Below, one piece after another: positions 1 through 32,000 of a stretch of 32,000 nucleotides of DNA. The position numbers and the translations under genes were made by a program. The stretch lies in assembly GCA_030149205.1 (NCBI GenBank), contig JASBSB010000007.1, forward strand, positions 180,001 to 212,000. The letters run 5' to 3'. Numbering within the stretch: position 1 is the first letter of the stretch; each line of letters starts with the position of its first letter. The notes under the pieces are model-generated. The model did no database searches. It was not told the origin of the DNA and saw only the letters and a list, made by a program, of their open reading frames with translations. The stretch comes from Candidatus Heimdallarchaeota archaeon. Lineage in GTDB: Archaea > Asgardarchaeota > Heimdallarchaeia > Heimdallarchaeales > Kariarchaeaceae.

Positions 1-1971
1 ACATCGACGATGTGATAGTGCAATTATAACTTCATCCAATAGTTCTGCCTTTCTTAATTCATTTCTGATTCCTCTCGCTTGACTAAGAGGGAACAATCCA
101 TGACGTGCTGGTCTAATTCTTCTACTTTTGGCCTTTTCAGGTCTTCCCATCCTTGCACCCATAGTTGTTCCCATAACATCTAAGACTATTAACTCAGAAT
201 GCTGTTGGATAAGATCAAGCCCATCTTTAAATTCTATGTTTTGAATCTTTGTATCTGGCCTTAGTTGTGCTAAAAAGGTCAACTGATACTCAACAAAAAT
301 TCTGTTGTTAGTAATTTTATACAAAGTTAATGATTTATCAAGAATACTTAGAATTTCATCATTTACTGGAGGGTTCTCTTCATTAAAATAATAATGCAGC
401 TTTTGAACCTCTTCTTGTGACAAATATTTCCAAGCGACAAGATATTTAGGATGTAAAGGTATATTTAATTCATTTGAAATTTTAATTGCTTCTTCTTCAT
501 CTGGGGAATGATCCAGCAGCTCTTTCATAAAAGTTGATTTTTTGTAATTAAGTTTAAAATAATCATTGTTTTTTGATCTTAAAATCTGATACCACCATTC
601 TTCAGTAAATCCTGATGGAACTAATCGATAGTTATTCTGAACAAATTCTCCAAATCCAATTAATAAATCACCAACAAATAATATCTTTTCAATTTTTGGG
701 AAAATTTGAACTGCTTTTTCATAACTTGTAACCTCAATTACATCACCTGAGGACAGTTTGACAATTGGTGGTCTAATAGTATCAACAGGTGTGACAATAG
801 AACCTTTTCCCGGTCTTTCTGTTCTTACATGAGTTCCTGGGGCTAAAAAATCATTTAAAACTCCAAAAGTTGCTGGGTGAATTCCTATAGCTGCAATTCC
901 AGTATTTCTTGAATGACCATACCTAACACGAAATCCTCCGGGTTGAGTTGCACCTGAAAAGATTGGTCTTCCCGAAATAGCATCCGATAGGAATGAAAAA
1001 TCTGGGTTAACAACATATTCTCCTTTATTGACATTTTTCTTTTTGGAATTTTTAAAAGTGCTGTATTTCCCAGCTGCGATCTCTTCTATCCACTCCCAAC
1101 CCTCTAAATTAAGCTTTCTGATTCTCTTGAGTAATTTTTTTGCCCTTCCAACAACACCATCATTTAGTACAAGGCAGGCTCCTCCCCTCAGTCTGTTTGT
1201 TTCCATTGATTCAATATTTCTATATCCACTAACTTCTTCTTTCTCAGTGGGGTCACCTGAAATCATAACTGGTAGATTTTTCCAGGTGAATAGTATTTCT
1301 TTATCACTCGTAGGTAACTGAAGATGAACTTTTGAATTATATGCTCTTACCTCTTCTAGCATTCTTTGAGCTTCTGAATCACTGGATTTATATCTCTCAA
1401 GCCCTAACGTTTTTCTCACATGATCTGCAATTAAAATTGATACACCCTGGGCAGTCCCCCCAGCGGATCTAATTGGACCAGAAAAATAAATAACAAGATA
1501 GTTTGACCCATCTGGGTTGGATTTAATACTAACTCTTGAGATCCCTTCAATGGGAGCTGCAGTTATTCCCTCAGTTTGAACTGATAAGGCTGTACGAATC
1601 GCTTGCTCAGCAAGAATCTGAGGAGAACCATTTTCAAATTTCCCCTGAGCTATCTCTTCAGCTATTTTCAAAACAATTTTGTCTTTAGGTAACCGCTCAA
1701 CAAATTCCATCTCCCGGAGTCTTTTCGCTACATTTTTAGGCCCTACTAAACCCTCTGTCCTTGAAGCAACATCTTCAGCTCTATAAATCTCTACGTCATC
1801 TGTGGGATCCAATCTCTTTGCTCTGGCTAACTCAGCCACTTTATGAGCCTCATCTACCAAGCTTTCCAATTTTTGGTGATAGGGAAATTTGTTTGAAAGA
1901 TCTTGAAAAGAATGTTTTTTCACCAATCTTTTCTCATTTGAGTTATCTTTCTCAATACTTGGTATCGACAC
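1..1971 (-). CDS. polC: DNA polymerase II (PolD) large subunit DP2, 5' part; truncated by the window edge and missing from the ORF track
   Basis: Manual minus-strand translation gives DP2 motifs: AHKVAELARAKRLDPT, RTALSVQTEGITAAPIEGI, YFSGPIRSAGGTAQ and GARMGRPEKAK. Likely GTG start at 1971 (TTG at 1980 is an alternative); in-frame stop just upstream. Confidence 0.95.
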   Translation of the reverse strand, partial: MSIPSIEKDNSNEKRLVKKHSFQDLSNKFPYHQKLESLVDEAHKVAELARAKRLDPTDDVEIYRAEDVASRTEGLVGPKNVAKRLREMEFVERLPKDKIVLKIAEEIAQGKFENGSPQILAEQAIRTALSVQTEGITAAPIEGISRVSIKSNPDGSNYLVIYFSGPIRSAGGTAQGVSILIADHVRKTLGLERYKSSDSEAQRMLEEVRAYNSKVHLQLPTSDKEILFTWKNLPVMISGDPTEKEEVSGYRNIESMETNRLRGGACLVLNDGVVGRAKKLLKRIRKLNLEGWEWIEEIAAGKYSTFKNSKKKNVNKGEYVVNPDFSFLSDAISGRPIFSGATQPGGFRVRYGHSRNTGIAAIGIHPATFGVLNDFLAPGTHVRTERPGKGSIVTPVDTIRPPIVKLSSGDVIEVTSYEKAVQIFPKIEKILFVGDLLIGFGEFVQNNYRLVPSGFTEEWWYQILRSKNNDYFKLNYKKSTFMKELLDHSPDEEEAIKISNELNIPLHPKYLVAWKYLSQEEVQKLHYYFNEENPPVNDEILSILDKSLTLYKITNNRIFVEYQLTFLAQLRPDTKIQNIEFKDGLDLIQQHSELIVLDVMGTTMGARMGRPEKAKSRRIRPARHGLFPLSQARGIRNELRKAELLDEVIIALSHRRC

Positions 1972-2078
1972 TAAAAACAACCTGTGAATAAATATTTATC
2001 TGCTTTGCTTAAGGAGAATAAATTAAACTTGTGCTGATGGAAATTAAATTATAAGTGAATTAAATAATTAAAGATAGG

Positions 2079-2765
2079 TTGAGCAGATTCTCTGAAATCC
2101 ATAAGTTAATTTTATCTTACAACAAGATTCATGAGAGTTACAATAGGAAGAAACAGGATTCTTGGACCGAATTAATAGATTCTGTGGAAGAATTATCACA
2201 TTCAAAGCCTGGAATTCTTTTGGATGTGGGTTCAGGAAATGGAAGAAACTTAAAGAAATTAAATCGAACATTAGTTATTGCTGTAGATAGTTCGGAGAGT
2301 TTGTTACGTGGATTTGTTGGGAATTTAGATATTTCAAATAGAGTAGTAGGAGTTCTCCCTTTACTTCCATTTAGAAAAAATGCTCTAGATGAGGTTTTCA
2401 CCATTGCTGTCATACATCATTTGCCAACACAAGAAGCCAGAAAGAACTCATTCAAAAATATAGATGCAGTAATGCTTCCAAGGGGAAGATTAACTGTAAC
2501 ATTATGGAGAAAATGGAGACCAGGTCTTAAGAAAAAACTTCTGAAAAGGATTCGAGAACATAAACCGATCGACGACTTGGTAAATCATTCAAGACCTTGG
2601 AAAGATTCGAAGGGTAATATACTTGCAAATAGATTCTATCATTATTACACCTTTAGAGAGGTCTTGGAAGAAGTTAAGGAATCGAATTTTAAAATTGAGA
2701 AGAGGGTCTTGATGGGGGGAAAATTTAACAATGACAATTTTCTGATAGTTTTCAAGAAAGAGTGA
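2079..2765 (+). CDS. Class I SAM-dependent methyltransferase, Trm9/ALKBH8-like (putative tRNA cm5U34 methyltransferase)
   Basis: LLDVGSGNGRN (motif I), IAVIHHLPTQEAR, RPW and RFYHYY match Trm9-family signatures (DVGCGNG, IAVVHH-T-ERR, VPW, RYYH). TTG start. Confidence 0.75.
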   Translation: MSRFSEIHKLILSYNKIHESYNRKKQDSWTELIDSVEELSHSKPGILLDVGSGNGRNLKKLNRTLVIAVDSSESLLRGFVGNLDISNRVVGVLPLLPFRKNALDEVFTIAVIHHLPTQEARKNSFKNIDAVMLPRGRLTVTLWRKWRPGLKKKLLKRIREHKPIDDLVNHSRPWKDSKGNILANRFYHYYTFREVLEEVKESNFKIEKRVLMGGKFNNDNFLIVFKKE

Positions 2766-2770
2766 TACAC

Positions 2771-2787
2771 AAGAAAGCGTATATAAA
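2771..2787 (+). promoter_or_regulatory. Putative BRE + TATA box for the DUF106 gene
   Basis: AAGAAAGCG-TATATAAA; the TATA element begins 36 nt upstream of the ATG at 2816. Confidence 0.5.
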
Positions 2788-2815
2788 ATTAAAATAGAAT
2801 TTAACTTATATAGTT

Positions 2816-4255
2816 ATGAAATTTAAAATATATTTTCTCTTATCTGTGTTAATTATTTTTTTGATCCCTTTAAATTCAACTGCCTCTTCTTCATCTTTTA
2901 AACAAAGCAACATTGGGGTTTATGAATTAACGAACTTGCAAACCACCTTTTCAATAAATGTATCATTTTTATCAGCACAAAAATATAATCTAACTATAGT
3001 TAAAACCAATATCTACGAGGAAGTATTGCCAATTTTAACAGGAACATTCAACAGGTCATTGAATCCCATGATAGTTAAAACTACAGAGCTGTTCGGAACC
3101 AACTACACAAAATTATCAGTTGATAACAATTCATACTCTATGCTGTATTTGGTGGTTTATGGCACAAATGGTTTCAAATCAGACTTAATCAAGATACAGT
3201 CAAATGTAAGTATAAAATTAACTAATTTCAAAAATTACTTTTACTCAGAATCAAATTTTGACTCGTTTCATGGAAATTTATTGAAGATACCCCAGAACAC
3301 TTCAGCTAAAAAGGAAAGTGCCTATAGATCCTATTCTATCACATTAAAATCTGGAAACAACATGAGCTTTTATCTAAAGACATTTGGAGCAAATATGACA
3401 TTCGTGGTAACAAAGGATGATAATGTTTTTTCAGCTGATAATTTTTATCTTAATTTGAATAAATTGAATTTGACAAATGTATCTAGCGTAATAATGACTG
3501 TCCCCTCAAATAACAACACATTGGTAATTAACATTCAAAATCCAAATCAATCGGATATGAAGCTAAAATTTTATGTGTTCTTAAATCCAGATAATCAGCC
3601 AAACAAAGAATATCGATTTGTTTTGTATTCAAATGTCCTGTTGGATCATGATTTAAGAGAGGATTGGTACAATGGGTGGATTATCCCACTCCTGAAACAT
3701 AATCCAGCTGCAAATGCACCTTGGGCAGGTATTTTCCTTGTGATTGTGTCAATAGGAAGTGCTCTGCTTTCATATGGAGTCTCGGCGAAATTCTTAGATC
3801 TTGATGATTTAAATAAATCTCAAGAGAGAGTGAACAAGTTTAACAAATTGAAAAAGAAAGCTAAAGACACAGCCGATAAGAAGCTCTGGCATAAAGTACA
3901 ATCTGAGGAAAAGAGAATTCAGTCTATCCAACAAAAAATAATGTTCAAAAGAATGCTTCCCCAATTTGTCTTAATTTTACCATTTATTGCAATCTTTACA
4001 ACTTTAAGAGTGGTAATGGGTGACTATACACTAAACTTAATTCCGGATAGAGGGGCTGTTGTTGCAATTTTACCATTTGATTGGACAAATTTACCATTTA
4101 TTGGCTCATGGTTTAGCTTTTATGTTTTAGATTCAAGACTTACTGCTGTTGGATTTGGTTTCTGGTATTTCTTCAGTGCAATCTTTGGTTCAGTAATCAC
4201 ACAACGTGTTCTAGGAATTAATATTCAAGGTGGAATGCAACCAGCACAGAGATAA
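2816..4255 (+). CDS. EMC3/TMCO1 (DUF106, Oxa1 superfamily) membrane insertase with N-terminal signal peptide and ~270-aa extracellular domain
   Basis: C-terminal ~175 aa show TM1, a Lys-rich coiled coil, TM2 (RMLPQFVLILPF) and TM3 (GFGFWYFFSAIFGS..QRVLG). It lies directly upstream of rpl34e-cmk, the canonical DUF106 position. Confidence 0.85.
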   Translation: MKFKIYFLLSVLIIFLIPLNSTASSSSFKQSNIGVYELTNLQTTFSINVSFLSAQKYNLTIVKTNIYEEVLPILTGTFNRSLNPMIVKTTELFGTNYTKLSVDNNSYSMLYLVVYGTNGFKSDLIKIQSNVSIKLTNFKNYFYSESNFDSFHGNLLKIPQNTSAKKESAYRSYSITLKSGNNMSFYLKTFGANMTFVVTKDDNVFSADNFYLNLNKLNLTNVSSVIMTVPSNNNTLVINIQNPNQSDMKLKFYVFLNPDNQPNKEYRFVLYSNVLLDHDLREDWYNGWIIPLLKHNPAANAPWAGIFLVIVSIGSALLSYGVSAKFLDLDDLNKSQERVNKFNKLKKKAKDTADKKLWHKVQSEEKRIQSIQQKIMFKRMLPQFVLILPFIAIFTTLRVVMGDYTLNLIPDRGAVVAILPFDWTNLPFIGSWFSFYVLDSRLTAVGFGFWYFFSAIFGSVITQRVLGINIQGGMQPAQR

Positions 4256-4339
4256 TTTAAAAGATTTTAATCGAATTTCTGAATCCTAACTAATCGTATT
4301 TAAACGCTAAACTATCAATTTCAATAAGGAGTAATAATA

Positions 4340-4600
4340 ATGGTAAGACCATCTATCAGATCTGGAAAGAGAAAGTTACACAAGTCCATATCCGGCGATT
4401 TCAGCTGGAGAAGTGTACGAAAACAACCAAATTATCACATATGTGCGATTTGTAAAGCAAAGTTACATGGCACACCAACAGGATCTAGAGTTGAGATCCG
4501 TAGGCTTTCAAAAAGCCAAAGAAGCCCTCAAAGGCCTTTTGGTGGACAGCTTTGTTCAAGTTGCACAAGAAACAAGTTCAAATTGAGTGCTAGAAGCTAA
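4340..4600 (+). CDS. rpl34e: 50S ribosomal protein eL34
   Basis: C-x2-C...LHG...SQRSPQRPFGGQLCSSC; AAGGAG SD-like site upstream; precedes cmk. Confidence 0.95.
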   Translation: MVRPSIRSGKRKLHKSISGDFSWRSVRKQPNYHICAICKAKLHGTPTGSRVEIRRLSKSQRSPQRPFGGQLCSSCTRNKFKLSARS

Positions 4601-5150
4601 AAAAATATTTGGTGGTTTTTTGGTTATTATCGCAATTGGTGGTCCACATGGATCTGGAAAATCATCAGTGGCACACCAGCTAGCAAAGAAGCTTAGAATG
4701 AAATATGTTTCAGCAGGACAGGTATTTCGAGAACTAGCAAAAGAATCAAGAATGACATTAAAAGAACTTTCTGTGAAAGCCATTAATGATGAATCTATCG
4801 ATATAGAAATTGATAAACGTACTAAATCTTTGGGGAAAATTGATAATACAATAATTGATGCTCAACTAGCTGCGTTCATGGCTCCCGAGGCAGATTTAAA
4901 GATTTCAATCACTGCTTCTGAAAACCTGAGATGGAAAAGAATAGCTTCTCGAGAAAATTGTTCTTTGGAAGATTCAAAAAATGAGACATTATTACGTGAA
5001 AAAGTTGAACAAGAAAGATTTTTGAAGCTTTATAACATTGATATTAATGATACCTCAGTATATGATGTAATAATTAACACTGATCGAATGCCTCAAGCTG
5101 ATGTTTTAAATCTTATTGAAAGGTTAATTATCTATACTAAAACAAAATAA
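4587..5150 (+). CDS. cmk: Cytidylate kinase (archaeal type)
   Basis: P-loop GGPHGSGKSS, YVSAGQVFRELAK, IDIEIDKR, RWKRIASRE. True start may be the in-frame TTG at 4620, which follows GGTGG. Confidence 0.93.
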   Translation: MLEAKKIFGGFLVIIAIGGPHGSGKSSVAHQLAKKLRMKYVSAGQVFRELAKESRMTLKELSVKAINDESIDIEIDKRTKSLGKIDNTIIDAQLAAFMAPEADLKISITASENLRWKRIASRENCSLEDSKNETLLREKVEQERFLKLYNIDINDTSVYDVIINTDRMPQADVLNLIERLIIYTKTK

Positions 5151-5181
5151 TTCTTTTATCATGATGATATAGGTAAGTATA

Positions 5182-5970
5182 TTGATACAGGAAGCATGGC
5201 TATTTACAAAAGAGGGATTCCCTATTTGGCATTACAGCATGAAGCCAATCCACTACGATGAAAACCTGTTAGGGACATTAATCAGTGCCTTGACTCTCTT
5301 TTCATCAGAGATAAGTGGAGAGAAGATCAAATCTATAGAAATGGGAAATTCAAAATTCTTTGTTTTTACATTTGGAGGGTTAATAACTCTGGCAATTTTT
5401 GGTAATTCCAATAAAATTGATTCTCCTTTGTTGTATAAGATAATTGATAGTATCCAGGAGGCTATCGACCTATTAAAATCAACCTCTGAAATTGATCAGA
5501 GTCTCTTGGACGAGGAGAATCTAAGATTTTACCTTTCAAACCAAATTTTTATGATGGAAAATTGGATGAATAATTCAATTTCAAATTCAAAACCATCGGA
5601 GTTAATAGAGGCTAATTTGTTTGAAGTCACATCAAAGTTGAGCGCGTTAAACTTAAACAAAAAGAAAATCAACCTCGGAATAATATTATTAAAAAACGAA
5701 AAAACCTTCTCAAATATTCTTTATGATGATTCAGATATGAAATCAGATATACAGGATTTAGTCTCCTTGTATTCACAAATATTCAGGGATAAAAACAATA
5801 TCTCTTTACTTCCCCAAATAGTTGAATCAAGAAAATATTGTCTTGGATTCAAAGAATTAAAGAGTGGTTCTTTGCTTATAGTTTTTTGTAAATGGGATGG
5901 AACCGTTGGAAACTCAGTAACCATTAATCAGATAAAGTCTTGGACCAATTTAATAGCTAAACAATTGTAA
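5182..5970 (+). CDS. Longin-like domain protein with a second alpha/beta (possibly roadblock-like) domain
   Basis: N-terminus WLFTKEGFPIW..DENLLGTLISALTLFSSEISGEKIKSIEMG fits the Asgard longin pattern (G-x-P, L-x-x-ISA-x-x-F, I-x-SI); C-terminal domain call is weak. Confidence 0.55.
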   Translation: MIQEAWLFTKEGFPIWHYSMKPIHYDENLLGTLISALTLFSSEISGEKIKSIEMGNSKFFVFTFGGLITLAIFGNSNKIDSPLLYKIIDSIQEAIDLLKSTSEIDQSLLDEENLRFYLSNQIFMMENWMNNSISNSKPSELIEANLFEVTSKLSALNLNKKKINLGIILLKNEKTFSNILYDDSDMKSDIQDLVSLYSQIFRDKNNISLLPQIVESRKYCLGFKELKSGSLLIVFCKWDGTVGNSVTINQIKSWTNLIAKQL

Positions 5971-6189
5971 CTATTTTTCGAATTTAAATGAAATCTTCAC
6001 TCTAATTCTATATAATTTGATTTTTCCATTTTCGACTTTGGCATCCATTTCTTCAACCTTAACAACTCTAAGGTCTCTTAGTGTCTTTGCAGCTTCCTTC
6101 ACTGCATTCTTTGTTGCATCTTCCCAACTGGTTTTCGAAGTTCCGACCAGTTCAATAATTTTGAAACTTGGTAATATTTCTTCATCCAT
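5971..6189 (-). CDS. Dodecin (flavin-binding) family protein
   Basis: KIIELVGTSKTSWEDA..NAV.EA.KTLRDLR..KV......YR...KISF; 72 aa. Confidence 0.92.
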   Translation of the reverse strand: MDEEILPSFKIIELVGTSKTSWEDATKNAVKEAAKTLRDLRVVKVEEMDAKVENGKIKLYRIRVKISFKFEK

Positions 6190-6249
6190 AAATATTCATC
6201 CCCAATTTATTTTTAAATTAGTCATTTTACATACTTTGAATTTGTTAAT

Positions 6250-6534
6250 TTAGTCTTCTAAATTTAGTTCAGGTAGGTCATCTATTGAATCAAAAGACAC
6301 AAATGAATAACTCCCATTTCCTAGAACTACAGTCTTAAACCTCTCAAGATCATTGAAAAATTCCTCGAGGGATGTTTTATTTCTTAAACTTTGAAAATTT
6401 ATATTACCAACAATGATATTTCCACAGGTACAGATTCCACAAAACGCACCAATATTTGCTTTTGTTACAGGTATCTTTAATTTCCACCTAATCGCACACG
6501 AATTACATTCAATTCCAAACTGAATCATATCCAT
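6250..6534 (-). CDS. Small hypothetical protein with putative zinc ribbon
   Basis: CNSC...CGICTCG cysteine pattern; fills the gap between co-oriented genes. Confidence 0.55.
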   Translation of the reverse strand: MDMIQFGIECNSCAIRWKLKIPVTKANIGAFCGICTCGNIIVGNINFQSLRNKTSLEEFFNDLERFKTVVLGNGSYSFVSFDSIDDLPELNLED

Positions 6535-6545
6535 AGTTTAAAAAT

Positions 6546-8129
6546 TCACAGTATCTTTATAATTTTTCGTCTAAGTATAAAGATTGCAAAGAGAGCAGAT
6601 GGTAATAAGATCACTAATAATGGGATGAAAATTTCAGGTGCAAATGGAAATCTGTTATCTTTGATTCTTGGATTTTGATTGAACAAGAACTCGTTTAGAT
6701 TGCTATAACCATCAAGATCAATATCAATCTTAGAGTCACTTGAATTTAAGGGATTTAAATTGTAAGTATATTCCCATCCGTCAGGAATACCATCATTATC
6801 AGAATCTGCCTTTAGGGGGTTTGTATTTATTTGGCCCTCAATACTGTTTATTAACCCATCATTATCTAAATCTTGTAAATCATCAGCTTTCAATAACGGG
6901 TCTAATTTATATTTTATTTCCCAACCATCAGGGGCACCCCCAAAATCTGTATCTGCCAACCTAGGTGATGTACCAATAATAAATTCATTCAGATTGGTTA
7001 AACCGTCATTATCCAGATCCAACTCAGTGTCCCTCAAATTCGGATTGGTTCCAAAAGCAACCTCAGATAAATCATTAATCGAATCTCCATCTGAATCTGG
7101 ATTATCCTTTTGAGTTTGATAATAAGTTTCACTCACATCTGGCAAACCATCATTATCTGAGTCAATTCCATAGTATCTAATTGCCAACCCTCTAAACATA
7201 GTTATTGAGAGAAGAAGTGATTTATCAATAAAGGATATATCCAGAAATTTTCCTTTGGTTTGAATCAAAGTTGATTGATTTTGAAAATAAGAATAAAGAG
7301 AGCCATTGGAGGTTTGAATGAAAGAAGAGTTGCTTCCAAATCGAAAAATTTTCTCAGTTTGAGTAGGAATTTGATAAGACTTGTTACTCTTAAGGATTGT
7401 GGCTAGATGGTTATTCAGATCAAACAGTGTCAGATTGAAATTAAAAAAATTATTAAATTTAAATCCAGAATGACCTATAACTGTGTTATTGGACACATTA
7501 ACTCGAATTGGGTTTAAATCCCCGTACAACCAAATTGAATTATTTGTATGTACAAGTGCATAATTTTGCCATGTATCAATAATAAATAACTTCGACGTCT
7601 TTTTTTCATAGGTAAGCCCATTCCATTTTATTTCTACATTATTTAATCCATCATACCCTTGAATAATCCAACTCCTATTTGAAATGTCGAAATAAGCCTT
7701 TGTATTAATCAAAGTGGAGCTGAGAGTAATTTTATACTCTTTATGTAAGGGTGATTTCCAAATTAATGAAGTAGAGTTAACGTTAGATCCAATAACTAGT
7801 AACTCTGTATTGAATGAAAATGAGTTAACCTGGAAATACACATTATTTAGAATATCAATTGTCATAAATCCATTAACAAAATTTACTATTATAGGTAAGT
7901 TATAGCCATTTATTTTGGAAAGCAAAACAATTTGTGCTCTTCCAATGTTTCCATCGACAGTATAAGGATGAGTTTGTGCACTTGTAATTGGAAACTGTGT
8001 ATCATCAAAATTCCAGACAGATATATCAGGGTCAGGAATTTTAACTTCTGTCAGTCCATTTATCTGTGTGTTTGAATGAGTTGAAAATAAAATAATTATA
8101 AAAAGTAGCAAAGATTTGGCATACTTCAA
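6546..8129 (-). CDS. Secreted, C-terminally membrane-anchored surface protein with DxDxDG calcium-binding repeats (thrombospondin type-3 / binary-toxin-B-like)
   Basis: Signal peptide (KYAK + hydrophobic run), beta-rich N domain, seven DxDxDG-type repeats, C-terminal TM (IFIPLLVILLPSALFAIFIL) plus basic tail. TTG start. Confidence 0.85.
   Translation of the reverse strand: MKYAKSLLLFIIILFSTHSNTQINGLTEVKIPDPDISVWNFDDTQFPITSAQTHPYTVDGNIGRAQIVLLSKINGYNLPIIVNFVNGFMTIDILNNVYFQVNSFSFNTELLVIGSNVNSTSLIWKSPLHKEYKITLSSTLINTKAYFDISNRSWIIQGYDGLNNVEIKWNGLTYEKKTSKLFIIDTWQNYALVHTNNSIWLYGDLNPIRVNVSNNTVIGHSGFKFNNFFNFNLTLFDLNNHLATILKSNKSYQIPTQTEKIFRFGSNSSFIQTSNGSLYSYFQNQSTLIQTKGKFLDISFIDKSLLLSITMFRGLAIRYYGIDSDNDGLPDVSETYYQTQKDNPDSDGDSINDLSEVAFGTNPNLRDTELDLDNDGLTNLNEFIIGTSPRLADTDFGGAPDGWEIKYKLDPLLKADDLQDLDNDGLINSIEGQINTNPLKADSDNDGIPDGWEYTYNLNPLNSSDSKIDIDLDGYSNLNEFLFNQNPRIKDNRFPFAPEIFIPLLVILLPSALFAIFILRRKIIKIL
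6687..7163 (-). repeat. Seven tandem Ca-binding peptide repeats within the surface protein
   Basis: DSDNDGLPD, DSDGDSIND, DLDNDGLTN, DTDFGGAPD, DLDNDGLIN, DSDNDGIPD, DIDLDGYSN; each followed by an E and a T(N/S)P- or L(D/N)P-type motif. Confidence 0.85.
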
Positions 8130-8374
8130 TGTAAGTTAAAATTGATTAAGACATATAATAAAATATCGATTTAATGGAAGGATAATTTAGAATTCATCAA
8201 GATTAGGACATTTAAATATACCTATGTTCATCACACAGAATCACAAAACATATATTTCTATTAAATTCCTATTTGTTTCTCCAATTTCCATTAACTGCTT
8301 ATAGAATTGGTATTAAAAGTTGAAATTATCAACCCTCAACCTCTCTAAATAACAAAATTGTGGTTTTAATTATA

Positions 8375-8396
8375 TTTCCAAAAGAAGTAAGGGGGT
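8375..8396 (+). promoter_or_regulatory. Isolated ORB-like element
   Basis: TTTCCAAAAGAAGTAAGGGGGT matches the element at 11754-11775 (minus) at 15 of 22 positions, including the G-string. Confidence 0.3.
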
Positions 8397-8471
8397 AATC
8401 ACAGAAAATTACGTGAAATCACAAAATTTACACATAAATAGAGTGTATATTAGGTTTAAGTGTGATTATAC

Positions 8472-9254
8472 TTACACCAATACCTTGATTTCCGATGGTT
8501 CCTTTGGAGATGTTTCAATGTTAAGAAGGTAAGAAATGTAAGAAATAAAGGTTATTGGAAAATTCTCAATATCATCAGAAACCGATTTAGGGAAGGTAGA
8601 ATTCTTTATCTCTGAAATAACTGATGATATTTTATCATGGTTTAAAAAGATCAAACTGTTAGGAGGGAGTACATTTTGATCAATATCTAAGTTTGAATAG
8701 AAATACAGCGTTGGTTTTTCTAGCTTTTGATAAATTTTAAGAAATTCAATCAGTAAATTTGAAAATTCAGGAGATTGAAAAGTGAATAATAGTTTATCAA
8801 AGCAAAAATTAAGTGAATAAGAAGGTCCATTTTTAAGAATCGTCATTATTATTGACTTCGTATCATTTTTTATGAACTGAAAATTTGACTTAATAATGGG
8901 TTCTTTTACATTGCTAAAGTATTGTGAAACTTGATGCTTAACATCAATTAACTCATCCATAGGTATACTTCTTAAGGCTTCATTAACCAAAGACTGATCA
9001 CTGATAAATTCTGAAAAATCATGGACATCGTTAATCCCAAGACGTTCAAATTTGTGAATTACATCTTTAGAAACACCAGGTAAGTTGGTTAAGAGGGGAG
9101 TTTGAATAGCCTTTTCTCTTACTTTTCTATCAGCTAATTTTGCATATAGACTTGGGAAAAAGAATAAGTTTGCTTCAATATCTTTTGAACCTGATAATAA
9201 AAACTTGGTTTTTGAAGACATAATATAACTGCTTATAAGTTTATTAAAACACAT
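8472..9254 (-). CDS. Hypothetical protein with a helix-hairpin-helix (HhH) motif
   Basis: LTNLPGVSKDVIHKFERLGINDVHDF resembles the HhH consensus L-x-x-LPGVG...L-x-x-x-G-x-x-x-V-x-D. The start may be Met12. Confidence 0.55.
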   Translation of the reverse strand: MCFNKLISSYIMSSKTKFLLSGSKDIEANLFFFPSLYAKLADRKVREKAIQTPLLTNLPGVSKDVIHKFERLGINDVHDFSEFISDQSLVNEALRSIPMDELIDVKHQVSQYFSNVKEPIIKSNFQFIKNDTKSIIMTILKNGPSYSLNFCFDKLLFTFQSPEFSNLLIEFLKIYQKLEKPTLYFYSNLDIDQNVLPPNSLIFLNHDKISSVISEIKNSTFPKSVSDDIENFPITFISYISYLLNIETSPKEPSEIKVLV

Positions 9255-9280
9255 TAAAATTTAGATTTCTAAATTTGAAT

Positions 9281-9293
9281 TTCTCGCGCTCAA
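9281..9293 (+). promoter_or_regulatory. CGCG-core upstream motif, copy 1 (upstream of rpl21e)
   Basis: TTCTCGCGCTCAA, similar to TTTACGCGCTCAC (21768-21780, minus) and TTTACGCGTCAA (22516-22527). Confidence 0.4.
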
Positions 9294-9344
9294 TCGAATT
9301 CTATTAAAAGCAAGGAAAAAATAAATATTAAGAAGGAATACTCC

Positions 9345-9653
9345 ATGAGAAAATCAAAAGGATTCGATAATCGAACAAGAAAATTATTTAAAAGAAAAGC
9401 CAGAGAAAAGGGATTAAAATCTTTAAGATATCTTCTTGAACCCTTTGAGGTTGGACAAAATGTAGATATTATTTTGAACTCCCAAGAACAACGAGGTAGA
9501 CCACATAAGAGATATCATGGGAAAAAAGGTGTTGTTTCTAAGATTCAGGGACAATCATATGTAATTATGGTTAAAACTGGGAACAGTGAAACACAGATTA
9601 TCTCAAGACCTGAACACTTAAGACCTTCTCATGTTTTTAGTGAAGAGGAGTAA
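9345..9653 (+). CDS. rpl21e: 50S ribosomal protein eL21
   Basis: MRKSKGF..RTRKLF.RK.RE+G...FEVGQNVDI...RGRPHKRYHGKKGVV...IISRPEHLRP. Confidence 0.97.
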   Translation: MRKSKGFDNRTRKLFKRKAREKGLKSLRYLLEPFEVGQNVDIILNSQEQRGRPHKRYHGKKGVVSKIQGQSYVIMVKTGNSETQIISRPEHLRPSHVFSEEE

Positions 9654-9665
9654 GGATTCTATAGT

Positions 9666-10133
9666 ATGCCAAAAGAGATCCATTCTTACAAACCAATTTC
9701 TATTCCTGAAGTAAGAGAGATATTAAAATCGAGGAAAAAAGATGCTGAGGAGTTAGGGGAAGAACTTAGTTATATCCAATCTGTTGCTTTGGATCACGCT
9801 GTCATAGTTTCAAGAACTTCTTCAGATGAAGCAATAAAAACAGTCAAGAAATTAGTCAAAGAGTTCAAGATAAGTGAAATGGGTGCTATTGCTCTCGTAA
9901 ATTATTTACCAGGATCTGTCCATTCTGTCAGAGTGTTGCTTGATACCGAGGGAAAAAATAAGGAAACATCAGAATTAGAACAGATTTTAGAAGTTCTTAA
10001 TGGAGTCAAAAGAATTAACGCACGTGAGATAGAGAAAAAAGAAGAAGAAGAAAAGGAATTAGTAGAAGAACCACTTGATGAACCAAGTGAAGAAAAAGAA
10101 CTACCAGATGTAATTCCTGAGGATCTTTTATAA
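9666..10133 (+). CDS. rpo4: RNA polymerase subunit Rpo4 (RpoF) with acidic C-terminal tail
   Basis: KPISIPEVREIL...ELSYIQ..ALDHA, ALVNYLPGS...VR..L; canonical rpl21e-rpoF-DUF655 order. Confidence 0.9.
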   Translation: MPKEIHSYKPISIPEVREILKSRKKDAEELGEELSYIQSVALDHAVIVSRTSSDEAIKTVKKLVKEFKISEMGAIALVNYLPGSVHSVRVLLDTEGKNKETSELEQILEVLNGVKRINAREIEKKEEEEKELVEEPLDEPSEEKELPDVIPEDLL

Positions 10134-10253
10134 AAAATAAATAAATTTTGTCTAGTTTGTATTTCATAATGAGGAACTTTTATTATTTGAGGAATATAAG
10201 ACAATTTTAAGGAAAAATCTAGTAGTTACATTTTAAAAATAGATAAAATTTCC

Positions 10254-10910
10254 GTGGAGATACACAAAATGAGTGAGACAGAAAAACGAGGTCAGACTGA
10301 TAAAAAATATGAAGAAAAAGCAATCATTCTGGACACATTTTCACCTGATATAAACAGAAGATATGAGAAATATAAAGGTAAGTTGATTGCTCAGGCAGTT
10401 GGAAAAACGTGGTTTACTTTGTTTGAACTGGTTATAAAAGAAGGATACTCGATAATTTTGCAAGACGAAGTTAATCTAAACAAGGATTCAAGAGAGGAAG
10501 TTGAAACTATAATTGGAAGAATAGGCTATGACAAACTTACAAATATCGGGACCTCTCAGCTTGAGATAATTATAAACAAGATAATTAAGGAGAGAGAGGA
10601 TTATTTTGTAAAATGGTTCAATAAAACACCTCCAATAAGTATCAGACTACACTCATTGCAGCTAATTAAAGGAATTGGTCCTAAATTAATGCAATCCATA
10701 CTAAAGGAACGAGAAAAACAACCTTTTACAAGTTTTGAAGATATCCAAGAAAGAGTCGGGATTAGTAACATTCAGAATTTAATAAAACAGAGAATATTAG
10801 AAGAGATAATGGATCCAAACGAAAAACATAAGCTTTTCACCAGACAACAAAAGGATAAAAGAGAGTATAATAAGCGGCCATCATTTAGAAGGAGAAGAAA
10901 TAACTATTAA
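10254..10910 (+). CDS. DUF655 family protein (HhH, putative RNA-binding)
   Basis: EEKAIILD, AQAVGKTWFTLFEL, RLHSLQLIKGIGPK, PFTSFEDIQERV; conserved position after rpoF. The ATG at 10269 is an alternative start. Confidence 0.92.
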   Translation: MEIHKMSETEKRGQTDKKYEEKAIILDTFSPDINRRYEKYKGKLIAQAVGKTWFTLFELVIKEGYSIILQDEVNLNKDSREEVETIIGRIGYDKLTNIGTSQLEIIINKIIKEREDYFVKWFNKTPPISIRLHSLQLIKGIGPKLMQSILKEREKQPFTSFEDIQERVGISNIQNLIKQRILEEIMDPNEKHKLFTRQQKDKREYNKRPSFRRRRNNY

Positions 10911-11608
10911 ACCCCTCTTTTAGGTCCCCACACAGTGAGATGTAGTCTTGTTGTTAAATTATATCCTGTGGACTTACATATCTCAATTAAATTTGGAAGC
11001 TTTTGTACCATTTCAGAATGATTTCTAGATTGAGGCATGAGATATATCTTCTTAGCTAATGAATCTTCTGAAAGAGCTTCTAACAAAAATTCAATTTCCT
11101 TAATTTCTTCATAATTTCCCTCAACAACAAATTTAAGTTGAAAATCTTTCCCTTTGTCATCAACAAATTTCTTTAGTTCTGGGATCTTAACTCTTTGCTG
11201 CTCGTGTACTTTTTCAAATCTTCCTTTTGGGGTAGAATTAGATAATTTCGGACTTAGTGAAATGAAATCAGCTGATGTAGAGACAAATCTTGTTCCATTT
11301 GTTTCTATAGTTACAAAATAATCCAGATTTTTTAAAGAATCAATTAAGGTTGGAAGGTCAGATTGCAAGAAAGGTTCACCTCCTGTTATGACGATATGAG
11401 GCTTAGTTGGTGAATTATAACTTAGATTATTTATTTCTTTCAATATCTCTTCGATGGTTTTGGAGTTTTTCTCCGGATTCCAGCTGGTGTATGGTGTATC
11501 ACACCATTTACATCTTAAGTTACAGTATGAGGTCCGAACAAAAATAGATGGAACACCTATATACTTTCCTTCACCCTGAATTGAATAAAAAATTTCAGAG
11601 ATTTTCAT
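10907..11608 (-). CDS. queE: 7-carboxy-7-deazaguanine synthase (radical SAM)
   Basis: EIFYSIQGEG, CNLRCKWCDT (CxxxCxxC), VITGGEPFLQ, IETNGT, SLSPKLSNS, RLHLTVWG. Confidence 0.95.
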   Translation of the reverse strand: MKISEIFYSIQGEGKYIGVPSIFVRTSYCNLRCKWCDTPYTSWNPEKNSKTIEEILKEINNLSYNSPTKPHIVITGGEPFLQSDLPTLIDSLKNLDYFVTIETNGTRFVSTSADFISLSPKLSNSTPKGRFEKVHEQQRVKIPELKKFVDDKGKDFQLKFVVEGNYEEIKEIEFLLEALSEDSLAKKIYLMPQSRNHSEMVQKLPNLIEICKSTGYNLTTRLHLTVWGPKRGV

Positions 11609-11625
11609 TTTTTTAGCAACAAGAA

Positions 11626-11637
11626 TTCATAAGAAAC
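11626..11637 (+). promoter_or_regulatory. Mini-ORB-like element
   Basis: TTCA-TAA-GAAAC; the 11-mer TTCATAAGAAA recurs inverted at 11893-11903. Confidence 0.4.
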
Positions 11638-11753
11638 AGAATTTAAAATATTATAGACTGGTTAACATAATTACAAAAGAAAAAAGTCATATTATCCAAA
11701 AAAGGTCAATCTTTGGTATTACAATATAAAACAAAGTAATATTATACCCTAGA

Positions 11754-11775
11754 ACCCCTTTATTTCACGTAGAAC
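11754..11775 (-). promoter_or_regulatory. ORB-like origin recognition box A
   Basis: Minus strand reads GTTCTACGTGAAATAAAGGGGT, fitting the archaeal ORB pattern GTTCCA-N3-GAAA(C/T)-N-GGGG. Confidence 0.65.
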
Positions 11776-11959
11776 AATAATTAAAACAGGTATTTTGAAT
11801 TTTACAAATAATGAAAGATATTCAAAATTCCAGAATAAAATCCTAATGAATAAATAAAATAAAATTAAATAAAAATAGAGTATGGGGTGTTATTTCTTAT
11901 GAAAATAATATTAATATTATTTTTATCAAGTAAAATTATTTTATACATGTAAATTCTAA
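11776..11959. other. AT-rich spacer, candidate duplex unwinding element
   Basis: Hand count 28 G/C in 184 bp (~85% AT), bounded by two inverted ORB-like boxes. Confidence 0.55.
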
Positions 11960-11982
11960 GGTCCATTTGAAATGGTAGGGGT
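11960..11982 (+). promoter_or_regulatory. ORB-like origin recognition box B
   Basis: GGTCCATTTGAAATGGTAGGGGT: TCCA-N3-GAAAT core plus G-string, inverted relative to box A. Confidence 0.7.
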
Positions 11983-12662
11983 ATGGACACATTATCCTGA
12001 TCTAATTCTTTTTCTTACCAGTTACTTGTTAAATGATGTGTAATCCCTAATTGAAGAGAGATTTCTGATAAATTTCCGCTGTAGAAGCGCGCTTTCAGGT
12101 GAACAAATCCTACAAATTGTGACATGAAATATTATAATTAACCACATTAAAATTTACTATATCATTATTTATGATGATTTTATTACTATTAGGGCTTTAA
12201 ATTGCGTAGTAATACAAATTAATTATTGGTCATATCTTTGTCTAGGAAATTTTACTTCAGGTTAATTAAATTTCCTTCACCCTTCAAACGGTATATTATG
12301 TTTTTAGCAATTCCAAAAGAAAGATAAAAGCAAACAAAATTTATTTATTTATTGATATAAAATTGATTCTCTTTCTATTTCCTTAACCAATTATTCTTAG
12401 TTCTAGTTAAGTAAATTCAATATCATCAGTATATCTTTACGTAATATTTATTGAAACTAAGTAAAACTGAATTGTTAAATCTATGAGTAATAGGTCTTTT
12501 TCTTCTCTAACCATTTATTATAGCATCCATTTGGTTATTTTACTTATTCAATATAAAAGAATAAATTTTTTTCTTAAACTTAGTTTTTTCAAATTTTTGT
12601 GAATCTAACTAGAAGGTAATAAAGGTCACATATCAAATTTGAATTATAACTGGAGAATCAAA

Positions 12663-12845
12663 ATGACAAAAGGAACACCATCTTATGGTAAACACAACAA
12701 AAGAGGCTCTCATATCATATGTAGAAGATGTGGAAAGCATAGTCTTCACATGCAGAAAAAAATTTGTGCAAGTTGTGGATTTGGTAGAACAGCTAAAAGA
12801 AAGGCATCTGGATGGAGAAAATTAAAAGACTACTCAAAAAGGTAA
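12663..12845 (+). CDS. rpl37e: 50S ribosomal protein eL37
   Basis: [35 protein letters not shown] at 12663 follows GGAGA and is preferred over the ORF-track TTG at 12639. Confidence 0.97.
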
Positions 12846-13859
12846 ATGAATGAGTTAGATACATTTTCCAGAGCATTTGAACTATATTTTAAACAACATC
12901 AAATTCCAATTTCCCGATCTGAGTTTCTAGTATTTTCTGGTCAATGGTTAAGAGTCTCTTTAGCATACCTTCTTAAAAGACAAGTAAATTTGGGTCACCC
13001 TTATGGTGAGTTATCCTGGGATTTTTTAGGATTAATAAGAAATACTTTTGGTGATCTTAATTTATCTGTTAAGTTTATTTCTGGGGTTGAAAGAAATAAT
13101 TTGGCTAAAAATACCATAGCCAAGGGAGAAAGGGAATTTTCAGATAAGTATGTCAAATATGTATCATCAAAAGATGAGTTTATCTCTGTTATTGAAAAAA
13201 TGGCAAATCTGTCAGAAGAAGCAGTAATTGGAAAAAATGATGGAAAATATTATTTTTTGACAAATTCACGAGATTCGGGTTCAGTTTCATACAGTGATGT
13301 TATACAAAATGTTACCGAATATTATGAACTCCCATTTGGTCCTATTATTTTTGTTCCTTTAAACACAAAATCAGTCGGTGTAGTAGATTTTCCATGGAAT
13401 TCAATACGATACTTATCATGGACCTTTGAAAGAGGAGAAGAGAGAACAGAATCTGTGGATAAATTTGGTTACACATCGGTAAGTGGGTGGAAAGCATATG
13501 CACGTTGGATGAATCATTATATCTTACCTGACAGAGGAAAATCTATATTCCACCAAAACATAAGAAACCTCCCATCTCTTATTAGAGATAGAAGATTAAC
13601 AAGTATTACTTATTGGGAAAAATTAGCAGAACAGAATCAACATAAAGATCTTTCAGCTGTAATTTCAAAGCTAATAAAAATTCTGAATTCCTCCATAGAA
13701 ATAACAAATAGAATAGATCTTTATTATTCAAATGATATCCAAGATAAAGCTGTAAGGCAACTAATAAGAGAACTATATTTTAATGAACAAAAGACATTAC
13801 CAGTATTTAATGAACTTAAGAGAATATATCATAATATTCACCATAAAAAGTTAGAATAA
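12846..13859 (+). CDS. Hypothetical protein (337 aa)
   Basis: Long ORF directly after rpl37e; no family I can confidently recognise. Confidence 0.8.
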   Translation: MNELDTFSRAFELYFKQHQIPISRSEFLVFSGQWLRVSLAYLLKRQVNLGHPYGELSWDFLGLIRNTFGDLNLSVKFISGVERNNLAKNTIAKGEREFSDKYVKYVSSKDEFISVIEKMANLSEEAVIGKNDGKYYFLTNSRDSGSVSYSDVIQNVTEYYELPFGPIIFVPLNTKSVGVVDFPWNSIRYLSWTFERGEERTESVDKFGYTSVSGWKAYARWMNHYILPDRGKSIFHQNIRNLPSLIRDRRLTSITYWEKLAEQNQHKDLSAVISKLIKILNSSIEITNRIDLYYSNDIQDKAVRQLIRELYFNEQKTLPVFNELKRIYHNIHHKKLE

Positions 13860-13864
13860 GAAAC

Positions 13865-14806
13865 TTAAATTTCTTGTAATTGATTCTGTATTTCACATGC
13901 TTTACAAATTAATTTTGTTGAGGGTTCATTACAATTTATACATCTGTTTAGTATCCCAGAACTCTCTTGGGTAGGATTAAGATTAATTATATCATCTCCA
14001 GATTTTAGTATAGAAAAAATAACTCCTGGTGATTTTTCTTTGTAGTTTGTTAAAATGTCTCGAATTACTCCTCGGTGAGCTTCCAAAGAATTGGGGCATG
14101 GTGTTTCTTGATACTTCAGATTATTAAAATGGGCGTATAATACAATCTCTTCTTCTGATGTCCATCTGAAAGGTTTAACTCTAGGAACGAAAGCATTATC
14201 CTTTAATTGAGGTTCAGGTAAACTTCTAAGCGTTTTTAATACATTTCCAGAAAGCACATTCATAAGAATTGTTTGAGCTTCATCATCTGCGTTATGACCT
14301 GTGGCCAGTTTATCTGCCCCCAAATCTCGAGAAGTCTCATTCAGTAATTTTCTTCTAAATACACCACAGTATGAACAAGCTCCTAATCGTTTTGTATTGC
14401 TCATATCAAATTTCGTTAACAGGTTATCTAGTGTAACCCCAATTTTTTCTTCAAATGAAACTATTACATGTTCAACTTCAGCCTTTTTTGCTGCATTTTT
14501 TGCAAATTTTAATCCATCTTTTCTGTATCCTGTTATACCCTCATCAACAGTTACAGCAATAAGTTCTGTTTGATGTCCTCTTTGTAATTTTTTTAAAGTT
14601 TCTAACAATACAACAGAATCTTTTCCTCCTGATAATCCTACAACTATTTTATCATTTCTCTTGAGGAGTTTGTATTTATTGATAGTTCTTTGAACCTTCT
14701 TGGTGAACTGGGAGTTGAAATGTTGTTTACAGAGCTTAACTTTATCCCAAGGTCTAACCCATCCAGCTTCTCTTGTACAGAATGTACATTGTGGAATCTT
14801 CAACAT
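13865..14806 (-). CDS. tRNA 2-thiolation protein, TtuA/Ncs6 (CTU1, TIGR00269) family
   Basis: N-terminal CxxC...C..HF zinc site, PP-loop SGGKDS, ACSYCGVFRR, LATGHNADD, RVKPF, C-terminal CINC...CKAC. Confidence 0.92.
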   Translation of the reverse strand: MLKIPQCTFCTREAGWVRPWDKVKLCKQHFNSQFTKKVQRTINKYKLLKRNDKIVVGLSGGKDSVVLLETLKKLQRGHQTELIAVTVDEGITGYRKDGLKFAKNAAKKAEVEHVIVSFEEKIGVTLDNLLTKFDMSNTKRLGACSYCGVFRRKLLNETSRDLGADKLATGHNADDEAQTILMNVLSGNVLKTLRSLPEPQLKDNAFVPRVKPFRWTSEEEIVLYAHFNNLKYQETPCPNSLEAHRGVIRDILTNYKEKSPGVIFSILKSGDDIINLNPTQESSGILNRCINCNEPSTKLICKACEIQNQLQEI

Positions 14807-14907
14807 ATGTCTAATTATTAAATGAATTAAATATCATTAGATAATTTCACTCATTGAAATAAGTACATATTCTAAAGCTTCATATACGATTCTGAGCCAA
14901 TTTAACT

Positions 14908-15216
14908 ATGAATTCCAAAGATAAAAGTGTTGAAATGGCAGCTGAAATTTTATTGGACGGAGGAAAACTACTGCGTGATAGCTGCCCAATTTGTAGAATG
15001 CCAATCTTTGAAAGAAAAGATCACGTCTTATATTGTACGACCTGTAATCGAGAATTAGTAAGAGAAAATAAAGAACCATCTCAAGAGGTAGAACCTTCTT
15101 CCAATCCTATTCAAGAAAAGATTAACTCACTTTCTGAACAGCTGCGGAAAGAACAAGACCCACAAAAAATAATTGAGTATGCCAACTTAATAAAAACTTT
15201 ACAGGAACTACTTTAA
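14908..15216 (+). CDS. UPF0148 / Sjogren autoantigen-1-like zinc-ribbon protein
   Basis: MAAEILLDGGKLL..SCPIC.MPIF......YCTTC followed by a helical tail. Confidence 0.8.
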   Translation: MNSKDKSVEMAAEILLDGGKLLRDSCPICRMPIFERKDHVLYCTTCNRELVRENKEPSQEVEPSSNPIQEKINSLSEQLRKEQDPQKIIEYANLIKTLQELL

Positions 15217-15281
15217 CTGTAAATTTTATGAAAGATACTTATATAGTCACATGACCATTAAGATTTAGAAGAGGAAAGTCA

Positions 15282-17591
15282 ATGAGTAAGAACTTCTTAA
15301 ACCATCCTCGGATAAAACCTGACAAGGTTGAGGCAAGATTATATCAACAGTTATTGTTTGGTGCAGCAGTGAAAGAGAACATTTTGTTAGTTCTTCCAAC
15401 TGGATTAGGGAAAACTGTAATTGTAGTTATGTTGTTTGCTTATTTTTTGGATAAATACCCTGATATGAAGTTGGTTATGACTGCTCCAACACGTCCATTA
15501 ATTGAACAACATGTACAAACAATGGAGTCAATGCTGCAAGTTGATCCTGAGTTTATCATCTCCCTTTCAGGGACTATTCCTCCTCCTCAAAGAAAAGGAC
15601 TGTGGAAGAAGGGGAAGATCTTAATTACAACTCCCCAAACATTAAGAAATGATATTATCTCAAACACATGCGATTTAAAATCAATTAGCTTTCTCTGCAT
15701 TGATGAAGCTCATCGATTAGTTGGTGAGGATAGCACAGTGTTGATTGCAGAGCAATATCGAAATTTAAACCCTGGGGGTAAATTAGTAGGTATTACTGCC
15801 TCTCCAGGATCGAAGGAAAAGATCCTAGAAATAATCAAACATTTGGGTGCTACAAATGTTGAGTTTATGAATGAGGATGATCATACAGTTAAGCCCTATG
15901 TTCATGAGACAAAGGAAGACAAGGTAATTGTTCACCTTCCAGAAGATTTTGAATTTATCTTTAAAAATCTAAAAGCGTTGTTTAATGAAATGATGAAGGT
16001 GTTAATCGAAACTGATGTCATCAAATCAAAGAATTCTATAACAAAAACTAAGCTAATCGCACTTACTAAGGAGCTCAATAAAGAGAGAGGAAGATTGGAA
16101 GATGATGAATTCTTTGCTGCAATGAGCGCAGTCGGGCATGCTCTTCGGATCTCACATGCGCTTGAAGTGTTGGAAACTCAGGGAGTACCAAACCTCTATA
16201 AATATTTCGAGAAACAGAAAAGGGAGTATCAAACAAGCAAAAAGAACTCTCTCAGAAAATTTATGAATCTTCCTCATATGCCAGAAGTCATAGATCATAC
16301 TCGACAACTTTTTGAATCAGGAGTTGTTCACCCAAAGTTAGATGTTTTAATTCAGTTGGTTGAGAAAGAATTTGCTAAGGAAGTTTCAAGCAAAGTTTTA
16401 GTTTTCACAAATTATAGAGATACAGCGAAATTACTATCTGATTATTTGAATAAAATAGAAATTGTTAATTCACAGTGGTTCGTAGGACAAAAATCATCAT
16501 CATTGGACCAAGGTTTAAAACAAAGGGAACAAGTTGAAATTCTAAATAGATTTAAAACAGGTGATATCAATGTCCTTGTAAGTACTTCTGTTGGAGAGGA
16601 GGGTCTAGATGTTTCACAATGTGATTTGGTCATTTTTTATGATATAGTTCCTTCTGCAACTCGATTAATACAAAGAACAGGTAGAACTGGAAGAGCAAGA
16701 AAAGGAAGGGTCATATTTTTGATCGCAAAAGGAACCAGAGATGAAGGTTATTATTACGCATCACAAAATAACAGAGAAAGGTTGAAAAACGAAATAGAAG
16801 AAGTTAAATCAGAACTTAATTCTTCAAAGCAGACCGGTTTAACCAATTTTTTTGAAAACCAAGGGGAAAACAAAGATTTCCCCAGTAAAAATGAGGTAAT
16901 CCAAGATGGTGATTCTTCTTCAAAAGAATCTAATAGTTCACCTATGATTATTATGGATTTAAGAGAGAAAGGTTCTTCAGTTGTGAGACATTTGTTGAAT
17001 CAAGAGATCAACCTAAATGTACAACAGTTAGATGTTGCAGATTATATTCTTTCTAAGAGGGTTGCTGTTGAGAGAAAAACAGTGGAGGACTTTACTTCAA
17101 CTTTGATTCGTGAAGATTTGTTTCCACAACTTTTAAAACTTAAACAGTCATTTTCTAAGCCAATTTTAGTGATTGAAGGTTCTAATCTATACTCAAGTAC
17201 TCTCTCTCAGAACTCAATCAGAGGGACAATTTCATCTATACTTGTAGATTTAGGGATTCCGATTCTGTTCACAGAAAATGAGGAAGAAACTGCATTATAT
17301 TTAGAAAGAATCGCTAAAAGAGAGCAGAAGAGGGAAAACCGTACCCCCAGAATAAAATCCACCAAAGGTTCAAACTCAATGAAAGAGGAACAGCTGAAAA
17401 TGATTTCCAGTATTTCTCACATTAATCTCAAAACTGCAGAAAATCTGTTAAATGAATTTTTAACATTGAGGAACATTGCCAATCAAAATCAGGATGAACT
17501 GAGAAAGGTCAGAGGAATTGGTAAAAAGCTTGCTAATGATATTGAGTTATTATTTACAACTCCCTTTGATGAATCAGGTGAATCCCTTTAA
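15282..17591 (+). CDS. hef: Hef helicase-nuclease (FANCM/XPF-like; SF2 helicase + ERCC4 nuclease + HhH)
   Basis: EARLYQ, LPTGLGKT, DEAH, TASPG, STSVGEEGLD, QRTGRTGR; nuclease ADY..VERKTVEDF; C-terminal VRGIGKK HhH. Confidence 0.96.
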   Translation: MSKNFLNHPRIKPDKVEARLYQQLLFGAAVKENILLVLPTGLGKTVIVVMLFAYFLDKYPDMKLVMTAPTRPLIEQHVQTMESMLQVDPEFIISLSGTIPPPQRKGLWKKGKILITTPQTLRNDIISNTCDLKSISFLCIDEAHRLVGEDSTVLIAEQYRNLNPGGKLVGITASPGSKEKILEIIKHLGATNVEFMNEDDHTVKPYVHETKEDKVIVHLPEDFEFIFKNLKALFNEMMKVLIETDVIKSKNSITKTKLIALTKELNKERGRLEDDEFFAAMSAVGHALRISHALEVLETQGVPNLYKYFEKQKREYQTSKKNSLRKFMNLPHMPEVIDHTRQLFESGVVHPKLDVLIQLVEKEFAKEVSSKVLVFTNYRDTAKLLSDYLNKIEIVNSQWFVGQKSSSLDQGLKQREQVEILNRFKTGDINVLVSTSVGEEGLDVSQCDLVIFYDIVPSATRLIQRTGRTGRARKGRVIFLIAKGTRDEGYYYASQNNRERLKNEIEEVKSELNSSKQTGLTNFFENQGENKDFPSKNEVIQDGDSSSKESNSSPMIIMDLREKGSSVVRHLLNQEINLNVQQLDVADYILSKRVAVERKTVEDFTSTLIREDLFPQLLKLKQSFSKPILVIEGSNLYSSTLSQNSIRGTISSILVDLGIPILFTENEEETALYLERIAKREQKRENRTPRIKSTKGSNSMKEEQLKMISSISHINLKTAENLLNEFLTLRNIANQNQDELRKVRGIGKKLANDIELLFTTPFDESGESL

Positions 17592-18136
17592 ATTAAGGTT
17601 AAATTATAATTTTTAATAAGGAAGGCCATAGTCTCATCCTTAGATAAGAACTGCTTTTTGGGAATTTTATTTCTTTTAATTGATCTATCTTTAACTCTGT
17701 ATCCAGCTCTTTTCATTTGTACTATTACGTCAAATCCATAGATACCCACATTCGGATCATAGTTCATACCTGGTATATCGATATGTTCACTAACTCCGAA
17801 CGCAAAGTTTCCCTGATCATCAATAGAACTCGATTTTAATTTGTATTCATTTGCATGGAAAAGTTTCATAAGCAGCTCATAAGCTTTTTCTCCTCTTACA
17901 GTAATTTTAGCTCCTACTGCTTGCCCTCTCCTAATGTTCCATTTTTTCCATGTTTGTTTTGAATATGTATCTACAGGTGTTTGACCACAAAGCTCACTCA
18001 ACACAGCTTTACCTCTGTTGAGTGGTTCTCCAGCCATTCCTAAACTTAGATTTAACTTAATTGAATTAATTTTTGGTCTGAACATGGGCTGTTCTTCCCA
18101 ATTTTTGTATATTTTATTTAGTTCTTCTTCATTCAT
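17588..18136 (-). CDS. rpl5: 50S ribosomal protein uL5
   Basis: PMFRPKI, GQTPV, WNIRRGQAVGAKITVRG, GNFAFGVSEHIDIPG.YDPNVGIYG, RAGYRV. Confidence 0.97.
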   Translation of the reverse strand: MNEEELNKIYKNWEEQPMFRPKINSIKLNLSLGMAGEPLNRGKAVLSELCGQTPVDTYSKQTWKKWNIRRGQAVGAKITVRGEKAYELLMKLFHANEYKLKSSSIDDQGNFAFGVSEHIDIPGMNYDPNVGIYGFDVIVQMKRAGYRVKDRSIKRNKIPKKQFLSKDETMAFLIKNYNLTLI

Positions 18137-18138
18137 TT

Positions 18139-18879
18139 TTATGCCACCAACGTTATCGCAGGAGTATCTTCACCAATTATGAAAACATAATGAAGTGATG
18201 TTGAAAAGCTTTCCTCCTCTTTTGTTGAGAAAGTGACTTCAGATGCATTTGGACCAAATCTTTTGTTAATCTCAATAATGCTTCCCATTTTGCCTTGATG
18301 ATGCCCCTCTGTAACCATTGCTAAGGAAGATTCTTCAAATTTGTAAATTTCTTTAATCTCCTGAGATGGTATTTCAATTAGAAGGGATCCATTAACTTTT
18401 ATGTCTTTTAGCCTTTTATCACCATTTTCTAATAAAACATTTCTTCCATCATGTAACGAAATCTGAGTTTTATTGTTTCGAAGGTTGCGTTTTCCGACAA
18501 CTTTACATAGCTTTGTAGAAGCTTCATCCAATGGGATTTCAAATGCTCTTAGCTTTCCAGATTTATGGTACTGAATTCTGTAATATTTATCAGTTCCTTT
18601 TAGATGAACAACATCCATATGTCCAACAGGAAATGCTAGATCTTTTCTTATTCTTCCATCCACTTCTACTCTCTCATTAGTAAGAATGTATTTTACCTCT
18701 CTTTTCGACTCAGCTACACCTAAAACATCTCTTAAAAGAACTATGAGTGGCATACCCTGGCTCTTTGAGTGCGGTCCAGGTCTGATTTTAGTTACAAATT
18801 TTGAACCTTTTCTGCTAATTGGCCAAACCTTGGGTGATGCAGGTCTTTTTAGATGTCTTTTTCCACCAGTCTTTGTCAT
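18139..18879 (-). CDS. rps4e: 30S ribosomal protein eS4
   Basis: HLKR..P..WPI.RK, PGPH, PL..LLRD.L, VDGRIRKD..FPVG.MDV; GGAGGT SD upstream. Confidence 0.97.
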   Translation of the reverse strand: MTKTGGKRHLKRPASPKVWPISRKGSKFVTKIRPGPHSKSQGMPLIVLLRDVLGVAESKREVKYILTNERVEVDGRIRKDLAFPVGHMDVVHLKGTDKYYRIQYHKSGKLRAFEIPLDEASTKLCKVVGKRNLRNNKTQISLHDGRNVLLENGDKRLKDIKVNGSLLIEIPSQEIKEIYKFEESSLAMVTEGHHQGKMGSIIEINKRFGPNASEVTFSTKEEESFSTSLHYVFIIGEDTPAITLVA

Positions 18880-19451
18880 TCTTTTTCTACCTCCTCATTT
18901 TCTGAGCTGTGTTCTGATTCAACGACCTCATCGTCATCATCTTCAACAACCTCTTCGTCATCAGTTTCTTCATCTTCAACAAACTCATCTTCTTCTGCGT
19001 TTTCTTCATCTAATTCTGCTTCATCAAAATCAATAACATCTTCTTCTTCAACAATAGAATCAAAATCAATTTTTGCTTCTTCATCTTTGGTTCTTCTGTT
19101 AATCAATCCTACTCTAAATCTGTCCCTTGATTTATGAATTTTTGTAATTATAAGGTTTGAAGGATGAAAGAAAATTGGGACAGGATCTTTATTGGTCTTG
19201 TTTCTTGTAAGCTTTTCAATTACGACATATCTGTCTTGAGGTTCGACTCGAACCACCTTAGCTTTTTTACCCTTATGTTCTCCTCTGACAATTAGCACTT
19301 CGTCCTTTGGTCTGACAGGAAGAGATCGAAATCCTCTCTCCTCTTTTAATTCCTTGGAAAGATGAACTGATACGAGCTTATGAGATTCATTCAAAGGGAT
19401 GTTGAATTCATACTTTCTTTGTTTTTTTGGTTTTTTACTCTTTGGTCTCAC
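18876..19451 (-). CDS. rpl24: 50S ribosomal protein uL24 with ~70-aa acidic C-terminal tail
   Basis: SKKPKKQRK, HLSKELKE..GFRSLPVR..DEV.IVRG..KG, HPSNLIITK; GTG start. Confidence 0.95.
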   Translation of the reverse strand: MRPKSKKPKKQRKYEFNIPLNESHKLVSVHLSKELKEERGFRSLPVRPKDEVLIVRGEHKGKKAKVVRVEPQDRYVVIEKLTRNKTNKDPVPIFFHPSNLIITKIHKSRDRFRVGLINRRTKDEEAKIDFDSIVEEEDVIDFDEAELDEENAEEDEFVEDEETDDEEVVEDDDDEVVESEHSSENEEVEKE

Positions 19452-19456
19452 TTAAT

Positions 19457-19873
19457 TTACACCACCATACTTGCAATACTTCCAATTCTTGGCCATCTTC
19501 CGACAGCCTCCCTTGCGATTGGTCCTTTTGCTTCTGTACCCTTTGGGTCACCCTGTGGATTTACAACTATCACAGCGTTATCTTCAAATCTGATTACCTC
19601 TCCATTCTCCCTAGTATAAGGTCTCTTTTGTCTAACCACAATACATGGGAATATAGACCTCCTCATACTTTGAGATCCTTTCTTTACAGAGGCAATAACC
19701 ATATCACCAACTGTGGCTCTTGGATATCTGTTCAGTCTTCCTTTGTATCCATGGACAGCAATAACCTGAACAATTTTTGCTCCAGAATTATCTGCAACTT
19801 TAATTTTAGTTCCAACTTGTATCCCGTTGCTTGTTCTTACTCTTGGTGTTCCAGCAGTTTTTCTCTTTGCCAT
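19457..19873 (-). CDS. rpl14: 50S ribosomal protein uL14
   Basis: VADNSGAK, GRLNRYPRATVGDM, VRQKRPY, FEDNAV.VV, GPIAREA..RWPRI; GAGGTGA SD. Confidence 0.98.
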   Translation of the reverse strand: MAKRKTAGTPRVRTSNGIQVGTKIKVADNSGAKIVQVIAVHGYKGRLNRYPRATVGDMVIASVKKGSQSMRRSIFPCIVVRQKRPYTRENGEVIRFEDNAVIVVNPQGDPKGTEAKGPIAREAVGRWPRIGSIASMVV

Positions 19874-19878
19874 TCATT

Positions 19879-20208
19879 TCACCTCTTCTCAATAACAACA
19901 AAAGACTTACTCTTTGAGATAGGTCTTGATTCCATAGCTCTAACAGTATCACCAATTTTTAGTTCCAAACAGCTTGGTGCATGTGCAGAGATAACTCCTT
20001 TTCTTCTTTCATACCTATCATACTTTTTCACTAGATTCAAGAAATCTCTTTGAATGACAACAGTGTTATTCATTTTATCGGAGACTACTTTTCCTTCGAA
20101 AATTCTTCCTCTTAACCTGATTGTACCATGAAACGGACAATGTCTATCATCACAGGTTTTTTCAGGGGCAGGTACATCTATTCCAATGTTTCTAATTCTT
20201 CCCGTCAT
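19879..20208 (-). CDS. rps17: 30S ribosomal protein uS17
   Basis: RNIGIDV..P...CDD.HCPFHG.IRLRGR, KYDRYERR, SRPISKSKSFVV. Confidence 0.98.
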   Translation of the reverse strand: MTGRIRNIGIDVPAPEKTCDDRHCPFHGTIRLRGRIFEGKVVSDKMNNTVVIQRDFLNLVKKYDRYERRKGVISAHAPSCLELKIGDTVRAMESRPISKSKSFVVIEKR

Positions 20209-20250
20209 ATTACAGACCTACGTTGAATTTAAGCCTCAAAGTCTAGTCTA

Positions 20251-20276
20251 TTTTTATAAAATTGATAACCCTATCA
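20251..20276 (-). promoter_or_regulatory. Putative TATA box with adjacent palindrome TGATA-N4-TATCA upstream of the uS17 operon
   Basis: Minus strand TTTTATAAAAA about 50 nt upstream of the rps17 ATG; palindrome at 20263-20276 sits in the BRE position. Confidence 0.5.
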
Positions 20277-20389
20277 CTTTCAATAGAGGCAAATTGATCA
20301 GATCCTGATATCTGTACAGGCTATCAATGAGATTTCAGGTGAGAGCTAGACTTTTACCTTAATCTAATATCAAAGTTTCTTATTTATTT

Positions 20390-20395
20390 AAAAAA
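20390..20395 (-). terminator. Possible oligo-U terminator after rnp1
   Basis: T6 tract on the minus strand ~55 nt after the rnp1 stop; archaeal intrinsic terminators are oligo-U tracts. Confidence 0.3.
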
Positions 20396-20448
20396 GTCCT
20401 GTTGCATATCAGGTAATTACAATATGGATGTCTGATTCTAAACGCGTG

Positions 20449-20736
20449 TTACCAGGTTTTAATTTTTCTATTTCTTCTATCCTTTGCCTTTCCTTTTAGA
20501 TACGTTCCACTTATTACAAATTGATAGTTTTCTATCCTGTATTTACCCTCTTTTTCTTTTTGAGCAATTATTAATTTTCCATTTTGAGTTTTTAATACAA
20601 AGACGTTTTTCAAATCTAAAATAATTTTAAATTTTTGTCCAATTTGTTGAGTACTAAGTGATTTTGATTCAATGACTGTAAGGTTTTTTCCACTCAAATC
20701 TTTTGAAATAAGCTTTTTAATTATTTTCAAGTTCAT
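20449..20736 (-). CDS. rnp1: Ribonuclease P protein component 1 (Rpp29/Pop4), divergent
   Basis: Canonical position between uL29 and uS17, expected size and Sm-like beta pattern (LSGKNLTVIES...VISGTYL), but HELIG, DET and RPEER are altered. Confidence 0.7.
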   Translation of the reverse strand: MNLKIIKKLISKDLSGKNLTVIESKSLSTQQIGQKFKIILDLKNVFVLKTQNGKLIIAQKEKEGKYRIENYQFVISGTYLKGKAKDRRNRKIKTW

Positions 20737-20926
20737 GTTTTATGGTAAGTAAAGCTGCAATTTCTTTCTTTAATTCTCTTGGTTTGGTAGGATCACCAAT
20801 AGATCCTCCAGAGGACAATTGTGCTCTGACATCCATTAACTCTTTTCTAGCTGCGATTAATCTGGACTCTAATTTATCTGGATTTTCTCTGAAATCCTTC
20901 TTTTTGCTAACTTTCATCTTCATCAC
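20717..20926 (-). CDS. rpl29: 50S ribosomal protein uL29
   Basis: RKELM..RAQ.SSGG...DP.K.RELKKEIAALLTI; follows uS3. Confidence 0.9.
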   Translation of the reverse strand: MMKMKVSKKKDFRENPDKLESRLIAARKELMDVRAQLSSGGSIGDPTKPRELKKEIAALLTIKHELENN

Positions 20927-21701
20927 CTAAATTGATTGTTTCACCAAGCTCTTCATCCTCAATCTCTAATGCTTCTTCAGGGATTTCTTCCAATGTTTCT
21001 AGTTCATCAAAGCTATCAGAGAGATCTTTTGTGAATTCATCATCTTCTTCTTCAAAATGATCATTTGTTTCATCAGTTATAATCTCTTTTGATTTGTGCG
21101 TTGGTTCTTCGATTATATCAACATGATCAGGAAGGACGGAATTTGGCATCATAATTAAAACTGAGATTCCGAGGATTCCTCTTTTAATTTTTGCAACAGC
21201 ATAACCCTTTCTAACGAATTTTCTCTTTGGATCACCAGTTTTTGCAATGAATCCATCTCTAAATTTTTCTACTCTTGCTCTTTGAGAAGTTATTTTTCCT
21301 GCAACTATAATTTCAACCCCAAGGGCACCCTTTGCCATTATTCTTCTGACTGTTCCATAAGCAGTTCTTCGGAAGTGTCTGCCTCTTTGTAATGAGGATG
21401 CTAATCTAACTGCCATTACATCAGGATTTAAGTCTGGATCATCAAGCTGATCCACCTCTATTTGCACATCCTCAGAATTAAGAATGTTTTTTACATCCTC
21501 AGAAATTTTCTTTATTGTTTTTCCTTTCTTTCCTATGGCATATCCTACCCTACCCACTTTCAACGTTATTCTTGTACCAGTGGGAGCTTGTTGGTAATCC
21601 ATGTCTCCGAATTCAGCCTGCTCTAATTCATTTTTTAAATACTCTTTGAGCAGGATTTCCTTTACCTTTCCTTCAGTTATCTTTTTTACTATTGGTGGCA
21701 G
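20907..21701 (-). CDS. rps3: 30S ribosomal protein uS3 with acidic tail; probable CTG start at 21701
   Basis: KH domain (GTRITL...GYAIGKKGKTI) and LQRGRHFRRTAY...GALGVEI.VAGK. The frame extends 33 codons upstream of the ORF-track ATG (LPPIVKKITEGKVKEILLKEYLKNELEQAEFGD) up to an in-frame TGA at 21710-21708. Confidence 0.95.
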   Translation of the reverse strand: MPPIVKKITEGKVKEILLKEYLKNELEQAEFGDMDYQQAPTGTRITLKVGRVGYAIGKKGKTIKKISEDVKNILNSEDVQIEVDQLDDPDLNPDVMAVRLASSLQRGRHFRRTAYGTVRRIMAKGALGVEIIVAGKITSQRARVEKFRDGFIAKTGDPKRKFVRKGYAVAKIKRGILGISVLIMMPNSVLPDHVDIIEEPTHKSKEIITDETNDHFEEEDDEFTKDLSDSFDELETLEEIPEEALEIEDEELGETINLGDEDES

Positions 21702-21767
21702 TAAGCATCATTCCTCTTTATTTGCTTTGAACCAGATATATAACAGTCTATTAAAAGAATTAAGATG

Positions 21768-21780
21768 GTGAGCGCGTAAA
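21768..21780 (-). promoter_or_regulatory. CGCG-core upstream motif, copy 2 (upstream of rps3)
   Basis: Minus strand TTTACGCGCTCAC; the CGCG starts 33 nt before a TTATATAT TATA-like box. Confidence 0.4.
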
Positions 21781-21867
21781 GTTTGAGGAATTAACGTTCT
21801 TTTTTCATTTTCATTGAACCCACTCTCATGTTCCGAATTTATAAAACAAAATTAGTAATAATATATA

Positions 21868-22389
21868 ATGAGTGTTTTCACAGAAGAGACTTTGGTTCAA
21901 ACATTGGTCTCAGAAGAATCCTTTGGTATTGCTTTATTTTCAATGGAGGATGAGGGTCCTAAAGTCCTATATACAGACTTAGAATTACATTCATTTTTAG
22001 CATCAAGTCTATCTGATGAACCACTTGGTGATATTCTTGAGAAAATTGCAATTCACACCATTGTTTTAATCGGTCAAGGTCACGTGTATCCCGAAGGTGT
22101 TTTTGAGATTCCAGCTGGAAAATTAAACATCAAGTCTGTTTTGGTTTCATTTAAGTTACAAAATCTCACAGCAAAAGATCCACGTTTACGATTGGGATAT
22201 TTCCAATTAGCGATCTTTCTACCAATACCAATCCTTAAACTCCTTCCATCGACCATAAATTATGAGAAAGAGCTCTTAGGGCTACTTAAGTCCTTCACGA
22301 CCAATCAGAATTTTTCATCATCAAATTTTATGACATTAAAACAGGAAATTTCAAATGTATTTAACTTTTTAATTGGAAGAGTCTATTGA
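21868..22389 (+). CDS. Hypothetical protein, possible uDENN/longin-like fold
   Basis: IALFSMEDEGPKVLY resembles the F-x4-GP motif at the start of uDENN modules; alternating beta/alpha pattern with DPR..G. Confidence 0.5.
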   Translation: MSVFTEETLVQTLVSEESFGIALFSMEDEGPKVLYTDLELHSFLASSLSDEPLGDILEKIAIHTIVLIGQGHVYPEGVFEIPAGKLNIKSVLVSFKLQNLTAKDPRLRLGYFQLAIFLPIPILKLLPSTINYEKELLGLLKSFTTNQNFSSSNFMTLKQEISNVFNFLIGRVY

Positions 22390-22515
22390 ATTTATATTAT
22401 CTTAGTGTAGCTAACATAGCGGATTTATTTTCAATTTTGCATCTTTGAGCATCCTATCAAATATTACCTACATTCAATTAAAATTAATTGGACTATTGTC
22501 TTTTATTTTTAAATT

Positions 22516-22549
22516 TTTACGCGTCAAAAAAATAGTAACTATCGCGTAA
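22516..22549 (+). promoter_or_regulatory. Nested inverted repeat / CGCG motif in the thermosome promoter
   Basis: TTACGCG (22517-22523) and CGCGTAA (22543-22549) enclose ATAGT-A-ACTAT (22532-22542), directly before TATTAAAA. Confidence 0.45.
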
Positions 22550-22605
22550 TATTAAAAGAATAACTCCCCCTCAAAATTAGATACAATTCACTGGAGTGAA
22601 AACGA

Positions 22606-24273
22606 ATGGTAATGAATGGACAACCAGTTATTATATTAAAGGATAACTCAGAAAGAAATACAGGTCGAGAGGCTCAAAAGAACAACATTGCAGCTGCTTC
22701 AGCGATTGCTGAGGCAGTAAGATCAACACTTGGACCACTAGGAATGGATAAAATGTTGGTTGATAGTTTAGGCGATGTAATTATAACTAATGATGGAGCT
22801 ACGATTCTAGAGGAGCTTGATGTTGAACACCCTGCAGCAAAACTTATTATTCAGGTTGCAAAGTCACAGGATAAGGAGGTAGGAGATGGTACTACATCTG
22901 CCGTTGTCATTGCTGGTGAGCTTCTAAAGCGAGGAGATGAGCTCTTAGAGAAGAAAGTTCATGGGACTACAATTGTAGATGGTTATAAAAAGGCTGCAGC
23001 AGAGGCTATTCGTGCTCTTGATGAAATCGCATTTGAAATAAATCCTGACAAAGAGTCTCTCAAAGCCATAGCTTTAACTTCATTAAACAGTAAAAGTGTT
23101 ACAACAGCAAAAGATAAGATCGCTAATTTGGCTATAGAGGCTATTTTACACATAAAGGAAGAACGTAATGGAAAGTTTATTGCTGATTTGGACAATGTGA
23201 AAATTTTACAAAAACAAGGTAAATCACTTGAAGATAGCTCCCTTATTAAAGGAATAGCTGTCGATAAAGAAATTCTACACCCTGCCATGCCAAAGTCAAT
23301 TACCGATGCAAAAATTGCGTTGGTAAATCAGAATATCGAGGTTAACAAGACTGAATTCGATGCAGAAATCAAAATCTCAGATCCTTCGATGGTTCAAAGT
23401 TTCTTAGATAATGAACAAGATATGATAAAGGAAATGGTGGACAAAATTAAGGCTTCAGGTGCAAATGTTGTGATTTGTCAAAAAGGAATTGACGATATGG
23501 CTCAATATTTCATGGCTAAAGAAGGAATTTCTGCAATTCGTAGAGTGAAGAAAAGTGATATGGAAAAAATTGCTAAAGCAACTGGTGGGTCTGTTGTCAC
23601 AAGTCTTGACGACTTAACTGCAGGTTCATTGGGCGAGGCAGGAAAGGTGTATAAAACAAAACTAGGAGATGACGATTATGTCTTTATTGAAGATTGTGCA
23701 TCACCATTAGCTGTTACCATTCTCTTACGTGGGGCTTCAAAGTATGTTACCGATGAAGCAGAAAGGGCAATCACAGATGCACTATCAGTTGTAAGAAATG
23801 CTGTTGAAGACAGAAAAGTTGTTCCAGGTGGTGGAGCCGTAGAAATTCATCTAAACCAATCTATTGAAAACTTAGCAAAAGAAACTACAGGTAAGGAAAG
23901 ACTCGCAATACAAGCCTTTGCGGATTCCCTACTTATAATACCATCAACTTTAGCTGAAAACGCTGGACTAGACCCATTAACCATAGAAGCAGAACTCATA
24001 TCAGCATACAACAAGCATAAAACTAAGAAAACTTGGGGAGTTAATTTAACAGAAGGAAAAGTTGATGATATGAAAAAATTAGGTGTTTTAGAACCAATCC
24101 GTGTCAAACTACAGGCCATAAAATCTGCTTCTGAAGCAGCCGAAATGATCCTAAGAATCGATGATGTCATCGCAACAAAAAGTGATGGAGATGCAGGTGC
24201 AGGTGGTATGCCCCCTGGTGGAATGCCTCCTGGTGGTATGGGTGGAATGCCTGGCATGATGCCTGGCATGTAA
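22606..24273 (+). CDS. ths: Thermosome (group II chaperonin) subunit
   Basis: [42 protein letters not shown]; Gly-Met-rich tail; GGAGTGA SD. Confidence 0.99.
24199..24270 (+). repeat. Gly-Gly-Met/Pro low-complexity coding repeat
   Basis: Encodes [25 protein letters not shown], the typical chaperonin C-terminal tail. Confidence 0.9.
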
Positions 24274-24278
24274 TCAAA

Positions 24279-24770
24279 TTAAACAGTGAGATAACCTTTT
24301 AATTCAGATTTTATTTTTATTAACAAATGATTTTCGTCACTTTTGTTTATTTCTCCATTCTTGACATGTATGAAATTAGATACAAATTTTAAAATTTCAT
24401 TAAGATGTGGGTCAATTGAGGTTGTAATTTTTGAGCCTATTATTCCTATACAGAATGATTCATTACTCCTAATAGCAATTCCCTTATCTTTATGATTGAC
24501 CAAAATACTGGATGCCTTTTCTTGAAATATTTCATGAGAAAATGATGATATTGCTGAAAGAAACATTGCAATGAGACTTTCATCCAAGACTAAATCTTTG
24601 TGGGAGAAATTAACATTCATGAAGTTTTTTCCACTTTCATCAACAATGATCAAGTACTCTAATTTTGATTTACTCTGTTCAAGAAATTTATTTATCTTAG
24701 GAGATTCTTCACTTTTTTTTGGAATTCCTCCTTTACCAAACAGTGTGTAACTTTTTATATTTGCTAGCAT
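24279..24770 (-). CDS. Longin-like domain protein
   Basis: YLIIVDESGKNF...DESLIAMFLSAISSFSHEIF...SSI fits the Asgard longin pattern. Confidence 0.6.
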   Translation of the reverse strand: MLANIKSYTLFGKGGIPKKSEESPKINKFLEQSKSKLEYLIIVDESGKNFMNVNFSHKDLVLDESLIAMFLSAISSFSHEIFQEKASSILVNHKDKGIAIRSNESFCIGIIGSKITTSIDPHLNEILKFVSNFIHVKNGEINKSDENHLLIKIKSELKGYLTV

Positions 24771-24814
24771 GTTATCAAAACTAATTCTTCCTTAAATATA
24801 AAAACTAGAGATTT

Positions 24815-26950
24815 TTATAACCATTCAACAGTGTTAAGTCCCAGAATATTTAACCCTGTTTTCAGCCCTTTTCTTATCAAGATTACTAGCATTATTTTTG
24901 CTAATTCTTCTTCTTCATCCGATAATCCTAATATTTTTTCTGTTTCATAAAATTTCATAAAATCAAGTGCCAATGTTCTACACCATGTAGATAACTTTGA
25001 GGGGTCAAGAGAGATTTGACTTTCTAAGACTTGTTCAGTTAATACTTCAAGAGTATTCATTATTTTCACAACAATTTCAATGTTTGATAAATATTCAAAT
25101 TTAACCCGAGAAGGATCAAGGTCCTCTTTCTTGTTTGTTTTTCTAAGAACCCCAGAAGTTCTAGCATAGGCATAAAGAATCAATGGTCCAGAATTTCTCC
25201 TGAAATCTAATTCTCTCTCTAAATCAAGTGTTATTTTTTTATTAGGACTACTTTCAATTAATGGAAATCTTGTACTTGCCAAGGCCACTGCATTAATTAT
25301 ATCTTCATCCTTTTCCTCTTTAACCACCTTACTTGTTTTGTCTGACTCTTGTTTGGCGATTTTTGATCTGACCACAGTCTCAAAGAAATAATCATCAGCT
25401 GTTATATATTGTGCTCGACGACCGCTCATTGTTTTACCTAGTAATTCTACCAGCTCATATTTGTAATGGTTCAAGTTTTTAGCAACCTTCAAGTACCCTA
25501 ATTGGTAAATTGGTAATATCAATTGAAGTTGTGGTAAACTTTGCTCAGAGCTTATAACATTGTATACGACATCTGCTTTATATTTTTCAAACTTTTTAAT
25601 GGAGTAGGCCATATCCTTCATTGCATAAAGCGCTGTTCCATCATTTCTAATTAGCTGAAGATCAGGAATACCGGATTTAGGTAAAAAGTTATTTTTATCC
25701 AGGTCTAACTCTTTACACATTTTATTTACTATTTCTTTTGGATATTTTAGCTTGACAGTCCCATCAGATTGAATTTCTGCATTATCCAGTTTTTTTATTC
25801 TTGCTAATATCTCTTCCAGTCTACCTTCCCATGTTACATCTGATTCATAATCAAACCCATCAAATCTCACATTAAAATTGTTTACTGTTGCCTTAAAAGC
25901 TTCAATCGTCCAGTCTGTTACCTCTCTAAATATATTTTTTATTTCTTGGTTTAGGTCATTTTCATAATTTTTTAAATACTCAGAAGTTACACCTAAAAGG
26001 TCTAAATCTTGAACTGCATTGTATAAGGTGTTAAACAACCTAGGAAATCTACTTTCAAGATCTTTTGAAATTTCAAAATAACTAATAAAATCATTTTTAT
26101 AACCGTTAAAGTTTTTAATTTCTCTTGAAAGCTCTCGTTTAGCCTTTTTATACACTTTTAAATTTTTATCGTCCAATAATGAGATTTCTTTCTCAAGTCT
26201 CTTGATATTACTTGAAAAGTAATTTTTTGCATTATCTATATCTTTTTTTGTAAACTTATAATTAAACTTTGATAGTTCAAAATTTGTGGCATATTTTCTC
26301 TTTAACGTTATTATTGTAAATAAACAATTCATAATCGCGTAAACTCGACCTATCCAATGATCGAATTTTACATCAGGAAAAACTCTTTTCTCCTTTAGAA
26401 TCTTGTATCCCACTACAGTGAATCCAATTTGCAAGCCAATGTCATTTATGTAAAATAACCTATACACCTGGTACCCAGTTGCCTCAAGAATTCTTGCGTA
26501 GGTATCACCTTGAATAGTATTCCTCAGGTTTCCGACATGGATTGGTGCAATGGGATTAGCAGAAGTGTGTTCTACAACAGCAATTTTACCCTTATTTATT
26601 TCTGAAAATCCATAATCATTTCTCATGACAAATTTAGCAATTTCCTCAAATTTCTTAGTATAAAACAACTGTTTTTCTTTTTCATTCAGCTTTAAATTTA
26701 GAAATACTATTGGTCGATTCTTAGTTTCTATTGTTGCAATCCCATAACTTTCGATGTATCTTGAATTTTCTACCAATTTTTCCCCAACTTTTTTTGCAAA
26801 TATTACAGGTTCTTCTTTTTTTGAATATTTATTTATGACGAACCCAAACTCTCCTTGTTCTCTATAATCTGAAATTACCTCTTCTAGTACAACTGTACCC
26901 TGGAGTTCATCACAAATTCTATTAACTTCCTCTTGAAGGAATTTTCTCAT
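24815..26950 (-). CDS. argS: Arginine--tRNA ligase
   Basis: EHTSANP..PIHVGNLRN (HIGH motif), FYINDIGLQ, FDGFDYESD, L.RNDGT.LY..KD.AY, MSGRR..YI, SGPLILYAYAR. Confidence 0.97.
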   Translation of the reverse strand: MRKFLQEEVNRICDELQGTVVLEEVISDYREQGEFGFVINKYSKKEEPVIFAKKVGEKLVENSRYIESYGIATIETKNRPIVFLNLKLNEKEKQLFYTKKFEEIAKFVMRNDYGFSEINKGKIAVVEHTSANPIAPIHVGNLRNTIQGDTYARILEATGYQVYRLFYINDIGLQIGFTVVGYKILKEKRVFPDVKFDHWIGRVYAIMNCLFTIITLKRKYATNFELSKFNYKFTKKDIDNAKNYFSSNIKRLEKEISLLDDKNLKVYKKAKRELSREIKNFNGYKNDFISYFEISKDLESRFPRLFNTLYNAVQDLDLLGVTSEYLKNYENDLNQEIKNIFREVTDWTIEAFKATVNNFNVRFDGFDYESDVTWEGRLEEILARIKKLDNAEIQSDGTVKLKYPKEIVNKMCKELDLDKNNFLPKSGIPDLQLIRNDGTALYAMKDMAYSIKKFEKYKADVVYNVISSEQSLPQLQLILPIYQLGYLKVAKNLNHYKYELVELLGKTMSGRRAQYITADDYFFETVVRSKIAKQESDKTSKVVKEEKDEDIINAVALASTRFPLIESSPNKKITLDLERELDFRRNSGPLILYAYARTSGVLRKTNKKEDLDPSRVKFEYLSNIEIVVKIMNTLEVLTEQVLESQISLDPSKLSTWCRTLALDFMKFYETEKILGLSDEEEELAKIMLVILIRKGLKTGLNILGLNTVEWL

Positions 26951-26998
26951 TAGCTTTTTGTTTTTTTGAATAACATAATATTTTTGATATATTGAGTG

Positions 26999-27949
26999 TT
27001 AAGAAGAATAAATTTGAATTATTTCAGTGAGTAGTTCAATTGCATCTTCTTTCTTTCTTTGGAAGCTATTTCTTCCAATTATTGATCCAAAGCCCCCTCC
27101 TTGATGAATTTCTTTAATTTCCTTGAGAATGTCTTCTTTGTCTTTCGCAGCCCCTCCAGAAAATATAACGATTCTTTTACCATCAAAGGCAGATTGAATT
27201 ACATGATGAATTCGATCAGATAGTTTTTCTTTTGGTATACCTTCATAATATGCTTTTGCTGCTTCCAATTCTATAAGTTCAGATGGAGGTTTTACCTTTA
27301 TGATATCTGCTCCCATTTGAGCTGCTATCTGTGCTGCATATGCAACTACATCAAGCGAGGTCTCACCTGCTTTTGACAGATTCTCTCCCCTTGGATAAGA
27401 CCAAACAACAGCTGCTAAACCAACATCATGAGCTTCACGTATAACTTCTTTAAGTTCAAACAACAATTCATTGATATCTGAAGTTCCGGGATAAATTGTA
27501 AAACCGACTGCACTACATCCTAATTCAAGTGCATCTTGAACAGAAGAAGTTAATGCCGATTTCGGGTTTTTTGTTTTGTAAAGAGAGTTGTTGTTGTTAA
27601 CTTTCAAAATTAAGGGGATCTCTCCAGGATATTCATTGGCTGCCATTTGAATAAATCCCAATGGTGCAGCATATGCATTCAATTTTGCTTCTATTGCAAG
27701 CTCAACATGATAAAGCGGGTCGTAACCCCTTGGGTTAGGCTGAAATGATCTGGCAGGTCCATGCTCAAACCCTTGATCGACTGGTAAAATTAACATTTTT
27801 CCAGTACCTCCAAGAGATCCTTGGTCTAACATTTGCTTTAAACTTCGACGAACACCCGGACTTGTGTGTCCATAATTTTTTAAAATCTTTTGAACTTTAT
27901 CCATATTTAGAGTTATCCGGATTCGATTTATAAGAGTTAGATTAGACAC
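26999..27949 (-). CDS. fbaB: Class I fructose-bisphosphate aldolase, FbaB/DhnA type
   Basis: ILPVDQGFEHGPARSF, AVGFTIYPG, VVWSYPRG, ADIIKVK (Schiff-base Lys), GSIIGRNSFQR. Probable start is the ATG at 27904. Confidence 0.95.
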   Translation of the reverse strand: MSNLTLINRIRITLNMDKVQKILKNYGHTSPGVRRSLKQMLDQGSLGGTGKMLILPVDQGFEHGPARSFQPNPRGYDPLYHVELAIEAKLNAYAAPLGFIQMAANEYPGEIPLILKVNNNNSLYKTKNPKSALTSSVQDALELGCSAVGFTIYPGTSDINELLFELKEVIREAHDVGLAAVVWSYPRGENLSKAGETSLDVVAYAAQIAAQMGADIIKVKPPSELIELEAAKAYYEGIPKEKLSDRIHHVIQSAFDGKRIVIFSGGAAKDKEDILKEIKEIHQGGGFGSIIGRNSFQRKKEDAIELLTEIIQIYSS

Positions 27950-27958
27950 TTATAAAAT

Positions 27959-29596
27959 TTAATTTTTTTTTGTGTTAATCTCTAATTTATCCAATATCTG
28001 TTTCGTGAGTTTATCTGTGAATGTAAGGTTCTGCAGACTTTCAAAGTCGTTTGTCTCCTTGTTAAGGACTTTAACAGAATTTCTGAATTTATCAAATTTC
28101 CAATCAAAATGAAGAATCCATTCGCACTCTGTATTAACCTCTGATTTCAAAATAATATCTTTCATATCATCAATAAAATCATCTGGGGATAATTCACTTA
28201 CATTCTGAGATATTGGATATAAATCAGAAAGTCCAATTGGTACCAAACCAAAAATTGGTGATAATAAATATACATTTTTGAGCTCTTCCAGCACTTCATC
28301 ATTGTAGACAATAGTATTTTCAACCAGAAATTTATTGTAAATCGCTTCTTTCCAAGATGGTGCAATAATTATTCTCACAGGTCTCTCCTTTAGCCAATCA
28401 CTGCAAAACTTTCTAATTATTTGAATTTCTGGCTTTTTCAAATCCATTGTATCTCTAATTCTTATGGCATTAACATTTGATATCTGTGTACCGCTAATTA
28501 AGAGGTTCATTGTTAAATCATTTTGATATATTAATTTTACTGCTAAATTTGTGGCTCGAGTGAGATTCGGTGCTGATCTAGCTCTAATCATAACTAAATC
28601 CCATAATTCCCCTCTCTCTATGGCATTTCTAATCATTCTAATTTCTTGAACAGAAACCCATAAATTATGTTCAGCAAGCTTTCGCTCTCTCTCCTTTTTT
28701 TCTAAATTCATTAATTCACCAGGTGTTGTGTCTATGCAAATAGGACAGATACAAGGTAACGTATTCAGTTTACTTAGTTCAAATGTCCCCTTATTTGTTA
28801 AATATCGATTATCTTTCGCCATAAGGCTATATGCTGCAGAATCAAACGTATCACAACCGAGGAAAACAGCTAAAGCAAACATTGCTGGATGTCCGGCACC
28901 AAACAAATGGATTGGGACTGAGCTTGGGATTTTAGATTTAGCTGTAATAATAATCTTTACAAGATTTTCATAATCTTGATTAATCATGATTTGTACAACG
29001 CTACCTATTGCGGCAAATTTAAAATTCTCAAACAAATTCCATTCTTTAACTTTATCGGTGTAATTATTAATGAGGTCTGTATACTTCCCCCCTTGAATTG
29101 GTAAAGTCCAGGAAGCTTTAAGATTTTCAGAGTTTAAGATTAATTTTCTTGCGTCTCTTACCTTCTCTAGTGTTTTTGAATTTTTATCTGAGGCAATTTT
29201 AAATGAATCTTTGTAAGCTATTGGATGATCTAAAATCACACCTATGTCCGCGTTAACTTGAGTTTGAAGTCCCATACTATCTTCTTGTGAAATTTCGATA
29301 TCTCCATACACAAGTATTTGATAAGCCCCACTATCCATCATGATCACCCCTGGAAAGTTTAAAATTTTATGGATATCCTGTATTTCAATTTTATTTTGAT
29401 TGATTCTTTTATAAAGTAAATATGCTGATGTAATAATTTGTTTAAACTTGAATTTTTGGAATAAGTCATGAGGTGGGATCTGGTGATACTCAGGATGTAC
29501 AACAGGAAACAACGCAGGTGTTTCAATTGTTTTACCATTGACATTAATCTTTCCGATTCTGGCTAAACCATCCCATTTCTGAACTTCAAACTCCAC
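27959..29596 (-). CDS. tgtA: Archaeosine tRNA-guanine(15) transglycosylase
   Basis: ETPALFPVV, MMDSGAYQ, PIQGG, HLFGAGHP..FALAV.LGCDTFDSAAY, Zn site CICPIC...HN; GTG start. Confidence 0.95.
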   Translation of the reverse strand: MEFEVQKWDGLARIGKINVNGKTIETPALFPVVHPEYHQIPPHDLFQKFKFKQIITSAYLLYKRINQNKIEIQDIHKILNFPGVIMMDSGAYQILVYGDIEISQEDSMGLQTQVNADIGVILDHPIAYKDSFKIASDKNSKTLEKVRDARKLILNSENLKASWTLPIQGGKYTDLINNYTDKVKEWNLFENFKFAAIGSVVQIMINQDYENLVKIIITAKSKIPSSVPIHLFGAGHPAMFALAVFLGCDTFDSAAYSLMAKDNRYLTNKGTFELSKLNTLPCICPICIDTTPGELMNLEKKERERKLAEHNLWVSVQEIRMIRNAIERGELWDLVMIRARSAPNLTRATNLAVKLIYQNDLTMNLLISGTQISNVNAIRIRDTMDLKKPEIQIIRKFCSDWLKERPVRIIIAPSWKEAIYNKFLVENTIVYNDEVLEELKNVYLLSPIFGLVPIGLSDLYPISQNVSELSPDDFIDDMKDIILKSEVNTECEWILHFDWKFDKFRNSVKVLNKETNDFESLQNLTFTDKLTKQILDKLEINTKKN

Positions 29597-29648
29597 ATTG
29601 GAATTTTAACTCTTAGCTTCAAAAATCTGTCTTTGAATTACAGAAACA

Positions 29649-30065
29649 TTATTTATGGGTCTTATATGCTTCCCAGATACTCTTAATTCTGTCAGCAACA
29701 ATACCCTCACCACCAGAAACTCCCTGTTCGTTTACAACAAATCTGTCCATTACTCGAATATTGTTGGTATCTTCAAAGACTTTGACGTTTTCAGATTTAA
29801 AGACCTTTGCTAGTTCTTCAGCTAATCCATTAATATCAAATGGTATGTCGCCAAGTGAAATGTATGAAACCATTTTACCGGAAATTAGCAGAGAAAAAAA
29901 CTTTTCACCATCACTAACTTTCACATCTGTCATAACAAGGTTTAACTCTTCATTTATGCCTTTCAATACTCCATAGTATGTCTTCTGTTCTGTGGTACGT
30001 ACCTCTACTTTTTTGTTTACCAGTTTGTGTAATTCAGCTAAATAAGCTCTATTTGCTTGACTCAT
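29649..30065 (-). CDS. Sm-like protein with C-terminal domain (SmAP3 / Lsm_C type)
   Basis: Sm1 motif (KKVEV....K.YYGVLKGINEELNLVMTD), Sm2 motif (LLISG..VSYI), then a ~65-aa extension (FDI..LAEEL..VF....VK). Confidence 0.85.
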   Translation of the reverse strand: MSQANRAYLAELHKLVNKKVEVRTTEQKTYYGVLKGINEELNLVMTDVKVSDGEKFFSLLISGKMVSYISLGDIPFDINGLAEELAKVFKSENVKVFEDTNNIRVMDRFVVNEQGVSGGEGIVADRIKSIWEAYKTHK

Positions 30066-30222
30066 ATTTACCTGTTGATTATCCCTTTCTTATAAATTTC
30101 TTTAGTTTGACTATATAATTGAAACCTTTTATCAACTTCCAATGAAAGTGTAATAGAAGTTCTCATTAAATTCTGACCAAACAAATAAGTATTAAACAAT
30201 CAAAACCACTCTTGAAATAAGA

Positions 30223-31584
30223 ATGATAACTTCCTCTTCTTTTGGGAATTATTCCAAAAATATAATAAAAGAATTCAATTCCAAAAATATATCTATTGGA
30301 GATTTTATCGAGGTAAAAAGAGTCAAAAATAAAATCTCTGGCATTTTGTTACCACAGTCAGAATTTGGTGATGTGAATACCATTATCTTAAAACAGAAGA
30401 ATGGATATAATGTTGGAATAAAATTTGAGCCAAAAACAAAAATTGTGAAAGTCGGTGAGGGAATAAAACTTGAAAATTTTCCCGTAGCCTCTATCAAACA
30501 AAAACCCAAATTACCTGAAATATCTCTGATAGCAACAGGAGGCACAATCGCATCCAGGATTGATTATTTAACTGGTGGTGTGTACATGGCAAGTAAACCA
30601 GAAGAGGTTTTTGCCAGCTTACCAGAACTATTGGATGAGGTGAGCTTTAAAACAATCAATCCCCTATTTCAGCTGGCAAGTGAAGATATGGGATACATTC
30701 AATGGCAAAAAATAGCTACAGAGATCAAGAAAGAGTTAGATGGGGGTTCAAGAGGAATAGTTATTATGCATGGGACGGATATGATGGGATATTCATCTGC
30801 AGCATTATCTTTCATGTTAGAAAATTTAACGGCCCCTGTTGTTTTTACAGGAGGGCAAAGGTCATCTGACAGGGGATCTTTTGATGGAGCTCTTAATCTT
30901 ATATCTTCAGCAAGGTTAGCTGCAAATTCTAATATTGCTGAGGTAATGGTGTGTATGCACGAAACATCAAATGACACAACATGTTTAGCATTACCTGGAA
31001 CCAAGGTCAAAAAGATGCATACATCAAGAAGGGATGCATTTAAGGTGATCAATGGATTTCCTTATGCTAGAACCTATAAAAGCGGAAAAATTGAGGAATT
31101 AGATGTTAAGGATGTCCATAGAAGAAGTGAAGGAAATGTGAAGTTGTTATCCGGGTATGAACCAAAAGTTGGTCTTTTGAAGATATACCCAAATTCAAAT
31201 CCTGAAATTATCGATTGGTATGTTGATCGAGGTTACAAAGGATTAATTATTGAAGGAACTGGGCTTGGACATGTTCCTGCATTTACACCTGATGGTGAAG
31301 AGCATCGATCTTGGTTACCAGCCATTGAGCGTTCTTTGGAGTCTGGATTATATGTTGGAATGACTTCTCAATGTGTGTATGGTAGAACCCATCCTTATGT
31401 CTATAGGGGATTAAGAAAACTCTCTAAGGTTGGAGTTGAGTACCTAGGAGACATGATCTCAGAAACTGCCTTAATTAAGCTGGGCTGGGCCATTGGGAAC
31501 TTTTCTTTTGATAATGTCTCTAACATAATGAACACAAATATAGCAGGTGAACTTTCTGATAGGACACTATTGGGAGGTAATTGA
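30223..31584 (+). CDS. gatD: Glutamyl-tRNA(Gln) amidotransferase subunit D
   Basis: LKQKNGYNVG, ATGGTIASRIDY.TGGV, HGTDMM.Y, GGQRSSDR.S.D, KMHTSRRDAF, GTGLGHV. Confidence 0.97.
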   Translation: MITSSSFGNYSKNIIKEFNSKNISIGDFIEVKRVKNKISGILLPQSEFGDVNTIILKQKNGYNVGIKFEPKTKIVKVGEGIKLENFPVASIKQKPKLPEISLIATGGTIASRIDYLTGGVYMASKPEEVFASLPELLDEVSFKTINPLFQLASEDMGYIQWQKIATEIKKELDGGSRGIVIMHGTDMMGYSSAALSFMLENLTAPVVFTGGQRSSDRGSFDGALNLISSARLAANSNIAEVMVCMHETSNDTTCLALPGTKVKKMHTSRRDAFKVINGFPYARTYKSGKIEELDVKDVHRRSEGNVKLLSGYEPKVGLLKIYPNSNPEIIDWYVDRGYKGLIIEGTGLGHVPAFTPDGEEHRSWLPAIERSLESGLYVGMTSQCVYGRTHPYVYRGLRKLSKVGVEYLGDMISETALIKLGWAIGNFSFDNVSNIMNTNIAGELSDRTLLGGN

Positions 31585-31585
31585 G

Positions 31586-32000
31586 ATGGTCAATATCAAA
31601 GCCCCAGAAAACCTTGATTATGAAAAAGAAGGATTAATGATAGGCTTGGAATTTCATCAGCAAATTTACGCTCCTTATCATTTAGATAGTCATTCAGAGT
31701 TAGAAATTACTGAGGGGTCAAAGCTATTTTGCCCCTGCCCAGCTGTTATCCAAGAAAAAGAACCAGATTTAGAAATCATTAGGCAGTTAAGGGCTGTTAG
31801 TGGTGAAACTGGTGAGGTAGATATTACAGCAAAATTTGAAAAATCTAAAAACCAAATGATACATTATGAGTATTATAAGGACACAAATTGTCTTGTTGAG
31901 TTAGATGAAGAACCAATTCACCCGGTTAATCCAAATGCATTGCTTCGAGTAATTGCAATTTCAAAGAATCTATTTAACTTACAAATTTTTGATGAATTGT
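31586..32000 (+). CDS. gatE: Glutamyl-tRNA(Gln) amidotransferase subunit E, 5' part; truncated by the window edge
   Basis: Manual translation: DYEKEGLMIGLEFHQQ...KLFCPCP...RQLRAVSGETGEVD..AKFE...CLVELDEEPIH; GGAGGT SD at 31573. Confidence 0.95.
   Translation, partial: MVNIKAPENLDYEKEGLMIGLEFHQQIYAPYHLDSHSELEITEGSKLFCPCPAVIQEKEPDLEIIRQLRAVSGETGEVDITAKFEKSKNQMIHYEYYKDTNCLVELDEEPIHPVNPNALLRVIAISKNLFNLQIFDEL

Follow-up and report, generated by a model that had tools for sequence, protein, structure and literature searches.

Two inverted boxes around an AT-rich spacer

The window, i.e., the whole stretch of 32,000 nucleotides analysed here, is G000:C8:180001-212000 of an assembly of 3.31 Mb (12 contigs, ~35% GC). 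The genome is referred to as G000, its relatives as G001 and so on, and contigs as C2, C8 etc.; positions given with no contig name are those of the window. The largest ORF-free gap in the window lies between two divergent genes, a queE-like radical SAM gene and the ribosomal protein L37e gene (rpl37e). It measured 1030 bp, close to the ~1050 bp of the earlier note, which had proposed a chromosomal replication origin at this place. Table 1 lists the features of the gap and the sites elsewhere with which they are compared.

All four boxes that the earlier note had described in the gap were found in the sequence at the same positions and on the same strands. Two of them form an inverted 11-bp pair of mini-boxes, TTCATAAGAAA, at 11626-11636(+) and 11893-11903(-). 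The other two, ORB-A and ORB-B, show the full ORB sequence, with a core of the TCCA-N3-GAAA type, a short linker and a G-string; the 4-nt linker class of ORB-B is also present in G007:C345. The full boxes are arranged as (-)ORB, spacer, (+)ORB, with the core ends pointing inward and the G-strings outward, and the spacer between them measured 184 bp and 84.8% AT, in agreement with the previous description (184 bp, ~85% AT). In addition to the two full ORBs, three mini-ORBs are located within 450 bp. The reading of the boxes as ORBs was borne out: they are true sites of the ORB type, inverted in the canonical way around a DUE-like core. We refer to this module, in which two inverted ORBs flank an AT-rich candidate duplex unwinding element (DUE), as site A2. 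A2 does not have the form of an Orc1-dependent promoter operator (a lone box or a close pair with no DUE), because its two full boxes stand 184 bp apart and are accompanied by an extreme AT core and three mini-boxes.

Rfam searches of the window at gathering thresholds and of the gap at permissive thresholds revealed no credible RNA family. The only two matches, to microRNAs (E about 0.7-0.9), were attributed to chance.

Table 1. Coordinates of the sites and genes discussed in the text
Feature	Position	Strand	Sequence or remark
Site A1	8130..8471	.	positional ortholog of the same-genus ORB cluster; (A)ATCACA repeats, one degenerate ORB
ORB-C	8374..8397	+	TTCCAAAAGAAGTAAGGGGG; GAAG replacing GAAA; 18.9 bits; followed by ATCACA repeats
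queE-like radical SAM gene	10907..11608	-	left border of the gap; top NCBIfam matches all QueE, under curated cut-offs
Mini-ORB m1	11626..11637	+	TTCATAAGAAAC; 18 bp upstream of the start codon of the queE-like gene
ORB-A (full)	11754-11775	-	GTTCTACGTGAAATAAAGGGGT; TCTA-N3-GAAAT, AAA, GGGG; core end toward spacer
AT-rich spacer, candidate DUE	11776..11959	.	184 bp, 84.8% AT
Mini-ORB m2	11892..11903	-	TTCATAAGAAAT; within spacer, 129 bp from ORB-A, same strand, without G-string
ORB-B (full)	11960-11982	+	GGTCCATTTGAAATGGTAGGGGT; TCCA-N3-GAAAT, GGTA, GGGG; 4-nt linker; core end toward spacer
Mini-ORB m3	12061..12072	-	TTTATCAGAAAT
GC palindrome	12084..12096	.	GAAGCGCGCTTTC; single occurrence in genome
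Additional mini-ORB-like core	12311..12322	+	TTCCAAAAGAAA; arm of a repeat, read by eye
rpl37e	12639..12845	+	right border of the gap
Palindrome counterparts	G002:C64:119-132; G003:C204:64033-64046		form GAAG(G)CGCGC(C)TT
orc1/cdc6 paralog (orc1-2 of the C8 pair)	C8:248818-249906		57 kb from A2
orc1-1	C8:252973-254058		61 kb from A2; 397.7 bits on TIGR02928
Third orc1/cdc6 paralog	C4:261661-262743		
Four AT islands	C2:306956-307905; C4:715174-716204; C4:919219-920147; C8:326895-327652		non-coding, ~1 kb, 85-91% AT

The arrangement is unique in the genome

A position weight matrix (PWM) was trained solely on the ORBs of relatives' genomes, and the reversed genome served as the control. ORB-A scored 20.2 bits and ORB-B, when a 4-nt spacer was allowed, 19.4 bits; both exceeded every control match (maximum 16.2 bits in an ungapped scan of the reversed genome). 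With a loose ORB regular expression, 30 matches were found in the 3.3-Mb assembly, among which ORB-A and ORB-B were the only pair no more than 1 kb apart. A high frequency of comparable paired boxes across the genome had been named beforehand as a result that would refute an origin, and no further pair of this kind was found in the 3.3 Mb. ORBs of both G001 and G003 agree in 15 nt with the 3' half of ORB-A.

The mini-ORB core, T[CT][CT]A-N3-GAAA[CT], is a frequent word (794 matches, compared to 525 in the reversed-sequence control), but the region 11626-12072 is the only one in the assembly with five matches clustered within 450 bp. By a rough estimate, an exact 11-bp inverted repeat is unremarkable in 1 kb of 76% AT DNA; what gives the mini-boxes weight is their match to the ORB core rather than their repetition. 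As for the spacer, only 0.048% of the 184-bp windows of the genome are as AT-rich; it is one of 17 regions with at least 84% AT over 184 bp, and within it, 11845-11944 is the least stable 100-bp duplex of the 32-kb window (top 0.018% genome-wide). Certain other high scorers of the PWM (C7:306491, C2:96602 and C2:67936) and a group of mini-ORBs at C8:26234-26515 fall within coding sequences and were set aside as fortuitous.

Kinship with the orc1-adjacent ORBs of relatives

In each of the 41 related genomes searched, the ORB pattern was more frequent than a reversed-pattern control. G014 and G018 have a (-)ORB, an AT-rich spacer of ~145 bp and a (+)ORB directly upstream of orc1/cdc6, in the same layout as A2; in G037 and G024, an ORB is found 1.3 kb from orc1. 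Alignment of the A2 boxes with nine ORBs from relatives indicated that they are of the chromosomal, orc1-adjacent type of related families. The A2 boxes are degenerate relative to the relatives' boxes. In G020, a complete genome, the best ORB is located 125 bp upstream of the gene for PolD DP2. The PolD DP2 gene of the present genome (window 1-1980, minus strand) lies 6.4 kb from the ORB of site A1 (see below), facing it as in G020; about 10 kb from A2, it corresponds to the polC that had been placed ~10 kb away. The G020 gene (locus positions 5662-9999) contains an intein with a LAGLIDADG endonuclease domain.

As the earlier note had remarked, no orc1/cdc6 gene adjoins the boxes. Such adjacency is usual but not obligatory, and here the two nearest of three paralogs in the assembly are 57-61 kb away. 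The origin-adjacent Orc1 proteins of G014, G018 and G037 are 49-52% identical to the product of orc1-1 but only 26-32% to those of the other two paralogs. Based on this identity, the presumed reader of the boxes, a cognate initiator of the Orc1-1 type, is encoded in this genome, 61 kb from A2. Beside the orc1 genes, no repeat array comparable with that of A2 was found. The 224-bp gap upstream of orc1-1 contains an inverted pair of mini-ORBs (TTTATATGAAAC and TCCAAAAGAAAC, 19 bp apart, C8:252785-252826), which may serve autoregulation; no ORBs are present upstream of orc1-1 in its two closest relatives found in the genome-collection scan (75-76% identical).

orc1-1 and orc1-2 diverge from each other around a gene for an 836-aa HerA/TrwB-like ATPase, and orc1-1 is followed by a 204-aa gene and the 23S rRNA gene (C8:255460-258678, plus strand). 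The 16S rRNA gene (C2:630352-631803, minus strand) is on another contig, and the two rRNA genes do not form one operon. The previous assignment of the DNA to a probable Asgard chromosome stands and can be narrowed to the Heimdall group; relatives carry Arf/Ras/Roc GTPases.

Site A1 and the history of the zone

A second site, A1, is located 3.3 kb left of A2. In three same-genus genomes (G001, G002 and G003), the corresponding ORB cluster lies beside a TSP3-repeat gene; in G003, where the contig continues, a DUF655-RpoF-L21e block is found opposite. A cluster of the A1 type is also present in G007, in another gene context. The relatives' clusters consist of two full boxes 124 bp apart and mini-boxes, flanked by (A)ATCACA repeats. 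The repeats (window 8230-8250 and 8398-8430) flank A1-type ORBs in G000, G001, G002, G003 and G007, and their position is occupied by TACAC-type repeats in G014. We know of no reader protein for the (A)ATCACA repeats.

Conservation of the intergenic region in relatives was one of the points on which the earlier note had let its proposal depend. For the full boxes, this expectation failed: they are absent from the homologous place in the same-genus relatives (no full ORBs in the rpl21e-upstream regions of G002 and G003), whose ORB cluster lies 3.3 kb to the left. The gap upstream of rpl37e is only about 120 bp long in relatives, and none of the relatives examined shares the 1-kb gap of this genome. 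What is conserved is the zone, with an A1-type cluster in G001, G002 and G003 and a GC palindrome in G002 and G003. A genome collection scanned with Orc1-1 and metagenomes scanned with QueE yielded no closer relatives.

The counterpart of the palindrome, GAAGGCGCGCCTT(C/T), is unique in G002 and in G003 and is located about 400 bp upstream of rpl21e. Three species of the genus each have a single copy of the palindrome, of the form GAAG(G)CGCGC(C)TT, in every case within this AT-rich zone; it could be a binding site for some factor. The eukaryotic E2F site has the form TTT-SGCGC; compared by eye, the palindrome does not fit it, the flanks being reversed. A match in G009 was discarded because it lies inside a coding region. 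Since the palindrome is shared and unique, A2 descends at least in part from the rpl21e-upstream region.

Relative to G003, the three genes between A1 and A2 form an inverted block, and the thermosome gene has crossed the zone and switched strands. A simple inversion that carried A1 to A2 conflicts with the orientation of the palindrome; the region has been rearranged. We infer an origin zone of ~4 kb whose box-rich core varies from one sister species to another. A shift of this core from A1 to A2 seems to have taken place in the present lineage, and A1 would be the older ORB site, better kept in the sister species.

The queE-like gene was of no use in tracking A2, because it is found in other contexts in G001 and G002 (with neighbours that match C8:115-116 kb) and in G007. 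Its best metagenome matches are 41-48% identical, and its context is different in every relative examined, which suggests that the gene is mobile or was recently relocated. For two uncharacterised neighbours (260 aa and 337 aa), Protein Atlas searches returned nothing related to replication.

Strand composition and gene orientation

Plain and third-codon GC skew along C8 rise from 0 to 150 kb, remain level from 150 to 260 kb and then fall. After correction for gene orientation, the skew is +0.03 to +0.115 at 20-160 kb, about 0 at 160-250 kb and -0.06 to -0.156 at 260-320 kb; contigs other than C8 show little skew. The inflection that had been anticipated at the boxes is missing: over +-50 kb around A2, the shift in residual GC3 skew amounts to -0.006 (49th percentile). 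Across the assembly, the downward change is strongest at C8:220-240 kb on the +-100 kb scale and at C8:260-265 kb on the +-50 kb scale, nearer to the orc1 pair than to A2. This broad change, from G-rich to C-rich on the plus strand, is centred 30-70 kb right of A2 and is gradual rather than sharp.

Inverted GC-skew polarity, with a C-rich leading strand, has been reported for haloarchaea (PMC1868953). Only under such inverted polarity does the broad change on C8 mark an origin; under standard polarity it is a zone of fork convergence. G001 and G003 have a strong skew with this sign too (+0.15 to +0.19) as far as their ORB cluster, where the contigs end, and minus-strand genes are in excess there. 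At the ORB of G015, a complete genome, the skew has a weak minimum of standard polarity, so that the two families would need differing polarity. Calibration of the polarity with other relatives failed, as there is almost no skew in G037 and G026, and the flanks in G007, G008, G014 and G018, being short, gave too much noise. With no local change at A2 and a gradual shift beside it, the skew neither pinpoints nor excludes A2.

Genes left of A2 are mostly on the minus strand and those to the right are mixed to plus, a divergence that reaches only the 84th-86th percentile. The 23S rRNA gene is directed away from the zone. The ribosomal-protein operon at 17588-21602(-) is directed toward A2 and would meet forks from A2 head-on.

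Lone ORBs and AT islands elsewhere in the genome

The best ORB match of the genome (25.0 bits, TTCCATAGGAAATAGTGGGG) is a solitary box at C8:99829-99852. It stands in a gap from which a gene for a class II ribonucleotide reductase (minus strand) and an esterase gene (plus strand) diverge. Because of its position upstream of the reductase gene, this box looks regulatory, and it may be an Orc1 operator on a gene for dNTP supply. It and the ORB upstream of the DP2 gene in G020 fit a promoter-operator pattern. A further intergenic site, C8:426051-426150, is bordered by a gene of 105 aa and one for a luciferase-like monooxygenase; it combines a mini-ORB on the minus strand (TCCATAAGAAAT) with a full ORB on the plus strand (24.9 bits), about 70 bp apart. 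Around this site on C8, gene orientation diverges strongly (95th percentile at +-50 kb), and G001:C93 has the same inverted pair at the syntenic spot. ORB-A, ORB-B and ORB-C, at 19-20 bits, are weaker matches than two lone intergenic ORBs of this genome at 25 bits, the box upstream of the reductase gene being one of them.

Four AT islands are set among ordinary chromosomal genes; they contain no ORBs and have no sequence in common beyond low-complexity AT. At the islands, the orientation-corrected GC3 skew jumps upward with standard polarity (98.5th, 98.9th, 77th and 96.5th percentiles), so that three of the four jumps rank among the top 3.5% of the genome. Within 15-30 kb the signal has faded, and local gene content may therefore account for the jumps. 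The islands are either rival candidates for origins or oddities of composition.

A probable Orc1-type origin and its alternatives

The sequence evidence for A2 as a real Orc1-type origin module is strong. We consider that this module probably is a functional chromosomal replication origin of the Orc1/Cdc6 type (oriC1-like), with a probability of roughly 0.55. Of the original claim of a chromosomal origin, the ORB-DUE architecture has held, whereas a local skew change and full boxes at the relatives' homologous spot are wanting. By analogy with characterised systems, Orc1-1, encoded 61 kb away, would bind ORB-A and ORB-B, the core ends of which are face to face, and the three or four mini-ORBs would contribute further, possibly cooperative, binding. 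The spacer of 184 bp and 85% AT would then melt, and MCM would be loaded there. A2 and the older A1 would together form one origin zone of roughly 4 kb.

A2 may instead be a dormant or relic origin, or a regulatory or architectural site that is bound by Orc1 and does not fire; we regard this as possible, if on balance doubtful. Replication would then start elsewhere, perhaps beside the orc1-1/orc1-2 pair (C8:249-265 kb) or at the AT islands, and the boxes would be what is left of an ancestral origin, or else operators for Orc1. Dormant origins have been documented in Haloferax mediterranei (PMC4595724), and we count this in favour of dormancy at A2. The skew points the same way, with no change at A2, a downward change that is sharpest at C8:260-265 kb (+-50 kb) and broad at 220-240 kb, and sharp upward jumps at the AT islands. 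So do the degenerate state of the A2 boxes relative to those of relatives and the ORBs in promoter regions, i.e., those upstream of the ribonucleotide reductase gene and the G020 DP2 gene and the mini-ORB pair upstream of orc1-1, which imply that ORBs in this lineage need not mark sites of initiation. However, an operator has no need of two inverted full boxes flanking one of the most AT-rich 184-mers of the genome, and a decaying relic would be expected to resemble A1, with its one degenerate box, rather than A2. The places proposed for initiation also lack what A2 has: no comparable repeat array is found beside the orc1 genes, and the AT islands are free of ORBs and lose their skew signal within 15-30 kb.

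A bolder form of this alternative, which we hold to be quite unlikely, uncouples Orc1 boxes from initiation altogether. Replication would start at the ~1-kb, ORB-less islands of 85-90% AT, and A2 would be a dormant or otherwise employed Orc1 platform in a zone of fork convergence. The argument for it is that sharp upward jumps in skew with standard polarity are found nowhere but at the islands. If true, the islands would be origins defined by AT content, similar in kind to those of eukaryotes.

Archaea are known to have gained multiple origins by capturing extrachromosomal ones, and A2 might accordingly have been the origin of an integrated plasmid or virus, or been captured from one, rather than the ancestral chromosomal origin. 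The 1-kb gap, which the relatives examined lack, and the adjoining queE-like gene, which is found in other contexts in G001, G002 and G007 and has metagenome matches of only 41-48%, would suit such a history. We nevertheless find it very improbable. No integrase, rep or other mobile-element gene was found among the window ORFs scanned and no tRNA gene in the window; the neighbours are core genes (L37e, L21e, RpoF, NcsA-like and Hef); the ORBs are of the type that adjoins chromosomal orc1 in related families; and the surrounding zone is syntenic within the genus. It is just as hard to believe that an AT-rich divergent promoter region in an AT-rich genome holds ORB-like words by chance, for although the mini-ORB core is common and several PWM matches of 17-19 bits inside coding regions are clearly fortuitous, two boxes of 19-20 bits (control at most 16.2 bits), 184 bp apart, correctly inverted and with top-0.05% AT between them, coincide here with the sole five-match cluster in 3.3 Mb and with the 15 nt that ORB-A shares with the G001 and G003 ORBs.

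Comparison with known archaeal origins

The oriC of Pyrococcus/Thermococcus contains ORB and mini-ORB repeats bound by Cdc6/Orc1 (PMC1904270). Like A2, it combines full ORBs and mini-ORBs with a core of the TTCCA-N3-GAAAT type, and its boxes are inverted around an AT-rich region. PolD genes are nearby in both cases; here, DP2 is 6-10 kb away, and the ORB of G020 is at 125 bp. In contrast to A2, which is known from its sequence and has its nearest orc1 at 57 kb, the Thermococcales origin abuts cdc6 and its binding was demonstrated by ChIP. A2 also differs from it in having no local support from composition skew.

In Sulfolobus/Saccharolobus, oriC1 is reportedly an ORB-DUE-ORB module bound by Orc1-1, a finding attributed to Robinson et al. 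in 2004, a study cited in PMC12680538. The Sulfolobus oriC1 lies beside orc1-1 and was mapped by 2D gels and marker-frequency analysis. It resembles A2 in the inverted full ORBs with G-strings that flank a DUE and in a single initiator of the Orc1-1 type, presumed in the case of A2. A2 is detached from its presumed initiator gene, and its comparison with the mapped oriC1 is one of sequence. Unlike Sulfolobus, the sister species of the present genome have (A)ATCACA repeats beside their ORBs.

Haloarchaeal origins almost always adjoin orc/cdc6, and ARS assays and marker-frequency analysis have proven that they are active (PMC4010727, PMC1868953, PMC4595724). Haloarchaeal oriC1 shares G-string ORBs with the A2 genome, and both have several orc1/cdc6 paralogs, not all of which are linked to origins; A2 differs in that no orc1 adjoins it. 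If the A2 zone is an origin, inverted GC-skew polarity would also be common to both, and dormancy is possible.

Significance

A2 has a textbook architecture and is therefore not a new kind of element. A literature search revealed no description of ORBs or of a replication origin in Asgard archaea. The Heimdall-group archaea are the closest known relatives of eukaryotes. As a predicted, sequence-defined target of Orc1, A2 would be a substrate for biochemistry with Heimdall Orc1 paralogs and MCM, and an anchor for analyses of depth profiles. With its detached initiator gene, the apparent 3.3-kb shift of the box core between sister species and the disagreement between boxes and skew, this genome lends itself to the question of how tightly origins are tied to initiator boxes on the archaeal side of eukaryote ancestry.
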